Part shown: piece by piece, positions 1 through 64,000 of the stretch
Layout: the number at the start of each line of letters is the position of its first letter
Numbering within the stretch: the stretch's first letter is position 1
Assembly: GCA_963664225.1 (NCBI GenBank)
Contig: OY760937.1
Span: 5,568,001 to 5,632,000, forward strand
Reading direction: 5' to 3'
DNA length: 64,000 bases
Origin: Verrucomicrobiia bacterium
GTDB lineage: Bacteria > Verrucomicrobiota > Verrucomicrobiia > Limisphaerales > UBA1319
Program-made: the position numbers and the translations under genes
Notes under the pieces: generated by a model
Told to the model about the DNA's origin: nothing
Databases searched by the model: none
The model's input: only the letters and a program-made list of their open reading frames with translations

Positions 1-2
1 AT

Positions 3-782
3 CTGATCAGTGGCTGGGCGCATTCCCGCGACCTCCATTATGTGCCGTCCCTGATGCGTGCCTATAACACGGATGATAAGATTCTCGACACGCTCCAGTT
101 GCTGGAGGAGCAGGGCGTCAACACCATCATCGCGGATCCACGCAAGAACGTCATGAACGTCTTCAGCCGTTATTGGAAGGAGCGAGGCGGCAAGATTCAG
201 TGGATCGCCGAGGGGCACCCTGACATCGACGACTGGAAGACCAATATGAAGCAGTCGATCGATTTTGGCGCGGTGGCCGTTTACATCCAGGGCGTGAAGT
301 CCGATTATTTTTTGAAGGAAAGGCATGGCGAACTTCTGGGCAAATGTGTCGATTTCATCAAGGCGCAAGGGGTTCCGGGCGGCATTGGGGCGCACAAATT
401 GGAGGTCATCATGGAGTCGGAGAAGAACAATTATGGCGCCGATTTCTACGTAAAGACCCTCCACCATACGAAGTATTGGTCCACCCGGCGACCTGATCAG
501 ACACAGGATGTGGTGGATAACTCGGCCGACAATTACTGGGATTTCGATCCAGAGAAGACGATTGCCTTCATGCAGACGGTAAAGAAGCCGTGGATCGCCT
601 TCAAGGTGCTGGCGGCTGGGGCGATACAGCCAAGTTCGGGCTTTCCGTTTGCGTTTGAAAACGGGGCAGACTTCATTTGCGTGGGCATGTTCGATTTCCA
701 GGTGGAAAAGAACGCGAAGCTGGCCCGTGCGGTATTCCAAAAGACGCAGGATCAAACTCGCAAACGGGGTTGGATGGCATAG
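3..782 (+). CDS. Aldo/keto-reductase-like TIM-barrel protein, 5' partial
   Basis: The frame is open from the window edge (LISGWAHSRDLHYV...). The C-terminal KPWIAFKVLAAGAI...FAFENGADFICVGMFDFQV resembles uncharacterised AKR-like proteins. Confidence 0.6.
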   Translation: MISGWAHSRDLHYVPSLMRAYNTDDKILDTLQLLEEQGVNTIIADPRKNVMNVFSRYWKERGGKIQWIAEGHPDIDDWKTNMKQSIDFGAVAVYIQGVKSDYFLKERHGELLGKCVDFIKAQGVPGGIGAHKLEVIMESEKNNYGADFYVKTLHHTKYWSTRRPDQTQDVVDNSADNYWDFDPEKTIAFMQTVKKPWIAFKVLAAGAIQPSSGFPFAFENGADFICVGMFDFQVEKNAKLARAVFQKTQDQTRKRGWMA

Positions 783-1110
783 AGATGCAGAGATGCGCGG
801 GTGCATGACAAGATTCCGCGATGAAATAACAAGAACTCCTAATAAATCCCCTGATACGGTTTCCACAGGGCATCATCCGTTGTCGAGGAGAGCCCCGGGA
901 AGCTCCCCGCAGCCAACGGTGAATAACTGTGCCGCCGCCAAAAAAACGAGTGGTGAAAAAGATTTGCCGTTGGGGTATAAAAAGCCTGGCGGGCATCGCG
1001 CCAGAGGTTGGCCAATGAACAAATTAAACGATGAATACCACACCATACTCTGGGTTGGCCCATTTACGCTTAGGTTGGTTCAATACAACTGATTCCACCA
1101 TAATTGAGCC

Positions 1111-1602
1111 ATGAGCTTCCAACGGCTTTTTCAAGCAAGAATCTCGTTGCTATCGGTCGCATGCTTTTTGATCGGCTGCACGTCTATCACATATGGGCTT
1201 ACGCGGTGGCTCGTTACTAAGCACATCATCGAAGATCAAGTAGTGCAAATAAAGAACTACGTTGAAAGCGAGAATATTGAAATCGTAAGCGTCAAATTTT
1301 CTGGGGATCGCAATGTTCTGTCCAAATCACCCAAACCGACTTCTGATATTTTGAGCCGAATCACTCGACCGGGATACCCCGATTACTGGCGTCCGGGTGC
1401 CTTGATGATGGGCGCTATTGGTGCCTTTTTCATATCTTACGGATGCTATTCGGCAGTTCGGGCTTATGGTGAAATCTCTAAATCCGGTCGTGAGAATTTG
1501 CACTTCGCGTTGACCGCTTTGATACTCAGCGGGATTGTGTTTACATTGGTCGCCTTGGTGATTAGCCGTGCTTGGCTCTCAGCTATTGAATCTGCATTCT
1601 AA
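1111..1602 (+). CDS. Hypothetical membrane protein (about 3 TM segments)
   Basis: 163-aa ORF with three hydrophobic stretches. The DNA is visibly more AT-rich than the flanking genes. Confidence 0.55.
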   Translation: MSFQRLFQARISLLSVACFLIGCTSITYGLTRWLVTKHIIEDQVVQIKNYVESENIEIVSVKFSGDRNVLSKSPKPTSDILSRITRPGYPDYWRPGALMMGAIGAFFISYGCYSAVRAYGEISKSGRENLHFALTALILSGIVFTLVALVISRAWLSAIESAF

Positions 1603-1808
1603 AAGTGCTTAGGAAAGGGTTTCCGGAATTCTGAATGGCTGTCAAAGTTCGTTTAAATTGTCCCCATTGGATCATTTGGACTCTCTTTTCACCGTATCCG
1701 TCAGGCGAAGAGGCAACAGGCAATGACCGGGCTGAAGCGGTTAAATGGGGGGCATGAACCACAGAACTGCTTGCTCAAACCGATTTCCAAGTCACACAAC
1801 GGTTTTAG

Positions 1809-1962
1809 CTCTCCCCGCTCGTGCCTCGCTGGGCGAGCAGGTGGAGCGCGTGTTTCGCAAGTTTTTGGCAATTGGACGCATGAAGGCTGAAGAGATCGCG
1901 GATGGCGTGCCGGGGACTGCCAAGCCCATGTGCTTCCATGCCGTTTTAAGGCCTTTTTCGGC
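1809..1962. repeat. Intergenic composite repeat, copy 1 (REP-like 17-mer plus 35-bp motif)
   Basis: CTCTCCCCGCTCGTGCC (1809-1825) is identical to 4159-4175. Positions 1928-1962 match 4247-4281 at 30/35. Confidence 0.7.
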
Positions 1963-2062
1963 TTTCTGAAGGATTTGGCCGAGCGCCACGAGTCAGGCAA
2001 AAAGTCATATCTGGGTTGCAGTCCATCATGGCGCGTGTTAGCTTCGCTCAAATTCTATTAAG

Positions 2063-4072
2063 ATGTCAGACGATAATAAAAACGAATTACGGAGCGAAAA
2101 ACGTAATAGCGATGGGAAAATACCGCCTCGTGGGTGGATTTTGCTTATCGCGGCGCTGGGTTTGATCCCGTTAATGATGATTTTACGGGATCACGCGGAA
2201 AGCCGTCAAAAGCCCATCAGCCACCAGGAGTTTGTAAATCTCGTCAAGAACGGCCAGGTCACTGAAGGCATCATCAATTACAATCCGCAGTCGCCTGACC
2301 TGAAGGAGATCACCGGCAAGTATCATCCGTCCAAGACGACGGAGGATGTCGCGCCATTCAAGCTCAAGACCTTTCTGACGCCGGAATTGACGGATCAGCT
2401 CCTGAACACAGGCAAATTTCGCACTGCAGAACCGAACACATTGCTGATTGGTTTTCTCTACACAGTTGCGCCGATTGTGCTTGTGGCGGTCATTATTTAT
2501 TTCTTTCTGATCCGGCAGATTCGCAGTGCCGGGAAGGGAGCGTTGAGCTTTGGAAAGAGCAAGGCGCGCCTGATGAGCAAGGACAAGAACAAGCTGACAT
2601 TCAAAGACGTGGCCGGGGTGGAGGAAGCCAAGGATGAAGTGTCTGAACTGGTTGAATTTTTGAAGGATCCGAAGAAGTTTCAAAAGCTAGGCGGGCGCAT
2701 CCCCAAAGGCATATTGATGATTGGGCCGCCGGGAACGGGCAAAACGTTGCTGGCAAGAGCCATTGCCGGAGAGGCGGATGCCTCATTCTTCAGCATCAGC
2801 GGTTCGGATTTCGTGGAAATGTTCGTGGGTGTGGGCGCCAGCCGCGTGCGCGACATGTTTGAGCAGGCTCGCCGAAGCACGCCATGCCTGGTGTTCATTG
2901 ATGAAATCGATGCTGTGGGTCGGAGTCGTGGACACGGCCTGGGTGGTGGCAATGACGAACGCGAGCAGACGCTGAATGCCTTGCTGGTGGAAATGGACGG
3001 TTTCGATACGCAGGAAGGAATCATTATCATTGCTGCGACCAATCGGCCGGACGTTCTCGATCCCGCCTTGCTGCGGCCGGGACGTTTCGATCGTCAGATT
3101 ATTGTTAATTTGCCCGATGTTCGCGGACGCGAAGCGATTCTCAAGGTACATGCGAAAAAGGTGAAGCTCGATCCGGCATCGGATCTGTCGGTTATCGCGA
3201 GGGCCACGCCCGGGTATTCGGGGGCGGAACTAGCTAATTTGCTCAATGAAGCCGCATTGCAGGCGGCCCGACAAAACAAGAAGGCCATTGGAATGGTTGA
3301 GCTGGAGGAAGCCCGCATCAAAGTGCGCTGGGGCCGGGAGCGGCGCAGTCTTGCCATGACCGATGAGGACAAGAAGCGCACGGCATGGCATGAGGCTGGG
3401 CACGCCCTGGTCAACGTATTGCTCAAGCACACCAGTCCATTGCACAAGGTGACGATCATACCCCGCGGGCAGTCCCTGGGGTCCACCATGTCGCTCCCCA
3501 AGGAGGAGATGTGGAATCGGCAGCGCAAAGAAATGCTCGATATGATCGCGATGGGCATGGCGGGACGCATCGCCGAGGAAGTTTTTTCCAACGATATTTC
3601 CACGGGCGCCAGCGGGGATATTCAAATGTCCACGCAATTGGCGCGAGCGATGGTCTGCCATTACGGAATGAGTGAGAAGCTGGGGATGGTCCAATATGGA
3701 GAAGACAGCGAGTTTGTGTTCCTGGGCCGTGAGATGGTGCGATCCAAGGAATACAGCGAGAGCACATCGGAAATGATCGACTTCGAAGTGAAGCGATTGA
3801 TTGATGAAGGCTATGCCCGGGCGAAGAAGCTCATTGAAGACAATCGAGACAAATTGGAATTGGTCGCTCAAGCCCTTCTGGAATATGAAACTTTGGATGG
3901 GAGCCAGGTTGAGGACATCGTGAAGACTGGCAAATTCACGCCTCCTCCCGTTCCCCCTGTGATCGATCCGCCATCGGGTGCGCTTGCCGCAACTCCTTTG
4001 GGGGATGCAACGAAGCCTGCAAAACCGAAGATCGATCCAGGATTGGCTGCGCCAGAGCCTGCCGCAGTTTGA
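2063..4072 (+). CDS. ftsH: ATP-dependent zinc metalloprotease FtsH
   Basis: Two N-terminal TMs, Walker A GPPGTGKT, Walker [30 protein letters not shown] and HEAGH zinc motif. Confidence 0.98.
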
Positions 4073-4158
4073 AATTACGGCGATCGAGAGAGCTGGGTGC
4101 ATGACAAAATTCTTCGGCAAGGAAGCAAGGCCTATAAAATGAGCCCCTCTCTCCGGCT

Positions 4159-4281
4159 CTCTCCCCGCTCGTGCCAATTCAGGTTTTGGGGCGAGAGAGA
4201 AGAATTGCACGTTCAATTCTTTGGGCCGACTGTGTTAATTCGTCCTATGTGCTTTCATGGCGTTTTGGAGCCTTTTTCGGC
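4159..4281. repeat. Intergenic composite repeat, copy 2
   Basis: Same two motifs, in the same order and orientation, as 1809-1962. Confidence 0.7.
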
Positions 4282-4540
4282 ATGCTGGAGAAATTTGTCC
4301 TGCCACCTGAGGGAGTTGATGGATCTGTGGCGTTTCAGGGCCGCATTGTGTTGAGCGCATAGGAACCTGAGTGGACCATTTGTCTTGAGGATAACCCGTT
4401 TTTTTTGAATTTCAGCCGCAATGGGTGTGGTTTGGTGTGGTTTTTCTTGCCTGCGATTTGGAATCGGGCATATTTGACGCAGGTTGAGATGGTTGTCGTC
4501 TCATCCTTGAAAGACCGGCAAGTGCCAGGTCTGACGGTTT

Positions 4541-4617
4541 GCGCGAGTAGCTCAATTGGATAGAGTGACGGCCTCCGAAGCCGCAGGTTGTGGGTTCAAT
4601 TCCCGCCTCGCGCACCA
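4541..4617 (+). tRNA. tRNA-Arg(CCG)
   Basis: Acceptor stem GCGCGAG/CTCGCGC, anticodon loop CT-CCG-AA, T-loop GGTTCAATTCC and encoded CCA. Confidence 0.95.
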
Positions 4618-4808
4618 CTTCTTTTGATGAATTCCGGGACGGCCATGGCCGGGGCGTCATTCTCCAACACTACCGTGCCCCAACCTTTGAGGGTGGCCCG
4701 CTACAACCCAACGCCGTCGCGAATCCCTGCACGGAGGCATTATCTTAAAGAAAAGATGGTTTTTGGAATAAGCGAGGCCAAAAAGTGACAAAATGATTGT
4801 GTAGCTAC

Positions 4809-4836
4809 TTGACAGAATGAGTTTTGCTTTTAGTTT
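4809..4836 (+). promoter_or_regulatory. Putative sigma70 promoter (leaderless)
   Basis: TTGACA-16 bp-TAGTTT, ending 6 nt before the ATG at 4843. Confidence 0.5.
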
Positions 4837-4842
4837 GGGCCG

Positions 4843-5130
4843 ATGGCAAAACTGCCTCACAAGAATAATAAAAGCGGACGGTCCATGCTTTTGGGTATAG
4901 GTTTGGACACTGATGGGCATAAACGGGTTACAACCGGACCTAATTTTTTGCTGGCTGGCGGCACCAAGGAAACGCATGAGGTGATGACCGAGAAGGTCAT
5001 CAAGATTAATGAGAAGCTTACAGCTCGCGGAAAAACGCTCGAAACGATAGGCCATACGGAATTTGAAGATATTGCCCATGATGTCGGCTTGCGACGTCCC
5101 GAAGCGACGGGGCCTGATGCCAATAGGTAA
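4843..5130 (+). CDS. Small conserved-looking hypothetical protein
   Basis: 95-aa ORF (LLGIGLDTDGHKRVTTGPNFLLAGGTKETHE) with a promoter-like element directly upstream. Confidence 0.7.
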   Translation: MAKLPHKNNKSGRSMLLGIGLDTDGHKRVTTGPNFLLAGGTKETHEVMTEKVIKINEKLTARGKTLETIGHTEFEDIAHDVGLRRPEATGPDANR

Positions 5131-5155
5131 GAACTGGTAAGAATTGGTAAGAGTT
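5126..5155. repeat. Tandem 10-mer x3 (GGTAAGAAYT-like)
   Basis: ggtaagaact ggtaagaatt ggtaagagtt. Confidence 0.8.
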
Positions 5156-5238
5156 GCCTGCGTGGCGGGTCCTCTGGCGACACCCGTGTGGGGTTTTCGG
5201 AGTTGGAATTTGGGATTGCGGTTGTTTGGGATTGAATT

Positions 5239-5619
5239 ATGACGGGATCGATTGGACATACACTCCAGTTTTTGGCGGTTTTTCTGGTCATCGCGGTTTC
5301 GTTTCCCCTGATCCCGATATTGCTGGCGCGGATTTGGGCCAACCTGTTTTCCCCGGGGAAACCCAGTTCCCGAAAGAATGCCATCTATGAGTGCGGGTTG
5401 GAATCCAAAGGGGATGCCTGGATTCAATATCAATCGCAGTATTATGTGTACGCGATTTTATTTCTGGTCTTCGATGTGGAATCCATTTTTCTGATACCTT
5501 TTGGGGTCGCTTTTCTGGAGCTTCCGGCCGGTGCGGTCGTCGCAATGCTCGTTTTTGTGCTATTATTGTTCGAGGGTCTTGCCTGGGCCTGGATGAAGGG
5601 TGTGTTGAACTGGAAGTAA
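5239..5619 (+). CDS. nuoA: Complex I subunit A
   Basis: YECG loop, FLVFDVE motif, ends WAWMKGVLNW. Confidence 0.95.
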   Translation: MTGSIGHTLQFLAVFLVIAVSFPLIPILLARIWANLFSPGKPSSRKNAIYECGLESKGDAWIQYQSQYYVYAILFLVFDVESIFLIPFGVAFLELPAGAVVAMLVFVLLLFEGLAWAWMKGVLNWK

Positions 5620-5625
5620 GTCATT

Positions 5626-6240
5626 ATGGACGAACGCTTGCGAAGCGAGCTCAGTCGGCAGGGGATCATAACGATTAAGATGGAGACCCTGTATAATTGG
5701 GGTCGAAAGAACTCCCTCTGGCCGCTTGGATTCGGACTGGCCTGTTGCGCAATTGAGATGATTGCGGCATCGATGGCGCGGTTTGATTTGTCGCGATTTG
5801 GCGCGGAGGTGTTCCGCCCGTCCCCGAGGCAGGCGGATTTAATGATCGTGGCCGGGACGGTGACCAAGAAAATGGCGCCGCAGGTAGTGCGACTTTATAA
5901 TCAAATGCCCGAGCCGAAATACGTGATTGCGATGGGCGCGTGCGCGATTTCAGGGGGGCCATTCAAGCAGGGTTACAATGTCCTCAAGGGAATAGACCGG
6001 TACATACCCGTGGATGTGCATATACCGGGATGCCCGCCCAAACCGGAAGCCGTCATACAGGGTTTGATGCTTTTGCAGGAGATGATCGACGGACAGAAAT
6101 TGACCGGACCGGACCGTCCGCGTTTTTTGAAGAAAAGCGAACCTTCTGATTATGATGTGCCGGTCGAGGGAGCGCATGATCTTGTGCCGCCGTACAATGC
6201 GGCGGTGTGGCGTCCGCCTAAAATTACGATTGATGAATAA
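5626..6240 (+). CDS. nuoB: Complex I subunit B
   Basis: [20 protein letters not shown] and PGCPP (N2 cluster ligands). Confidence 0.97.
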
Positions 6241-6878
6241 TGGAGTCACTCGAACAAATCAAAGCGCGGGTTGAACAGGCGGTTCCGGGAGCCCTATTGG
6301 AGATCCTTCCCAACGGCAGTCCTGGAAATCCTGCGTCAATGCGGGCGGATGCGGAGCATGCATTGGCCGTGGCGCGTTTTTTGAGGGATGATGGACAATT
6401 GCGATTGGATTATGCCTCGAACGTGACGGGTGTCGATTGGCCGGACAAAGTTGTGCAGCAAACCGTGAAGGTGCTGAAGAGTGTGGATGGGGTGGAAAAG
6501 GAATTTGACTCCAAGGTGGAGACGCGGCAACCGGGTTTTTTGGAGGCGGTTTATCACCTTTACTCGATGGAACTCAAGCACGGCCCGCTTGTTTTGAGGA
6601 TGCGCACGGTCAATCGAGGGGATCAGACGCATCTGCCTTCGCTGACACCGCTGTATCGCAGCGCGGATTTTCAGGAGCGGGAGATTTACGATTTGTATGG
6701 GATTATTTTTGATGGGCATCCGGATTTGCGACGGTTACTGATGTGGGAAGGATTTGAGGATTTCCCCATGCGCAAGGACTACGTGGAGCCGGACGATTAC
6801 GAGTTTGAGCCCACAGCGCACAACCAGGTGTTGGAAAAGGCTAGAAAACATTATCCACCGAAGGCCTCCAATGGCTGA
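6240..6878 (+). CDS. nuoC: Complex I subunit C
   Basis: [23 protein letters not shown]...PMRKDY motif. Confidence 0.95.
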
Positions 6879-8082
6879 TATTGGAATAGAGAACGCGGGC
6901 GGGATTCTGGACTCAGGCGAGGGCATGGGTGTAGGCGTTGGCGTGGGCTATCGGCTTTTTCCAAAGGAATCGGCTGAGGACGAGGGGCGTTTCCTGGAGG
7001 TATCGATGGGGCCGCAGCATCCTTCAACGCATGGCGTTTTCCGAATGGATGTTCTTCTGGACGGGGAAACCGTGGTGCGGCTTAAACCGGTCTTCGGCTA
7101 TCTGCATCGCAACCATGAAAAGATCGCGGAAGGCACAAGCTATCTGGGCTCGATGCCGTACACGGACCGGCTCGATTATTTCAATTCGATGACGAATAAT
7201 TGGGCTTACGCGCTTGCGGTGGAGAAACTGGCGGGGATCAGCGTGCCGGAGCGTGCCGAATACATCCGGGTGATCACCGCGGAATTGTCGCGATTGCAGA
7301 ACCACGCCACGCTCATGGGTTTTCTGCTGCAGGACCTTGGCGCGATGGGGACGCCTTTGATGTATGCTTTTCGCGAACGGGAAAAAATCTTGGATTTATT
7401 CGAGGCGGTGAGCGGTTCCCGGATGATGTGCAATTACATGCGTTTCGGGGGATGCCGGGTGGATTTGCCCTCGGGATGGCTGGAGGAGACCGCGCGGCTG
7501 GTCGAAGAGTTCCCGGAGTTTTTGGATGAATTCGAAGCGTTGCTGGTGGAAAACGAAATCATCATGGCGCGGTTGCAGGGTGTGGGGGTGCTGTCGCGGG
7601 AATTAGCCGTCAATGCGGGGATCTCAGGGCCGATGTTGCGTGCCAGCGGTGTGAATTATGACATCCGCAAGGTGGATCATTATGGGATTTATGATCGCTT
7701 TGAATTCCGGGTGCCTTTGGGCGCGCATGGCGACTGCTACGACCGTTTCATGATGCGGTCGCTGGAAATGCGCGAATCGATCAAAATACTCCAACAGGCG
7801 CTGAAGCAAATTCCACAAGGGCCGGTGATCGATCCGAAGGTGAAGATTCGCAATTTCAAACCCAAGCCAGGAGAAGCGTATGGGCGAATTGAAGGACCCA
7901 AGGGCGAGCTTGGTTTTTACCTGATCAGCGATGGATCGGTCAGTCCATACCGGTATCGTGTGCGCCCGCCGAGCCTGATCAATTTAACGGTGCTGGAGGA
8001 TCTTTGCATCGGACGCAAGGTGGCGGACGTCATTGTGATTTTGGGCAGTGTGGATATTGTCCTCGGGGAGGTGGACCGCTGA
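6871..8082 (+). CDS. nuoD: Complex I subunit D
   Basis: [23 protein letters not shown]-terminal GEVDR. Start placed at ATG 6871, overlapping the nuoC stop. Confidence 0.96.
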
Positions 8083-8093
8083 GGCGGTGAGGT

Positions 8094-8657
8094 ATGTTCG
8101 GCAAAGGCATCATCAAGGGATTCATTGAAACGGCGCGCAATTTTGTGGGCAGCTACCACGATCCCGCGCGGATGGTGACCATGCAGTATCCAGAGGAGAA
8201 GCGGGCGCTTCCGGAGAACAGCCGCAATTTTCCATTTTTGGTTTTCGACGGGGACGATCCGATCAAAGGTCTGCGTTGCGTGTCGTGCAAAATATGTGAA
8301 AAAGAGTGTCCACCCCAGTGCATTTATATTGTCAACGAAAGAGATGAAAGAGGCAAACCGCTCAAGCATCCGAAGATATTCGATATCGACATCTCGGTGT
8401 GCATGAGCTGTCAGATATGCGTGGAGGTGTGTCCGTTCGATTCGATTAAAATGGATCAGGCCTACGAATTGAGCGCCACAGAGCGTTTTAAAAAACTCAT
8501 ACTGGATAAAAAGGCCCTTTCAAAATCCAACGAGTATTACCATCAGATCCATCCGACAGAGGCTGATGCGGTGGATGCCATATTGGAAGCGGAACGCAAA
8601 CAGCATGAGGCGAAGAAAAGTGCCGCGCCGTCCGCAACCACACCTCCCAAACCATGA
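8094..8657 (+). CDS. nuoI: Complex I subunit I (2x[4Fe-4S])
   Basis: TMQYPEE, CVSCKICEKECP and CMSCQICVEVCP. Confidence 0.95.
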   Translation: MFGKGIIKGFIETARNFVGSYHDPARMVTMQYPEEKRALPENSRNFPFLVFDGDDPIKGLRCVSCKICEKECPPQCIYIVNERDERGKPLKHPKIFDIDISVCMSCQICVEVCPFDSIKMDQAYELSATERFKKLILDKKALSKSNEYYHQIHPTEADAVDAILEAERKQHEAKKSAAPSATTPPKP

Positions 8658-9871
8658 CGAACTCAGGACTGACGGCGATTTTTCTTTGGGCGGGCCTGGA
8701 ACAGGGATTGGGAAAACTGTTGGACAGCGGCTTGAACCTGTTGCCGCCGGCCTGGCGCTCCTGGGCGTTGATCGTGGTTTTAGTGAGCGTGCTGCTCGGA
8801 GTATTTGCGTCGCTTTTTGCGTTGAGCACCTTGCTGGAGAGGAAAGGCCTAGGACGCATGCAAAACCGGCTTGGGCCCAATCGCGTGGGACCGTATGGGC
8901 TGTTTCAACCTGTGGCCGATGGCATCAAAATGCTGACCAAGGAAGACATTGTGCCAACGGGTGCGGACGGTGTGGTGCATTTCCTGGCTCCGATCGTTTT
9001 ATTTGCGCCGCTGACGCTGGCGTTTGCTGTTCTGCCTTATGGCAGGCATTGGGTGCCGCTGAACCTGGATGCGGGGCTGCTCTTCTTTTTCGCAGCGGGC
9101 TCCGCGTCTGAACTGGCGGCGTTCATGGCCGGGTGGTCCAGCCGGAATAAATATTCGCTGCTCGGGGGCATGCGAGCCATTGCCCAGATGATCAGTTTTG
9201 AGATGCCCTTGGTGGTGGCCTCGTTGTCAGTGGTGATGATTTCGGGAACGATGTCCCTTTCCGCCATTGTGGAACGGCAAGAGGCCTGGCTGTGGATTTT
9301 CCCAAAGTGGAATGTTTTCACGCCATGGGGTCTGGCTGGATTTGCATTGTTTATTGTCGCGGCCATGGCAGAGACGAATCGCTCCCCGTTCGATCTGCCT
9401 GAAGGCGAATCGGAGATCATTGGCGGGTTCATGACTGAATACTCGGGCTTCAAATACGCGGTGTTTTTCATGGGTGAGTATTTTGGAATGTTCGCGGTGA
9501 GCGGATTGGCGGTGACGCTATTTTTGGGGGGATGGAATGCACCGCTGTCGTTCCTGCCGGCGTCGTTTATCTGGTTCTTCGCGAAATTGATGGCGCTGGT
9601 GCTGGTGTTCATCTGGGTGCGAGGAACGTTGCCGCGCGTGCGTGCGGATCAGTTGATGAACCTGGCGTGGAAATATTTGTTTCCCATGTCCTTGTTAAAT
9701 TTGGTTGCGGCGGCACTATGGCATTACACAGCAATATGGCAGATGCCGGGTGGGTTGGTGTTACGCTGGATTGTGTGCTTTGCGGCCATCGCGGTTCCCT
9801 GCATGGGTCTGGCGCGAGCCATGATGAGCCGCCATCAATGGGCACCACGGGTGTATCAATTTGGAGACTGA
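8654..9871 (+). CDS. nuoH: Complex I subunit H
   Basis: ERK..GRMQNRLGPNRVG, DGIKMLTKE, ETNRSPFDLPEGESE. Confidence 0.97.
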   Translation: MTNSGLTAIFLWAGLEQGLGKLLDSGLNLLPPAWRSWALIVVLVSVLLGVFASLFALSTLLERKGLGRMQNRLGPNRVGPYGLFQPVADGIKMLTKEDIVPTGADGVVHFLAPIVLFAPLTLAFAVLPYGRHWVPLNLDAGLLFFFAAGSASELAAFMAGWSSRNKYSLLGGMRAIAQMISFEMPLVVASLSVVMISGTMSLSAIVERQEAWLWIFPKWNVFTPWGLAGFALFIVAAMAETNRSPFDLPEGESEIIGGFMTEYSGFKYAVFFMGEYFGMFAVSGLAVTLFLGGWNAPLSFLPASFIWFFAKLMALVLVFIWVRGTLPRVRADQLMNLAWKYLFPMSLLNLVAAALWHYTAIWQMPGGLVLRWIVCFAAIAVPCMGLARAMMSRHQWAPRVYQFGD

Positions 9872-10362
9872 TGCAAATCGCTTATTACATATTGGGAGTA
9901 TTGGTGATTGTGGGCGCCATTGCGGCGGTTTCGCTGCGAAAACCCATTCATTGCGCGCTGAGCCTGGCAGTTTCGCTGGCGGCGGTGGCGGGACATTTTG
10001 TTCTGCTCGGGGCGGAGTTTGTGGGGTTTGCGCAAATCCTGGTTTATGTTGGCGCGGTCGCGGTTCTCATGGTTTTTGTGATTTTATTGACCCGCGAGAA
10101 CACGCCGGGGGAGGGATTGGGCGTCGGACGGTGGATGATTGGCGCGGGAATCGCGGCGGGGGTGTTCGGCGTTCTGGCGGCATGCGCACTGGCATCCAAG
10201 ACGGTTTGGAACCCGGGGGTTCAACCCGAGGCGACTGCGCGAAGAATCGGCGAGCAGTTGATGAGCACCTATGTGTTGCCGATGGAAGCGCTGGGATTGT
10301 TGCTGACGGTTGCGGCGATTGGGGCGGTGGTGGTGGCAATGCAGGACAAAAAGCGAATATGA
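9871..10362 (+). CDS. nuoJ: Complex I subunit J
   Basis: AEFVGFAQILVYVGAVAVL motif. ATG overlaps the nuoH stop. Confidence 0.93.
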   Translation: MQIAYYILGVLVIVGAIAAVSLRKPIHCALSLAVSLAAVAGHFVLLGAEFVGFAQILVYVGAVAVLMVFVILLTRENTPGEGLGVGRWMIGAGIAAGVFGVLAACALASKTVWNPGVQPEATARRIGEQLMSTYVLPMEALGLLLTVAAIGAVVVAMQDKKRI

Positions 10363-10670
10363 TTTCGATCACGCATTATATAATTTTGTCGTCGGCGCTT
10401 TTTTGCGTCGGGCTGGCTGGCGTATTGAGTCGGCGCAATGCGATTGTGGTGTTGATCGGAATCGAACTGATGCTCAACGCAGGGAATCTGAACTTCATTG
10501 CATTCTGGCGGTTTGGGCCCAATCCCCAGCCATTGGCCGGGGTGATGTTTGCCATTTTTTCCATCGCCATTGCGGCGGCGGAAGCAGCGGTGGGACTGGC
10601 GCTGATCATGGCCATGTACCGCCATTTCAAGACAACGAATCTGGATAAATTAAGCTCATTGAAGGGATGA
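10359..10670 (+). CDS. nuoK: Complex I subunit K
   Basis: RRNAI..LIGIELMLNA and AAAEAAVGLA. ATGA overlap with nuoJ. Confidence 0.95.
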   Translation: MISITHYIILSSALFCVGLAGVLSRRNAIVVLIGIELMLNAGNLNFIAFWRFGPNPQPLAGVMFAIFSIAIAAAEAAVGLALIMAMYRHFKTTNLDKLSSLKG

Positions 10671-10677
10671 AGGCTCG

Positions 10678-12780
10678 ATGAGGTGGATTGTTCACAACCT
10701 GTGGTTGATACCCGCCATACCGCTGGCGGCTGCAGCGCTCATATCTGTCACGCGCAAGGAGCGCAAGCAGATGGCGATTGCTTGGTCCATAGGGGCCATG
10801 GCGCTCAGCCTGCTGCTCTCCGTGGCGGCGTTTGTGCAGACCCTCGGAGACACCGGGCATGGCGGGGTGTTTCGCGAGGTATTCAATTTTCGATGGTTCG
10901 AATTTGGAACCACCGGCGTATCGCTGGGGTGGGTGCTGGATCCTTTGACCGCATCCATGGTGGTCATGGTGTCATTCGTCAGCCTGCTGATCTTTATCTA
11001 TAGCGCGGGCTACATGGCGCATGATGAAAACATCACGCGATTCTTTGGTTTCCTATCGTTGTTTGGCGCGGCGATGCTTGGATTGGTGATCGCGAACAGC
11101 CTGCTGTTGCTTTTCATGTGCTGGGAACTGGTGGGGCTTGCATCCTATCTGTTGATTGGATTCTGGTTCCATAAGCCCAGCGCGGCCGCAGCAGCCAAAA
11201 AAGCGTTCATTACCACGCGCATTGGAGATATCGCTTTTTTCGTTGGAATACTTTGGTTGTATGCGGGTTCCGGCACGCTGCTTTTTTACGATCAAGGCAA
11301 CGGATGTCTGGAGCAATCCGCACTTGAAAGGCTGATTGTTCAAACCACGTTTGAAGGAATGGCCGTTTCCACGGCGATCGGACTATTGATCTTTTGTGGG
11401 GCGGCGGGCAAGTCCGGTCAGGTGCCGCTGCATGTGTGGCTGCCGGATGCCATGGAAGGCCCCACACCGGTGAGCGCCCTGATCCATGCGGCAACGATGG
11501 TGGCCGCCGGTGTGTTTTTGGTGGCCCGGGTGTATCCATTGCTGGAAGTGGATCTGGGCAATGGAATCGGGCAGGGGGCCGCGTTATCCGTCATCGCCTG
11601 GGTGGGGGCGGTCACGGCGGTTTTTGCGGCACTCATCGCGGTGGCCCAAACCGATATCAAACGCATTCTGGCCTATTCGACGGTTTCACAACTGGGTTAC
11701 ATGATGCTGGCGCTGGGAGTGGGCGGTTACGTGGCCGGGGTATTTCATTTGCTCACGCATGCTTTTTTCAAGGCGTTGTTGTTCCTTGGCGCGGGCTCGG
11801 TGATTCATGGTTGCCACGAAGAACAGGACATACGCCAAATGGGCGGGCTGCGTCGGTTAATGCCGGTCACATTTGCGACCTACGCCATCGGCATGATGGC
11901 CCTGGCGGGCATACCGGTGTTCTTCTCGGGGTTCTGGTCGAAGGACGAAATTCTGCATTCGGCTTATGAATGGCCCCTGTCGCATGGACCGTTTCTGCTG
12001 GGATTGGCTGGGGCTTTTCTGACTGCCTTCTACATGACGAGGCAGATGAGCTTTGTGTTTTTCGGGGAATATCGTGGCGAGAGCGCAGCCGGGAGCGCTC
12101 ATGGAGCGGCAGCACACGCAAAAGGAGGGCATGGAAAGACGAGCCACATCCATGAAAGTCCACCGGTCATGACGGTGCCATTGCGCATACTGGCGGTGGG
12201 TGCGGTTTTACTGGGAGTGATTGGAACGCCTGCATGGCCCTGGTTTCATGGCTATTTGACGGGGCATTACGCCGCATTTGAATTTGGCCGGCTTTTCGAG
12301 GGAACCACGCTTTTAATCATGGGTTTATCGACAGTTGCGGTGGGCTTTGGAATCCTGCTGGGCTGGCGACTCTACGGACGGAAACCGTCGAAAAAGGCGA
12401 ATGACCTGGATGCGCTTGAAAAAGTGAATGCAGACGGGTTTGCATTACTGCGGGAAAAGTTCCGCGTGGATGAGATTTATGATGCCACGGTTGTGGCGGG
12501 GAATTTGGGTTTGTCGCGTTTTTGTCAATGGCTGGATGAGAGTGTTGCGACTGGCGCCGTTCGCATTGCCTCAATGTCTGTGCTGGCGCTTTCATGGTTG
12601 AACCGAAGCATTGATGAACTTTTGATTAATGGAGGATTCGATCAGGGTTGCAAAGAAGTTCGTCGAACAGCGGGTGGTGTTTCGCAATGGCAGGGCGGCC
12701 AAGTTCAAAAATACCTTTGGGTTTTGGCGCTGTCGGCAGCGGTGGTTGTGATTGCGATCGCATGGGGAGGTGGCCGATGA
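10678..12780 (+). CDS. nuoL: Complex I subunit L with extended amphipathic helix
   Basis: WELVG, GKSGQVPLHVWLPDAMEGPTPVSALIHAATMV, HAFFKA. 700 aa. Confidence 0.97.
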   Translation: MRWIVHNLWLIPAIPLAAAALISVTRKERKQMAIAWSIGAMALSLLLSVAAFVQTLGDTGHGGVFREVFNFRWFEFGTTGVSLGWVLDPLTASMVVMVSFVSLLIFIYSAGYMAHDENITRFFGFLSLFGAAMLGLVIANSLLLLFMCWELVGLASYLLIGFWFHKPSAAAAAKKAFITTRIGDIAFFVGILWLYAGSGTLLFYDQGNGCLEQSALERLIVQTTFEGMAVSTAIGLLIFCGAAGKSGQVPLHVWLPDAMEGPTPVSALIHAATMVAAGVFLVARVYPLLEVDLGNGIGQGAALSVIAWVGAVTAVFAALIAVAQTDIKRILAYSTVSQLGYMMLALGVGGYVAGVFHLLTHAFFKALLFLGAGSVIHGCHEEQDIRQMGGLRRLMPVTFATYAIGMMALAGIPVFFSGFWSKDEILHSAYEWPLSHGPFLLGLAGAFLTAFYMTRQMSFVFFGEYRGESAAGSAHGAAAHAKGGHGKTSHIHESPPVMTVPLRILAVGAVLLGVIGTPAWPWFHGYLTGHYAAFEFGRLFEGTTLLIMGLSTVAVGFGILLGWRLYGRKPSKKANDLDALEKVNADGFALLREKFRVDEIYDATVVAGNLGLSRFCQWLDESVATGAVRIASMSVLALSWLNRSIDELLINGGFDQGCKEVRRTAGGVSQWQGGQVQKYLWVLALSAAVVVIAIAWGGGR

Positions 12781-14327
12781 ACGGAATTTCTCCCCTGACC
12801 CTCATCACATTGACGCCCGTGTTGGGTGCGTTGGCTGTCACACTCATCCCCAATCGTTTCAAGCAACACGCGCGGTGTGTCAGCCTGGGTTTTGCGATAT
12901 TTGCCTTGGTGCAGGCGCTGTTTTTATGGGCCCACTATGTGCCGCGTGGCGGGATGCAGTTCGAGGAAACGCATCGTTGGATACCGTTACTGGGAGTCGA
13001 ATATCATGCAGGGATAGACGGCCTCGGTTTGACAATGGTTCTCTTGACGGCCTTGCTGATTCCATTTGCCCTACTTGCTGTCTGGCGTCGCGAAATGCCT
13101 CGGGGTTATCATTCCCTGTTTTTATTACTTCAAGCGGGGGTGTTTGGGGTGTTTACCGCGCTTAACTTTTTCCACTGGTTTATCTATTGGGAAATGAGCC
13201 TCATACCGGCCTTTTTTCTCATCAGATTATGGGGAGGGACCCGGCGCGGTTTTGCGGCCACGCAGTTCTTCATTTACACACTGGCAGGAAGCGTGGCGAT
13301 GCTGCTGGCATTCCAGGTCATTTACCTCGGCACAGGGATTTTCGATTTTATTCAACTGGCTGAATTGGGACGGTCCGGGGAATTGCCCGGCAAACTCGCA
13401 AGCGGTCTGGGGTGGGCTGCTGGTTCGGCAGACACCGCGGCGCTCATGGTCTTCTGGGGGGTGTTCCTGGGTCTGGCCGTGAAGGTTCCGCTGATGCCGT
13501 TTCATATCTGGCTGCCTGCGGCCTATGCTGAAGCACCCACGGGAGTGTCCATGGTGCTCACGGGATTAATGTCCAAGATGGGGGTGTACGGTTTTCTGAG
13601 GATATTGTTGCCCATATTCCCGCAGCAAATGCGCGGGGCGCTGGATTTGCTGATGCTAATGGCCATCGTTACGATTCTGTTTTCGGCGTGGTCCGCATTT
13701 GTGCAGAAGGATTTGAAGCGCATGATTGCGTATTCCTCCATGAATCATCTGGGCTATTGCCTGCTGGGCACATTTGCCACCTTGAGGTTGACTGGTGCGA
13801 ATTCCGGCACGGCGAACGACCAGGCCGCAGCCCTGGACGGTGTGATTTTACAAATGTTCAACCATGGCCTGAGCGCGTCGGCCTTGTTTTGTTTTGTGGG
13901 CTGGATGGAGGATCGAAGCGGCGGATTGCGGGGGCTGAACGATTTCGGGGGCCTGCGGAAACCGGCGCCCGTTTTTTGCGGGCTGATGGGGATTGCGGTG
14001 TTTTCTTCCCTTGGCTTGCCCGGATTAAACGGTTTTGTTGGCGAATTCCTGATTTTCAAGGGAGCGTTTGCACTTACGGGTTGGCAGGCGGGCCTGTCCG
14101 CAGTGGGCCTGCTTCTGACAGCGATATTTTTACTGAATGTTTTGCAGCGGGTATTTCATGGCCCGGTTAATACGCGCTGGATCGCATTTCCCGATCTGAC
14201 GCGGATGGAACGATTCACGATGGCGCCCATCATTATTTTGATGTTCGCCGTGGGATTATATCCGCAAATATTACTAAGGTTCATCAACCCAAGTGTCCTG
14301 GAAATGGTCCTGAACATTCCAAAATAA
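12777..14327 (+). CDS. nuoM: Complex I subunit M (copy 1)
   Basis: WEMSLIP, AVKVPLMPFHIWLP, SKMG, LGLPGLNGFVGEF. Confidence 0.95.
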   Translation: MNGISPLTLITLTPVLGALAVTLIPNRFKQHARCVSLGFAIFALVQALFLWAHYVPRGGMQFEETHRWIPLLGVEYHAGIDGLGLTMVLLTALLIPFALLAVWRREMPRGYHSLFLLLQAGVFGVFTALNFFHWFIYWEMSLIPAFFLIRLWGGTRRGFAATQFFIYTLAGSVAMLLAFQVIYLGTGIFDFIQLAELGRSGELPGKLASGLGWAAGSADTAALMVFWGVFLGLAVKVPLMPFHIWLPAAYAEAPTGVSMVLTGLMSKMGVYGFLRILLPIFPQQMRGALDLLMLMAIVTILFSAWSAFVQKDLKRMIAYSSMNHLGYCLLGTFATLRLTGANSGTANDQAAALDGVILQMFNHGLSASALFCFVGWMEDRSGGLRGLNDFGGLRKPAPVFCGLMGIAVFSSLGLPGLNGFVGEFLIFKGAFALTGWQAGLSAVGLLLTAIFLLNVLQRVFHGPVNTRWIAFPDLTRMERFTMAPIIILMFAVGLYPQILLRFINPSVLEMVLNIPK

Positions 14328-14331
14328 CTGC

Positions 14332-15822
14332 ATGCTGGCCTGGACCATATATAGTTCGTTTATAGGCGCGGGACTTTTAATGGTCCTCGATCCGGCGCGC
14401 AAACAAGCGGCAAGATTCCTTGCCCTCGCGACCGCCCTGGTGGGGTTTGGCATCGCGCTTGCGGGGTGTTTCCAATACCAGCCTTCAGGGAGCGTGCAAA
14501 CGATCAGCAACATTTCCTGGGTATCGTCACTGGGCCTGCGTTACCTGCTGGCGGCGGACGGGATCAGTCTGACCCTGGTGCTGCTCACCGGTCTGGCGGC
14601 GGTGGCGGGAGTTCTTTTTTCATGGAATATCGAATACCGGGTGAAGGAGTTTTTTGCATTCTACCTGGCGCTCATTGGCGGCGTTTATGGGGTGTTCCTG
14701 AGTTTCGACCTGTTTCTGCTGTTTGTGTTTTACGAAATCGCGATCATCCCGAAATATTTTCTGATCGCGATCTGGGGTTCCACGCGCAAGGAATACGGGG
14801 CCATGAAACTGGCGCTGTATTCGTTTGTGGGAAGCGCCATGGTGCTGGTGGGTCTCCTGGCCGCCTATGTGAAAAGCGGAGCGCACACGATGAACCTTGT
14901 GGAACTGGCCGCCTTTCCGTTTCCTGAATCCTTTCAGATATGGGTGTTCCCATTGATTTTTATCGGCTTTGGGGTGCTTGCGGGTCTCTGGCCGCTGCAC
15001 ACCTGGGCGCCGACCGGCCATGTGGCGGCTCCGACGGGTGCGTCGATGCTGCTGGCTGGAGTTGTCATGAAACTAGGAGCGTATGGCGCATTGCGAGTGG
15101 GAATGACGCTGTTCCCCCTGGGAGCGCAGGCGTGGCAGTATCCCATGGCGACACTCGCGGTGATTGGAATTGTGTATGGGGCCACGGTGGCGCTGGTTCA
15201 GAAAGACTTCAAATTCGTGATTGGCTATTCATCGGTCAGCCACATGGGGTTTGTGCTGCTGGGCCTGATGACGCTCAATGCGACGGGCATAGGCGGCGCG
15301 GTACTTCAGATGTTTTCGCATGGGGTGATTGCGGGGCTGCTGTTTGCCGTGGTGGGCCGGATGGTTTATGATCGGAGCCATACGCGCGATCTGGATGTTT
15401 TGCAGGGAATGGATTTGGGGCGCGTGCTGCCGTTTGCATCGGTCACCTTTGTGCTCGCGGGGGCGGCATCGATGGGAATCCCGGGATTCAGCGGTTTCGT
15501 GGCGGAACTCCAGGTGCTGATTGGGGCGTGGCGCGCGTTTCCCGTAATGGCCATCCTGGGTGGGTTGGGTGTGCTGTTTGGTGTGGCGTTTACCTTGCGC
15601 GCCATCCAAAAATCCTTTTTCGGTGAACACGCCAGCACTGAATCCGGAGGGAAGAAGGAACATGAATTACCGCCAATCACGCTGCCTGAAAAGGCCGGCG
15701 CGGTGATTCTCCTTGGGGCCACGATTGTGATCGGACTGTTTCCCAATCTCCTGCTGAACATCATCATGCCAAGCATTAATGCGCCGTGGATGCAGGGGTT
15801 GCTGAAGGGAGGGCGGCCATGA
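14332..15822 (+). CDS. nuoM: Complex I subunit M (copy 2, divergent)
   Basis: DGIS, FYEIAIIP, PLHTW, MKLG, YSSVSHMG, GIPGFSGFVAEL. Confidence 0.93.
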   Translation: MLAWTIYSSFIGAGLLMVLDPARKQAARFLALATALVGFGIALAGCFQYQPSGSVQTISNISWVSSLGLRYLLAADGISLTLVLLTGLAAVAGVLFSWNIEYRVKEFFAFYLALIGGVYGVFLSFDLFLLFVFYEIAIIPKYFLIAIWGSTRKEYGAMKLALYSFVGSAMVLVGLLAAYVKSGAHTMNLVELAAFPFPESFQIWVFPLIFIGFGVLAGLWPLHTWAPTGHVAAPTGASMLLAGVVMKLGAYGALRVGMTLFPLGAQAWQYPMATLAVIGIVYGATVALVQKDFKFVIGYSSVSHMGFVLLGLMTLNATGIGGAVLQMFSHGVIAGLLFAVVGRMVYDRSHTRDLDVLQGMDLGRVLPFASVTFVLAGAASMGIPGFSGFVAELQVLIGAWRAFPVMAILGGLGVLFGVAFTLRAIQKSFFGEHASTESGGKKEHELPPITLPEKAGAVILLGATIVIGLFPNLLLNIIMPSINAPWMQGLLKGGRP

Positions 15823-17315
15823 ATTATTGGAACCTCTTTTTGCTTACCCTTCCCGAGGCGATCGTGGCATTGACGGCTTTGGCGGTGTTGTTCGTGGATT
15901 TGCAGTGCAGAAGCGCATGGACATTGGACCGAAGGCGCATTGTGGGATCGATGCTCGCCAGCATGGGTTGCCTTGCAGCCGTGCTGAGCCTGTTTTGTTT
16001 TCCACAAGCCGGTGAATGGGCGAATGGCGTCTGGGTGGTGGGAACCCTGAGCCAGTTGATCAAGGGATTCATTCTGGTCCTGTCCCTGATCACCGCCTTG
16101 ATGGTATTGGAAACGGATTTGGAATTTACGCCGCATGTTGGCGAGTATTACGCCTTGCTGCTGCTGGCCACACTGGGGTTCATGTGCATGGTGAGCACGC
16201 GGGAAATCCTGATGATTTTCGTGTCGCTCGAATTGTCGAGTCTATCGCTGTATCTGCTGACCGCTTTCGCCAAAAGATCACCCGCCTCGACCGAAGCCTC
16301 GATCAAATATTTCTTTTTTGGCGGGGTATCCGCGGCGTTCATGCTCTTTGGATTAAGCCTGGTTTATGGACTGACCGGAGAAACCCAACTGGCGAACATT
16401 GCCTTGAAGTTAAAGTCCACGGGCATGGATCCGCTATTGATTGTGGCCCTGGTGATGATTGTCATCGGGCTTGGATTTAAAATTGCGTCGGCCCCGTTTC
16501 ACTGGTGGGCGCCGGATGTCTATGAAGCTGGCCCGGTTTGCACGTCGGCGCTGGTTGCGTCGGGATCCAAGGTTGCAGGATTTGGGTTATTGGTCACGGT
16601 CATGATTGCAGGTTTTTCCGGCCTGGGTGGGAGCGGGGATTGGCACGGTTTCAAAACAGGATGGGTTCCGCTGGTCGCCGGGTTATCGCTGGCATCGATT
16701 ATTTTGGGGAACCTGGCAGCGATTGTTCAAACCAGCGTGAGGCGCCTGCTGGCCTATTCTGCGATTGCGCACGGCGGTTATGCGCTGGTTGGATTACTTC
16801 CAGGCAGTGGAATGGGCGTTTCTTCAGTGGTTTATTATGCGCTCACCTATGCGCTGACCGTTCTGGGCGCGTTCATCGTGGTGGCCGTGGTTTCAGGCAA
16901 GACGGAGCGTGGCGATGCGATGGGAGCTTTTGCCGGACTGAGTCGGCGCGCGCCACTGGTGTCCCTGTGCATGATGGTTTTCATGCTTTCATTGGCGGGA
17001 ATTCCACCATTGGCGGGATTCTTCGGGAAATTTTATTTGTTCGCATCCGCATTGAAAGGCAGTTCCGGAAACCTGGGATTGCTGTGGCTTGTGATATTTG
17101 CCATCGCGATGAGCGCGGTCTCCCTTTATTACTATTTGTTGGTGCTAAAGCAAATCTATGTGGTTGAGGGCGATCCGAAGTCCATCGTGGTCAGCGTTGC
17201 GCCAACGACGCAATTGATGCTGCTGGTGCTGGCGCTAGCTGTTGTGATTCTGGGAGTTGCGCCTGACCTTGTGCTGAATCCATTGACGAAAGCTGTTTCA
17301 GCGAGTTTGTTCTGA
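15819..17315 (+). CDS. nuoN: Complex I subunit N
   Basis: LELSSLSLY, EASIKYF, FKIASAPFHWWAPDVYE, SLAGIPPLAGFFGKF. Confidence 0.96.
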   Translation: MNYWNLFLLTLPEAIVALTALAVLFVDLQCRSAWTLDRRRIVGSMLASMGCLAAVLSLFCFPQAGEWANGVWVVGTLSQLIKGFILVLSLITALMVLETDLEFTPHVGEYYALLLLATLGFMCMVSTREILMIFVSLELSSLSLYLLTAFAKRSPASTEASIKYFFFGGVSAAFMLFGLSLVYGLTGETQLANIALKLKSTGMDPLLIVALVMIVIGLGFKIASAPFHWWAPDVYEAGPVCTSALVASGSKVAGFGLLVTVMIAGFSGLGGSGDWHGFKTGWVPLVAGLSLASIILGNLAAIVQTSVRRLLAYSAIAHGGYALVGLLPGSGMGVSSVVYYALTYALTVLGAFIVVAVVSGKTERGDAMGAFAGLSRRAPLVSLCMMVFMLSLAGIPPLAGFFGKFYLFASALKGSSGNLGLLWLVIFAIAMSAVSLYYYLLVLKQIYVVEGDPKSIVVSVAPTTQLMLLVLALAVVILGVAPDLVLNPLTKAVSASLF

Positions 17316-17342
17316 TTGCCTCACGAAGGATTGAGACAGAAA

Positions 17343-17418
17343 TGGTGGGTTGGCGGGGACTCGAACCCCGGACCAATGCCTTAAAAGGGCACTGCTCTAC
17401 CGACTGAGCTACCAACCC
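17343..17418 (-). tRNA. tRNA-Lys(UUU)
   Basis: The reverse complement reads GGGTTGGTAGCTCAGTCGGTAGAGCAGTGCC-CTTTTAA-GGCAT...GGTTCGAGTCC...CCAACCCACCA. Confidence 0.96.
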
Positions 17419-17689
17419 ACGACAGCCATGAACATTGAGACGATGCAAAACGGCTTCGCCAGTCCAAATGCGGGGCGAAAATTAACGGACGCCCGCCAGA
17501 GTTTCAAGATAATTTCTCGGCCTTATCCAAGTCAAGCGTGACGGAACGATATTTGCGGGCGGTTTTTCGCCGAAAGGAACAGCTTCAGAGCGCGCGGTTC
17601 CCCGGGATAAATTTAGGCAAAAGTCCTATGCTCAAATCGGCAAAATGCCGATTGCCCCAAGGTTGACCCCGCATTATTTTGGTTAAGCT

Positions 17690-18030
17690 TGTGAGAGCTA
17701 CCATCGATTCCTCATAAGGCAGATGAGGAAGGAAGCGTCCGTCTTCCAGCGTGTCAAAGCTGGTTTTGGCGGTAGTGGGGAACAGAAGATTAAAATGATG
17801 GCGCTGAAGATGGTTGCTGAAGCAGAAGCCACTACCGCCCAGATGTGGGCGTGAGGGATTCGTGTAGGAATAAGAATAATTGATGGTTCATAACGAAGGT
17901 TTTGACGCCCAGGAGGTGCAAGCTGAAGACAGGTGACGGGTTTATCGAAACACTGGTTTTATTTGGCCCAGTGACGATAAACCCTGGGAAATGAGGAACG
18001 GCGGCTGTATTCATTGCAGCCGCCGTTTTA
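17690..18030 (+). ncRNA. Candidate structured ncRNA or leader (unassigned family)
   Basis: At least six nested helices, a promoter-like TTGCCC-17-TATTTT (17652-17680) upstream and a terminator-like hairpin at the end. See findings. Confidence 0.45.
17997..18030 (+). terminator. Intrinsic terminator-like hairpin upstream of nadC
   Basis: AACGGCGGCTG...CAGCCGCCGTT followed by a short T-rich tail. Confidence 0.65.
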
Positions 18031-18091
18031 TATGCGCGATTTTCTGGAGTTTTTTCTTCATCCGACCGCAATTCTTTTGCATGCTCGCGGC

Positions 18092-18943
18092 ATGGAAGTC
18101 CTGAAAGTTGAGGAGATTCAACGAGCCGTTCGTGAGGCGTTGACAGAAGATATTGGCACCGGGGATGTTACGACATTGTCCACCGTGCCGATGGAGGCGG
18201 TGAATCAAGCGATGATGGTGGCGCGGGCGCCACTGGTCGTTGCTGGCATTGGTTTTGCGGAGGCCGCGTTTCACGAATTGGATCCAACGGCCAGGATCGA
18301 ACGATTCGTTGCGGATGGCGCACATTTGGACGCGGGGCAGCCGATTCTAAGGGTTCAGGGGAAAACGCATGGGTTGCTTTCCGCCGAGCGCGTGGCGCTG
18401 AATTTCGTTCAAAGGCTTTCCGGGGTGGCGACCGCGACCGCGCGTTATGTCGAATTGGTCAAAGGAACAAAGGCACGGATTCTGGACACGCGCAAGACGA
18501 CGCCCGGTTGGAGGCGGTTTGAAAAGTATGCGGTGCTTTGCGGTGGCGGTCAAAATCACAGGATCGGGCTTTATGACATGGTTTTGATCAAGGACAACCA
18601 TCTGGCGGCGCTGGTGGGAACAAAGCCCAATCCAGTGGCGGCGGCGGTGGCTCGAGCGCGGGCCCAATATCCGGAGCTCAAGGTGGAGGTGGAGGCGGAT
18701 ACGCTGGAGCAGGTGAGGCAGGCTGTTGAAGCGGGCGCGGATATCATCCTGTTGGATAATATGACGCTGGAGAATTTGAGGGCGGCGGTTCAAATGGTTG
18801 GAGGGCGGGCCAAGACGGAGGCCAGCGGGGGTGTCAATGCGAGCACTTGCCGAAGCATTGCGGAAACCGGGGTGGATTATATCTCCGTGGGCGCCATCAC
18901 CCATTCGGCTGCTGCGGTGGATGTGGCATTGGATTTTGAGTAA
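18092..18943 (+). CDS. nadC: Nicotinate-nucleotide pyrophosphorylase (quinolinate phosphoribosyltransferase)
   Basis: EDIGTGDVTT, ERVALN, DTRKTTPG, HRIGL, IKDNH, EASGG. Confidence 0.97.
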   Translation: MEVLKVEEIQRAVREALTEDIGTGDVTTLSTVPMEAVNQAMMVARAPLVVAGIGFAEAAFHELDPTARIERFVADGAHLDAGQPILRVQGKTHGLLSAERVALNFVQRLSGVATATARYVELVKGTKARILDTRKTTPGWRRFEKYAVLCGGGQNHRIGLYDMVLIKDNHLAALVGTKPNPVAAAVARARAQYPELKVEVEADTLEQVRQAVEAGADIILLDNMTLENLRAAVQMVGGRAKTEASGGVNASTCRSIAETGVDYISVGAITHSAAAVDVALDFE

Positions 18944-18946
18944 ATA

Positions 18947-19924
18947 ATGAGGGAAGACGCGCAAATTCTGGCCGCATTGCGAGCCGCCAGTCCTGGACTG
19001 GCTTCAGGCTCCGATCTGGCTCATCAACTGGGCATCAGCCGTGCGGCGGTCTGGGCCCGCATTGAGGCGCTCAGGGGGTTGGGTTACGAAATCTCCGCTT
19101 CTCCGCACCGGGGTTACCGGCTGGTGAGCGTGCCGGACGTGCTGCACGCCGACGATCTTTTATCGCGGCTGGGAGGTCGGCAGATTGTCGGACGGGATAT
19201 TCAGGTTTTCAAGGAAACGACCTCCACGAACGATGTGGTCGAAAGGCTTGCGCTGGATGGGGTGCCGGAGGGGGTGGTGGTCTTTGCCGAGACGCAAACC
19301 AAGGGGCGTGGAAGATTGGGCCGGAAATGGATTTCCACCAAGGGCCGTGGGTTGTTGTTTTCGGTGCTGTTGCGGCCTGATGTTGCGCCGCAAGCGGTGA
19401 CGCAGGTGATGGTTGCCGCGGGCACGGCGGTGGCGCGGGCGATTCGCAAAAGCACCGGGCTGAATCCCCAGATCAAGTGGCCCAACGATATTTTGATTGG
19501 CTCGAAAAAAGTGGCCGGGATTCTTACGGAATTACATGCCGAATTGGATCACGTGCAGTATGTATGCCTGGGCATTGGCGTGGATGTGAATCAGGAGGCC
19601 GGGGATTTTCCGCCTGAATTACGCCGCATCGCAACCTCGTTAAAGATGGAGTCCGGCCAGGCGCAAAAGCGGTCGGATCTGGCGATTGGCATTTTACAGG
19701 AATTAGATGCGGACTACGGGCGCATTCTCGCGGGGCAATTTGCGGCGGTGGCGGATGAGTGGGAGAGCCAATGCGCGACATTGGGGTGCCGGGTGCGGAT
19801 TGCGCAGGGAGACCGGATCATTGAAGGGCAGGCGGAGTCGCTGGATAATGAAGGGGGACTGCTTGTGCGCACGCAGCACGGGCGTTTGGAGCGAATCATC
19901 AGCGGGGATGTGACCCTGGGTTAA
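18947..19924 (+). CDS. birA: Bifunctional biotin ligase/repressor
   Basis: N-terminal HTH (SGSDLAHQLGISRAAVWARIE), STND, QTKGRGRLGRKW, KWPND, KVAGIL. Confidence 0.96.
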   Translation: MREDAQILAALRAASPGLASGSDLAHQLGISRAAVWARIEALRGLGYEISASPHRGYRLVSVPDVLHADDLLSRLGGRQIVGRDIQVFKETTSTNDVVERLALDGVPEGVVVFAETQTKGRGRLGRKWISTKGRGLLFSVLLRPDVAPQAVTQVMVAAGTAVARAIRKSTGLNPQIKWPNDILIGSKKVAGILTELHAELDHVQYVCLGIGVDVNQEAGDFPPELRRIATSLKMESGQAQKRSDLAIGILQELDADYGRILAGQFAAVADEWESQCATLGCRVRIAQGDRIIEGQAESLDNEGGLLVRTQHGRLERIISGDVTLG

Positions 19925-19948
19925 CGGCTGCGTGCCTCCGATTTATTC

Positions 19949-20764
19949 ATGGAAATCATATTGTTGATCGATATCGGTAACACGCATTCCCATATTGGAT
20001 TGGGGCATTCCGGGCGTGTTCATAAATTATCACAATTTCCCACAGCCGCATGGAAAACCGGGAAGGCGCTGGCTTTCCTGGAGCGTTGCATTGGAAAATC
20101 CACGCTTCGTGGAGCCGCGTTTTGCAGTGTCGTGCCCGGGGCGACGTTGCTTGCCAGGCGCTGTATCCGCAGCCGGTGGAAGATTGATCCGCTGGAGCTG
20201 AACAGCGAGACCATTCTGGATTTGGGCATCGATTATCCCAATCCCAAGACCATCGGGCCGGACCGTCTGGCCAACGCGCTGGCGGCCAAGAATCATTACG
20301 GCGCGCCTGTGGTGGTGGTGGATTTTGGAACGGCGGTGACGTTCGATGTGGTCAATGGCCATGGCGACTATGCGGGAGGAATCATTGCGCCGGGACTTTC
20401 GGCGATGACGAGCTATCTGCATGAAAAAACCGCGTTATTGCCGGCGATCCGCATTCGGGAGCCGCAACGGGTGGTGGGAAAAAGCACGGAACAGGCGATG
20501 CTCTCGGGTGCGGTGATTGGATATCGGGGGTTGATCCGGGAATTGATCGTGGAGTTGAAAAAGGAATTGGGAATCAAGCGGCTGCCTGTGGTTGCCACCG
20601 GAGGGTACGCCGAGTTGATCGCGTCGAAATTTGCACTGATTTCGCATGTGGATCCCCAACTGACGCTGGAAGGATTGCGGTTGCTATGGATGCGCAGAAA
20701 TGCTGACAAGCCTTCAGGCGCCAAGGTCAAACGATTGGGCGCAAGACGGAATCCAGGTGGATGA
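19949..20764 (+). CDS. coaX: Type III pantothenate kinase
   Basis: DIGNT, GPDR, VDFGTAVTFD, GGIIAPG, ATGG. Confidence 0.96.
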   Translation: MEIILLIDIGNTHSHIGLGHSGRVHKLSQFPTAAWKTGKALAFLERCIGKSTLRGAAFCSVVPGATLLARRCIRSRWKIDPLELNSETILDLGIDYPNPKTIGPDRLANALAAKNHYGAPVVVVDFGTAVTFDVVNGHGDYAGGIIAPGLSAMTSYLHEKTALLPAIRIREPQRVVGKSTEQAMLSGAVIGYRGLIRELIVELKKELGIKRLPVVATGGYAELIASKFALISHVDPQLTLEGLRLLWMRRNADKPSGAKVKRLGARRNPGG

Positions 20765-20916
20765 CGGCGGGGAAGGGAAAATATTGCAATGTTGCCCCGC
20801 CCCATGTGCTTGAGAGACAGAGAAATGCGGGCAAATAGTGAAAAGGTATAATTTGCCCACTTTACGCGCCTTTAGGATTGATCCCTTTAGACCCCCTCAT
20901 GATTTTATTGAGGCAG

Positions 20917-23900
20917 TCAGGTTCCGCTTGGACTGTCGGCGGCACTGGACAACGGTTGCTTTCTGATTTCTGCGGCAGCCAAGGCCGGTTTGCTTTTGAA
21001 AACTTTTCGCACAACCACATAGAACACTGGCACCAGAAAAATCGCCAGCACGGTGGCTGTAATCATGCCGCCAATAACGCCAGTGCCGATGGCGTTCTGG
21101 CCAGCTGAACCGGCGCCCCACGCGACGGCCAACGGCGTGACGCCGAGGATGAAGGCAAACGAGGTCATCAGAATCGGACGCAACCGCAGATGCACGGCTT
21201 CGAGCGTGGCTTCGATCAGGCCCAATCCCCGTTCCTGCGCGTCTTTGGCGAACTCCACGATCAAGATGGCGTTCTTGGTTGAGAGGCCGATGATGGTGAG
21301 GAAGCCGACTTTGAAATAGACGTCGTTCTCCAGCCCGCGGAACCAGGTAGCGGCCAGCGCGCCGACAATACCCAGGGGGACGACCAGCAACACGGCCGTC
21401 GGAATGGACCAGCTTTCGTAAAGCGCCGCGAGACACAGAAACACTATGATCAGCGAGAGCGCATAGAGCAGGGGCGCTTGCGAACCGGAGAGCCGTTCCT
21501 CGTAGGACTGGCCGGTCCATTCGTAACCGATGCCGACGGGCAGCTTCGTGGCTATTTTTTCCATTGCCGTCATCGCATCGGTGGAACTCCGGCCCGGCGC
21601 GGGCGTGCCGACGATTTCGACGGAGGGAAAACCATTGTAGCGCTGCAGGCTCGGCGAGCCGTAAGTCCACTTCAAAGTGGTGACTGCGGAAAGCGCCACC
21701 ATCGTGCCCGCGCTGTTGCGAACATAGATCTTGCCGATGTCTTCGGGCTTCATACGGAAGGGCGCGTCCATCTGGACAAGGACGCGCTGGATGCGGCTGC
21801 CGTTGACGAAATTGTTCACGTAAGCAGAGCCGAAGCTGGTGGACAACGCGTTGTTCAGGTCGCCCAGGCTGACGCCCAGCGCGCTGGCTTTTTCCTGGTC
21901 CACTTCAATCCTGAGCTGTGGTTCGTCCTCCATGCCTTGAGCGCGCACGCCTAAGACGCGAGGGTCGGCGGCGGCTAACTGGAGCAACTGATTGCGCGCG
22001 GCCATGAGTTTTTCGTGGCCGAGACCGCCGACGTCTTTCAGTTGCAAATCAAACCCTGACTGCATGCTCAGTTCGGTGATGGCGGCGGGCACGAGTGCGA
22101 AAATCATCGCGTCTTTGATCGCCCCGAACGACTGATTCGCGCGGGTCGCCACGCTCTGCACCGAGTGCTTTTGGCCGGAACGCCGGCTCCAATCCTTGAG
22201 CCGGACGAATGCCGCCGCCGCATTCTGACCGTTGCCTCCGAAGCTGAAACCGACCACCGACATGAAACTCTCCACTTCCGGTTGTTGCCGGTAATAGGCT
22301 TCGACTTGTTCCAGCACGGCGATGCTGCGTTCCGCTGTCGCCCCGACGGGCAATTGAATACTTGTCATCAAAAAGCCCTGGTCTTCCTCGGGCAAAAATG
22401 ACGACGGCAACCGGAAATACATCACCACCATGACGCCGACGATGACGGCGTAGACCATGAAACTGCGACCGGGCCGCTTGATGCATTTCGCAACCCAGCC
22501 TTGATACCTGGTTGTGCTCGCGGCAAATCCGCGGTTGAACCAGCCGAAGAAACCGCGCTTCTCGTGTTTGTGGCCCTGCTGGACCGGCTTGAGCAACACG
22601 GCGCATAACGCCGGCGTCAGCGACATCGCGAGGAACACCGAGAACATCATCGCCGAGACGAGCGACAAAGAGAACTGCCGGTAAATCGTGCCGACCGAGC
22701 CGCCAAAGAATGCCATCGGAATGAACACGGCGGTCAACACCAGCGTGATGCCGATGAGCGCGCCGGTGATTTGATCCATGGCCTTGCGCGTGGCTTCGCG
22801 GGGCGGCAAACCCTCGTCGTGCATGAGGCGCTCGACGTTTTCAATGACGACGATGGCATCGTCCACGAGGATGCCGATGGCCAGAACCAGGCCGAACAGC
22901 GTGAGCACGTTGATGGAAAAACCGAACGCATACATGCAGGCGAACGAACCCAGCAGCGCCACCGGAATCACGATGGTCGGAATCAGCGTTGCGCGGAAAT
23001 TTTGCAGGAACAGATACATCACGAGGAACACCAGCACAATGGCTTCGAGCAACGTCTTGATCACCTCCTCAATCGAGATGGTGATGAACGGCGAGGTATC
23101 CATCGGATACGTCACCTGAATGCCCGCCGGGAAAAACGTCGAGAGCTGGGCCATCTTTTCTTTCACCGCAGTGATTGTCGAGAGTGCGTTGGCCGACGGC
23201 GAGAGCTTGATGGCAATGCCTGAGGCCGGATGGCCATCGGCCCGCGCTTGCATCATGTAGCTTTGACCGCCGAATTCCACGCGCGCCACGTCGCTGAGCA
23301 ACACGCGCGCGCCGTCCGTCCCGACGCGCAGGAGGATGTTGTCGAATTCCGCCAGTGTGCGCAGGGTGGATTGAGCGCGGAGCGTGACGTTGAATTGCTG
23401 GCCGGGAACGGCGGGCAGACTGCCCAGTTGGCCGACGGAGATATCACTGTTCTGCGCCGAGATGGCCGCGGTCACATCGCTCGTGGTCAGGCCAAAGCTA
23501 TTGAGCTTGTTGGGGTCGAGCCACACGCGCATGGCGTATTCCGAGCCGAACATGCTGGCCTCGCCCACGCCGGGAACGCGTCGGAGCGAATCCAAAACGC
23601 TGGCTGAAACGAAATTGCCGATGGCGAATTGATCCATGCTGCCGTTGGTCGAGGAAAGGCTGATGATCAACGTGAAATTACGCGTCGCCTTGGCGACCGT
23701 GACGCCCTGTTGCTGCACGGTCTGGGGCAGGCTGGGCGTGGCGAGTTGCACCTTGTTCTGGACCTGCACCTGCGCGGTGTCGGAATCTGTGCCTGGCTCG
23801 AAATAAAGGGTGATCTGCGACTGCCCGCTGGCACTGCTGCTGGCGGACATGTATTGGAGGTTGTCAATGCCGGTCATCTGCTGTTCGAGCAGCGTCGTCA

Positions 23901-24081
23901 CGGTGTTCTGGACGGTTTCGGCCGAAGCACCCGCGAATGTGGCGGAAACGGAAATGGACGGGGGCGCGACGTTCGGATACTGCGCGACGGGCAGCTTGGT
24001 GACGGCGAGAACGCCTGCCATCATGATGAGCAGGGAAATCACCCACGCGAATACCGGACGATCGATGAAGAATCTGGCCAT
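20917..24081 (-). CDS. RND efflux permease (AcrB/MexB family)
   Basis: MARFFIDRPVFAWV start, proton relay GILVDDAIVV, KNAILIVEF, RPILMTS. 1054 aa. Confidence 0.97.
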   Translation of the reverse strand: MARFFIDRPVFAWVISLLIMMAGVLAVTKLPVAQYPNVAPPSISVSATFAGASAETVQNTVTTLLEQQMTGIDNLQYMSASSSASGQSQITLYFEPGTDSDTAQVQVQNKVQLATPSLPQTVQQQGVTVAKATRNFTLIISLSSTNGSMDQFAIGNFVSASVLDSLRRVPGVGEASMFGSEYAMRVWLDPNKLNSFGLTTSDVTAAISAQNSDISVGQLGSLPAVPGQQFNVTLRAQSTLRTLAEFDNILLRVGTDGARVLLSDVARVEFGGQSYMMQARADGHPASGIAIKLSPSANALSTITAVKEKMAQLSTFFPAGIQVTYPMDTSPFITISIEEVIKTLLEAIVLVFLVMYLFLQNFRATLIPTIVIPVALLGSFACMYAFGFSINVLTLFGLVLAIGILVDDAIVVIENVERLMHDEGLPPREATRKAMDQITGALIGITLVLTAVFIPMAFFGGSVGTIYRQFSLSLVSAMMFSVFLAMSLTPALCAVLLKPVQQGHKHEKRGFFGWFNRGFAASTTRYQGWVAKCIKRPGRSFMVYAVIVGVMVVMYFRLPSSFLPEEDQGFLMTSIQLPVGATAERSIAVLEQVEAYYRQQPEVESFMSVVGFSFGGNGQNAAAAFVRLKDWSRRSGQKHSVQSVATRANQSFGAIKDAMIFALVPAAITELSMQSGFDLQLKDVGGLGHEKLMAARNQLLQLAAADPRVLGVRAQGMEDEPQLRIEVDQEKASALGVSLGDLNNALSTSFGSAYVNNFVNGSRIQRVLVQMDAPFRMKPEDIGKIYVRNSAGTMVALSAVTTLKWTYGSPSLQRYNGFPSVEIVGTPAPGRSSTDAMTAMEKIATKLPVGIGYEWTGQSYEERLSGSQAPLLYALSLIIVFLCLAALYESWSIPTAVLLVVPLGIVGALAATWFRGLENDVYFKVGFLTIIGLSTKNAILIVEFAKDAQERGLGLIEATLEAVHLRLRPILMTSFAFILGVTPLAVAWGAGSAGQNAIGTGVIGGMITATVLAIFLVPVFYVVVRKVFKSKPALAAAEIRKQPLSSAADSPSGT

Positions 24082-24092
24082 ACGAATTCAGT

Positions 24093-25376
24093 TTACGGGT
24101 TGGCGGTTGCCGCCGATGACTTCATGGGCGTATTAGTATTGCTGGTGTGAAATGGAACGGGGACCACCGTCGCGCCGGCACGCACCTTCTGAAGCCCTTC
24201 AACAATGACCCGGTCACCCGCCTTGAGGCCGCTGCTGACGATCCATTTGTCGCCCGACGCCGAGCCAGTTTGAATCAAACGCTGCTCGACCTGATTCTGC
24301 GCGTTCACCACCAGCACGCTGGCCTGGCCGTTGGCCTCGCGCGCGACACCGCGCTGTGGCACGGTGATGGCTTGATCTTCAACCGCCACTTCAACCTGTC
24401 CGCGGACGAACATGCCCTGCAGCAGAATTGTTTCGGGATTGGGAAATTCGCCGCGCAGCGTGACCGAGCCGGTGTTTTCATCCACTGATACGCCGGAAAA
24501 AACCAGCCTACCCTTCTCGGCGTAGGTCGTGCCGTCCTCCAGCAACAACACGATCTTGACTTCTTTTTGGGAAACGCCCTGAAGTTTTCCCAATTCAAGC
24601 GAACGGCGCAGTTTCAACATTTCCGCACTGGACTGGGTGAAGTCCACGTAGATCGGATCAAGCTGGCGAATGACGGCCATCTTGGTGGCCTCGCTGGCGC
24701 TTGCCAGCGCGCCTTCCGTAATCAGCGCCTTGCCGATGCGCCCGGAAATCGGCGCACTTACCTTGGAGTAGCCCAGATTCAATGCCGCCGTTTCCAGCGC
24801 GGCTTTTGCGGCCATCACATCCGCCTCGCTTTGCAGCGCGCTGGCCCGGGCGTCTTCGTATGCCTGCTGGCTGACGCCGTTGACTTTTACGAGCGACTCG
24901 TTGCGTATGGCTTTGGCCTTGGCTTGTGTCTGTGTCGCCTCGGCCTTCGCCAAGCTGGCCCTGGCACTGTCATAACTGGCCTGCAGCGGGGCGGGATCAA
25001 TTTCAAACAGCACCTGATTGGCCGTCACGTCCGCTCCTTCCTCGAACAGCCTCTTCAGAAGAATGCCTGTGGCACGCGCCCGCACTTCAGCTACGCGCAT
25101 GGCGTTGACACGTCCGGGCAACACCACAGTCACTGCCGCCTTTTCCGAGGCAATCGTTACCACGCCAACTTCCGTCGGCGGCATTGCGCCGCCCATCGGT
25201 CCGCCTGCTCCCGGCGGTCCACCCGCACCCATCGGTCCGCCCGGGCCGCCAGCGTTTGAGCCAGGCCCGCAACCGGTGACAGCAGCCAAGGCCAGAAAAA
25301 GGAGCGGCATTGCGCCGAATTGATGGACCTTGAATGTCAGGCGCATGTTTTTAACGACGTAAGTGAGTAACTTCAT
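24093..25376 (-). CDS. RND periplasmic adaptor (AcrA/MexA family lipoprotein)
   Basis: Lipobox AVTGC, AEVRARATG, LFEIDP, APISGRIG, QLDPIYVD. Exact start uncertain. Confidence 0.95.
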   Translation of the reverse strand: MKLLTYVVKNMRLTFKVHQFGAMPLLFLALAAVTGCGPGSNAGGPGGPMGAGGPPGAGGPMGGAMPPTEVGVVTIASEKAAVTVVLPGRVNAMRVAEVRARATGILLKRLFEEGADVTANQVLFEIDPAPLQASYDSARASLAKAEATQTQAKAKAIRNESLVKVNGVSQQAYEDARASALQSEADVMAAKAALETAALNLGYSKVSAPISGRIGKALITEGALASASEATKMAVIRQLDPIYVDFTQSSAEMLKLRRSLELGKLQGVSQKEVKIVLLLEDGTTYAEKGRLVFSGVSVDENTGSVTLRGEFPNPETILLQGMFVRGQVEVAVEDQAITVPQRGVAREANGQASVLVVNAQNQVEQRLIQTGSASGDKWIVSSGLKAGDRVIVEGLQKVRAGATVVPVPFHTSNTNTPMKSSAATANP

Positions 25377-25389
25377 AATTCTTCAACGG

Positions 25390-26757
25390 CTATTTCCAGC
25401 CACCACCCAGCGCTTTGTAGAGCGAGATCTGGCTGTTGAGTTGATGAAAGCGGGCCAGCAACAAGTCCTGCTGGGCGTTGTAAAGGTCCTGTTGCGATAA
25501 GAGCACGTTCAAATAGGTGTCTTCGCCCTGCCGATAGCGGAGATTGGCCAGTTCAAAGCGGCGCTGTTGGGCGGTCACTAAAAGTGATTCTTCCCCGATT
25601 TGTTGGGTGTAACTGCGGCTGGCCACCAAAGCATCGGCCACTTCCCTAAAGGCGGTTTCGATGGCCTTCATGTAGTTTTGCACTTCGATGCGCCTGCCGA
25701 CTTTGGCGGAATCCAGTGAAGCCAGATTCTGACCGCCGGTAAATATGGGTAAGGTGACTTGCGGCGAAAAACTCCAGACACCCGTCCCGCCGCCAAACAG
25801 CTTTTCAAATTCCGCGCTGGTCGATCCGACCGAGGCAGTCATCGCAATGGTGGGGAAGAAAGCTGCCCGCGCCGCGCCAATATTGGCATTGGCCGCCTTC
25901 AAAGTGTGTTCCGCCGCCAGAATATCCGGGCGTTGTTGCAGCAATTCCGATGGCAGTCCAGCGGGTATCTCCGCCAACAGGTTGATGTCGTTGAATGGCC
26001 TCGATGGCGGCAGATTGGCCGGCATCGGCTGGCCGATCAGCAACACCAGATAGTTTTCCGCCTGTTCCCGTGCGCGTTCGAAAGTGAGCAGATTGATTTT
26101 CGCGGTTTGCACCTGGCCTTCCGCTGTGCGCAAATCCAATTCGCCGGTTGCCCCGGCGTCAAACGTGGCTTTGTTGAGGGCATAGGAATCCCGCACCGTC
26201 TGTAAAGTTTGTTTCGCCAGCGCAATCTGTTCCTCTGCCTGCCGCAACGTGAAATATACCGCGGCCACTTCGGCGACCAATGACACTTGGGCGCCACGCC
26301 TGCCCTCGACCGTGGCAAAGTATTGTTCCAACGCCCGGCGATTCAGGCTGCGCACCCGGCCAAACAAATCCACTTCATACGCCGTTGAGCCGAGACTGGC
26401 ACTCCATAGATCAGCAGTTTCGCCATTGGCATGGGCCTTCTGATAACCGCCGCCGGCGTTCACTGTGGGAAGAGAAGTCGAACGAGTGATCCGGTATTGC
26501 GCCTGGCTTTGCTCCACATTGAGCACCGCCACCTGAAAATCACAATTGTTGGTTAGCGCCAGATCAATCAACCGCTTCAGACGCTCGTCGGCAATGTAAT
26601 TTGTCCAGGACAGCGTCGCAACCGCGCTGGCATTGGTTGCGTTCATGCCGGGATATTGCGCCGCAACCGGTGCAGCCGGGCGTTCATACTTCGGAATCAT
26701 GGCGCAGCCGGATAGCAGGAGCGCGCCGAAAAAACAAAATGACAGAATCTTTGCCAT
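25390..26757 (-). CDS. Outer-membrane efflux lipoprotein (OprM/NodT family)
   Basis: Lipobox LSGC, GLPSELLQQRPDI, ends LYKALGGGW. Confidence 0.96.
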   Translation of the reverse strand: MAKILSFCFFGALLLSGCAMIPKYERPAAPVAAQYPGMNATNASAVATLSWTNYIADERLKRLIDLALTNNCDFQVAVLNVEQSQAQYRITRSTSLPTVNAGGGYQKAHANGETADLWSASLGSTAYEVDLFGRVRSLNRRALEQYFATVEGRRGAQVSLVAEVAAVYFTLRQAEEQIALAKQTLQTVRDSYALNKATFDAGATGELDLRTAEGQVQTAKINLLTFERAREQAENYLVLLIGQPMPANLPPSRPFNDINLLAEIPAGLPSELLQQRPDILAAEHTLKAANANIGAARAAFFPTIAMTASVGSTSAEFEKLFGGGTGVWSFSPQVTLPIFTGGQNLASLDSAKVGRRIEVQNYMKAIETAFREVADALVASRSYTQQIGEESLLVTAQQRRFELANLRYRQGEDTYLNVLLSQQDLYNAQQDLLLARFHQLNSQISLYKALGGGWK

Positions 26758-26762
26758 ATCAT

Positions 26763-27452
26763 TCAGCGTTTGGGCAGTTTTGGGGGAAACGGCAATCTCG
26801 GCCTTTCCGAAGCCGGAACCGCCGGCTGGCTTATCAAACCGGCTGAAACATAGCCGATCATTTCGCGCAGCACCGCCTCGCGCGATTTTGCATTATTCAT
26901 TCCCGGCATTTCGCTCGCATGGATGGAAAACATCAGCAACGCGCCCATCGCGAACATTTCGCGCAGTTGGAGCAAATCCTCCGGGATATCCGGCCGCGCG
27001 CGTTTGAGCGCCGCGATAAACACTTTGACGCCGGGCAAAAGCTCCTTTTCGATGGCCGCATGAATGAACGGCGGTGGCATCAATAAGTTCCGGGCCAGAA
27101 ATTTTTGAAATGTGGGATGTTCCAGCCCCGACTCGAAAGGCGGACGGAGCATGCACTCGACAATTTTCTCCACGGAAACAGGCTTGCCGCCCGCTTGCGT
27201 TTCCGCGTCCCCAAGCAGCCGCAGCCGTTCGGCGTTGACCGGCCGGAAGCCGCGCATGAAGATCTCAATGTAAAGCGCCTCTTTCGAGCCAAAGTGGTAA
27301 GTGGCCGCGCCCAAATTCACTTTGGCCTCATCCGCGAGCATCCGCATCCCGACGCCATCGTAGCCCTTCTCGCCAAACAAGCGCACCGCCGTGTCCAGCA
27401 GGCGGGTGACGGTCGCCCGATCCTCCGCCGACTTGTTTTGTATTTTAGCCAT
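26763..27452 (-). CDS. TetR-family regulator
   Basis: N-terminal HTH (LFGEKGYDGVGMRMLADEAKVNLGAATYHFGSKEALY). Start placed after the promoter. Confidence 0.93.
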   Translation of the reverse strand: MAKIQNKSAEDRATVTRLLDTAVRLFGEKGYDGVGMRMLADEAKVNLGAATYHFGSKEALYIEIFMRGFRPVNAERLRLLGDAETQAGGKPVSVEKIVECMLRPPFESGLEHPTFQKFLARNLLMPPPFIHAAIEKELLPGVKVFIAALKRARPDIPEDLLQLREMFAMGALLMFSIHASEMPGMNNAKSREAVLREMIGYVSAGLISQPAVPASERPRLPFPPKLPKR

Positions 27453-27462
27453 CACGGACAAA

Positions 27463-27490
27463 ATAATACAAACGTATGAAACATTGTCAA
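27463..27490 (-). promoter_or_regulatory. Sigma70 promoter of the tetR-RND operon, with possible operator
   Basis: TTGACA-16 bp-TATTAT on the minus strand. A weak palindrome ATAC-AAAC-GTAT overlaps the spacer and -10. Confidence 0.6.
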
Positions 27491-27613
27491 GCCCCACCGT
27501 AGTTGCGTCGGTCAACCCAGGCCATGCGCATGCGCGAACTGGGGCTCGGAATTCATGTTCTTAATCCAGAGCGGCACGTCCGAACACACGAAGATGATGA
27601 ACTGCGTGGAACG

Positions 27614-27678
27614 CGACCGTTTATCATGATCAACTCTTTGCATTTGACTGCATCCACCAAACTTTGCCTGGCATTTTC
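27614..27678 (-). mobile_element. Relic 5' end (65 nt) of an intron-1-like group II intron
   Basis: 57/65 identical, without gaps, to 38032-38096. Confidence 0.85.
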
Positions 27679-27873
27679 CGAAATATGCTAAGTACGCGAA
27701 AAAGGGGGGAGAAGTCTTAATGCCGTCCCGCTGGGGCTTGGAATTGGTCGGGGGTGGCGTTTGCTATAAATATGTCACCCAGCTGGGGCTGGGAAGAAAT
27801 GGAGATACCACCACTCCGAACGATTGGACAAACTCTTGTCGTCGGGGACGGGTTTGGATAAGGTGGGCTGAGA

Positions 27874-28932
27874 ATGAAGAGAGTCTGTATTTTTGCGGTT
27901 TTGTGCTGGCTGGCCTGGCCGGTCCTGGCGGCGGAGCGCGCTTTTGATTTTTCGACTGCGACGCCGAACGAGGCGCCCAAGGGGTTTCGCAGTTTGATTG
28001 CGGGGGAGGGAAATTTGGGGGATTGGCGGGTTTTATTCGAGGAAGTGCCTTCGCTGATGCCGTCGGTCACGGGGCAGGCGCCCAAGACGGCCAAGAAAGG
28101 GGTGCTGGCGCAGTTATCCAAGGACGGAACCGACGAGCATTTTCCATTGCTGGTTTTCGATGAAGAGGCGTACGGCGATTTCACGTTCAGCGCGCGATTC
28201 AAGACGGTGGACGGCGAAAAGGAACAGATGGCCGGTCTGGCGTTTCGCATTCAGGACGAGAAGAATTTTTACGTTGTGCGGGCCAGCGCCCTGGGGAATA
28301 CGTTCAAGTTTTATAAAGTGGTCAACGGCCAGCGGAGCGCGCCCATTGGACCGGAAGTCGAGGTGTCGAAGAATGTCTGGCACGAGATCAGCGTGGAATG
28401 CAAAGGAAACCGCATTCGCTGCCAGTTCGACGGCAAGGAGTTGTTTCCGGTTTTGACCGATTATTCGTTCAGTGCCGGCAAGATTGGATTCTGGACGAAG
28501 TCGGATTCGGTCAGTTATTTTTGTGACGCGCGATTGACTTACACCCCCCGGGAATCGCTCGCGAAGGTTCTGATTCGGGATCAGATGAAAAAATATCCAC
28601 GGCTGGTTGGCTTGAAAATCTTTGCGGTCAGGGGAACCAATACAATGCCTTTGATTGTGGCGAGCGACAAGGCGACGGAACTGGGAGTGGCGGGCGGCAC
28701 GGTGGAGAGCAGCGTCATATCCAGCAATCAAATCTATTATGGAAAGATCAAAGGGGATGCGGTGGTGACCTACCCCTTGCATGACCGGAATGGCGATGCG
28801 GTGGCGGCGGTGCGCGTGGTGATGCAATCCTTCAAGGGCCAGACGGAGGAGAATGCGATCACGCGGGCGATGCCGGTGGTCAAGGACATGGAATGGCGTG
28901 TGCGGTCGAAGGCGGAACTGATTGAGGATTGA
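27874..28932 (+). CDS. Secreted protein with DUF1080/laminin-G-like beta-sandwich plus a C-terminal domain
   Basis: Signal peptide, AGLAFRIQDEKNFYVVR, WHEISVEC.GNRI, GKIGFWTKSD. Confidence 0.65.
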   Translation: MKRVCIFAVLCWLAWPVLAAERAFDFSTATPNEAPKGFRSLIAGEGNLGDWRVLFEEVPSLMPSVTGQAPKTAKKGVLAQLSKDGTDEHFPLLVFDEEAYGDFTFSARFKTVDGEKEQMAGLAFRIQDEKNFYVVRASALGNTFKFYKVVNGQRSAPIGPEVEVSKNVWHEISVECKGNRIRCQFDGKELFPVLTDYSFSAGKIGFWTKSDSVSYFCDARLTYTPRESLAKVLIRDQMKKYPRLVGLKIFAVRGTNTMPLIVASDKATELGVAGGTVESSVISSNQIYYGKIKGDAVVTYPLHDRNGDAVAAVRVVMQSFKGQTEENAITRAMPVVKDMEWRVRSKAELIED

Positions 28933-28996
28933 GGCTCCCGCTCGCGTCGGCGTGGGGTGGCACATCGGAAAATCGGGACGGTCCAGGCATTGAATC

Positions 28997-31267
28997 ATGA
29001 TTGCAAGAGTCCGACTCGATCTGGGTGTTTCAAAGGAATTCGATTACCTGATTCCTGCCGAATGGGAGGACAAGGTTGAGGCCGGGTGTCGGGTCAAGGT
29101 GCCGTTTGGAGGACGACAGGTTCTAGGCTGCGTGATTTCATTGGAGACGACCTCTCCGCACGCGAATCTGCGCCCCCTGCTCAAACTCATTGGCGGGCAA
29201 TCGCTGGTCACTCCAGAAGTACTGAATCTGGCGCGTTGGATTTCCACGTACTACTGCTGTCCGCTGGAGGTGGCTTTAAAAAGCGTGCTGCCGGAGGCGG
29301 TCCGCAAAGAAAAACAAGGGTGGAAAGAACAGCTCTCCGTTCGCGCGCACACGCCACAGGGTGAAATGCCGGAGTTGACAAGTCGGCAAAGCGACATCTG
29401 GAAGGTCATCAGCGCCTGGGGCGAAATGCCGTTGCAGGAATTACTGAAGGTGGCGGAAACAACGGCGGATACGGTTCGGAAACTCGAAGACAAGGGATTG
29501 GTCACGATCGGCTTGAAGGTGCATGAGCGGGATCCTTACGGGCGCGAGCAAATTCTGGCCTCGAAACCGTTGCCACTGAATACGGACCAGGCGCGCGCTT
29601 TGGAGGCGATCATGGCAGCGATGAACGCACCGCTGCCGGTGGCGTCCAAGGAGGTTTCCGGGGCGCAATCCGCTGCGGATCCTGTTTTGTCGCGAACGTT
29701 TTTGCTGCATGGAGTCACCGGGAGCGGAAAGACGGAGGTGTATTTGCAGGCCATTGCGCACGCTTTGGAACGCGGGCAGGGGGCCATTGTTCTGGTGCCG
29801 GAAATATCGCTGACTCCTCAGACGGTGGAGCGCTTCAAGGCCCGTTTTTGCGCGGGGCAATTGCAGACATTAGTCGCGGTCCTGCACAGCCATTTATCAT
29901 CGGGCGAGCGTCATGATGAGTGGCATAAAATCCGACAGGGCAGGGCGCGGATTGTCATTGGGGCGCGGTCCGCGGTGTTTGCCCCGGTGGAACGGTTGGG
30001 CCTGATCATCGTGGATGAGGAGCATGAATATTCCTACAAACAGGAGGAGGCGCCCCGGTATCATGCCCGCGATGTGGCGGTGGTGAGGGGTCAGAGGGAG
30101 GGTGCGGTGGTGGTGCTGGGCACCGCGACGCCATCGATGGAGAGTTATTACAACGCGCGCAAGGGAAAATACACGCTGCTGGAAATGCCGATCCGGGCGG
30201 ATGACAAGAAAATGCCGGTGGTGCGCGTGGTGGACATGCGGCAGGAATCGCGAAAACAAAAGGGGCCGCCCGTGTTTTCATTAAAACTCAAAGAGGCGAT
30301 CACACAGCGACTCGAGAGACACGAGCAGACCATGCTGTTTTTGAATCGCCGTGGATATTCGACGGCTCTGCAGTGCCCCAAATGCGGTTATGTGGCCGGG
30401 TGCCCGAATTGCAGCGTGTCACTGACCTACCACCGTCAGGCGGGCAAACTCTGCTGTCATATTTGCGGTTTCGAAGAGCAGGCGCCCACGGTTTGTCCGG
30501 AGCCGAACTGCAAAAATCCTGCGATCCGATATTCCGGTTTGGGCACTGAGAAGGTGGAAGATGTGCTGTCCAAACTTTTTCCCGGGGCGCGCGTGCGCAG
30601 GATGGACTCGGACACCCTGAAACGGAAGGATGATTTCCGGCGCATACTCAGCGAATTTCGCGTTGGCAAGATCGACATTTTACTTGGAACGCAAATGATT
30701 GCCAAGGGGCTGCATTTTCCCAACGTCACGCTGGTGGGGATTATTTATGCGGACTTGAGTTTGCACATGCCGGATTTTCGCGCGGGGGAGCGCACGTTCC
30801 AACTGCTCACCCAGGTGGCGGGGCGCGCCGGGCGGGGGGACGTTGAAGGCGAGGTGGTGGTGCAGGCCTTCACGCCATTTCATCCGGCGATCCAATTTGC
30901 CCGGGGACATGACTATGTGGGTTTCTACGAACAGGAAATCGAGTTTCGTGAGCAACTCAAGTATCCCCCGGCAAGCCGCATTGCGCTGCTGACGCTGAAA
31001 GGACGCAACGAGGAGAAACTGGAATTCTCGGCGAATTACCTGCGGAAAGAGCTGGAGAAATCATGCCAGAAAATCACCGATCTGGTGATCGCCGGGCCCT
31101 CTCCGGCCCCGTTATTGCGGGCGGAGACGTTTTACCGGCACCAGATCATGCTCCGCACGCGGCAGATGAGTCTGCTGGGTCGGCAATTGTCGGGACTGAT
31201 CGCGGGTCTCAAACTGCCGGAGGACGTGAGCCTGAGCGTCGATGTCGATCCTGTGGATTTAATGTAA
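28997..31267 (+). CDS. priA: Primosomal protein N'
   Basis: GVTGSGKTEVY, VPEISLTPQ, DEEH, four CxxC-type zinc motifs, QVAGRAGR. Confidence 0.98.
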   Translation: MIARVRLDLGVSKEFDYLIPAEWEDKVEAGCRVKVPFGGRQVLGCVISLETTSPHANLRPLLKLIGGQSLVTPEVLNLARWISTYYCCPLEVALKSVLPEAVRKEKQGWKEQLSVRAHTPQGEMPELTSRQSDIWKVISAWGEMPLQELLKVAETTADTVRKLEDKGLVTIGLKVHERDPYGREQILASKPLPLNTDQARALEAIMAAMNAPLPVASKEVSGAQSAADPVLSRTFLLHGVTGSGKTEVYLQAIAHALERGQGAIVLVPEISLTPQTVERFKARFCAGQLQTLVAVLHSHLSSGERHDEWHKIRQGRARIVIGARSAVFAPVERLGLIIVDEEHEYSYKQEEAPRYHARDVAVVRGQREGAVVVLGTATPSMESYYNARKGKYTLLEMPIRADDKKMPVVRVVDMRQESRKQKGPPVFSLKLKEAITQRLERHEQTMLFLNRRGYSTALQCPKCGYVAGCPNCSVSLTYHRQAGKLCCHICGFEEQAPTVCPEPNCKNPAIRYSGLGTEKVEDVLSKLFPGARVRRMDSDTLKRKDDFRRILSEFRVGKIDILLGTQMIAKGLHFPNVTLVGIIYADLSLHMPDFRAGERTFQLLTQVAGRAGRGDVEGEVVVQAFTPFHPAIQFARGHDYVGFYEQEIEFREQLKYPPASRIALLTLKGRNEEKLEFSANYLRKELEKSCQKITDLVIAGPSPAPLLRAETFYRHQIMLRTRQMSLLGRQLSGLIAGLKLPEDVSLSVDVDPVDLM

Positions 31268-31316
31268 AGGCCTGATGCGGGGCGCAGAACATATTTCCTC
31301 AGGAACAAAGACGGAG

Positions 31317-31350
31317 TTTTACATGGATAAATAGGATGGACAGGATGGGG
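31317..31350. repeat. Short ~9-bp periodic intergenic repeat
   Basis: ttttaca-tggataaat-aggatggac-aggatgggg, between convergent genes. Confidence 0.55.
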
Positions 31351-31430
31351 AAAAGAAACGAGGTGCGGGTGAAATTGGTGAGCACATTGTAGTTTGGAAT
31401 GGGAAAAGAGTGCCTCGCTAAATTGGATTA

Positions 31431-32543
31431 TTACGGGGCGGTTCCGCTGCAACGCTGAACAGCCGCAGCCGCTTTTGTTGCGGCTTCGGATTGGTTCAAG
31501 GATTGCCACAAATGCAGACTTGCCTGCCAATGCTCCAGCGCCCTGGAAGTATTGCCCGCAGATTCGATCAGGGCCGCGCAGGATTCATGCGCTCTTGCGA
31601 GATCCGCTTGTTCCGCGGTGACGGGTTTGTTGAGTTTCTTGAGGCAATCGATCAGCGAATCCAGAGCGCGGCATTGTTCGAAAGGTTTGTGCGCCAGGGC
31701 AAAATTCGCAGAGGCCCGCCTTAAGAGTTTTTCGGCGGAATTCAGGTCGTTGCCTTGTTTCAGAAAAGTTTCTCCCTGACCTTCCAGGCAGCGCGCAATG
31801 CCGTTCATTTCACCCAGAGTCTCGTATGTATTTAAGGCCTTTCCCCAGGCTTGAAAAGAGGCGGTCCAGTTGGATTGGGCCAGGAACAGCCGGGCAATAT
31901 TTTCAGCCACGGCGGCCTGACCGGTCTGGTGTTGGATTGTCGCGAACGCCAGATCGGCGCGTTGAAGGGCATTGGAGGCGTGGGTGAAATCACCTTGTTG
32001 CAGGAACCATCGTCCCTGCTCATTGCGAAAAAGCCCTGTTATTTCTGGGTCGGATTGAGAATCGATGCGTTCCGACAACTGCGAAAATTGCTGGACCAAG
32101 TTGGTCGATGATCCAGAGGTGGAATTTTCCCGGGTCCATTGAATGAGGGCGATTTGATTGCGCCACCATGCATTGGTTTGGTGGGTCTCAATATTGAGCG
32201 CGGCAGCCATCAACAAATTGCTCTGAGCGGATTGCGATTGATACAACTCCCGTTGTGCCTGCGCGAGATTATGCAGGGCCGCGGCCTGAGAGACCAGATC
32301 GTTGAGAGCCGCAAAGCGTTCGGCGGTCACACGCCATTGTCGCGCCGCGGCGGACCAGTTTTCAACCGAGGTGAGTCGGGTGGCGGTGTCAGCCATGATT
32401 CCCGCCTGGAGCCTGGCGGGTGGAAGCGCCGCAGGAGGCGGGGCGCTCGAACAGGCGGTCAGGAGCAGGCAGAGCAACGCCATGCCAAGACAGGCGAACC
32501 AGGATGGATCGATCTGCGCTGCCGAAGGTGAGTTCATTTTCAT
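31431..32543 (-). CDS. TPR-like helical lipoprotein
   Basis: Lipobox LTAC and Ala-rich helical repeats. Translationally coupled to the MlaD-like gene. Confidence 0.7.
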   Translation of the reverse strand: MKMNSPSAAQIDPSWFACLGMALLCLLLTACSSAPPPAALPPARLQAGIMADTATRLTSVENWSAAARQWRVTAERFAALNDLVSQAAALHNLAQAQRELYQSQSAQSNLLMAAALNIETHQTNAWWRNQIALIQWTRENSTSGSSTNLVQQFSQLSERIDSQSDPEITGLFRNEQGRWFLQQGDFTHASNALQRADLAFATIQHQTGQAAVAENIARLFLAQSNWTASFQAWGKALNTYETLGEMNGIARCLEGQGETFLKQGNDLNSAEKLLRRASANFALAHKPFEQCRALDSLIDCLKKLNKPVTAEQADLARAHESCAALIESAGNTSRALEHWQASLHLWQSLNQSEAATKAAAAVQRCSGTAP

Positions 32544-33679
32544 CGGGCACCTCCGGCACTGGGTTTGACGATGCTCTGGAGGGGAGAATTCGTTGCTGGA
32601 CGGAAGGAAGATTTGAGCAGCCAGTTGCGTTTGAGTCCCTGCACCAGGTCGTCGGCATTTACGATGAGACTGGAAATCTCGGTGAGCATCAGGCTGTTTG
32701 CCTGCACCTGGGCGTTGAGATTGCTGGTGATATCCGCCAATTGGAACAGAGTCTGGTTAAGGTTTGAGCTGACGGTGTACAGGTTGGTGTCTGCGGTGCG
32801 GATGGTGGCGTTTGCGGAGACCAGAGTGGTCTGAAGCTGGGAGTTGAGGTTAGTGGGGATGAGCCATTCGCCCAGGGAGCCATGAGGATCGCGGAGGCGT
32901 TCCGAGATGGCCGCAAGATTGGTGACCAGCGGTTGGGCGCCGGACACGGTGTCATTGAGCTTTGCAAGAAGAGTGGAGCTTTTGGTGAGAGTGTCTGTGA
33001 CTTGATTGGTGAGGCTCAACACGCCGGGCATGGCTCTCTGAACTTCGGAAATGACCGACTCGAGCCGATCGGCCAAAGCCGGGGATTCCTCTGCAACCAG
33101 CCAATAGGGGGAGGCCTTTTCCCACTTTTGATTCTTTGTATTGAACTTTTCAAAGTTGCGGTTCAGCGCGATGTAATTGGTGGATCGTTCGCTAAAAACG
33201 GCGGTGATGATTGAATCCGGACGCAACTCACCCGAATCGGTGTTATCGACCTGATAAGTCGCGTGACCGTTGGTGCCCTTGGTCACCTCAAGAAAACGAT
33301 TTCCAAGAAAATCGCCCGAAGTGATTTTGACCTTTGAGTCGTCCCATAAATATCCGAAGTAGGGAGAACGAATGCGAAATCTTACGTAAACATTCCATTC
33401 CGGTTCGCTGGGGGGCATGGGGGTGATTTCGGTGATATCGCCGGCGCTAAAACCCATGAGCATGACCGGATCGCCCACCTTCAAACCGGAAGCAGATCGC
33501 AGGAAAGTGAAATACGGGGCATGGGTGATGAACCAGCCTTTGCGCTGGGCGGTGTTGTAGAGATAATAGGCGAAGCCGGCCAGGAGCAACAGCGTGGCCA
33601 TAAGCACAAACACACCCACCGCGCGCTCCATGCGGCTGAGGCGGGTGCGAAGTTGCGGGGTAAGATCTTGGAGGGCCAT
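32540..33679 (-). CDS. MlaD/MCE-domain protein
   Basis: N-terminal TM, ASGLKVGDPV..MG...G.I, DFLGNRFLEV, long helical C-terminus. Confidence 0.88.
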   Translation of the reverse strand: MALQDLTPQLRTRLSRMERAVGVFVLMATLLLLAGFAYYLYNTAQRKGWFITHAPYFTFLRSASGLKVGDPVMLMGFSAGDITEITPMPPSEPEWNVYVRFRIRSPYFGYLWDDSKVKITSGDFLGNRFLEVTKGTNGHATYQVDNTDSGELRPDSIITAVFSERSTNYIALNRNFEKFNTKNQKWEKASPYWLVAEESPALADRLESVISEVQRAMPGVLSLTNQVTDTLTKSSTLLAKLNDTVSGAQPLVTNLAAISERLRDPHGSLGEWLIPTNLNSQLQTTLVSANATIRTADTNLYTVSSNLNQTLFQLADITSNLNAQVQANSLMLTEISSLIVNADDLVQGLKRNWLLKSSFRPATNSPLQSIVKPSAGGAR

Positions 33680-33687
33680 AATCGTAT

Positions 33688-34488
33688 TTAAGTATTTTCA
33701 GCCATTTTAGGAAGCACATCTTCCAATAACGGCTCCTTCCCAAGCAAAAGTTCAGGTGAGTCAGGCAGTGGGATCCAACGTTTTTGCCTGAGCAATCCAA
33801 ATTTCCGGCCAGGTTGCAGCCAGGGTCGAAAATCGTCCGTGGCCACCACCAGAGTGAGAGGTTTACCCCCGTAAAGCGCGTGGCCGCGCGACAGATCGTA
33901 TAGAAATTCCAACCACCAATTGGACTGCCTTGGATCAAGCCCTGTCAGGGGATTATCGAGCAGAAGCAACTCGGGACGCAGAATCAGGGCGCGCGCCAGG
34001 CTTGCCCGCTGACGCCAACTCCTGCCAAGGCGTCCCGCGTTATGGTACGCCAGAAAATCCAGTCCCGTGGCCTCAAGAAGATCATTAACCTGCCCCAAAG
34101 CGTCGTTTACAGCGCAGTCGTGTTGGTAGCACCAAGGCAGTGCGATGTTTTCGAGAACCGTGAGGTATTCAAAGATCCTGCCCCCATCCCCAAAAACCAG
34201 ACCAATCCGGCGCCTGAAACCGGCAAAGTCATCCCCTTCGATGTCGGAAGTTGCATGTCCAAACAATCGCAGCGAACCGCCGATCAACCGCGTGAGACCA
34301 ATCGAGGTGGTCAACAGATCGCTTTTACCGGAATTTGGGAGTCCACCCACGATCCAAAAATCGCCGGGCCGAATGGACCAATTGATGTTCTCCAAGAGAG
34401 GCGGTTCGCCATCGTGATGCGCGGCCACCGTTACGTCGATCATCTCAACGACCGGTTCTGCGAATTGGGTTGTCTGGTCCTGAGGCAT
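33688..34488 (-). CDS. ABC ATP-binding protein (MlaF-like), degenerate motifs
   Basis: Walker A GLPNSGKS, TVLENIALP, LARALILRPELLLLDNPLTGLD. ATG overlaps the mlaE-like stop. Confidence 0.85.
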   Translation of the reverse strand: MPQDQTTQFAEPVVEMIDVTVAAHHDGEPPLLENINWSIRPGDFWIVGGLPNSGKSDLLTTSIGLTRLIGGSLRLFGHATSDIEGDDFAGFRRRIGLVFGDGGRIFEYLTVLENIALPWCYQHDCAVNDALGQVNDLLEATGLDFLAYHNAGRLGRSWRQRASLARALILRPELLLLDNPLTGLDPRQSNWWLEFLYDLSRGHALYGGKPLTLVVATDDFRPWLQPGRKFGLLRQKRWIPLPDSPELLLGKEPLLEDVLPKMAENT

Positions 34489-35315
34489 CAAAAAAGCAAA
34501 TAGAGAATAAAAAAGGTGTCCCAGAGGACGCAAAGTATCAAGCTGTAAACCACGGCGCGTGTGGCGGCCTGGGCGACCTCCTGCTGGCGCAGGGGCTTGG
34601 CAAGGCCTTCGTAACATGTGACCACGGCAATGGTGGCCCCGAAAAACATTGTTTTAAGGGCAAGAATCACAAAATCCTCCCAACGCAGCGCCAGGGCGAG
34701 CTGATTCATGTATTGGCCGGGCTTGAGGGGAACATCCTGGAGAAAGGCGAAAACAAAACCGCTGAAAAGGGCAATGAGAATGAGGTAAACCGTCAGCGAA
34801 AATATCGAGATCGACAATCCAATAACCCGCGGCACGACCAGATAATGAATGGGATCGATCCCAAGAGCCTCCAGGGCTTCAACCTGACCTGAAGCCCGCA
34901 CCTGGCCCAGCTCGATGACGGTGGCTGTTCCAACGCGCGCGAGCACGAGCAAAGCGGTAATCAGGGGTCCCAACTCTCGAACGACCGCGATGACCATGAC
35001 GGTGCCCGCATAATTCTGGGCGCCAAAGCGGGTGAGAATCGAAACAGTCTGGCCAATAACGGTGAATCCCAGAGCCAGTGCCATGAAGGCAATGATCGGC
35101 ATCATCCTGATCCCGGCTCTCCAGATTTGCTGTTGGATCAAGGGATGAATGACGTGAGAAGAAGTACTCCACTTGGACAGGGTCACCCCGAGAGTGATCA
35201 GAGAAAATGCGCCCAAACCGCGCGCCAATTCGCCCATGGCCAGCAATTGGCGTCCCATGAAGTTGAGATAGGACTGCGGCAGGCTAACTGGCAGCAGATC
35301 CAACCCACTCCTCAT
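34488..35315 (-). CDS. MlaE-family ABC permease
   Basis: RELGPLITALLVLARVG...ELG, EALEALGIDPIHYLVVPR. Start uncertain. Confidence 0.9.
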   Translation of the reverse strand: MRSGLDLLPVSLPQSYLNFMGRQLLAMGELARGLGAFSLITLGVTLSKWSTSSHVIHPLIQQQIWRAGIRMMPIIAFMALALGFTVIGQTVSILTRFGAQNYAGTVMVIAVVRELGPLITALLVLARVGTATVIELGQVRASGQVEALEALGIDPIHYLVVPRVIGLSISIFSLTVYLILIALFSGFVFAFLQDVPLKPGQYMNQLALALRWEDFVILALKTMFFGATIAVVTCYEGLAKPLRQQEVAQAATRAVVYSLILCVLWDTFFILYLLF

Positions 35316-35448
35316 TCGTGTTTCATTGTCTTCGTCTTTTCCCACAATGCCAATGAGGCGGATGGTATGACGCCCCCAAATGCCGGTCAAAGAAGTTCTG
35401 AAAGATTGTAATCGACCAATGATCGCTGGGAATGCCAGACATAGTGGT

Positions 35449-36027
35449 TCAGGAGAGTTGTATCCAACGTTCGAGTTCCAGGCGCAGACGTTCGACTGGC
35501 AATCCGACGACATTGCTAAAGGACCCACTGATATTCGAGACGATCAGATCACCGTGTTCCTGAATGGCGTAAGCACCCGCCTTGTCGAGAGGATTGGTTT
35601 TGGTCAGATAATTGTCAATTTGGTCCTCTGATAGCGGGCGGAAGACCACCTCTGTGGAGTCGGCAAAAAGGCGTTCATTCCTGCCAGCCCGATGCATGAG
35701 ACAAACGCCTGTGATGACCTGATGTGATTTTCCCTGAAGAGTGGAGAGCATGGACCGGGCGTGCTCCATGTCGGCAGGCTTCCCGAAGGTCTCGTTTTCC
35801 AGGCAAACGACCGTATCTGCTCCAATGACCAGGGAGTCGGGATGACGACGGGCGATCAGGGCGGCTTTGCGATGGGCGTTCAGACGGGCGGACTCGCCGG
35901 GGGTCAAATGTTCCGGCTGCGACTCGGGGGCATTGCTGATGACGACGCGGAATTCCAAACCCATTTCCCGGAGCAACTGAACCCTGCGGGGTGAAGCTGA
36001 AGCCAAAATTAACGGCGGCAGAACCAT
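35449..36027 (-). CDS. maf: Maf-family nucleotide pyrophosphatase
   Basis: ILASASPRR, IGADTVV, GKP, DKAGAYAIQ, NVVGLP. Confidence 0.96.
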   Translation of the reverse strand: MVLPPLILASASPRRVQLLREMGLEFRVVISNAPESQPEHLTPGESARLNAHRKAALIARRHPDSLVIGADTVVCLENETFGKPADMEHARSMLSTLQGKSHQVITGVCLMHRAGRNERLFADSTEVVFRPLSEDQIDNYLTKTNPLDKAGAYAIQEHGDLIVSNISGSFSNVVGLPVERLRLELERWIQLS

Positions 36028-36129
36028 AATAAAGCCACCTTAATGGTCTGCACCGGAATTCGCAACGCGCATTTGAAACGCGGGAACCGTCCACAAACAG
36101 GCAAGGATGCCAAGAAAGGGGGAAGGCCA

Positions 36130-38096
36130 GTAGAGTAGAGAGGAGAGCACGGAATGAAAGGCGCAAAGGCCAATGACCGCCGCTCACCTCTCCCTCGTCA
36201 AACCGGACATGCAGATTTCCCACATCCGGCTTTCGCCAGAGTCGTCTTTTCCAGATTGCATTCACAATGCCTTCAGGCCCAGTGTTTCGAGATGGGCATA
36301 GAGCGTGACTCCCTGACGGACGCGCCAGCCCCGCTGGCTTCGTCGTCGCAGGTGTTTGCCCAGCCGCACTCTCACGAAGTGGTTGATCTGGCGAAAGGCC
36401 CGTCGGGGTTGTCCGAGGTTGAAGTAGTTGCTCCAACCCCGCAAATGACGGTTGATCCGCCCGATCAACTCCGGCAGCGGCGTATGACTTTGCCCGGCAT
36501 TGATCAGCAGTCGCAACGCCTGCCTCTCCCGTTCCATCGCCTTGCCCGAAGGACACAGGTTGAGGTAGTGAAACGCCCTGCCGAATTGATCCCGGTCATA
36601 CCGGAAGGTGTAGCCCAGAAAGTCCAGGCTTTGCTCGTTGACGTTGACCACCCGGGTTTTGTCCCGGTTGATTTCCAGTGTGAGCCAGCCCTCCAGCTTT
36701 TCCTCAATCCATGCTCGCAGCTTGGGACCCATATACCGGGCCATGACCACAAAGTCGTCCGCATAGCGAACGAGCCGGGCATCCGCCCAGTGCGCCGGTC
36801 CATCCGCCCTTTGGAACAGGTGGTCGAACCAGTGCAGGTATATGTTGGCCAGTAACGGAGAGAGGACTCCGCCTTGCGGCGTGCCCCGATCCCGGCGGTT
36901 GACCCGAGGCGGTTCCTCTCCTTGGGGAGGTTCCACCACGGGGGCCGCCAGCCATTGCCGGATGAGTCCCAGAACCGCGCCGTCCACCACGCGCATCCGC
37001 ACGCAAGCCAGAAGCTTGTCGTGTGGAATGCTGTCGAAGTATCCGGCCAAGTCCGCGTCATACACTGCGTTCTTCCCCTCCTTCAGGTGTTTTTGGAGGG
37101 TTTGCAATGCGTCGTGCGCCGACCGTCCGGGCCGAAACCCGTAGGAACAATCCTCAAAGTCCGCTTCGAAGATGGGTTCCAGAATCAGCAATACCGCCGC
37201 TTGCACCACCCGATCCTTCACCGTCGGGATTCCCAGTGGCCGCAGTTTTCCGTTTGCCTTCGGTATATAGACCCGCCGCACCGGTTGGGCGCGGTAGGTC
37301 TTGTCCCGCAGGCTCTGCCTGATCGTTTCCAGAAACGCCGCTTCATTTTCAGGTGTCGCGGTGATTCGGTCGATGCTCACTCCGTCCACGCCCGGCGCCC
37401 CGCCGTTGCGCCGCACCGCAGCCCATGCCGCTTGCAGCACCTCCGGCAGGAACACCAGTCCGTAGAGACTGTAGAAGCGGAATCGCTTCTCTTGTTTGGC
37501 TTTCCGGCCCAGCTTCTGTCTCAGTTCCTGAAGTTTGGGCGGCAGGATCGCTTCCCGAAAGGAAAGTTCCTCCACCGCTTGTTCTGTCGTGGAAGTTTTC
37601 ACTTCAATCAGCTCCAGTTCCCTCTGACTCGGCTTGACTCTGGCCAGGGCTCCTTGGCTCCATCCCGGCTTGACCGGGATTTCGCAGCTACTATGAGCCC
37701 GTCCGACTCCCTGATCCTGAGCGCCCGCCGGTTATGGCTTCCCGACGTGCGTTCCCCGGTCTCGGGACCGAGGTTCAGGCAGGGTCTCCCAAGTTCCTGA
37801 TGGTTGTTTGGGTACGCGCTGTCTCCTCTGACCCCGGGGAGCTTGAAGGGTGCTTCTGGTCGAATCTTCCCCTCCAATGCTGGCTTCACCTTCTCTGACA
37901 GGCTGGCCACTCCCGCTTTAGAGTAACGAGGCTGAATCGAGTTCGCAGACGCTACGGCTCGCACCTTTGCCTTGCCCAGCTTGAACGCGGCGGGTCGCCC
38001 CACCACGCTTTGGACGCGGCTACATGACTCTCGACCTGTTATCATGATCAACTCGTTGCATTTGACTACAGCCACCAAACTTTGCTTGGCGCTTTC
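36130..38096 (-). mobile_element. Group II intron 1 (RT without endonuclease domain)
   Basis: Domain V AAGCCGGATGTGGGAAATCTGCATGTCCGGTTT, domain VI with bulged A ending CTCTAC, internal RT ORF. The 5' boundary is inferred from EBS1 and target reconstruction. Confidence 0.92.
36262..37602 (-). CDS. ltrA: Group II intron reverse transcriptase/maturase
   Basis: [52 protein letters not shown], domain X (LRGWSNYF). No HNH. Confidence 0.96.
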
Positions 38097-38151
38097 CAGA
38101 TGGCTCAGATAAACACAGAGGGGGGACCGTGAATGATGGTTCGTTTAAATG

Positions 38152-38180
38152 AAAAAGGGGGAGGTTCGAGCCTCCCCCTT
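38152..38180 (-). terminator. Intrinsic terminator of gltA
   Basis: 10-bp stem AAGGGGGAGG/CCTCCCCCTT with a T-run on the minus strand. Confidence 0.8.
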
Positions 38181-38203
38181 GTCAGGAAACCGAAAGGTCT
38201 GTT

Positions 38204-39523
38204 TTATGCGCCGGGTTTCTTGGGCTCCGCGCGATCGAAGATGGACGTGTAATGCCTTAGGTTTTCGCCCATATAGACCTGCCGGGGCCGGTAAATGCGG
38301 GTTTCACGGGAGTCCATGATCTCTTTGAAATTCGCAATCCAACCCGGCATGCGCCCGATGGCGAAAATGACGGTGAACATTTCCAGCGGAATTCCCAGGG
38401 CGCGCATGATGATGCCGCTGTAGAAATCGACGTTGGGATAGAGCTTGCGCTCCACAAAATAGGAATCGTTCAAGGCCGCCTGCTCCAGACGCTTTGCAAT
38501 GTCGAGCAGGGGATCCTCGGTTTTTGTGGCTGCAAGCAACAAGTCGCATTGGCGCTTGATGATTTTGGCGCGCGGATCGTAGTTTTTATAGACTCGATGT
38601 CCAAAACCCATCAATCGCTTGCCGCTATTTTTATCTTTGACGGCATTGATAAAGTTGCTGCCGTCATCGCCCGTCTGGCGGATTTGCTCGAGCATTTCAA
38701 TCACGGCTTGATTGGCGCCGCCATGGAGCGGACCCCAAAGGGCGCAAACTCCGGCGGCCGCCGATGCGAATAGATTCGCATGACTTGAAGCAACGAAGCG
38801 CACGGTGGCCGTGGAACAGTTTTGTTCATGATCGGCATGGAGAAGAAAAATCAGGTCCAAGGCGCGAACGACATCCGGATGCAACGGGTAATCCTCGTAT
38901 GGATCCGAGAAGAGCATGTGGAGGAAATTGGCCGTGTACCTGTAGGACGGCTTGGGATAGATGATCGGAAGTCCCCGGGATTTGCGATAGGCAAATGCGG
39001 CAATTGTGCGCACTTGCGAGATCAATCGGGAGGCCACCAGGTCGAAAGTGGCCGGATCGTAGGGCTTCATCAACTCGGGATAGAAGCAACTGCTGGCGTT
39101 GATCATGGAGGACAGGATAGCCATGGGGTGAGCGTTCGAGGGAAAACCCTCGAAATGGAACTTCATGTCTTCATGGATATTCTCGTTCTTTGTCAGAAGA
39201 GTTGAAAAGTTCTTTAATTCATTCTCCGTGGGCAAATGGCCATAGATGATCAGGAATGCGGTTTCGATGAATGTGGAGTTTTCAGCCAGTTCCTCAATGG
39301 GTATTCCGCGATAGCGCAATATGCCTTTTTCACCGTCGATGAATGTGATCTGGCTTTTGCAGGAACCCGTGTTTGCATAGCCATCGTCCAATGTGATGTA
39401 ACCGCTGTTTTGCCGGAGGGTGGAGATGTCTATGGCAGACTCGTCTTCCACACCCACAAGTACTGGGAAAGTGAATTTCTTCCCGTCGATTTCCAGTGTA
39501 GCCGTTTTATTCATGTTAGTCAT
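38204..39523 (-). CDS. gltA: Citrate synthase
   Basis: HADHEQNCST, GPLHGGAN, GFGHRVYKNYDPRA, YPNVDFYSG. Confidence 0.98.
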   Translation of the reverse strand: MTNMNKTATLEIDGKKFTFPVLVGVEDESAIDISTLRQNSGYITLDDGYANTGSCKSQITFIDGEKGILRYRGIPIEELAENSTFIETAFLIIYGHLPTENELKNFSTLLTKNENIHEDMKFHFEGFPSNAHPMAILSSMINASSCFYPELMKPYDPATFDLVASRLISQVRTIAAFAYRKSRGLPIIYPKPSYRYTANFLHMLFSDPYEDYPLHPDVVRALDLIFLLHADHEQNCSTATVRFVASSHANLFASAAAGVCALWGPLHGGANQAVIEMLEQIRQTGDDGSNFINAVKDKNSGKRLMGFGHRVYKNYDPRAKIIKRQCDLLLAATKTEDPLLDIAKRLEQAALNDSYFVERKLYPNVDFYSGIIMRALGIPLEMFTVIFAIGRMPGWIANFKEIMDSRETRIYRPRQVYMGENLRHYTSIFDRAEPKKPGA

Positions 39524-39740
39524 GTTCGATGCCGATGGAATTATACTTCAATCTGGCAAATTTGCGAGCAGAAAAGAATCAGATGTTGCGGGGAATTCGA
39601 ACCGGCCTGCATCGGAGGCAAATCAGATTCCGAAAACAAACAATGGCAATGACAATGGTAATGGCCTGGTTCGAATAATCCGGAGCAGGGGAGTCCCCGG
39701 ATTGTCGGGTTTCAAGCCGGGTAATAAGCAGAACCGGGGG

Positions 39741-40427
39741 TTATCTTCCGACAATGGCCGTGTAAACGGTTCGGGCAATGAGGGCGGCGCCTTCGGCATT
39801 CGGATGCACTTTGTCGGGGAATAACTCGGGGCGATTGCTCAACGCATCGTAAAGGTCGATGATGGGAACATGGGCTTCCTGCGCGGATTTTTCAATGAGA
39901 GGAATGACTTCCTTGAACAGGGTTTCGTCATTGATTCCCCATTGGGTTTGATAGACGGGCACGGGCAGGCAAACGAAGATTTTGGGTTTGTCTGGCAAGG
40001 CCAGGAAATGTGCCAGGAAATCCCTGTAGTCGCGCGCAAACTCGTCCTTATGAGCCCAGTTCTCTGGTTTTGTGTCATTGGTGCCCAGCTTGATGATGAT
40101 CACATCGGGTTTGGAAACCGAGACGGCGTTCATTTCAGGCAGGCTCCAATAAGGCAGGTTTCCTTTTTTAAGGAGCGTCGCTCCGCTGACGCCAAAATTG
40201 CGCACTTCGAATCGCGACCCCAGCATCCGACCCAAAACGGCGGGATAACTATTCGTTTCCCGGTTCTCCACGCCCGCGCCGAAGGTGATGCTGTCGCCAA
40301 TGCAGGCCACTTTGATCGTGCCTTCCTTGTCGTAGAGTCCGAATGCGGGCTGGCGGCTTGTCTTGCACGCGGTAAATAGCAGCAGGACACCCATCAATAC
40401 GGCCAGAGAACGAATAATTGACTTCAT
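39741..40427 (-). CDS. SGNH/GDSL esterase lipoprotein
   Basis: Lipobox FTAC, GDSIT, NFGVSG, LGTND, DKVHP. Confidence 0.92.
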   Translation of the reverse strand: MKSIIRSLAVLMGVLLLFTACKTSRQPAFGLYDKEGTIKVACIGDSITFGAGVENRETNSYPAVLGRMLGSRFEVRNFGVSGATLLKKGNLPYWSLPEMNAVSVSKPDVIIIKLGTNDTKPENWAHKDEFARDYRDFLAHFLALPDKPKIFVCLPVPVYQTQWGINDETLFKEVIPLIEKSAQEAHVPIIDLYDALSNRPELFPDKVHPNAEGAALIARTVYTAIVGR

Positions 40428-40478
40428 AATAACTTGCGCTGGTTGGCATTAAATGCGCACGCGGCGAATCGCGCAAAC

Positions 40479-40514
40479 AAAAACGGCGTGTCCGCGGTAA
40501 AACGGACACGCCGT
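40479..40514 (-). terminator. Intrinsic terminator of xylA
   Basis: 12-bp stem ACGGCGTGTCCG/CGGACACGCCGT followed by a T-run on the minus strand. Confidence 0.8.
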
Positions 40515-40535
40515 GAATTGAAAAGAACGACCGGA

Positions 40536-41852
40536 TCAGGCAATGAACTCGTTGATCAGGGCTTCCAGGTATTCCTGGCGACCGCTGACGCAAGGATCGG
40601 CTTCGCCCTTCTTGAGCATATAGGCTTCCAGGTCCTTGAAGCTGGACTTGCCCGCTTCAATTTTGGCGCCAACGCCCGAGTCCCAGGAGCTGTAGCGTTT
40701 CTTCACGAAGTCCGCCAGACGTCCATCCGCGCGGATCGCGGCGGCAATTTTCAGGCCGCGGGCAAAAGTGTCCATGCCGGCGACATGCGCGAGGAACAAG
40801 TCCTCGACCTCGAAGCTTTCGCGGCGGACCTTGGCGTCGAAATTAACGCCGCCAGTGGTGAAACCGCCCATCTTGAGAATGGGGAGCATGCACTGCGTGG
40901 TCAAATAGATGTCGGTCGGGAATTGGTCGGTGTCCCAGCCCAGCATCGGATCGCCGGTGTTGGCATCGATGGAACCCAGGGCGTTGGAGGCGACGGCGAC
41001 TTCGAGTTCGTGCTGCATCGTATGACCGGCCAGCGTGGCGTGGTTGGTTTCGATGTTGAGCTTGAAATCGTTGAGCAGGTCGTACTCCCGAAGGAAGTTC
41101 AGGCACGCGGCGGCGTCCGAATCGTATTGGTGCTTGGTGGGTTCCTTGGGCTTGGGCTCAATGTAAAACTGACCTTTGAAACCGATTTCCTTTTTGTAAT
41201 CGACCGCCATGTGCAGGAATTTGGCCAGATGATCGAGTTCGCGCTTGATATCGGTGTTCAGCAGGGTGGTGTAACCTTCCCGACCGCCCCAGAACACATA
41301 GCCTTCGCCGCCCAATTCGTGGGTGACTTCGAGGGCTTTTTTGACTTGAGCCGCGCCGAAGGCAAAGGAGTCCGCATTGCAGCTGGTGGCCGCACCGTGA
41401 ACGAAGCGGGGATTGGCAAAAAGGCAGGCTGTGCCCCACAAGAGTTTGACACCGGTGCGCTTCTGCTCTTCTTTCAGGACTTTGACGACCGCGTCGAGGT
41501 TTTTGTTGGACTCCTTCAGGGAAGCGCCTTCAGGGGCAACGTCCCGGTCGTGAAACGCATAATAAGGAGCGCCGAGTTTTTGGATGAAGTCGAGAGCCAC
41601 ACGCGCCCGTTTTTGGGCGTTTTCCACGGAGTTGGAGCCGTCATCCCAGGGGCGGATGGCTGTTCCAGCGCCGAACGGATCGGACATGGTGCCACGGAAC
41701 GTGTGCCAATAGACCACCGAGAAGCGGAGATGGTCCTTCATCGTCTTGCCTTCGACGATTTCGGCAGGGTTATAGTGCTTGAAGGCCAGGGGATTCTTGG
41801 ATTTTGGTCCTTCGAACGAAATTTTGGGAAATTTCGGGAGTGCTGATGCCAT
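40536..41852 (-). CDS. xylA: Xylose isomerase (class II)
   Basis: [42 protein letters not shown]. Confidence 0.98.
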
Positions 41853-42024
41853 AAATTTCTTTGTTAGAGTTTTAGTCGCTTTTATGAGGCGCATTGCAAA
41901 GTTTCCAGCGTTTCAAGTCAAGCCCAAAGCCTTGGAATGGGGGTCCCCAATTTCGGGTAGGCCATGTTTTAACCCGCGTAGTTCTCTTTCAAGATTCGGT
42001 TTCAGGCGCATTGTTTGTCATGTT

Positions 42025-42906
42025 TCACTTGCGCGGGGAGGGTCGGCGGGTGGTTGTTTTTGATTTTGCCATGCCACGCAGGATGGCGAGGTTTTCGATG
42101 TCTTCGTGGAGATCCGGGGATTTGGGCGTTTCCAGACATCCGGGTGTGTTTTTGAACAGGGGATCATTGACGATATGGCGAAAGGCCTCGCTGCCGATTT
42201 TGCCCTGGCCAATGCCCGCATGGCGGTCCACGCGGGAGTTTAAATCCACCTTGGAATCGTTCAGATGAATGGCCAAAATTTCTTTTACTCCCACGGTGTC
42301 ATCGGCTTCCTGGATGGTGTTGGACCATCCTTTCGGGGTGCGAATGTCGTAACCTGCGGCGAAAAGATGGGCGGTATCCAGGCAGATTGCCAGGCGGGCG
42401 GGGGTATCGGCTGTGTCGTAAATCCTTTGGAGGTGGGCGAAACGATATCCGACGCAGGTACCCTGGCCCGCGGTAATTTCAAGGGCAATGCGAACCGGGG
42501 AGGAATGCGTGGCGCGAATGACTTCGTTCAAGCCGCTGGCTATTTGTTGAAAACCGGCTTCTTCGCCCTGACCGAGGTGAGCGCCCGGATGCAGAACCAG
42601 AAATGGCAGTTTAAGAACCGTGGCGATCTCGATTTCCTGGATGAGGGATTGAATGGATTTGTCGCGATTGGGTGAGGGCGACGCGCCCAGATTGATCAGG
42701 TAACCTGTGTGACCAAATATGCAGGCGAAGGGATGCTTGATTTGGAATTGTAGAAAGCGATCAACAATAGACGGATCGGGCGATTTTCCGAGCCATTGCA
42801 TGTTGTTCTTGACGAAAATCTGGACCACATCGCAGCCTATTGCGGCACCGCGTTCCAGGGCTTTGTCAACACCACCAATGGTGGGCATGTGAGCGCCGAA
42901 CATCAT
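42025..42906 (-). CDS. nfo: Endonuclease IV
   Basis: GAH, QIF, HTGYLINL, HPG, EITAGQG, CLDTAH, HLNDSK, DRHA, ETP. Confidence 0.96.
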   Translation of the reverse strand: MMFGAHMPTIGGVDKALERGAAIGCDVVQIFVKNNMQWLGKSPDPSIVDRFLQFQIKHPFACIFGHTGYLINLGASPSPNRDKSIQSLIQEIEIATVLKLPFLVLHPGAHLGQGEEAGFQQIASGLNEVIRATHSSPVRIALEITAGQGTCVGYRFAHLQRIYDTADTPARLAICLDTAHLFAAGYDIRTPKGWSNTIQEADDTVGVKEILAIHLNDSKVDLNSRVDRHAGIGQGKIGSEAFRHIVNDPLFKNTPGCLETPKSPDLHEDIENLAILRGMAKSKTTTRRPSPRK

Positions 42907-42951
42907 ATCAGCGTCCACTATTCCTCATCGATGCAGGTGCTTCAACTGGTA

Positions 42952-43118
42952 TTAACCCGAAATCCGAAATAGGAACGGCCCATCTGACGCAATCATTTGG
43001 CCATCCATGGTTTGAAACCGGCTGTGGAGTATTGATTTAATACACCTTCGCCGATTGCAAATCATGGCTGTCTCAAAGCATTGCATCATCTTGACCATTC
43101 TTATTTCGGATTTCGGGT
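42952..43118. repeat. ~167-bp imperfect palindrome with CCGAAAT-repeat termini (target of intron 2)
   Basis: The left arm TTAACCCGAAATCCGAAATAGGAACGGCC mirrors GACCATTCTTATTTCGGATTTCGGGT|TAA. Complementarity continues to a central GTATT-GATTT-AATAC loop. Confidence 0.85.
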
Positions 43119-45093
43119 GTGCGCCAGTGAAATTGGTAGCCTCGTGGGTGAAAGTCCCGCCGGTCGAATTAGACGGTTCACGACCGAAATGCAGCGTCCG
43201 GGACGAGGCCGTGAGGCCGAACCACAAGCGGGACGCTGAAAGAACTGTCGGGTCGTAACGAAAGTAAACCTCATCAAATGAGCTCCGAAACCGAAATAAC
43301 CGGTAAGCCGAGCCGCTACCCGAACGGCGAAGGCAGAAACGCGGCGTCATCAAATCGTCAAATGGGCGCTGTTGATTCCGGCGGAGTCAGCGAGGGCGAC
43401 ACGACAGGAAGGGAAACCAAGGTAAGCTGGGAGATCTCTGGAGGCGGGGCGATAAAGCCTCAACCGCCGGTGCAAGGAGGAACACCCTCCGAGGCCGCAC
43501 GGGCAGCCAGAGAAGTCGGAGTCTTCCATAGTAGCGAAGAAGCTGGGGCGACCAAAACCCCGGCGGAGCCAAGGGAAGGCACTTGGATCGAAGCGAATCA
43601 AAACAGCGAGGGACAGGGAGATGGCCTTGAGGGAGTGGAAACACTTTTTCAACGGATAACAACCCCGATAAAAGTTCAAAAGCTGCAGCGAGCGCTATAT
43701 TGCAAAGCCAAGGCTGAGCCGAAGTATCGGTTTTACAGCCTCTACGGAGAACTGCTGCGGAAGGACGTGCTGGAAACGGCAATGGCCTCCGTGGCGCACA
43801 ACAATGGCGCGGCTGGGATCGACGGGCAGACATGCGACGTCTATCTTGCCAGCGACGAAGCCTGGGACCAATGGCGGAACCAACTGCTGGAGGAGTTACG
43901 CACGAAGAAGTATCGGCCAAGCCCGGTGAAGCGTGTGTATATACCAAAAGGAGACGGGAAGCTGCGACCCCTGGGCATCCCGACAGTGAAAGACCGGGTG
44001 GTGCAGACAGCGGTGGTGATTGTATTGCTGCCGATTCTGGAAGCCGATAGTCATCCGAACAGTTACGCCTATCATCCCAAACGCAATGCCCACCAAGCAA
44101 TGGAGGCGATCAAGAAGGCTACGCTGACAGGACGCGTCGAAGTTATAGACGCGGACTTAAGCGGGTATTTTGACAGCATTCCCCACAGGCGTTTGTTGCG
44201 CATAGTGGCCAAGCGGGTCAGCGATGGAACAATTCTCAAGCTGATCGCAGGATGGCTGCGCGCGCCCGTGAATGAACCGCAAAGCGACACAGGGAAAGGC
44301 GGGACAAAGGGGGGGCAAGGTCAGAATCGACGGGGGACTCCGCAAGGCGGGGTTGTATCGCCGATTTTAGCCAATGCATACCTCAACCAGTTGGATTGGG
44401 AAGTCAACGAACGCTGCGAACTCAAACCCGTGATGGTGAGATACGCGGATGATTTCGTGATACTCGGACAGCCGGGGCAGGGACGGGAACTGATGGAACG
44501 ACTGGAACGATGGCTGAAGCAACGCGAGTTAGTGCTCAACGAGAAGAAGACCCGCTTGGTGGACCTCCGCCAGGATGGCATCAAATTCTTGGGATTCGCG
44601 CTAACAATGCGACAGGGGAAGGGGAAATGGAAATATCCGCATGTGGAACCCCATCCCAAGAGCCAGAAGAAGTTTCGAGACGGGATTCGGGAGAAACTCA
44701 ACCGAAGCACGCTATGGCGTGATATCGGAGAGGTGATTCCCGAGCTCAACAAGAAACTCAAAGGTTGGAAGGGTTACTTTCACTACGGGAACAGCACCAA
44801 GGTGATGGGCCAGATGAACGAATACGTCAGCAGCAAGTTACAACGATGGTTGTGGCGCAAACACGGATGTAGTCGGGCGCAATGGTCCACATACCCCAAG
44901 GAGGATCTCTATGAGCGTTATGGTTTATACCAAATGCCGGAATATGCGGCATGGAAACGATGACGTCGAAGCGATGCAACGTATGATCCCCGGAGAGCCG
45001 GATGCGGGAAAACCGCCTGTCCGGTTCGATGAGGGGCGAAATGCGACGGTCATTGGCCACGGCCATTCAATCCGTCCATTTCGCCTACTCTAC
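43119..45093 (+). mobile_element. Group II intron 2 (RT without endonuclease domain)
   Basis: 5' GTGCG, domain V GAGCCGGATGCGGGAAAACCGCCTGTCCGGTTC, 3' end CTACTCTAC. EBS1/EBS2 match the 5' exon. Confidence 0.95.
43635..44963 (+). CDS. ltrA: Group II intron reverse transcriptase/maturase
   Basis: [39 protein letters not shown], domain X. No HNH. The start (GTG 43635) is approximate; the longer ORF from 43278 runs through ribozyme sequence. Confidence 0.93.
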   Translation: METLFQRITTPIKVQKLQRALYCKAKAEPKYRFYSLYGELLRKDVLETAMASVAHNNGAAGIDGQTCDVYLASDEAWDQWRNQLLEELRTKKYRPSPVKRVYIPKGDGKLRPLGIPTVKDRVVQTAVVIVLLPILEADSHPNSYAYHPKRNAHQAMEAIKKATLTGRVEVIDADLSGYFDSIPHRRLLRIVAKRVSDGTILKLIAGWLRAPVNEPQSDTGKGGTKGGQGQNRRGTPQGGVVSPILANAYLNQLDWEVNERCELKPVMVRYADDFVILGQPGQGRELMERLERWLKQRELVLNEKKTRLVDLRQDGIKFLGFALTMRQGKGKWKYPHVEPHPKSQKKFRDGIREKLNRSTLWRDIGEVIPELNKKLKGWKGYFHYGNSTKVMGQMNEYVSSKLQRWLWRKHGCSRAQWSTYPKEDLYERYGLYQMPEYAAWKR

Positions 45094-46310
45094 TAAAGCA
45101 ATTCGGGGGTGTTCATCAAATCGGCAATGCGACTGAGCAGGCGTCCCGCTGCGCCGCCGTCAATGACACGGTGGTCGAAACTCAAGGTGAGATTCGCTTC
45201 CATGATGGGGACGAATTGGCCGGATTTTTCATCCCAGAAGGGTGATTTGCGTCCGGCTCCCAGTCCCAGCACGAGAGTTTGTTCGGGCAAGGGAATGGGG
45301 GTTGCCCACATCAGGCCAAAGGTGCCGAAATTGGTGACGGTGGCAATGGATCCGCCGGTGGCGCCCTGGGGCAACTGGCGTTTACGGGCGAGTTCAACCA
45401 TGTCGCTGTAAGGTTGGATCAGATCCTTGAGCAGGGTTTGATCGACGTTTCGAAACACGGGCACCAGAACTCCGTCCTCTGCTTCGACAGCAAAACCCAG
45501 GTCAATCGATGCGGGATGCATGATGCGTTTGCCGACCAACCGTCCTGCAGGGGCGCTGTTTTCGGCCAGGGCCAGGGCCAGAGCGCGCAACGCGTAGAGG
45601 GTTGGACCGGGTTTGGGATTGCAGGCCTTGCGATGCGCCAGCATGGGGTCCAGGCAGACCGGCAGGCCCACGGTTGCAATGGGGCGCGTCCAACTGCGGC
45701 GCATGGCGTCCGCTACCGCGACGCGCATGGTCGATGCAGGGCTGGTTTTGTTTTTTTCAAGGCCGGACAGAAATTTCTCAAAATCCTCAATGGTGACGCG
45801 GCCACCCGCGCCGCTTCCGGCCACCCCCGCCAAGTCAGCGGCATTCAGACCCAATTCCATGATGCGCGCCTTCATGCGCGGAGACATGTAACTCGCCCCG
45901 CGTGCATGGGCGGGCACGGGCAAGCCGTTGACGGTGGGTTCGACAATGTGTTGCGGCAGGCTGCCAGCGGGCGACCCGGGCAATGGGCCCTGGTTGTTTG
46001 AAGGAACAGATGTCGCAGAGGCATTTGCCGGCTGCTGGTCCAGGCCCAGTTTTGCGGCTTCCTCAATGCTGGCATCTAGATATCCCAACACAACGCCAAC
46101 GGGATAGCTTTGATCGATTTCCACCAACCAGCGGGCGATCGTGCCTGCGCAGGGGGCGGTGACGGTCATGGTAGCCTTATTGGTCTCCACTTCGAGGACA
46201 TCCTGACCGGAAGCGACCCATTCACCTGGTTTGACGAGAAGGTTGACGACCTTGGCCTCAGCGATGGATTCACCGAGTTGAGGCATGATAATGGGAACGG
46301 GAAGCGTCAT
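45093..46310 (-). CDS. 2-oxoacid dehydrogenase E2 (dihydrolipoamide acyltransferase)
   Basis: Lipoyl domain MPQLGESIAEA...VETNKA, peripheral binding motif GSGAGGRVTIED, catalytic DHRVIDG. Confidence 0.93.
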   Translation of the reverse strand: MTLPVPIIMPQLGESIAEAKVVNLLVKPGEWVASGQDVLEVETNKATMTVTAPCAGTIARWLVEIDQSYPVGVVLGYLDASIEEAAKLGLDQQPANASATSVPSNNQGPLPGSPAGSLPQHIVEPTVNGLPVPAHARGASYMSPRMKARIMELGLNAADLAGVAGSGAGGRVTIEDFEKFLSGLEKNKTSPASTMRVAVADAMRRSWTRPIATVGLPVCLDPMLAHRKACNPKPGPTLYALRALALALAENSAPAGRLVGKRIMHPASIDLGFAVEAEDGVLVPVFRNVDQTLLKDLIQPYSDMVELARKRQLPQGATGGSIATVTNFGTFGLMWATPIPLPEQTLVLGLGAGRKSPFWDEKSGQFVPIMEANLTLSFDHRVIDGGAAGRLLSRIADLMNTPELL

Positions 46311-46326
46311 GGCGATTGAGATTGGT

Positions 46327-47292
46327 TTAGGTGCGCAACATTTGGCGTGCGGCGTCTGCGATGGCGCGCGCGGTCGGACGGTGAACCCCCCATAGATTGG
46401 GGTGATACGGTACGGGAGTATCCTTGGCGTTGAGGCGCTGTGGGGGGACATCGAGCAAGTCGAGTCCTTCCGTGGCCACGCGGGCGATCACCTCGGCGGT
46501 CACACCACCCCAAGGCCAGCTTTCACCCACGCACAAGAGACGACCCGTGCGGGCGACTGAGGCCATCACCGTATCGGTGTCCAAAGGTTTGATGGAACGC
46601 AAATCGACGATTTCGATCTGGTAGCCTTCCAAAGCCAGTTCCTCGGCGGCAGCCAGGGCCTCATGCACCATGGCGCTGTAGGCGACGATGGTCATGTCGC
46701 GTCCGGGAAGGGCCACGCGCGCCTTGCCCGCTGGCAGGGCGGTGGTCGGCAGCGCCTCGGCCTTCAGATGGTAATAAAGGAATTTATGTTCAAAAAAGAT
46801 CACAGGATCGTCAATCGCCACGGCTTCCAGGAGCATGCTATAGGCGTCCTCCACCGTTGCCGGGGTAAAGGCGATCAAGCCCGGATAATGCGCGTAGATT
46901 GCTTCCAGACTCTGACTATGAAATGGACCGCTGCCCGACGTGCCGCCCGAAGGCAGACGGATGGTAATGGGGCAGGGCACGCCCGTTCGCCAGAAGAGAG
47001 TGGAGGCCTGGTTGACAATCTGGTTGAGGCCCACTGTGGAAAAGTCCGCAAATTGGATTTCAATGATGGGACGCATGCCCTCGATGGCCGCGCCAACCGC
47101 CGAACCGATCATCGCATCTTCGCTAATTGGGGCGTCAATAACGCGTCCGGGAAATTGTTGAGCCAGATTCTTGGTGGCCTTGAAAGCGCCTCCAAAAGCG
47201 CCCACATCCTGGCCGTAAATATAAACGCGCGGATCATCCGCGAGGGCTTTGGCCTGCGCGGCGCGAATGGCATCCAAATAGGTGATACTCAT
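46327..47292 (-). CDS. 2-oxoacid dehydrogenase E1 beta
   Basis: GQDVGAFGGAFKAT, DAPISE, EIQFADF, GPFHSQS, DPVIFFEHK. Confidence 0.95.
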   Translation of the reverse strand: MSITYLDAIRAAQAKALADDPRVYIYGQDVGAFGGAFKATKNLAQQFPGRVIDAPISEDAMIGSAVGAAIEGMRPIIEIQFADFSTVGLNQIVNQASTLFWRTGVPCPITIRLPSGGTSGSGPFHSQSLEAIYAHYPGLIAFTPATVEDAYSMLLEAVAIDDPVIFFEHKFLYYHLKAEALPTTALPAGKARVALPGRDMTIVAYSAMVHEALAAAEELALEGYQIEIVDLRSIKPLDTDTVMASVARTGRLLCVGESWPWGGVTAEVIARVATEGLDLLDVPPQRLNAKDTPVPYHPNLWGVHRPTARAIADAARQMLRT

Positions 47293-48344
47293 GCGTTGGA
47301 TGCGTTGGATATGTTGGATATGGATGGTGTTTCACTCAGGCGTTGTGTGGCCAGAGCCTGCCAATTCTCCCCGTATGGGTCGGGAGTGGGTTCCCTTTGC
47401 ACCTGAGAGACGGCTTCCTCGACCTGCCTGATAAAATCCGAGCGTCCAGCGGCCAAGGTTGAGTGGGTCGCCCAGTTTTGGTTCAGCATGATATTTTCAG
47501 CCACTTCCAGACAATCGCGCCCCAAGGGGGATTCCTTGAGCTTGGGATCGATATAGCCTGCATCGTCATGCTCACCGTGTCCACAGAGGCGAAGAAGCGA
47601 GGCGACGACCATTTGGGGTCCCCGACCTGATCTTGCGTTTTCAATGGCTTCATGGAGTGTGACGAGGCAGGCGTGGAGATCGGTACCATCCACAACAAAA
47701 GATGTCATACCGTAACCCGCCGCGCGGTCTGCCAGAGAGTGACAGGCAAACTGACGCGATGTGGGAACGGAGTAAGCGTATTGATTGTCTGCAACCACCA
47801 CGACCAGAGGCAGTTTTTCAATGGAGGCCTGGTTCAACGCCTCATGAAAAGCGCCTGTGGAAGTCATGCCGTCTCCGGCGCTGGCAACTCCGACCATGCC
47901 AGACTGGCCTTTGAAGCGGCGGGCCATCAGCATCCCATTGACCACGGAGACCATGGCCCCCAAATGGCTAATCATGGGCAGCAAACCGGATTTCGGATTG
48001 CCGCGATGCACGTTCCCGTCACGGCCGCGCATGGGGCCAAGCGAAGATCCCATATAAGTGCGGACCGCATCGAGAATTGTTTCGCCGAAGGCCAGCCGAC
48101 CTGCGGCATCGCGAATTAAGGGTGCAAAAACGTCGCCTTTGCGCAAATTGACGCCGATTGCCGAGCTCAAGGCCTCCTGACCCCGTCCGAGAAAAACGCC
48201 GCCATGGATTTTGCCAGTCCGATAAAGGCTGGCAAACTTGTCATCCATAATGCGCGCCAGCAGCATCCAGCGATAGGCCTGCTCAAACAAGAGCTGGCTT
48301 TCAGGATCAATCCTTTGCGACTGGCTGTTTTCATTCCCAGACAT
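47289..48344 (-). CDS. 2-oxoacid dehydrogenase E1 alpha
   Basis: GQEA, TPP-binding GDG...HEALN...DNQYA, RLCGHGEHD. Confidence 0.93.
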   Translation of the reverse strand: MSGNENSQSQRIDPESQLLFEQAYRWMLLARIMDDKFASLYRTGKIHGGVFLGRGQEALSSAIGVNLRKGDVFAPLIRDAAGRLAFGETILDAVRTYMGSSLGPMRGRDGNVHRGNPKSGLLPMISHLGAMVSVVNGMLMARRFKGQSGMVGVASAGDGMTSTGAFHEALNQASIEKLPLVVVVADNQYAYSVPTSRQFACHSLADRAAGYGMTSFVVDGTDLHACLVTLHEAIENARSGRGPQMVVASLLRLCGHGEHDDAGYIDPKLKESPLGRDCLEVAENIMLNQNWATHSTLAAGRSDFIRQVEEAVSQVQREPTPDPYGENWQALATQRLSETPSISNISNASNA

Positions 48345-48410
48345 ACCCACTTATTTACATCCCAAGGGCTTCGTTGTGAATCGGTTTCTTTGACCGGTTC
48401 AGGATTATGG

Positions 48411-48698
48411 TCATTTTTTAGTGCGAATGACGACAGAACCTTCTTTCGCACGCGTTGAACAGGCCAGACGGAAGGTTTCCGGATCCTTGTTCCATTCGTC
48501 CAAGACTTCCAATTCCTGCGCGGTGGGCGGTTCCAAATGATCGCCACCGGACAGAATCTCGACCACGCAAGTGCCACAGAGGCCATTGAAGCACCCGGCC
48601 TCCATTTCCACGCCCGCCCGTTGGCCCGCTTTCAGCAGGGTTGTCCCGGGTTCCACCTCGATGGTTTTATTGGCAGGCATCACTGTAATCATGGGCAT
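48411..48698 (-). CDS. [2Fe-2S] ferredoxin
   Basis: CFNGLCGTC...RLAC motif. 95 aa. Confidence 0.93.
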   Translation of the reverse strand: MPMITVMPANKTIEVEPGTTLLKAGQRAGVEMEAGCFNGLCGTCVVEILSGGDHLEPPTAQELEVLDEWNKDPETFRLACSTRAKEGSVVIRTKK

Positions 48699-48982
48699 AG
48701 GTGAACACTTATATAAAGACCCTGAAAAACCAAAAAAGACCGTTTAAGGACGATCCATACGCGATGGAGATGCCACATGGTTTTGAGGGCACGCTCCCCA
48801 TATTCAACATGGCATTATTTTTGCCTCAAAGGCAGGCCGATTGCGAGCGATTTGTTTGATCGCCATGAATGGCATGCGCCTGCGTCAGATTCATTTAGGT
48901 TTTTATTGTATTTCAATCTTGGTTGCATTTTAATCACCGCGTCACCCGAGATGCTTTATTTGGAATAACTGTCTGAATTCTG

Positions 48983-50299
48983 ATGCCTATGAATACTGTG
49001 CAATGTGGTCGGCGGCAATTTTTGCGGAAATCAGCCAAGGCGGTTCTTGGCGCTGTGGCCATTCCAACCATCATCCCCGGTTCGGTACTGGGAATTAACG
49101 GCGCTGTGGCGCCAAGCAACCGAATCGTGATGGGCTTTATCGGGGTTGGGGGGCAGGGGACTCGGGGCATGGCCGGCGGTATTTGGGCACCGGAAGGCGG
49201 ATTTATCGGGCGCAAGGAAGTTCATGGAGTGGCCGTTTGTGATGTTAACGCGAACAACCGTAATAACGCGCGCGACATTATCAATCGCAAGAATGGCAAT
49301 AAAGACTGCTCGGTGTACGGAGATTTCAGGGAATTGCTGGCCCGCAAGGATATCGATGCGGTGTTGATCGCCACCGGGGATCGGTGGCATCCGCTGATCA
49401 GCATGGCCGCCGCCAAGGCCGGGAAGGATATCTATTCCGAGAAACCGATGTCAGTGACGATTCAGGAAGCCAAAGCCCTGAGAGAAACCATCAATCGTTA
49501 TGGCGTTGTCTATCAATTGGGCACGCAGCAGCGGTCCAGCTACAGCTTTCGATATGCATGCGAACTGGTGCGCAACGGACACATCGGAGACGTCAAAGAA
49601 GTGATTGTGGCGGTGGGCGGGACGCCTGGGATTCGTGTGCCCGCGCTTCCAGCGGAGCCTGTTCCCGATTATCTGGACTACGACATGTGGCTTGGGCCCA
49701 TTCCCTGGAGGCCGTACAACTCGCAATTCGTCGGTGGCTGGATGTCATTTCGGGACTGCTCCGGCGGTGAAATGACGAACTGGGGTGCGCATCATTTTGA
49801 CATCGCGCAATGGGGGCTTGGGATGGACGACAGCGGACCGGTGGAGATCATTCCGCCGGACGGCAAGGAGATTAAGACGATTACATACCGCTATGCCAAT
49901 GGGGCTGTCATGACGCGGGATCCCGAGCGGATGCGCCAGATCTGCGGCCAGGATAACGGCGTGGTCTTCATTGGCACCAAAGGGCAGGTGGCGGTATGGC
50001 GGTATGAATTGCGGACGTGGCCCGAGGGGCTGATCCGCCATAAAACCGGTCCCGGTGAAATTCATCTGCACGAGTGCGACAACCATCACACGGATTTTCT
50101 AAACTCTGTGCGGAATCGAACCAAACCTGGAAGCAATGTGAATATCGGATGCCGGTCCATCACCACGGCGCATTTGGGCAATATCGCCTACGAATTGGGG
50201 CGTCCGCTGAAATGGAATCCGGTCCGGGAGGAGTTTGAAAACGATGACGAGGCCAACCGGATGCAATTCCGGCAAATGCGCAGTCCCTGGCATTTATAA
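48983..50299 (+). CDS. Tat-exported Gfo/Idh/MocA oxidoreductase
   Basis: RRQFL twin-arginine signal, GFIGVGGQG Rossmann motif, EKP, GTQQRS, WGAHHFD. Confidence 0.92.
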   Translation: MPMNTVQCGRRQFLRKSAKAVLGAVAIPTIIPGSVLGINGAVAPSNRIVMGFIGVGGQGTRGMAGGIWAPEGGFIGRKEVHGVAVCDVNANNRNNARDIINRKNGNKDCSVYGDFRELLARKDIDAVLIATGDRWHPLISMAAAKAGKDIYSEKPMSVTIQEAKALRETINRYGVVYQLGTQQRSSYSFRYACELVRNGHIGDVKEVIVAVGGTPGIRVPALPAEPVPDYLDYDMWLGPIPWRPYNSQFVGGWMSFRDCSGGEMTNWGAHHFDIAQWGLGMDDSGPVEIIPPDGKEIKTITYRYANGAVMTRDPERMRQICGQDNGVVFIGTKGQVAVWRYELRTWPEGLIRHKTGPGEIHLHECDNHHTDFLNSVRNRTKPGSNVNIGCRSITTAHLGNIAYELGRPLKWNPVREEFENDDEANRMQFRQMRSPWHL

Positions 50300-50320
50300 G
50301 AGAACCTTGGAGCCTGAATA

Positions 50321-52903
50321 ATGAAAAAGCTCAACAAACAGATTTCCATGAATAAAACACGTCATTTCATTGGCTGGTGGTTTGGATTGGCCGCCAGCAT
50401 TATTCTCATCACGCCAACTTTGGGTGCAGCCACCATGGACGAAGCCATTGCCAAATTGCAACGGTTTCAAAACGGCCAGAGCCAGCAGGTGTTGGAGGAT
50501 GTCGATCAATATGTAAACGCCGCCACGGCGCAGACAAGTCCATCAGGCGATAGAGCTGAATTGGCTCGCCGCCTGGGGACGCTGCTGGAGACCGATGCTT
50601 CGTTCGAGGCCAAACAATTTGTCTGCCGTCAACTGGCGAAGATCGGAACGCCAAAGGAAGTGCCAGCGCTGGCAAAATTGTTAACGGACGAGAAATACTC
50701 GGACATGGCATGCTACGGATTGGGCTCGATTGCCGGATCGGAAGTGGATGCGGCATTAAAGGCGGCTCTGGGCCAGACTCAGGGAAAGGTCCGGATCGGG
50801 ATCGTCAGCACGATGGCTTATCGGCGGAACCAGGAGTCGATTTCGGTGCTGATGACATTAATCACGGATGCCGACAAAGAGCTGGCCAGGGCGGCTCTGA
50901 CCGCTGTGGGGCATATCGGAGGACCGCAGGTTGCGGAAGCTTTGGTTAGGGATTTGTCCGCCGCCAAGCCCGAGGACCGTTTTATGGTTGCCGATGCGCT
51001 TCTGGCCTGTGCGGATGGATTCGTGGCGCAGGGGCAAAAGGACAAGGCATCTGAGTTGTATGCCTCGATGCTGAAGCCGGAAATGCCTGTGCTGACGCAG
51101 GCTGCGGCATTGCGCGGTCTGGCGGCCATGGGGGCACCAGGGGCGATCAGTCAGGTTCTGACCGCGCTGCGTTCTGGAGAGCCTGTGATTCAAAAGGCTG
51201 GGATGAGCTACATTCAATTGATGAAGGGTTCTGAAATAACGCAGGCATTCGCGAAAGAAATTCCCAATTTGCCTGCGAACGCCCAGGTCGTGCTGTTGGA
51301 GGCGCTGGGGGCGCGTGGGGATGTCACGGCATTGCCGGAATTGAAAAAAGCGCTGAGCAGCTCGGATCTTCAGGTGCGCGTTGCAGCCCTGCGCGTTCTC
51401 GGACAACTGGGAAACGCTTCGAGCGTGGAAGCGCTGATTGCCGCGGCAGGCGCCTCGAATGCCGAGGAACGCGCGGCGGCACTTGGGAGCCTGCGTGTAT
51501 TGGGAGGCGATGGGGTGGAGGCCGCATTGATTTCCAGCCTGACCACGGCGCCAACGAGTGTGCGTCCATCGATTGTTCGGGTCCTGGTGGATCGTAATAT
51601 CGTTGGGGCGGTTCCCTCGTTGATGAAAATGGCGTCCGATGTGGATGCGCGCTCCGCCATCGAGGCCTTGAAAGGACTGAGCGCGATGGCTGACGAGAAG
51701 GCGATGCCCGCGTTGCTCCAACTTTTGGCGGAGGCGAAGGATGACGGAGTCAGGGAAGCCGCTGAACAAACGGTTACGACGCTTGCGCACAAAATATCGG
51801 ATCAATCCAAACAGGCGGAGTCCACACTGGTGGCGTTGGCTGCAGAGAAACAGGAGAAGATACGCTGCGCGTTAATTCGGGTTCTTGGGGGCATTGGCAA
51901 TACGCCCGCATTCGAAGCGGTGCGCGGGGTTCTTGATGATAGCAGCGAAATGGTTCGCGAAACGGCCGTGCGCGCCCTGGCACAATGGCCTGATACCGCC
52001 GCCGAAGAGGTTTTGTTGAAGGTTCAGCAAAACAATCCAAACCAAACCCTGCGCACGCTTGCATTGCGCGGATTGGTTCGGTTGCTGGGGACGGATGGCG
52101 GGCGTTCATCGGCCAGTCTGGTCGAGACCTACAAGCAGATCCTGACGCGCGTAAATGATGCGGAAGAAAAGAAATTGGTTCTGTCGGGCCTCGCTGGAAT
52201 CCCTGATGTGAATGCCTTGAAACTGGTGGAACCGTTTTTAAAGGATGATGCGGTCAAAGCAGAGGCGGCATTGGCCATGCTGCAAATAGCGGCTGGATTG
52301 TCCGGAACCGATTCAGGGACAACGAAGCAGGCCGTGCAGAAGGCTGTGGCCGCAACGGATAATCCCGCCGTGCGACAAAAGGCTCAGGAAGTTCTGAAAG
52401 CGGTCGAACAAATGGAGGATTTCGTAACAGTATGGCGGGTGGCCGGTCCGTATATGAAGGAGGCAACGGGGTATGCGCAGCTTTTCGACGAGGTGTTTCC
52501 TCCGGAACGCGAGGGGGCGCAAGGGGTGGAGTGGAAGGTGATCCCGGCGGCGACCAATCCGGAAAAGCCCTGGCTGCTGGATTTGCTCAAGACGTTGGGT
52601 GGTGAAAGCCGGGTGGCCTATGCGCGCACCTTCATTCATGTGGACGAGGAGCAAAAAGCGTGTTTCGAGATGGGCAGCGACGATGGATTGAAAGTTTGGC
52701 TGAATGGTCAATTAGTCCATGCCAACAACGCCGCGCGCGCCATCACTCCGGGTTCGGACCGGGCTAATGTGACTCTGGCCAAAGGTTGGAATACGGTGCT
52801 GCTGAAAATCACGCAAAACAACCAGGGCTGGGAATATTGCCTGCGCCTTCGCAAGGCCGATGGCACTCATTTGGACGGCGTCCAGATCAGCGCGACCCGA
52901 TAA
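50321..52903 (+). CDS. Secreted HEAT/PBS-repeat protein with C-terminal beta-sandwich (PA14-like) domain
   Basis: Signal peptide, many VR..A..ALG repeats, C-terminal GSDDGLKVWLNG...L.KGWN. Confidence 0.85.
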   Translation: MKKLNKQISMNKTRHFIGWWFGLAASIILITPTLGAATMDEAIAKLQRFQNGQSQQVLEDVDQYVNAATAQTSPSGDRAELARRLGTLLETDASFEAKQFVCRQLAKIGTPKEVPALAKLLTDEKYSDMACYGLGSIAGSEVDAALKAALGQTQGKVRIGIVSTMAYRRNQESISVLMTLITDADKELARAALTAVGHIGGPQVAEALVRDLSAAKPEDRFMVADALLACADGFVAQGQKDKASELYASMLKPEMPVLTQAAALRGLAAMGAPGAISQVLTALRSGEPVIQKAGMSYIQLMKGSEITQAFAKEIPNLPANAQVVLLEALGARGDVTALPELKKALSSSDLQVRVAALRVLGQLGNASSVEALIAAAGASNAEERAAALGSLRVLGGDGVEAALISSLTTAPTSVRPSIVRVLVDRNIVGAVPSLMKMASDVDARSAIEALKGLSAMADEKAMPALLQLLAEAKDDGVREAAEQTVTTLAHKISDQSKQAESTLVALAAEKQEKIRCALIRVLGGIGNTPAFEAVRGVLDDSSEMVRETAVRALAQWPDTAAEEVLLKVQQNNPNQTLRTLALRGLVRLLGTDGGRSSASLVETYKQILTRVNDAEEKKLVLSGLAGIPDVNALKLVEPFLKDDAVKAEAALAMLQIAAGLSGTDSGTTKQAVQKAVAATDNPAVRQKAQEVLKAVEQMEDFVTVWRVAGPYMKEATGYAQLFDEVFPPEREGAQGVEWKVIPAATNPEKPWLLDLLKTLGGESRVAYARTFIHVDEEQKACFEMGSDDGLKVWLNGQLVHANNAARAITPGSDRANVTLAKGWNTVLLKITQNNQGWEYCLRLRKADGTHLDGVQISATR

Positions 52904-52985
52904 GTCGCACCCGCTGTTTCAGAAGAGGCGGAGTGTTTTTTATAATATGTGGATTCACCGACAGCGGTGAATCCACATCGAATTA

Positions 52986-55196
52986 TTATTCCACGTCAAT
53001 CCACTGACCTTCAGGCTTGTTGGCATATTCCAGAAGCAAAGTGCGCGTGGATGCATCCCACTGCTTCTGTTTGTCGGTGGCGTTGGTTCCGTCGATTTTG
53101 ACCGAGCGGGGTTCCGAGGGAAGCGACAGTCGCGTGGCTGAGGTGGTGGCTTGGGGGCCTGTGGCAAAACAGCGGACGCCATGACCTGAGGCTTTGAACG
53201 AGGTGATTTTGGCCGCTGAAGCCAGCACCATTGGGCGTCTTGTTGTCCGCCAGTCCAAATCGTAAAGGAAGACACGGTCGCCGGGATTGAGAGAGACGGA
53301 ATCGACTACATTCAGGGTGGGGGAGAAGAGGTTGATGAAATGGCCTTTGATGGTCTTCACACCTGCAACCGGGCTCTCATCCAGGCCGGCTCCGATGACG
53401 TAGGGGCCGCGCTTAAGAACCAGATAGTTTTTCTCCATCCAACTCGCTCCAGCCTCTTTGCAGGCCTCGCGGGCCAAGGCCAGAACCTGATCGGCTCCGG
53501 ATTTGTTTTGAGTCAGGGCTGCCGGGCTGCGCCGACTGTAGATCACGGCGCCACGGCCGACGGAATGCCGACCCTCCGGCAAATCCGCACTCAGATTGAG
53601 TTTTTCAAAAAGATGCGCCCTTGGCAGCGAATAGTGCATCGGTGTCGTGTTCCACCAATCTGTGACGGTTTGATATGGATCTGCGTCGTCGTCCACGAAA
53701 ACCAGGACGCCGCCGTTCTTCACCCACTCGGAGAGGCGGTCGTGAAGGGCCGCCGTGGGAGGTTTCATTCCTTCATACGTCAGGAACAGAACGCGAAAGG
53801 GCTTCAGGTAATCGGCCAGTCCGATGTTTTCGTATTGAACCGGCTGAACCGGCTGGCCGGATTTGAGCAGGGGCATGGCCAGGCCATAGAAGGAACCCAT
53901 GTGCGGATCGCTGGGATTAGGCTCGCCGCGCTGGAACATCATGGTGTCGGCGACTAAAATGCCCATACCTTCGGTCCCGCAGTCCCAGGAAACCTTGGGC
54001 TGGCGCATCTCGTTGAGGGCATTAAAGACCGTGAGCAATTCGGTGGCATACGCCTGCGAAATGGTTGCGCGTTCCGTTTTTTCACCGGGCTTGCGATCAG
54101 CCTTGTCCTTGACGGGATAGGAACCCATAAATGGGCGTTCAGGCCATGGGGCGACCTCGTAATGCGATACGTCAGGCCACAGCAAAGAGGCGACCAGGGT
54201 GCATTCCCAATTCCGCTGGTAATCGGCCCATGTGTGATCAGGATTATCCTCGACTGGGTCATTGAGGAAGTACATCCGGCGTCCCGTGGCACGGACCTGG
54301 TTTTGAAGGGCGCCGTATTCGAAAAATGCGGTTTCAAACGTGCGTTCCTTGAGCACACCGGAAAAGCGATTTGGTGTTCGCGCGGTGCCGGTCCAGACCT
54401 GACCGATGTAGCCGTCGCAGCCTTGAAGTTGGACGAGGCTTTGTTCCGGGCTGACGATTCCCCAATGGGCGTAATTGATCATGCTGTGTGTGGGCACGTA
54501 GCAACGAACCTGGAGTTGATGCTCCTTGTTTTGGACGTTGACGTAGTCAAACACCTGCTGAAGCGCGCGCCGGTAGAGGAAATACTTGAGTTTGGAGGCC
54601 CGATATTGGGCGTCGGGGGAGGTATGCGGAGCAATCCATGGTTCGTTGTAGTAACTCTGCCATTCCCGTTTGAAGCTGGGGCTGTAACCGGCCCGCACCC
54701 AGAATTCGGGTTCCTCGAGATGAACAGCTTCCGCCCCCGCGTCAATGGCCTTTTGCACTCCGAGGCAGAGGTATTTCCCGTAGGTTTCGGAGGGCGCCAC
54801 GTAGGGAATGCCCACCCCGTGGCCGATTATGTTTCCCGCCTTGTCCGTCTGGGATTCGTCCTCGTGGTTTTTGCCGTCCCATTTGCCGGTGAAATAGTCC
54901 TGATATTCGCCCCACGCCACGCCGGTCATGAAATGAATTTTATAGCCATGCTTTCGCCAACCCTCAATCCGGTTTGTGACATTTCCTTGAAAACCATAAA
55001 CCAGGGCGACGTCCGAGCGGATATCGACTTTTGGATTGTAGGGAGCGGAGGTTTGAAAGCTGGTGCGTTCCTTGTCCTGATCGGGATCCAGCGCGGGATT
55101 GGCAGGTTCCGCGGAATGGGCCAGCGGAAGCAACAGTTCACAAACGAGCGCAAGGCTGCCGATGCGGGTCGCCAGGTTCATGGTTTGAGACATCAT
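52986..55196 (-). CDS. Secreted putative glycoside hydrolase-like protein
   Basis: Signal peptide, Trp/Tyr-rich TIM-barrel-like N-terminal region (HLEEPEFW) and a trimerisation-like segment (WVKNGGVLVF). Confidence 0.55.
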   Translation of the reverse strand: MMSQTMNLATRIGSLALVCELLLPLAHSAEPANPALDPDQDKERTSFQTSAPYNPKVDIRSDVALVYGFQGNVTNRIEGWRKHGYKIHFMTGVAWGEYQDYFTGKWDGKNHEDESQTDKAGNIIGHGVGIPYVAPSETYGKYLCLGVQKAIDAGAEAVHLEEPEFWVRAGYSPSFKREWQSYYNEPWIAPHTSPDAQYRASKLKYFLYRRALQQVFDYVNVQNKEHQLQVRCYVPTHSMINYAHWGIVSPEQSLVQLQGCDGYIGQVWTGTARTPNRFSGVLKERTFETAFFEYGALQNQVRATGRRMYFLNDPVEDNPDHTWADYQRNWECTLVASLLWPDVSHYEVAPWPERPFMGSYPVKDKADRKPGEKTERATISQAYATELLTVFNALNEMRQPKVSWDCGTEGMGILVADTMMFQRGEPNPSDPHMGSFYGLAMPLLKSGQPVQPVQYENIGLADYLKPFRVLFLTYEGMKPPTAALHDRLSEWVKNGGVLVFVDDDADPYQTVTDWWNTTPMHYSLPRAHLFEKLNLSADLPEGRHSVGRGAVIYSRRSPAALTQNKSGADQVLALAREACKEAGASWMEKNYLVLKRGPYVIGAGLDESPVAGVKTIKGHFINLFSPTLNVVDSVSLNPGDRVFLYDLDWRTTRRPMVLASAAKITSFKASGHGVRCFATGPQATTSATRLSLPSEPRSVKIDGTNATDKQKQWDASTRTLLLEYANKPEGQWIDVE

Positions 55197-55256
55197 GGAT
55201 TTTGGGTTTGGGATTTGGTTAGGTGGATTTTAACAATGCGTTGCCGAATTTGTTCA

Positions 55257-56297
55257 TTACTTCGGCAGGGCCGGCTTTTCTTCCATAGCGATCAATTGAT
55301 TTGCGATGGATTCGCCTAATCGCTCAGGCTGGGCGGTGGAACCTTTATCCCCGGCATGAAATGCAGGCCCCTTACGAAACGAGACGGCCTGCAGGTTGAG
55401 GCGCCCATGGACAATGGTGGCCCAGGCCGCCACCGGGCTCTGACAGCCGCCGCCCATCGCTTTCAAGAAAGCGCGTTCCGCAGCAACGCAGCAAGCCGTT
55501 TCCGGGTGGTTCAAGGACTGACAAATTTCCGCGATGAGGGGGTCGTCTGAGCGGGTTTCAATGCCTATGGCTCCCTGGCCCACGCAGGGAATCATGGTCG
55601 CGGGATCCATGGGGGAGGCCATCAAACCGTGTGGCAGGGGATCGTCGTGCCCGGCGCGGTTTTGAGTGGATCCATGCAAGGAGCCATCGGCCAGAACCTG
55701 AAAATTAAGACGGCCCAGTCCCGCAGCGGCCAGAATGGTGGCGGCGATTTCGGGATTTTCATGGAGTTTCCGAAGGCGGGTGCCGACATTTCCCCGGACG
55801 GGTTGGATTTTGAGGTCGGGGCGCAAGGCGAGCAATTGGGCCTGGCGTCGTGTGCTGCTTGTGGCCACGGTGGCGCCCTGGGGCAGGTCCTGAAATTTCA
55901 GTCCCGTGGCAAATCCATTTTTCAAGGACGAACCGCGGTAGATCAGCATATCCCTGGCGTCGGCTCGCTCACAAACAGCGCCCAGATGGAGCCCTTCCGG
56001 CAAATCCGTGGGGAGGTCTTTCAGACTGTGAACGGCCATGTGGGCCTGTTTTTCGAGAAGGGCCTGTTCGAGTTCCTTGGTGAACAAACCTTTGGTGGAG
56101 GACATACCCGGATTTGCCAGGGCGGCGGTCTGGAGTTTGTCCCCCGTCGTTTTAATGATTTTGACTTCGAAATTGAGGTGTGGAAAGGCTTCGCGACACC
56201 TTGCCATGACCCAATGGGTTTGAACCAGGGCCAAAGCGCTGCCGCGTGTCGCCAGGACGATCTTGTTGGATTGGGTGGGTTCAGTGGTGATCATCAC
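55257..56297 (-). CDS. hemC: Hydroxymethylbilane synthase
   Basis: TRGSALALVQ, KGLFTKE, HSLKDLP, TSSTRR, RGNVGTRL, GGCQSP. Confidence 0.97.
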   Translation of the reverse strand: MMITTEPTQSNKIVLATRGSALALVQTHWVMARCREAFPHLNFEVKIIKTTGDKLQTAALANPGMSSTKGLFTKELEQALLEKQAHMAVHSLKDLPTDLPEGLHLGAVCERADARDMLIYRGSSLKNGFATGLKFQDLPQGATVATSSTRRQAQLLALRPDLKIQPVRGNVGTRLRKLHENPEIAATILAAAGLGRLNFQVLADGSLHGSTQNRAGHDDPLPHGLMASPMDPATMIPCVGQGAIGIETRSDDPLIAEICQSLNHPETACCVAAERAFLKAMGGGCQSPVAAWATIVHGRLNLQAVSFRKGPAFHAGDKGSTAQPERLGESIANQLIAMEEKPALPK

Positions 56298-56341
56298 ATT
56301 CTAACTTTGGACGGACGCTCCCTTTATAAAATAATAACTCC

Positions 56342-57400
56342 TCAGGAATGCTGCATCGATAGATCCCCTCCAGCGCTGTGCTGATGGGAGGAACCGCCGT
56401 TGAGCAACGCCTTGACTTTCTCGCATATAATGTCTTCACACAAGGCGATTTGCTTTTGGCGCTCTTTGAGGTAGTCATTGGCGATCAATTGCAGATCGTC
56501 GATATTGTAAAGGTAAACATTATCCAGGTAATTTACATCAGGGTCGATATCGCGGGGGACGGCAATGTCAACCAGCAGGAGCGGATGATTGTGCCTGAGT
56601 CGCATCAAGGGCTCAAGCTTGGGCCGGTCGAGTATGTAACGTCCGGCAGAGGTGCTGCTGACGATGATATCGACGCGTCCGAATTCCGATTCCCATTGGT
56701 CGAATGGAACGGCATGGCCGCCCAGAAGGGTGGCCAGCGACTGGGCATTTTCCAGAGTGCGATTGGTGACCAGGAGATTTGCAGCGCCGCGACTGAGCAT
56801 GGCGCGCGCGGTTTTTTCGCTGGTATCCCCGGCGCCAATCACCATTACGGTGCGGTGTTCCAGCGAGTTAAACACTTTCTCGGCCAACTCGACAGCCACG
56901 CTGGCGACCGACACGCTGCCTTTTTGAATGCCGGTATCCGTGCGGATTTGTTTGGCGACGTTGAAGGCTTTTTGAAAGGCCTTGTTCAAGCGACTGCCGG
57001 TGTATTTATGGCGCAGGGCAAGATCATAGGCCTGTTTGAGCTGGCCCAGCACTTCGGTTTCCCCCAGAACCATGGAGTCCAAGCCGCTGGCCACCCGAAA
57101 GAGATGTTCCAGGCTTTGCGGTTCGCCCAGGGTGTAAACGACATCGTCCATGGGCTCGATTTTCGCGTGCTCCTGGAAAAAGAAATGGCACAAGCGCTGG
57201 AAGGACTCGGCATTATTGGAGTCGGTGGCGGCGTAAATTTCTACACGGTTGCAGGTGGAGAGGATGACAGCCTCACTGGCCAGGCCGGACTGGCGCAAAT
57301 GCTCGAGAGCCTGGGGAATGCGGGATTCCGGGAATGCGAATTTTTCCCGCAGGGTGACCGGCGCGGTGCGATGATTGATGCCTACAACAATGACAGACAT
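56342..57400 (-). CDS. hemA: Glutamyl-tRNA reductase (short C-terminus)
   Basis: GINHRTAP..RE, STCNRVEIY, GLDSMVLGETEVLGQ, IGAG, DIAVPRD. Confidence 0.97.
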   Translation of the reverse strand: MSVIVVGINHRTAPVTLREKFAFPESRIPQALEHLRQSGLASEAVILSTCNRVEIYAATDSNNAESFQRLCHFFFQEHAKIEPMDDVVYTLGEPQSLEHLFRVASGLDSMVLGETEVLGQLKQAYDLALRHKYTGSRLNKAFQKAFNVAKQIRTDTGIQKGSVSVASVAVELAEKVFNSLEHRTVMVIGAGDTSEKTARAMLSRGAANLLVTNRTLENAQSLATLLGGHAVPFDQWESEFGRVDIIVSSTSAGRYILDRPKLEPLMRLRHNHPLLLVDIAVPRDIDPDVNYLDNVYLYNIDDLQLIANDYLKERQKQIALCEDIICEKVKALLNGGSSHQHSAGGDLSMQHS

Positions 57401-57404
57401 AAGC

Positions 57405-58229
57405 TCATGGATGATGCACGGGGGAAAGCAGGAAAAACCCCCAGAATGTCAGCATAAGAAACAGAAAAGCTCCGACCGCACTGTGCGCAAAGCGGCGTCC
57501 CCTGATGCCAAATTCCAGATGCAGGAGCAGCAGGACCAGATAAAACAACCAGATGAGAACCGTCCAGAGTATGATGGGGTCGTGCTTTACGTAGGCGCCC
57601 TGGGAGCTTTTGAGCCATAACGATCCCGAGGCCATGCCCAGCGTAAGCAGGATAAACGCCGTGATCATGGCGATGCCGGTCACCCGTTCCAACCTTTCAA
57701 TGGAGGGCAGAAGAGACGCCACGGCGCGTAATTTGTTAAACTTCAAATTATACGCCTGCGTTAGAAACATCAGGCTGGAAGCGGCCGAAAGGCCAAACCC
57801 GCCGCACGCGAGCAGGGTCAATGCGGCATGGAGGCTGCGCATTTCATGGGCGGGTTGTGCCGCAATGGGATTGGTATCCAGGGCGGGCATCATTGCAAAA
57901 ATGCCGATACCGAACAGGAGGGGTGAAAGGAACGCACCCAAAAACCGGAGACGCGGCCACAAACCCACCACCATGTAAACCGCGCACATGGTCCAGACAA
58001 TGAAGGCGGTGGCCTCGTAAAGGTTGTTGATGGGACAGCGTGAAAAAGAGGCCCCCCTTTGAACCATGGACCAGGTATGAAGCCCGAAACCGGAGAGCAA
58101 CACAGCGTAAATAATGTGATCGGCCCGGCGAAATCCGCCGCGCCACAGAAATATGGAATAGAGCGCCCCTAATCCATACATGAATACGGCGGCCAAAAAC
58201 CACTGCCTGTCATTTAGCAAGAACACCAT
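57405..58229 (-). CDS. CcsA/HemX-family membrane protein
   Basis: About 8 TMs, CPINNLYE, conserved His residues, degenerate WWD-region (W...KHDPI). Directly upstream of hemA. Confidence 0.85.
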   Translation of the reverse strand: MVFLLNDRQWFLAAVFMYGLGALYSIFLWRGGFRRADHIIYAVLLSGFGLHTWSMVQRGASFSRCPINNLYEATAFIVWTMCAVYMVVGLWPRLRFLGAFLSPLLFGIGIFAMMPALDTNPIAAQPAHEMRSLHAALTLLACGGFGLSAASSLMFLTQAYNLKFNKLRAVASLLPSIERLERVTGIAMITAFILLTLGMASGSLWLKSSQGAYVKHDPIILWTVLIWLFYLVLLLLHLEFGIRGRRFAHSAVGAFLFLMLTFWGFFLLSPVHHP

Positions 58230-58366
58230 TAACACGTTACCCGGAAGACGTTTCCCTGCAAGGCTGAATTCAATCATTAGCCACAGTTATGAACTTGCGA
58301 AGAAACGCATCTAATCTGACGCCATCGCCCTTCGAAACGAACTCCGGGACGCCATTCGCCCCGTCA

Positions 58367-60160
58367 TCAAGCGGAATGCACTTCCAATGATTCCGGTTCG
58401 ACCCATTTACCGTGATCGCGAATCAAATCAACCAATAGATCGACAGCCTCGGTTTCCGGAATGTTGAATTTGACCGGTTTTTTGCCGACGTAGAGGTTGA
58501 TTTTTCCCGGGGCTCCGCCGACGTAGCCAAAGTCCGCATCGGCCATTTCGCCGGGACCATTGACAATGCAACCCATGATCGCAATTTTCACGCCTTTGAG
58601 ATGCTCGGTGCGTTTCTTGATGCGCGCCGTAACCGTTTGCAGATGGAACAATGTTCGTCCACACGATGGGCAGGCGACATAGTCGGTTTTAAAGGAGCGA
58701 CAGCCCGCGGACTGGAGAATGTTAAAAGCCAGTTTAAGAGTTCCTGGCGCGGACGATTCATTACGGACGAGAATGGCGTCCCCGATGCCGTCAGCCAGCA
58801 AAGAGCCGATGACCGCTCCTGATCGCAATTGAGCGATATTGGAAGGCAGCGGATCCGCTGATGACGGAACGGTGAGGCAATCCTTAAGCAGAATAGGATT
58901 CTGCATTCCCTGTTGGTCCAGACGATGCGCCAGCAAGCGGAAGGCCGCAATGGTCGGAAGCGGGGCATTGTCTTTTACCGTAACCAACTGGGTGGAACAT
59001 GGAACCGTGAAATCAAGGGTGGGATCAATCTCGCAGAGATTCAAATCCTCGTAAACCGCTTCAGGCCGGACATCATCCCTTGGATGGATTTTGGGCGAGA
59101 CAAGGTCGAACACCGGGCAGGTGACGACGACACGCATGGTTTGCTCACCACCGCAATGGACGCCTGGCGCCAATTCGATTTCCGGAGTCTGGCGACGTTG
59201 AAAAACAAAGGGATCGAAAGGCGGTTTGATCTGGTTTTTGAATGAAGGCGATGCACTGGCCAAAACCGGAACTTGGGCGAGAAGATCCCGACAAACGGGA
59301 ATTTCGTAGGGGGAATCCTCAGTAAGCGAGACGCGAATCGTGTCGCCCAGACCATCCGCGAGCAGGGAGCCTATGCCAATGGCGCTCTTGATGCGGCCAT
59401 CCTCGCCTTCACCCGCCTCGGTCACTCCCAGATGCAGAGGATAATTCCAGTCCGGCCCCAATTCGGTCAGCCGCGCGGCGAGCAGGCGATAACTTTCGAT
59501 CATCACCTTGGGGCTGCTGGCTTTCATTGAGAAGACCAGCGCGTGGAAATTGTGACGGCGGGCGATACGGGCGAATTCGAGCGCGCTTTCCACCATGCCA
59601 GCGGGGGTGTCGCCGTAGCGGTTCATGATGCGGTCACTCAAAGAACCGTGATTGGTGCCGATTCGCAATACGCGACCGAGTTCCTTGCAAAGCTTCACCA
59701 AAGGTGAAAAGACCTCCTCGATTCTTGCCAATTCCTCGGCGTATTGAGTGTCGTTGTATTCCTTGACGGCGAATTTCTTGGAGTCGGCGAAATTTCCAGG
59801 ATTGATGCGGACTTTTTCCACCCATCGGGCGGCTTCCAAAGCGGCTTCCGGTTTGAAGTGAATATCGGCGACAATGGGCACCAGGCAGTTCTGGCTGCGG
59901 AGCTCAGCGACGATGTTCTGCAGGTTGGCGGCGTCCTTGATCGTGGGAGCGGTGATGCGCACAATCTGGCAGCCGACCTTTACGAGGGCCAGCGTCTCGC
60001 GCACGCACTCGGCCGTGTCCATGGTGTCGCAAGTGATCATGGACTGGACGACGATCGGATGATGGCCGCCCATGATGACACCGCCGTGAGCGGGGTCGCC
60101 GACGACCACTTCCCGGGTCTGGCGTCGATGGTAGGAATATGGAGAGTCGCAATAGGTCAT
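58367..60160 (-). CDS. ispG: HMBPP synthase, long three-domain type
   Basis: QSM, VADIHF, RINPGN, RIGTNHGS, HLGVTEAG, GDTIRVSL, CPSCGR, MGCIVNGPGE. Confidence 0.98.
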   Translation of the reverse strand: MTYCDSPYSYHRRQTREVVVGDPAHGGVIMGGHHPIVVQSMITCDTMDTAECVRETLALVKVGCQIVRITAPTIKDAANLQNIVAELRSQNCLVPIVADIHFKPEAALEAARWVEKVRINPGNFADSKKFAVKEYNDTQYAEELARIEEVFSPLVKLCKELGRVLRIGTNHGSLSDRIMNRYGDTPAGMVESALEFARIARRHNFHALVFSMKASSPKVMIESYRLLAARLTELGPDWNYPLHLGVTEAGEGEDGRIKSAIGIGSLLADGLGDTIRVSLTEDSPYEIPVCRDLLAQVPVLASASPSFKNQIKPPFDPFVFQRRQTPEIELAPGVHCGGEQTMRVVVTCPVFDLVSPKIHPRDDVRPEAVYEDLNLCEIDPTLDFTVPCSTQLVTVKDNAPLPTIAAFRLLAHRLDQQGMQNPILLKDCLTVPSSADPLPSNIAQLRSGAVIGSLLADGIGDAILVRNESSAPGTLKLAFNILQSAGCRSFKTDYVACPSCGRTLFHLQTVTARIKKRTEHLKGVKIAIMGCIVNGPGEMADADFGYVGGAPGKINLYVGKKPVKFNIPETEAVDLLVDLIRDHGKWVEPESLEVHSA

Positions 60161-61566
60161 GGTTTACTGGGGGCTGTGGCTGGCGTAGCTGATGTGGACG
60201 GTGAATCCACCTGTTCGATCTGCGAAGGCTGCTTGAACATGGAACGGAAAAGAGACCAACGCTTGAGATCGAAGAAAGTGACGTAAAGCATGAAGGAGAT
60301 CAGCAACGCCGCAAATCCCGTGGTGGTGTATTCAACGATCTTCTGGCTCATGGGACGGCGGCGGATGCGCTCGATAATGGCCATCAGGATGTGGCCGCCA
60401 TCCAGAACGGGCAGGGGAAGCAGATTGAGAATGCCCAGGTTGATGTTGAGCAGCACGAGAAACTTCAAGGCGAGCCGATAATCCGTGTTTACCTGGACTG
60501 CGAGCATGGTGAGAATGCCCACCGGACCGCTTAAATCCTTTGCGCCCACACCGGTTTGTTTGGAATGAATGAGCGCGCTGAAAGTATCGACGGTCTGGTT
60601 CCAGACGTCGGAGATTTGGTCCCAAGGCAGGGGTCCCGGGCGTTGAACCTGATAGACATTGGCAGAGCGGTTTCCCAGGCTTACGCCGATGCGGCCCACC
60701 TTGGTGGAGGGGTCTTCCTTCGGGGTGATGGAGAGGGCAAGCTTCTCAGTGCCACGCTCGATGCGAATCTCGCTGGTTTTGCCGCCTCGCTTTTGAATCA
60801 AGCCGATCAGTTGCTCCCTGCTGGCGACAGGAATGCCATCGAAAGCCAGGATGACATCCTTGGATTTTAATTGGGCTTTTTCAGCCGCGCCGTCCGCCAT
60901 GACCTCAATGATTTCTGGGTGATCCCGGGGTTCGAGATTCAGCATTTTCCATTCAAGGGTCGGATGCACGTTGGCCTTGAGTTGGTAGGTTTTGCGAACA
61001 CCGTTGCGCTCGAGGACCACCGGCAAAACATTAGTGCGGGCAAGAATGGTGGTCATCTGGACATCCTGCCAGGATTTGACCGTCTTTCCATCCACCTCCA
61101 CAACCATGTCGCCTTCACGTATGCCAAGAGAGGCTTCGGCGGAGGCGGGATCGACATATCCGATGATCGAGGGGTTGACCAAAACAGGCAGGCCGACCAG
61201 GTAGATGACGCAGGCGATGACGAAAGCAAAAACAAAATTCATGAAGGGTCCGGCAAAGGCCACCAGCATCTTGGACACGGGAGGAGCGGGGGGCACGTCG
61301 GAAGCGACTTCGCCCTCAATGGCATCCGAGGTTTGCATCTGCGGCAACTTCACAAAGCCGCCGGCCGGAATCCATCGAAAGGAGTATTCGATGCCATCGC
61401 GAGTCCATGAGAAGATTTTGGGGCCAAAACCAATGGCAAAAGCCTCGACTTTCAAGCCGCGGCGGCGGGCCACCCAATAGTGCCCAAATTCATGCACAAA
61501 TACTGCGGCGCCAAACAGAAGAACGACCGCCGCCGCAACATAAACAATATTAAATATGAACGTCAT
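60157..61566 (-). CDS. rseP: RIP metalloprotease with two PDZ domains
   Basis: HEFGH, AGPFMN, SGPVGI, NLLPLPVLDGG. Confidence 0.96.
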   Translation of the reverse strand: MTFIFNIVYVAAAVVLLFGAAVFVHEFGHYWVARRRGLKVEAFAIGFGPKIFSWTRDGIEYSFRWIPAGGFVKLPQMQTSDAIEGEVASDVPPAPPVSKMLVAFAGPFMNFVFAFVIACVIYLVGLPVLVNPSIIGYVDPASAEASLGIREGDMVVEVDGKTVKSWQDVQMTTILARTNVLPVVLERNGVRKTYQLKANVHPTLEWKMLNLEPRDHPEIIEVMADGAAEKAQLKSKDVILAFDGIPVASREQLIGLIQKRGGKTSEIRIERGTEKLALSITPKEDPSTKVGRIGVSLGNRSANVYQVQRPGPLPWDQISDVWNQTVDTFSALIHSKQTGVGAKDLSGPVGILTMLAVQVNTDYRLALKFLVLLNINLGILNLLPLPVLDGGHILMAIIERIRRRPMSQKIVEYTTTGFAALLISFMLYVTFFDLKRWSLFRSMFKQPSQIEQVDSPSTSATPATAPSKP

Positions 61567-61677
61567 TTGTATAAATCATCGTCCGCATCGCTGCGGAGCA
61601 GTGAACGTCCCGAATATAACGGGAAATCTTCGGCTGGCAACTCGGTAACGCCCCCGCCTTTTTACGAAAGCGGCTCT

Positions 61678-62334
61678 TCAAGCAGCATGACGGCTTCGCA
61701 GAAGGGTCTCCACAACCCCCCAGGCCTGGGTCTGAACTTGTTCGATGGATTGCGTGGCATCGATGCGTTTGATGCGGGAGGGTTCCTGCAGCGCGATGGC
61801 GTTGTAGCCATTCTCCACCTTGGCAAAGAATTCGCGGCCTGCCTCTTCGAATCGGTCGCGCTCCGCAGGCAAACCGGTCTGCCGGGATTGACGCCGCTGC
61901 TCGCTGATGGCGATCGGCACCATGAAAAGGAGGGTCAAGTCGGGTTGAGTGCTTCCGACGGCAAATTGGGTGATTTGACGGATCGTTTCCAAATCCAAAC
62001 CCCGCCCATAGCCCTGATAAACGGTGGTGCTGTCAAAAAAACGATCGCAAAGTACGGTTGTACCCGCCTCTAAGGCGGGTTGGATGACTTCCCGGACCAA
62101 TTGGGCGCGGCTGGCGCTCATCAGAAGCAGCTCGGTTTCAGGGGTCATGTCCCGGCTTTTTGCGCTGTGCTTCAGAATGTGGCGGAGTTCTTCGCCAATC
62201 GGCGTGCCCCCCGGCTCGCGGAGGAGTTTGACGGGATGACCCAGTGATTGCAACCGGCTGGCCAGGAGGGATATTTGCGTGCTTTTGCCACTGCCCTCCG
62301 TGCCTTCAAAGGTAATGAACACACCCGGATTCAT
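61678..62334 (-). CDS. tmk: Thymidylate kinase
   Basis: FEGTEGSGKSTQ, REPGGT, CDRF, YQGYGRG, DRFE. Confidence 0.97.
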   Translation of the reverse strand: MNPGVFITFEGTEGSGKSTQISLLASRLQSLGHPVKLLREPGGTPIGEELRHILKHSAKSRDMTPETELLLMSASRAQLVREVIQPALEAGTTVLCDRFFDSTTVYQGYGRGLDLETIRQITQFAVGSTQPDLTLLFMVPIAISEQRRQSRQTGLPAERDRFEEAGREFFAKVENGYNAIALQEPSRIKRIDATQSIEQVQTQAWGVVETLLRSRHAA

Positions 62335-63320
62335 TGCGCGGGTGGCAGGGGTGGCATATCGGCGTTTGTGGTGGCGGGCGTTTCAAAATTGCCAATGGGA
62401 GGCGGGAGAGTCGGAGCCGGTTGAACAACGACCCGTCTTTGCTTGATGAAATCCGAGGTCAGATAGGCGACGAGGGATTCGATTTGCTCTTGTGATAGGA
62501 CGCCTCCTTCGCTGTAGGCGAATGCTGGCATCAGGGTTCCAGGTTTGCCCCGGGTAATCCAGGAACGCCAATAATCCCGGTCTTTGGTTTTTTCGACCGC
62601 CGCCAAATCCGGCACCATGGTCGCCCGGTGGAGGGATTCATGACAGATGGCGCATGCGGTGCGGAAGAGCGGTTCTCCGCGTTTGCCAGCGGTGGGTTGG
62701 ACATGGCAGCGAACGCAGTCGCCCTTGAAAACGGCCTGGCGATCAGCCATGGAAGTCATCAGGTTGCGCGTGCGCATGTCGGCGACGTTGGTGGTTGGAA
62801 GTTCTGGAATGATGACTGCAAAAGTCAGCATTTTCATTCCAGCGGAGGTATCCACCGACAGATATTTGTTTAAGGTGCCGCGTTTTCCACGGAGATCGAT
62901 GGTTGCCTCGAGTTTGCCTGATTCATTTGGGGCCAGCACCCAGGGCGATTTTGGCAGTTTTGCCACAGTACACCCACAAGATGGCCTGACGGCTTTGATA
63001 ATGACTTCCGCGGACGAAATATTCGTGACGCTGTAAACCACGGTTGCCTCTGTGGCGCCCGATGTGACATCGATCTCTTTTCTCATGGCATCCCATGCCA
63101 ACGGTTCCGGACCGGCTGGTTGTGGATTCAGGGGATCTTTAACCCGGGCCGGTTGAGACGGATTGGAGAAAACCACATGAGGGGTGATGATCGTCACCGG
63201 CGGATTGGTGAGGGGTGACTGGGCCTGCGTAAATATCGGAATGCAAAGAATAACCCAAAGAGCCAGCAACTGCTTTTTGCGTCTATACGGACGCCTTAGC
63301 ACCAAAATGTTCACAAACAT
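62331..63320 (-). CDS. DUF1573-like Ig domain plus di-heme cytochrome c protein
   Basis: PSCGCT Ig-like motif, CVRCH and CAICH heme motifs, GKPGTLMPAF axial Met. Start approximate. Confidence 0.8.
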   Translation of the reverse strand: MFVNILVLRRPYRRKKQLLALWVILCIPIFTQAQSPLTNPPVTIITPHVVFSNPSQPARVKDPLNPQPAGPEPLAWDAMRKEIDVTSGATEATVVYSVTNISSAEVIIKAVRPSCGCTVAKLPKSPWVLAPNESGKLEATIDLRGKRGTLNKYLSVDTSAGMKMLTFAVIIPELPTTNVADMRTRNLMTSMADRQAVFKGDCVRCHVQPTAGKRGEPLFRTACAICHESLHRATMVPDLAAVEKTKDRDYWRSWITRGKPGTLMPAFAYSEGGVLSQEQIESLVAYLTSDFIKQRRVVVQPAPTLPPPIGNFETPATTNADMPPLPPAQ

Positions 63321-63370
63321 AGCCTTAACCGTTTCAATCTGACACCGCATAAGCATTCGGTCCAGTTGTG

Positions 63371-63778
63371 CTAAGTATTTGAAGTGCCAAGCAACCGCGC
63401 CCAAAATGAATGGGATTGGTTTTGACGTTGCTGGACTTTGAGCTGGCCCAATATGGATTGCCAACTGATGAATAGTTTGTGCCATTGGTTTTCCAGACCG
63501 CGTTGGGAGGACTCGGCCATTTCACTGACAAAGCGGATGGATGGGGCGCTGCTGAGCAGGTTGTGCATGTCATCCTTACCGGGCGCGCCGCTTTCAATGG
63601 AGGCCAGGATCAGCTCCAACTCCTGGGCGATGACGCTTTTGACATCCAGAAACTGGGTTTCGTCCTCGGGGGTGAACGTCTTACTCCTGGCCATGTTGAG
63701 GTATTTGTTAAACTGTTTCCAGCACTCCAAAAAATTTTCCACTTGCAGGATAAGCTGGTTGATATTCTTGATGCTCAT
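63371..63778 (-). CDS. Hypothetical helical protein
   Basis: 135-aa ORF, translationally coupled (ATGA) to the upstream ORF. Confidence 0.75.
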   Translation of the reverse strand: MSIKNINQLILQVENFLECWKQFNKYLNMARSKTFTPEDETQFLDVKSVIAQELELILASIESGAPGKDDMHNLLSSAPSIRFVSEMAESSQRGLENQWHKLFISWQSILGQLKVQQRQNQSHSFWARLLGTSNT

Positions 63779-63999
63779 ATTTGGGAGTTTTCCTTTAATG
63801 GCTCGGTCTGGACCGGTTGGGATGGGGCCAGAAAGACAATCGCCCCCCCTCGAAGCTCTCTGGCGGTTATTTTCACGGCAGGATAAGTGATTTGAATTTC
63901 GTTAAAAATGAGCTGCGCCTGGTGCGCGCTTTGAAAGGCGACCAAAACAGACTGGCCAATTTGCCTGATCATTTCGGGTGAAAAGGCCTGCGGCAGGGT
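63775..63999 (-). CDS. Hypothetical protein, 5' partial
   Basis: The frame is open to the window edge (TLPQAFSPEMIRQIG...ARELRGGAIVFLAP). Its stop overlaps the next ATG. Confidence 0.6.
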   Translation of the reverse strand, partial: TLPQAFSPEMIRQIGQSVLVAFQSAHQAQLIFNEIQITYPAVKITARELRGGAIVFLAPSQPVQTEPLKENSQI

Positions 64000-64000
64000 T

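Follow-up and report, generated by a model that had tools for sequence, protein, structure and literature searches.

Group II introns begin almost universally with GUGYG, a consensus with known exceptions. The presence of this motif beside IBS1 is taken as the 5' signature of the group, and boundary-finding pipelines depend on it (PMC4028801). McNeil and Zimmerly have proposed that mobile introns may need IBS1 to adjoin GUGYG for reverse splicing (PMC4024640). The described systems closest to the intron reported here are those of class F (Ge.ur.I1-1, Pe.th.I2 and So.us.I2), which are characterized as combining an RT/maturase without an endonuclease domain with a IIB-like ribozyme carrying both EBS1 and EBS2 (PMC3753933, PMC3552965); a long domain VI, six nucleotides between the branch A and the 3' splice site and an AC 3' end are also ascribed to them (PMC3753933). 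For Ge.ur.I1-1, the same account gives the exon motifs AUUCG (IBS1) and CGUGU (IBS2), alternative 5' sites that lie 9 nt and 19 nt farther upstream and a 5' end predicted from the GUGYG consensus (PMC3753933).

Two further groups are relevant. In the 5'-shifted introns of fungal mitochondrial rRNA genes (Li et al. 2011) and in C.te.I1 of Clostridium tetani, a splice site set by EBS1–IBS1 pairing lies farther from the ribozyme core, by 1–33 nt and 8 nt, respectively, with GUGYG kept behind the spacer (PMC4424553, PMC4024640); they are portrayed as lacking EBS2, the branch A and an RT, as splicing hydrolytically and as thought to be immobile (PMC4024640). Class C (IIC) and class D (RmInt1-type) introns likewise have no endonuclease domain and insert into intergenic or repeated DNA, and a lengthened leader was not found reported for either in the literature searched. 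The 5' consensus of IIC introns is relaxed to GUNYG in one account (PMC4028801), and another assigns them a 4-bp EBS1, no EBS2 and terminator hairpins as targets (PMC4024640).

Intron 1 (Table 1) lies on the minus strand of the window, by which we mean the whole 64,000-nucleotide stretch of Verrucomicrobiia DNA that was analysed. It resembles class F in lacking a D/En domain and in having a IIB-like ribozyme with EBS1 and EBS2, a long structured domain VI, an AC 3' end and six nucleotides from the branch A to the 3' site, and on the strength of such resemblances to the class F descriptions its wider family is probably class F. It differs from Ge.ur.I1-1 in its leader, GAAAGCG, from IIC introns in its 6-nt EBS1 accompanied by EBS2 and in a target that is sequence within a periodic repeat, and from the 5'-shifted introns in starting with G with no intact GUGYG behind the extra bases, in possessing EBS2, a branch A and an RT, and in being multi-copy. 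With the 5'-shifted introns it shares a splice site that is set by EBS1–IBS1 pairing and lies, here by 2 nt, farther out from the conserved core. GUGYG does not directly follow IBS1; the inserted unit starts with GAAAGCG. Since GUGYG is a consensus with known exceptions and the other features of the group are present, intron 1 is still placed among the group II introns. Our literature searches did not find bacterial introns with such 5' ends, although class F boundary compilations outside those searches may list non-GUGYG starts.

Table 1. Coordinates of intron 1, its parts and its surroundings in the window
Feature	Position	Strand	Basis or remark
Group II intron (intron 1), complete	36130..38096	minus	1967 nt, GAAAGCG...CUCUAC; Rfam, four genomic copies, empty sites
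5' exon target	38097..38120	minus	IBS1 CAUCUG 38102-38097; IBS2 GAG 38106-38104; TCTG repeated at 9 and 19 nt
5' leader GAAAGCG, 7 nt	38090..38096	minus	first G = 38096; canonical relatives have 5-nt GUGCG
Helix I(i) 5' strand CCAAG	38085..38089	minus	partner CUUGG 37793-37789; local UUUGG alternative
EBS2 core CUC	37921..37923	minus	loop ACUCUAAAG (37924-37916)
EBS1 CAGAGA	37892..37897	minus	loop of hairpin 37903-37888; covaries with exon ends
Helix I(i) 3' strand CUUGG, closes domain I	37789..37793	minus	covariation
RT/maturase ORF, 446 aa, YADD	36262..37602	minus	open; without endonuclease domain
Domain V hairpin	36200..36232	minus	RF00029 alignment; fold -16.8 kcal/mol, z -3.98
Domain VI, long; branch A bulged at 36136; CUCUAC follows	36133..36196	minus	fold
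3' exon start UGGCC	36125..36129	minus	YGG common to 4/4 copies; continues repeat unit
Relic	27614..27678	minus	related intron, matching nt 1-65 at 88% identity; starts GAAAAUG after exon G
Terminator-like GC hairpin + T run	38152..38178	minus	by eye; downstream of citrate synthase gene, ~55 nt upstream of intron

Composition and boundaries of the element

Both halves of the ribozyme are recognized by Rfam. Domains I–IV, at 37822-38055(-), match RF02005 over its entire length (model positions 1-225 of 225) and score 70.4 bits where the gathering score is 49. Domains V/VI, at 36130-36234(-), match RF00029 and score 43.1 bits where it is 40. Domain VI folds with -31.5 kcal/mol (z -3.95) and leaves one A unpaired (36136), seven nucleotides from the CUCUAC end; the ...A-CUCUAC 3' terminus is common to the whole intron family where relatives were compared. 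The intron protein, encoded in domain IV, is an RT with a maturase (X) domain, and its only Pfam matches are RVT_1 (PF00078, 121.4 bits) and GIIM (PF08388, 50.5 bits). It scores 387.7 bits against the group II RT/maturase equivalog TIGR04416 (cutoff 300), and the closest solved RT is that of GsI-IIC (PDB code 6ar1; E 1.1e-59). An earlier inspection of the window from its letters alone (the sequence-only reading) had described an intact domain V, a domain VI with a bulged A, a CTCTAC end, a missing GUGYG and an endonuclease-less protein, and all of these are borne out.

At the 5' junction the minus strand reads ...ccatctg/GAAAGCGCCAAGC (the slash marks the junction), without GUGYG. The ends of the element are given by paralogous target sites that lack it. 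Two uninterrupted sites on contig C1, at 1678891/1678892 and 1679336/1679337, both read ...gagctctctg/cggttgatt, and the filled copy c2 reads ...gagctctctg/GAAAGCG...CTCTAC/cggttgatt, a difference of exactly 1967 nt. The ends cannot be shifted, because the first G of the intron differs from the first C of the 3' exon and the last g of the 5' exon differs from the last C of the intron. Two more empty sites resemble the target of the window copy (...gagccatctg/yggatttcccc). The mobile unit is exactly GAAAGCG...CUCUAC. A splice site before GAAAGCG, two nucleotides longer than the canonical register, had been proposed from the sequence; that register is now fixed, solely by these empty DNA sites, which are known from this genome only. 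The truncated relic elsewhere in the window also follows an exon G in the same register, as had been claimed.

Four full copies with exactly the same ends are present at unrelated loci of the genome. Copies c2, c3 and c4 are identical to one another and the window copy differs from them at 16 positions; the ORF is open and YADD is present in all four. Likeness between their flanks is limited to ~25 nt upstream and 3–5 nt downstream, and c2 sits in a ~445-bp tandem repeat of which the adjoining units carry no intron. Taken together, the four copies and the empty sites indicate that intron 1 has spread recently within this genome.

Exon pairing and periodic targets

EBS1 occupies the loop of a hairpin with the sequence GCCU-GUCAGAGA-AGGU (37903-37888). 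Across the collected introns EBS1 covaries with the exon ends: the score for introns with their own exons is 4.31, compared with 2.32 +/- 0.18 for permuted pairs (maximum 3.03 in 2000 permutations). Within the GAAAGCG clade the observed value was reached by six of 2000 permutations. The number of exon bases paired with EBS1 varies by copy from four to six. The core of EBS2 pairs with GAG at exon positions -10 to -8 in all four copies, and relatives with CAC or CGC at the EBS2 position have GUG or GCG, respectively, in their exons (by eye).

The sequence-only reading had let the CAGA of this hairpin set the splicing register and had called EBS1 short. The hairpin is where it was placed, but pairing by itself cannot fix the register, and EBS1 is not short: it comprises the six nucleotides CAGAGA, alongside a three-nucleotide EBS2 (CUC) that pairs with the conserved exon GAG. 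Pairing does not separate registers 0 and +1, since the intron's first G is itself a possible partner for the nucleotide 5' to EBS1. Pairing is in fact slightly better one base further in, and canonical relatives behave alike: mean pairing at registers 0, +1 and +2 is 4.22, 5.50 and 3.75 in the GAAAGCG clade (n=18) and 4.35, 5.28 and 4.30 in GUGCG members (n=20). This likeness of the two profiles places the leader G at the position of G1 in the canonical relatives.

The target is periodic. TCTG is seen again, 9 and 19 nt upstream from the window copy's splice site, and the YGG of the 3' exon continues the unit, so that the intron does split a periodic repeat, as first read. Throughout the family, insertion is at the end of 9–10-nt periodic repeats: an IBS1-like 5-mer is found 8–11 nt upstream at 40 of 71 distinct insertion sites, where 5.7 +/- 2.3 sites are expected from shuffled upstream sequence (maximum 13 in 1000 shuffles). 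The window target is itself a member of a ~35-nt dispersed periodic motif, and a triple TYTG+YGG pattern occurs at 23 sites in the genome, compared with three for a reversed control pattern. The suggestion that such introns home into dispersed repeats agrees with both the family and the genome counts. The exon pattern of Ge.ur.I1-1 matches the periodic exons seen here, for example those of locus L003 (...gattcgtgtcgattcgtgtgcattcg/).

The leader in the clade and the wider family

Compared with the canonical leader, GAAAGCG keeps its initial G and, next to helix I(i), its GCG, but AAA stands between them instead of U; the ribozyme must therefore find room for two extra bases between the splice-site G and those with which the ε and λ contacts are normally formed. 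The length of the leader is anchored by covariation in helix I(i) (CCARG/CYUGG), in which the variable pair is G/C in 23 rows and A/U in ten, with no exception among the 33 matched rows. The GCG can alternatively enter a local hairpin in the predicted fold. Counting of paired columns for an ε' partner of leader bases gave many GU-rich candidates, none of them convincing.

Each of the 19 full-length 5' ends, which come from six Verrucomicrobiota genomes, has exactly the leader GAAAGCG, and it is unchanged while the first 315 nt (domain I) are 73–81% identical between genomes. In an RT tree of the loci collected in the present analysis only, the GAAAGCG introns form one clade (support 100/96), and their sister L015, which begins with GUGCG, is grouped with them with support 100/99. 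Other copies beginning with GTGCG would have pointed to a simple mutation of this one; all four genomic copies share GAAAGCG, and the 19 ends and the single RT clade sustain the earlier view that this is a lineage. The canonical sisters (L015, loci L082/L094 of genome G023, and L024–L026) have the same domain I, EBS1 hairpin, helix I(i), domains V/VI, CUCUAC end and type of target, but a 5-nt GUGCG leader.

Departures from GUGCG have arisen independently in the wider family no fewer than five times (GUAGCG, GUACA, GAAUA, GAGCG, GUCCG and others). In a sample of the phylum, domain I was matched in 12 of 401 genomes, the source genome counted; among the remaining 11 there was no full-length match from base 1, the best of them (G023) beginning with GUGCG, and no further genome of the GAAAGCG clade was found among the 400 others sampled. 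In metagenomes, a 14-base word spanning the 5' end matched at least 123 stretches. The EBS1-hairpin anchor occurred in none of the 80 stretches that were checked and a loose motif in two, by chance. In Acidobacteriota, Bryobacterales included, relatives are common, a further point of resemblance to class F.

Proposed mechanism and alternatives

We consider intron 1 very likely to be a working retroelement in which a group II ribozyme and an endonuclease-less RT/maturase would mobilize the unit GAAAGCG...CUCUAC through a lariat. The 5' splice site would be set by pairing of EBS1 (CAGAGA) with the six bases that end the exon, NNUYUG, and of EBS2 (CUC) with the exon GAG. The A that bulges from the long domain VI would then attack the phosphate 5' of G38096 to form the lariat, and the lariat–protein particle would reverse-splice into GAG-N-NNUYUG/YGG DNA sites that end the 9–10-nt periodic repeats. 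Copying would need no endonuclease: its primers would presumably be replication intermediates, as they are for other endonuclease-less introns. Conserved motifs and what is known of other introns are the grounds on which branching, the identity of the branch nucleotide and the route of priming are predicted here. Cumulative GC skew climbs over nearly the whole genome, and no origin or terminus stands out clearly by which the four copies could be placed by replication strand. To judge from sequence, the clade appears to be retromobile, with a 5' end that is both lengthened and non-GUGYG, and to have kept its branch site, EBS2 and RT.

The alternative that survives best, although we think it unlikely, is that the RNA is cut elsewhere or by hydrolysis, that no lariat forms from G38096 and that the recent copies arose through a minor or unusual pathway. 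Hydrolytic splicing is what is published for the 5'-shifted introns (PMC4424553, PMC4024640), and a class F intron is reported to use alternative upstream 5' sites and to form circles in vitro (PMC3753933). The hydrolytic 5'-shifted introns are, however, described as no longer having a branch A, EBS2 or an RT (PMC4024640), all of which intron 1 keeps; the sequence-only reading had already noted that 5'-extended introns tend to lose the branch A, in agreement with PMC4424553 and PMC4024640. Moreover, three identical copies with exact ends at sites matching EBS1 and EBS2 are the product expected of full reverse splicing by a lariat, and the requirement of a lariat for full reverse splicing is established knowledge (cited in PMC4024640).

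It is highly improbable that intron 1 is a decayed canonical GUGCG intron, an immobile fossil with a mutated 5' end. The missing GUGYG, the 16 differences that set the window copy apart and the truncated relic nearby would suit such decay, but the leader is shared and the ORFs are open in every genomic copy, the same leader is found in five other genomes whose domain I has diverged by 19–27%, and the empty sites show precise insertion. That the copies travelled inside a larger DNA repeat, as passengers of a periodic-repeat element that recombined or transposed, is hardly credible: targets in dispersed short repeats and the tandem-repeat setting of c2 would fit, but the short extent of flank likeness and neighbouring tandem units that differ in length by exactly the intron do not.

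If intron 1 does work as a retroelement, two extra 5' bases are compatible with retromobility, and the GAAAGCG clade is a testable natural counter-example: it lacks U2 and has a leader longer by two bases, yet its recent copies are several and exact at their ends, and the branch A, EBS2 and RT are conserved. The canonical sister L015 and the +1 lineage (GUAGCG) provide a comparison set for the active-site positioning of the 5' splice site, a question that bears on comparison with the spliceosomal 5' splice site. Annotation based on GUGYG will mis-bound or miss such introns.

A more speculative idea, which we regard as doubtful, is that the periodic arrays are, in part at least, built by the introns and that the +1 (GUAGCG) and +2 (GAAAGCG) leaders are fossils of shifted splicing. 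An intron might sometimes splice upstream, at an IBS-like site that is one repeat or only some bases away, and carry the exon piece at its 5' end on reverse splicing elsewhere, so that new copies would gain target units on their upstream side; shifted splicing that became fixed in a lineage would lengthen the intron's own 5' end. The family would then be a natural example of group II introns that remain mobile while they reshape their target sites and their 5' termini alike.

Four of the 23 public runs listed (X2, X4, X5 and the metatranscriptome X19) were compared, all as contigs, and these contigs stop at the ends of the intron, its repetition in the genome being the cause. No exon junction, lariat junction or RNA end is seen in them. 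The X19 metatranscriptome contigs include eight short pieces inside the intron that are 95–99% alike.

Structure and boundaries of intron 1

The intron 1 clade is a lineage of group II introns, probably retromobile, with a lengthened non-GUGYG 5′ end. In the window, intron 1 separates a citrate synthase gene from a maf gene, both of them on its own strand, and a terminator-like hairpin (read from the sequence) lies ∼55 nt upstream. The 5′ junction reads ...ccatctg/GAAAGCGCCAAGC (slashes mark splice sites) and GUGYG is absent, as the sequence-only reading had noted. The domain V, the domain VI with a bulged A and the CTCTAC end that it had also described were recovered by Rfam matches and by folding, which gives a 33-nt hairpin for domain V and, for domain VI, a long helix with a single unpaired A at 36136, followed by CUCUAC. 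A Pfam/NCBIfam profile search of the encoded protein gave RVT_1, GIIM (the maturase domain) and, at 387.7 bits against a cutoff of 300, the NCBIfam equivalog of group II RT/maturases, but nothing similar to an endonuclease domain.

Group II intron features in the window
Feature	Window position	Strand	Basis
Intron 1, complete group II intron, 1967 nt	38096..36130	-	Rfam, folds, copy comparison
Domains I-IV of intron 1	37822-38055	-	RF02005, 70.4 bits vs gathering score 49
RT/maturase ORF, 446 aa, inside domain IV	37602..36262	-	Profile matches
Domains V/VI of intron 1	36130-36234	-	RF00029, 43.1 vs gathering score 40
Relic, first 65 nt of a relative	27614-27678		88% identity
Intron 2, canonical GUGCG start	43119-45093	+	

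The source genome, searched as one 5.78-Mb contig, holds four full copies of intron 1, including that in the window. The other three (c2, c3 and c4) are identical in sequence and the window copy differs from them at 16 positions; in all four the ORF is open, with YADD present, and all begin GAAAGCG, none GTGCG. Copy c2 fills one unit of a ∼445-bp tandem repeat (contig positions 1678742-1679430) in which the next two units are uninterrupted. The empty units read ...gagctctctg/cggttgatt and the filled unit ...gagctctctg/GAAAGCG...CTCTAC/cggttgatt; since the intron begins with G and the 3′ exon with C, and the 5′ exon ends in g and the intron in C, a single parse is possible, and the proposed start of the inserted unit at GAAAGCG is fixed. 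Two further empty sites, similar to the target of the window copy, read ...gagccatctg/yggatttcccc. Together, copies and empty sites form the pattern that recent retrohoming would be expected to leave. The relic shares this register, as had been proposed, and begins GAAAAUG directly after an exon G.

The 5′ leader and exon pairing

CCARG abuts the leader (the nucleotides between the 5′ splice site and helix I(i)) and pairs with CYUGG ∼300 nt downstream, closing domain I; covariation is exceptionless in the 33 rows matched (23 G/C and 10 A/U), which on the tree amount to roughly two independent changes. The splice site lies 7 nt from helix I(i) in intron 1 versus 5 nt (GUGCG) in canonical relatives, the first G and final GCG being kept and AAA standing in place of U. 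In the family alignment (window 38060-38096, minus strand) CCARG can also form a local hairpin with an adjacent CYUGG, and both partners covary; loci L008-L013 have lost the local partner and retain the distal one. The two pairings may be alternative structures.

In each of the four copies, the EBS1 loop CAGAGA (37897-37892) pairs with the final six exon bases at four to six positions. Over the whole family, the own-pair score is 4.31 versus 2.32 ± 0.18 with permuted exons (maximum 3.03 in 2000 permutations); inside the GAAAGCG clade the observed value was reached in six of 2000 permutations. The pairing profile at the splice site is alike in this clade and in GUGCG members, which argues that the G of GAAAGCG takes the place of G1. 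By pairing alone a register one base further in scores slightly better, again alike in both groups, since the base on the 5′ side of EBS1 (C; U in intron 1) is able to pair with that G; the register therefore depends on the empty sites, which uphold the placement that had been proposed from EBS1 pairing; pairing by itself does not separate the two registers. A 3-nt EBS2 (CUC) lies opposite GAG at -10 to -8, kept in all four targets, and in relatives that carry CAC or CGC instead, the exon has GUG or GCG (by eye, no formal count). Paired-column counting in the family did not locate an ε′ partner. Branching to a lariat, the nucleotide used for it, the route of priming and the way in which the two extra bases are accommodated are inferred.

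Lineage and variety of 5′ ends

Searching one genome for each prokaryote species with the intron 1 RT gave 213 relatives, from which 80 loci were kept. GAAAGCG occurs without substitution in 19 full-length 5′ ends from six Verrucomicrobiota genomes (four copies in the source genome and 5, 6, 2, 1 and 1 in MAGs), and four more loci of the clade are 5′-truncated; between genomes, the first 315 nt are only 73-81% identical. In a maximum-likelihood RT tree of the relatives' loci only (56 rows after removal of rows >97% identical, intron 2 being included as a distant row), these introns group in a single clade (ultrafast bootstrap/SH-aLRT 100/96) whose sister, L015, starts GUGCG (100/99). A lineage with an altered 5′ end, as had been suggested, is thus supported.

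Eleven leaders occur at 71 distinct insertion sites of the wider family: GUGCG, GUGUG, GUACA, GAAUA, GAACA, GAACG, GAGCG, GAGUG, GUCCG, the 6-nt GUAGCG and the 7-nt GAAAGCG. Boundaries in lineages other than that of intron 1 come from homology and copy comparison, not from empty sites, and the GUAGCG register is ambiguous by pairing. On the RT tree the leader departs from GUGCG on at least five separate occasions, each time beside a GUGCG neighbour. The first G of the leader is invariant, the exon-final G is found at 69 of the 71 sites, and the bulged A and the CUCUAC end are retained in every member. The 5′-end plasticity of this family is unusual, and periodic repeats are its preferred targets. 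Tandem arrangements were seen at L072, where a second intron begins 9 nt past the CUCUAC end of another, and at L020, with two 5′-truncated copies. In metatranscriptome library X19, eight short contigs match portions of the intron 1 RT ORF and domain I at 95-99% identity (window 36248-38003), one variant falling in the EBS1 loop (37891); this identity indicates a close relative in that sample, seen as contigs. Neither an exon junction nor a lariat junction was seen in the contigs of X19 or of the three other public runs compared with the window.

Target sites and comparison with known introns

The periodic repeat noticed at the target holds up and is general in the family: a second IBS1-like 5-mer lies 8-11 nt upstream at 40 of the 71 sites (5.7 ± 2.3 in shuffles), same-genome sites not being mutually independent, and at 16 of 18 sites in the GAAAGCG clade, with distance peaks at 9, 10 and 18 nt. 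Homing into dispersed repeats also finds support, as the window target (38097-38120) belongs to a dispersed motif of ∼35 nt, three ∼10-nt units followed by YGG. The triple TYTG+YGG pattern occurs at 23 sites in the source genome versus three for a reversed control pattern, the sites having only a short core in common. YGG is conserved 3′ of intron 1 because the intron sits within the last repeat unit. The units read aATCTGtGtt tATCTGtGcc aATCTG tGGcttcccc (e.g. at contig positions 633224, 854087, 854507, 268955, 1674860 and 1739660); a second motif type has 9-nt units, TTCTTTGCG repeated, and other 9-nt arrays (ATCCTGTCC...) lie in the vicinity. A spacing of about one helical turn would suit arrayed protein-binding sites.

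Among relatives, seven GUACA-type copies from one Terriglobia MAG (L053-L055, L058, L060, L063 and L069) follow one ∼30-nt sequence, ggtaggacagaccatcgc..gcgtggtctg/, evidently a dispersed repeat of that MAG. Five GAGUG-type loci from one Acidobacteriota MAG (L059, L061, L062, L064 and L065) lie directly 3′ of a hairpin arm (GCATACA - variable loop - TGTATG/), a position reminiscent of class C introns and their stem-loop targets.

In the available parts of two accounts (PMC4424553, PMC4024640), altered 5′ sites are described in just two cases, fungal rRNA introns, spliced 1-33 nt upstream of GUGYG, and C.te.I1, with a shift of 8 nt; in both cases EBS2, the branch A and the RT are gone and splicing is hydrolytic. 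The latter account suggests that reverse splicing of mobile introns may depend on IBS1 lying next to GUGYG. Intron 1, like the rest of its clade, speaks against this as a strict rule. By published descriptions, as far as the available text goes, the family resembles class F in lacking an endonuclease domain and in its long domain VI, six nucleotides after the branch A and 3′ AC (PMC3753933, PMC3552965). Its periodic exons look like the exon motifs AUUCG and CGUGU of Ge.ur.I1-1, whose alternative 5′ sites lie 9 and 19 nt upstream (PMC3753933, available part). A literature text search found no description of such bacterial intron 5′ ends; they may have been listed before. The overall observation made from sequence alone is confirmed, and its interpretation is supported with small corrections.

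Intron 2, distant from intron 1 by RT, has 19 full copies in the source genome (≥99.6% identity), and the 39 nt upstream of it are a repeat also found without the intron. The cumulative GC skew climbs from 0 to about +116,000 along the contig and is level at 1.2-3.6 Mb; within the contig there is no clear minimum/maximum pair, which suggests replichores of very unequal length or a rearranged genome. Intron 2 copies are on the plus strand at 0-0.95 and 2.99-5.6 Mb and on the minus strand at 1.66-2.19 Mb, an orientation that roughly tracks the slope of the skew.

Follow-up and report, generated by a model that had tools for sequence, protein, structure and literature searches.

A group II intron without an endonuclease domain occupies the tips of IS1380-family elements and related MITEs, probably on one replication strand

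The window analyzed here, a 64,000-nucleotide stretch of the genome of a Verrucomicrobiia bacterium (contig OY760937.1, positions 5,568,001 to 5,632,000), contains a group II intron inserted at the end of a long palindrome whose opposite arm carries a very similar, empty target. What does the intron recognize, and why is one arm taken and the other left? The intron is complete, spans 1975 nt (GTGCG...CTAC) at 43119..45093 on the plus strand, with boundaries set by the restored target duplications described below, and is one among 19 copies in the genome that are 100% identical across the 1975 nt. It has the 5' GUGYG end (GTGCG at 43119) and the 3' AY end (CTAC ending at 45093) of group II introns. 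The domain I core (43151..43396, plus strand) matches RF02005 (group-II-D1D4-6; 54.9 bits, cut-off 49) over model positions 1-225, and domains V and VI (44993..45093, plus strand) match RF00029 (49.3 bits, cut-off 40). The intron-encoded protein, with its gene in domain IV (43638..44963, plus strand; the reading frame is open from 43278 and the start at 43638 is provisional) has reverse-transcriptase (PF00078, 1e-34) and maturase (X; PF08388, 7e-14) domains and matches TIGR04416 with 357 bits (cut-off 300). The domain search found PF00078 and PF08388 only and hence no endonuclease domain, and the protein ends ~25 residues beyond the X domain. A consensus scan detected no promoter-like site upstream of the window copy, which lies antisense to both neighboring genes. 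These encode an AP_endonuc_2/xylose-isomerase-like TIM barrel protein (42025..42918, minus strand; PF01261, E = 1.2e-48) and a 2-oxoacid dehydrogenase E2 acyltransferase (45093..46451, minus strand; PF00198, PF00364), and the stop codon of the latter spans the 3' junction of the intron, reading TAG now and TAA at the empty site. The 19 identical copies at one type of site support a mobile bacterial group II intron for which splicing and retrohoming activity can be predicted.

The palindrome itself (42956..43117, no strand assigned) is 162 bp long, runs from CCCGAAAT to ATTTCGGG and is imperfect; its inverted-repeat arms at 42955-42999 and 43074-43118 comprise 45 nt that are 80% complementary. 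The genome contains 18 full-length copies (93-100% identity), 3 split copies and 4 fragments. The repeat is short, has no open reading frame, occurs in many copies, is flanked by 5-bp target duplications of the TTWAA type in 14 of 15 cases and has its tips in common with an autonomous element, all of which are hallmarks of a MITE. This autonomous relative is a 1532-bp element (CCCGAAC...GTTCGGG) that codes for an IS1380-type DDE transposase (NF033539, 227 bits, cut-off 180; PF13701, 2e-27), and 11 of the first 12 bases of its tip match the MITE tip. Members of the IS1380 family have terminal repeats beginning with CC and duplicate 4-5 bp of the target. The element agrees with these traits, with a terminal CC and 5-bp duplications, TTTAA or TTAAA, at 5/5 copies; since these five copies are identical, it must have been active recently. 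Judged by tips, copies and duplications, the MITE is a non-autonomous relative of the IS1380-family element of this genome. The description of the target as a long palindromic repeat in an earlier note on this DNA thus holds as far as the palindrome goes, but the repeat is more than a palindrome, being a MITE, and the site is also present at the ends of its IS1380-family relative. The window MITE is the sole one among the 15 with differing 5-bp flanks: its left target duplication (42951..42955) is ATTAA and has only TTAA in common with the right copy, TTAAA, the remainder of which (TAAA, 45094..45097) follows the intron.

All 19 intron copies are found at TCGGA(T/G)TTCGGGT^T(T/A)AA (the caret marks the insertion point), one base past the transposon tip. 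The genome has 602 TTCGGGT sites but only 51 TCGGA(T/G)TTCGGGT sites, which sit at MITE or IS tips on both strands, and 19/19 occupied sites fall among these 51; at the ~213 other TTCGGGTT sites, no intron copy was present. The occupied sites are distributed over MITE arm A (5), MITE arm B (8), IS end one (3), IS end two (1) and solo tips (2), five different upstream contexts that have only ~13 bases in common. Downstream, an invariant T at +1 begins every 3' junction seen; in the window, this T (IBS3, 45094) opens the 3' exon. The window by itself would have been weak evidence, since ATTTCGGATTTCGGG occurs twice against 0.34 expected by chance, and two occurrences were also reached in 5 of 100 shuffles; genome-wide, there are 42 exact matches. 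The proposal that a multicopy repeat serves as the homing site, which called for a count of sites and their occupancy, is thus borne out at the genome level. It does not extend to a second intron of the window, which had likewise been described as repeat targeting: intron 1 is present in 4 copies, each with single-copy flanks, and does not sit in a repeat.

Identical copies might be produced by smoothing during assembly, for which the word depth of the intron contig in two public runs, ~20 times that of the flanks, is only a rough check (X1, 427 compared to 19-21; X2, 157 compared to 5-11); it is compatible with many copies and is not a copy number. Among the contigs from four public runs that cover the locus, none joined across the intron, and there is thus no evidence of an empty allele. 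When the intron was removed in silico, identical 5-bp duplications were restored at 5/5 IS copies and 14/15 MITEs. Each copy would therefore represent a separate retrohoming event that took place later than the insertion of the transposon and one base outside it. This evidence also bears on passive spread of the intron, by hitch-hiking on transposition of the MITE or IS or by homologous recombination between MITEs. Such a scenario would be in line with the constant association of the intron with these elements and with the recent activity of the five identical IS copies. However, the intron lies outside the terminal repeat and inside the target duplication, and its removal restores each duplication exactly; furthermore, the unique 3' flanks offer no homology for recombination, and sequence differences of up to 7% among the MITE copies contrast with identical introns. 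We rejected both hitch-hiking and recombination on the target-duplication evidence and leave passive spread next to no probability.

How does the intron read this site? EBS1 (ACCCGAA, 43318..43324, plus strand) lies in the 9-nt terminal loop of a hairpin of the RF02005 model at 43312-43328, GCCG (43312-15)-CUACCCGAA-CGGC (43325-28), and is the exact complement of IBS1 (TTCGGGT, 43112..43118, plus strand), in which the final six bases of the MITE tip are followed by the first T of the target duplication. The pairing of EBS1 with the last 7 exon nucleotides that had been claimed for this locus is therefore correct in 7/7 positions. If it is used for recognition, covariation is expected, and indeed, the three homologues for which a 5' exon was available have other targets and maintain 7/7 pairing: ACCTGAA/TTCAGGT in L005, TCCTGAA/TTCAGGA in L007 and CCACGGA/TCCGTGG in L006, all different in sequence.

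The case for EBS2 is less uniform. The candidate, CCGAAAUAA (43291..43299, plus strand), lies within a 13-nt internal loop of domain I (43287-43299, RF02005), and as CCGAAATAA it is the exact complement, over 9 bp, of the IBS2 candidate TTATTTCGG (43101..43109, plus strand), which is separated from IBS1 by a 2-nt linker (43110-43111) and whose core TCGG (43106-43109) is common to 19/19 occupied sites. Nine Watson-Crick pairs with the 13-nt loop were reached in 0/2000 shuffles of exon bases -32..-8. The 9-bp complementarity proposed earlier as EBS2/IBS2 is thus significant in this intron, but it has no counterpart and no covariation in L005, L006 and L007, in which the same loop gave at best 3-4 bp with the respective exons (shuffle p, 0.5-1.0). 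When folded alone, the domain I piece 43270-43400 reproduced the EBS1 hairpin but not the internal loop of the Rfam model, and its folding energy did not improve on that of shuffles (z = -0.3). Since pairing is missing in these homologues, bases -8..-13 could instead be read by the protein. Upstream of IBS1, the intron protein and not an EBS2-IBS2 helix would then pick the target, and the 9-bp match would arise incidentally from the tandem ATTTCGG-ATTTCGGG tip. Consistent with this, a many-copy homologue (G001) has no pairing for the EBS2-candidate loop, L004 and L007 have the same loop sequence with different EBS1 sequences, and distal 5'-exon bases are described as read by RmInt1-type proteins (PMC4615759). 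The shuffle result speaks against a by-product, and so do the position of the loop at the single-stranded internal loop of the Rfam model and its strong variability among the homologues, where it is, besides EBS1, the most variable stretch of domain I. Moreover, the occupied sites all have TCGG or more facing CCGA and an unchanged 2-nt linker, and both the linker and a minimum of four pairs parallel what is reported for RmInt2 (PMC4615759). Reading by the protein is a possibility to be taken seriously, although we would sooner doubt it, and we retain TTATTTCGG as a candidate IBS2.

The position of the intron next to a palindrome raises a different question, namely, whether the DNA hairpin guides insertion. 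When folded as single-stranded DNA, the whole MITE gives a hairpin of -41.3 kcal/mol (z = -6.8), with the intron inserted one base beyond its stem. A targeting mode like that of group IIC introns, class C introns that insert downstream of the stem-loops of terminators or attC sites, would have the ribonucleoprotein recognize the MITE stem-loop and insert at its 3' base. The intron resembles group IIC in being intergenic, just 3' of a DNA stem and without an endonuclease domain; the G001 homologue is likewise found after palindromic repeats, and the single-copy homologue L007 sits after a 6-bp hairpin. However, 4 of the 10 IS ends carry the intron with the partner arm 1.5 kb away, and for the two solo occupied tips, no partner repeat was detected within 6 kb with up to 2 mismatches allowed. 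Since these IS ends and solo tips are used as well, the hairpin is not needed. Moreover, IBS1 and IBS2 are inside the stem, and folding would therefore hide them. Of the two equivalent bases of the hairpin, only one is ever used. In group IIC introns, EBS1 pairs with 3-4 bases, compared to 7 here, and the ribozyme is smaller than the ~650-nt ribozyme part of this intron. An upstream stem-loop as the target, a short IBS1 and the lack of an EBS2, which together characterize group IIC, do not describe an intron with a 7-base IBS1 inside the stem, an EBS2 candidate and stem-less sites in use. We thus found no support for a IIC-like role of the hairpin, regard hairpin-guided targeting as quite improbable and consider the hairpin incidental to homing into the transposon tip.

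If the tip is the target, each element offers two sites, and indeed, the opposite arm of the window MITE, on the minus strand, carries an intact, empty target (CCTATTTCGGATTTCGGGT^TAA, 42952..42973, ending in ...ATTTCGGATTTCGGGT^TAA), as had been recognized before. Not a single element is occupied at both ends. We assigned a replication direction to the sites with dnaA at 2.99 Mb and with GC skew and gene-strand bias that switch near 1.3 Mb and 3.0-3.6 Mb. The statistics presuppose that replication starts near dnaA and ends near 1.3 Mb, both inferred, and for four sites at no more than 6 kb from dnaA (one of them occupied), no direction could be assigned. On this map, sites co-oriented with the fork were occupied in 18 cases and empty in 6, whereas the opposite sites were occupied in 0 and empty in 23 (Fisher p = 3.7e-8). 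Given the inferred replication map, this is a bias for the lagging-strand template (18/24 versus 0/23). The empty arm in the window is oriented against the replication fork, an orientation in which 0/23 sites are occupied, and its vacancy is thus explained by the replication-strand bias. The inferred replichores are very unequal (~4.1 and ~1.7 Mb), and between 1.8 and 3.5 Mb there is almost no GC skew. Could the orientation reflect selection or the direction of transcription after random insertion and not the mechanism of insertion? A modest co-orientation of genes with the direction of the fork on this map would fit, but the gene-strand bias is only ~55-65% compared to 18:0 for the intron, the identity of all copies leaves selection little time, and the window copy is antisense to both flanking genes. 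We judge selection after insertion improbable.

Taken together, an endonuclease-less mobile group II intron very probably retrohomes into a site that is present only where the IS1380-family element or its 162-bp MITE has landed. In this site, the transposon tip would supply TCGG-NN-TTCGGG and the 5-bp target duplication T^T(T/A)AA. Recognition by the intron RNA would be through base pairing, with EBS1 contacting 7 bases, as demonstrated by the covariation, an A presumably pairing with the invariant +1 T and the EBS2 loop probably pairing with 4-9 bases at -10..-18. From the strand statistics and the precedent of RmInt1 and RmInt2, reverse splicing would occur only into the lagging-strand template at the fork, where an Okazaki fragment could prime cDNA synthesis, because the intron protein would be unable to cut the second strand. 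Since the site is present on both strands of each MITE or IS, one usable copy is always offered.

This scheme has a close precedent. RmInt2 of Sinorhizobium meliloti GR4, an endonuclease-less class D (IIB) intron, homes into the inverted repeats of ISRm17 with a preference for the template of the lagging strand; its linker at -8/-9 is 2 nt long, and 4 EBS2 pairs suffice (PMC4615759). Like RmInt2 as described there, the intron studied here is found as identical full-length copies in terminal inverted repeats of an insertion sequence, with two sites per element on opposite replication strands and a lagging-strand-template bias. The -8/-9 linker between IBS1 and IBS2, a candidate here, the tolerance down to four EBS2/IBS2 pairs and a presumed A/U pair for EBS3/IBS3 would also be common to both. 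RmInt1 of S. meliloti (class D), whose cDNA synthesis is primed by the nascent lagging strand, also has a reverse transcriptase/maturase without endonuclease and uses an insertion sequence, ISRm2011-2, as a safe haven (PMC4615759). However, RmInt1 belongs to another intron class and targets the inside of the transposase gene with one site per element. Compared to RmInt2, the host here is an IS1380-family element and mostly its MITEs, the site straddles transposon tip and target duplication, and the bias is seen in a genome-wide natural experiment with 19 copies instead of plasmid assays. With no endonuclease domain and a terminal-inverted-repeat site, one per strand per element, the strategy as compared here is that of RmInt2/ISRm17 and gives a clear example of what was described for a rhizobial intron. 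In the literature searched, no intron targeting IS1380 or MITE tips was described, and PMC4853749 and PMC1525189 had no bearing on such targeting.

The intron itself is not of class D: the identity of its protein is 29% with the class D member on pBpOF4-01 and 39.5% with a g3 member, and the ribozyme of the pBpOF4-01 intron has its match in RF01999 instead of RF02005. Among three labelled references (g3, g1 and one class D), which the pairwise comparison covered, the protein came closest to Ni.ha.I1, with 39.5-40% identity, which is too low for a same-class claim. Ni.ha.I1, from plasmid 1 of Nitrobacter hamburgensis, is assigned to group g3, formerly "bacterial F", in Table S2 of Toro and Martinez-Abarca (2013). 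It likewise has reverse-transcriptase and X domains only and lies within an IS4-type transposase gene, but its domain I matches RF02003. An intron with 77% identity, in another genome (G001), occupies the tips of a palindromic repeat unlike the MITE (13/13 junctions examined, all retrieved as 5' junctions; the tip pattern had 170 matches compared to 0 for the control), and thus a homologue indeed occupies a multicopy repeat. Tentatively, and somewhat short of calling it probable, we suggest a distinct lineage with an RF02005-type ribozyme and an endonuclease-less protein with at most ~40% identity to any labelled class. Such a lineage would, across phyla, be specialized on tips of MITE-type palindromic repeats, would adapt mainly its EBS1 to the repeat family of its host and would fill nearly all lagging-template copies (75% here) and never the other strand.

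These findings do not overturn the current understanding, as the principle was already established by RmInt2/ISRm17. They explain a "long palindrome" as an IS1380-derived MITE, and since the same target is present on both strands of each transposon copy, the 18:0 choice isolates the replication-strand requirement without cloning. A target made by the insertion of another mobile element, from its tip and a duplicated base, illustrates neatly how one parasite exploits another, and repeat tips are also targeted by the homologue in another genome, where the repeat is a different one. In this genome with its odd GC skew, the orientation of the intron copies is an independent pointer to origin and terminus. 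If the suggested lineage is real, its insertions would be a built-in recorder of replication direction where origin and terminus are hard to map.

The group II intron at window positions 43119 to 45093 (plus strand) has, in its sequence, the ends GTGCG at 43119 and CTAC at 45093; domains I-IV (43151 to 43396, plus strand) matched Rfam family RF02005 and domains V/VI (44993 to 45093, plus strand) matched RF00029. Its internal ORF matched only reverse-transcriptase and maturase models (PF00078, PF08388), with 357 bits for TIGR04416 (cut-off, 300), and no endonuclease domain was found in profile searches of this ORF. EBS1, ACCCGAA (43318 to 43324, plus strand), occupies a 9-nt hairpin loop, and all 7 of its bases are complementary to the exon end TTCGGGT (43112 to 43118), as the earlier note, whose coordinates were all correct, had claimed from the sequence alone. 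The EBS2 candidate proposed there, CCGAAATAA (43291 to 43299, plus strand), falls in a 13-nt internal loop of the Rfam model and is the exact complement of TTATTTCGG (43101 to 43109); its nine Watson-Crick pairs were reached in 0 of 2,000 exon shuffles.

All but the last base of the exon end belongs to an inverted repeat at 42956 to 43117, a 162-bp element (CCCGAAAT...ATTTCGGG) for which BLAST found 18 full-length copies (93 to 100% identity), 4 fragments and another 3 copies interrupted by insertions in the genome, a single contig of 5.78 Mb with 56% G+C in which the window spans 5568001 to 5632000. Its 15-nt terminal motif has 42 exact matches genome-wide. The tip, CCCGAA[A/C]TCCGA, is also the tip of a 1,532-bp element present in five identical copies with an intact 474-codon frame, whose product is an IS1380-family transposase (NF033539, 227 bits versus a cut-off of 180; PF13701 also matched). 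Copies of the 162-bp and the 1,532-bp element alike have 5-bp duplications on either side (TTTAA, TTAAA, once TTTAT). The common tip and the duplications identify the palindrome, at the level of sequence, as a MITE related to an active IS1380-family insertion sequence (IS). The earlier description of the target as a palindromic multi-copy repeat thus holds for its copy number, but the target is a MITE/IS1380 tip and not a mere palindrome. Two of the five IS copies (chromosome positions 828087 to 829618 and 2984737 to 2986268) lie inside a MITE at its central TTTAA/TTAAA and each later gained an intron at one end, which makes three nested mobile layers. Another MITE (264553 to 266581) is interrupted by about 1.86 kb of inserted DNA, which is not a copy of the intron or of the 1,532-bp IS.

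The intron is present in 19 copies that are identical across all 1,975 nt. The 5' exon ends in TCGGA(T/G)TTCGGGT at 19/19 copies, the 3' exon starts with TAAA or TTAA, and the contexts are 13 MITE tips (8 of one arm type, 5 of the other), 4 IS ends (3 and 1) and 2 solo tips. When the 19 introns were deleted in silico, identical 5-bp flanks were obtained at 5/5 IS copies and 14/15 MITEs, the sole exception being the MITE of the window (ATTAA versus TTAAA). This restoration of the duplications fixes the intron boundaries: a single base separates the intron from the transposon, which places the intron within the duplication (CGGG T|TTAA or CGGG T|TAAA), and it therefore cannot have travelled with the transposon. 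Hitch-hiking was ruled out on this ground, and spread by recombination was ruled out because the 3' flanks are unique. Judged from these junctions, each copy arose by its own retrohoming event, the site for which is created only by the prior insertion of a transposon. The two solo tips (2065437 and 3974268), each a 13- to 15-nt transposon end with a TTAAA flank, had no partner repeat within 6 kb and were probably left by truncated elements. In the window, the MITE insertion point (45093 to 45097) is the stop codon of an E2 acyltransferase gene, and a stop was kept at every stage, as TAA within the target duplication and as TAG with the intron present. Relative to the genes on either side, which it places 2 kb apart, the intron is in antisense orientation.

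Among 602 TTCGGGT sites in the genome, the 19 occupied ones all belong to the 51 with TCGGA[TG] upstream, and none of the other TTCGGGTT sites, about 213 (244 unoccupied TTCGGGTT sites minus 31 empty tips with T at +1), carries an intron. Just two non-tip sites have TCGG at -13 to -10; both are in the wrong orientation, and in one of them +1 is not T. Thus, every copy fits a pattern of a 4-base IBS2 core, 2 linker bases, the 7 bases of IBS1 and a T at +1, and the claim that a multi-copy repeat serves as the homing site was upheld.

A class IIC-like reading, in which the hairpin itself is the insertion signal, had been suggested by the position of the intron at the base of the palindrome. As single-stranded DNA the MITE is indeed predicted to fold into a long hairpin (-41.3 kcal/mol; z = -6.8), but the fold would hide IBS1 and IBS2 in its terminal stem, the occupied sites include 4 of the 10 IS ends and the two solo tips, none of which has a partner arm nearby, and of two equivalent hairpin bases never more than one is occupied. 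Therefore, this reading is unlikely and the hairpin appears incidental.

Each MITE or IS offers the target on both strands, and the copies are on the plus strand at 0.05 to 0.95 Mb and 2.99 to 5.61 Mb and on the minus strand at 1.66 to 2.19 Mb. Independent markers put strand switches where the intron orientation switches: dnaA is at 2.9906 Mb, the cumulative GC-skew curve peaks locally near 1.3 Mb and climbs anew from about 3.6 Mb, and gene-strand bias switches near 1.2 Mb and at 3.0 to 3.2 Mb. In the replication map inferred from these markers (terminus, about 1.3 Mb; origin, close to dnaA), 18 sites oriented with the fork were occupied and 6 empty, whereas against the fork 0 were occupied and 23 empty (Fisher P = 3.7e-8); sites within 2.98 to 3.00 Mb (1 occupied, 3 empty) were not assigned a direction. 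Given this map, the occupied strand is the lagging-strand template, a preference that explains the empty intact target on the other arm of the window MITE. The inferred replichores are unequal and GC skew is flat over 1.8 to 3.5 Mb. On the plus strand, GC skew is positive along most of the chromosome (cumulative, +116,000). The apparent terminus (~1.3 Mb) lies well away from the point diametrically opposite dnaA (2.99 Mb), a sign of either replichores of very unequal length or a recent rearrangement.

With one genome scanned per species, four introns were found whose proteins are 76 to 78% identical to that of the intron, the next being at about 43%. Column-wise identity in their domain I is 93%, with the differences clustered in the EBS1 loop and the EBS2-candidate loop. 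Where a 5' exon was available, in three homologues, EBS1 and the exon end are complementary at all 7 bases (L005, ACCTGAA and TTCAGGT; L007, TCCTGAA and TTCAGGA; L006, CCACGGA and TCCGTGG), but pairing of the EBS2-candidate loop with their own exons was not above chance. Covariation was therefore found for EBS1 and not for EBS2, and because of this chance-level pairing the candidate EBS2 is half-supported, by its match within the window's own genome. In the fragmented assembly that holds L006 (G001), 37 intron matches were found, mostly at contig ends, and in 18 loci read, 13/13 5' junctions found were located at a repeat tip, the repeat being a palindrome of about 60 to 90 bp that ends in ...ATCCGTGNNATCCGTGG, a pattern with 170 matches versus 0 for a control pattern. 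The tips of this repeat family (e.g., L085 and L088 to L099) are tandem 9-mers (CACGGATNA three times), and some copies are flanked by TTAA within a further palindrome. Two other genomes (G002 and G003) have single intron copies in non-repeat sites. Homologues restricted to unrelated non-repeat sites, or a single-copy motif, would have been at odds with repeat targeting; neither was found.

The other group II intron of the window, intron 1 (about 36127 to 38098, minus strand, RF02005; protein 41% identical to that of the intron at 43119 to 45093), had been taken as repeat targeting as well. This was not borne out: its four copies (~99% identity) each have different single-copy flanks and, by this copy-number test, it is not repeat targeting. 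The block common to its copies starts with TGGAAAGCGCC and not GUGYG; each of the four 5' flanks has a TGAG motif and, 17 to 22 nt upstream, a GTG, and YGG opens each of the four 3' flanks. A 66-nt fragment at 27614 to 27679 shares 88% identity with the start of intron 1 and may be a relic of a 5' end.

The sequence comparison placed the intron (RF02005) outside class D, with one member each of g3, g1 and class D as references: Ni.ha.I1 (g3; Table S2 of PMC3552965) has 39.5% protein identity and matches RF02003, Sr.me.I2 (g1) has 31% and no domain-I family at gathering score, and a class D intron on pBpOF4-01 has 29% and matches RF01999. A literature search found no description of an intron targeting IS1380 or MITE tips. 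As described in PMC4615759, RmInt1 and RmInt2 are endonuclease-less and prefer the lagging-strand template, the nascent lagging strand being thought to prime cDNA synthesis; the same strand is occupied here. According to that source, the seven identical copies of RmInt2, whose homing bias is for the lagging-strand template, are all in inverted repeats of ISRm17, which offers two sites per element on opposite replication strands; the target has a 2-nt linker at -8/-9, four EBS2/IBS2 pairs suffice for homing, and EBS3/IBS3 is a U-A pair (PMC4615759). By analogy, the intron would work in the same way. The observation in the earlier note is thus confirmed and its core interpretation right, and the strategy is already documented for RmInt2; what is added is a clean genome-wide strand experiment, a composite site made of tip plus duplication, and a homologous intron that shows the same habit with another repeat.
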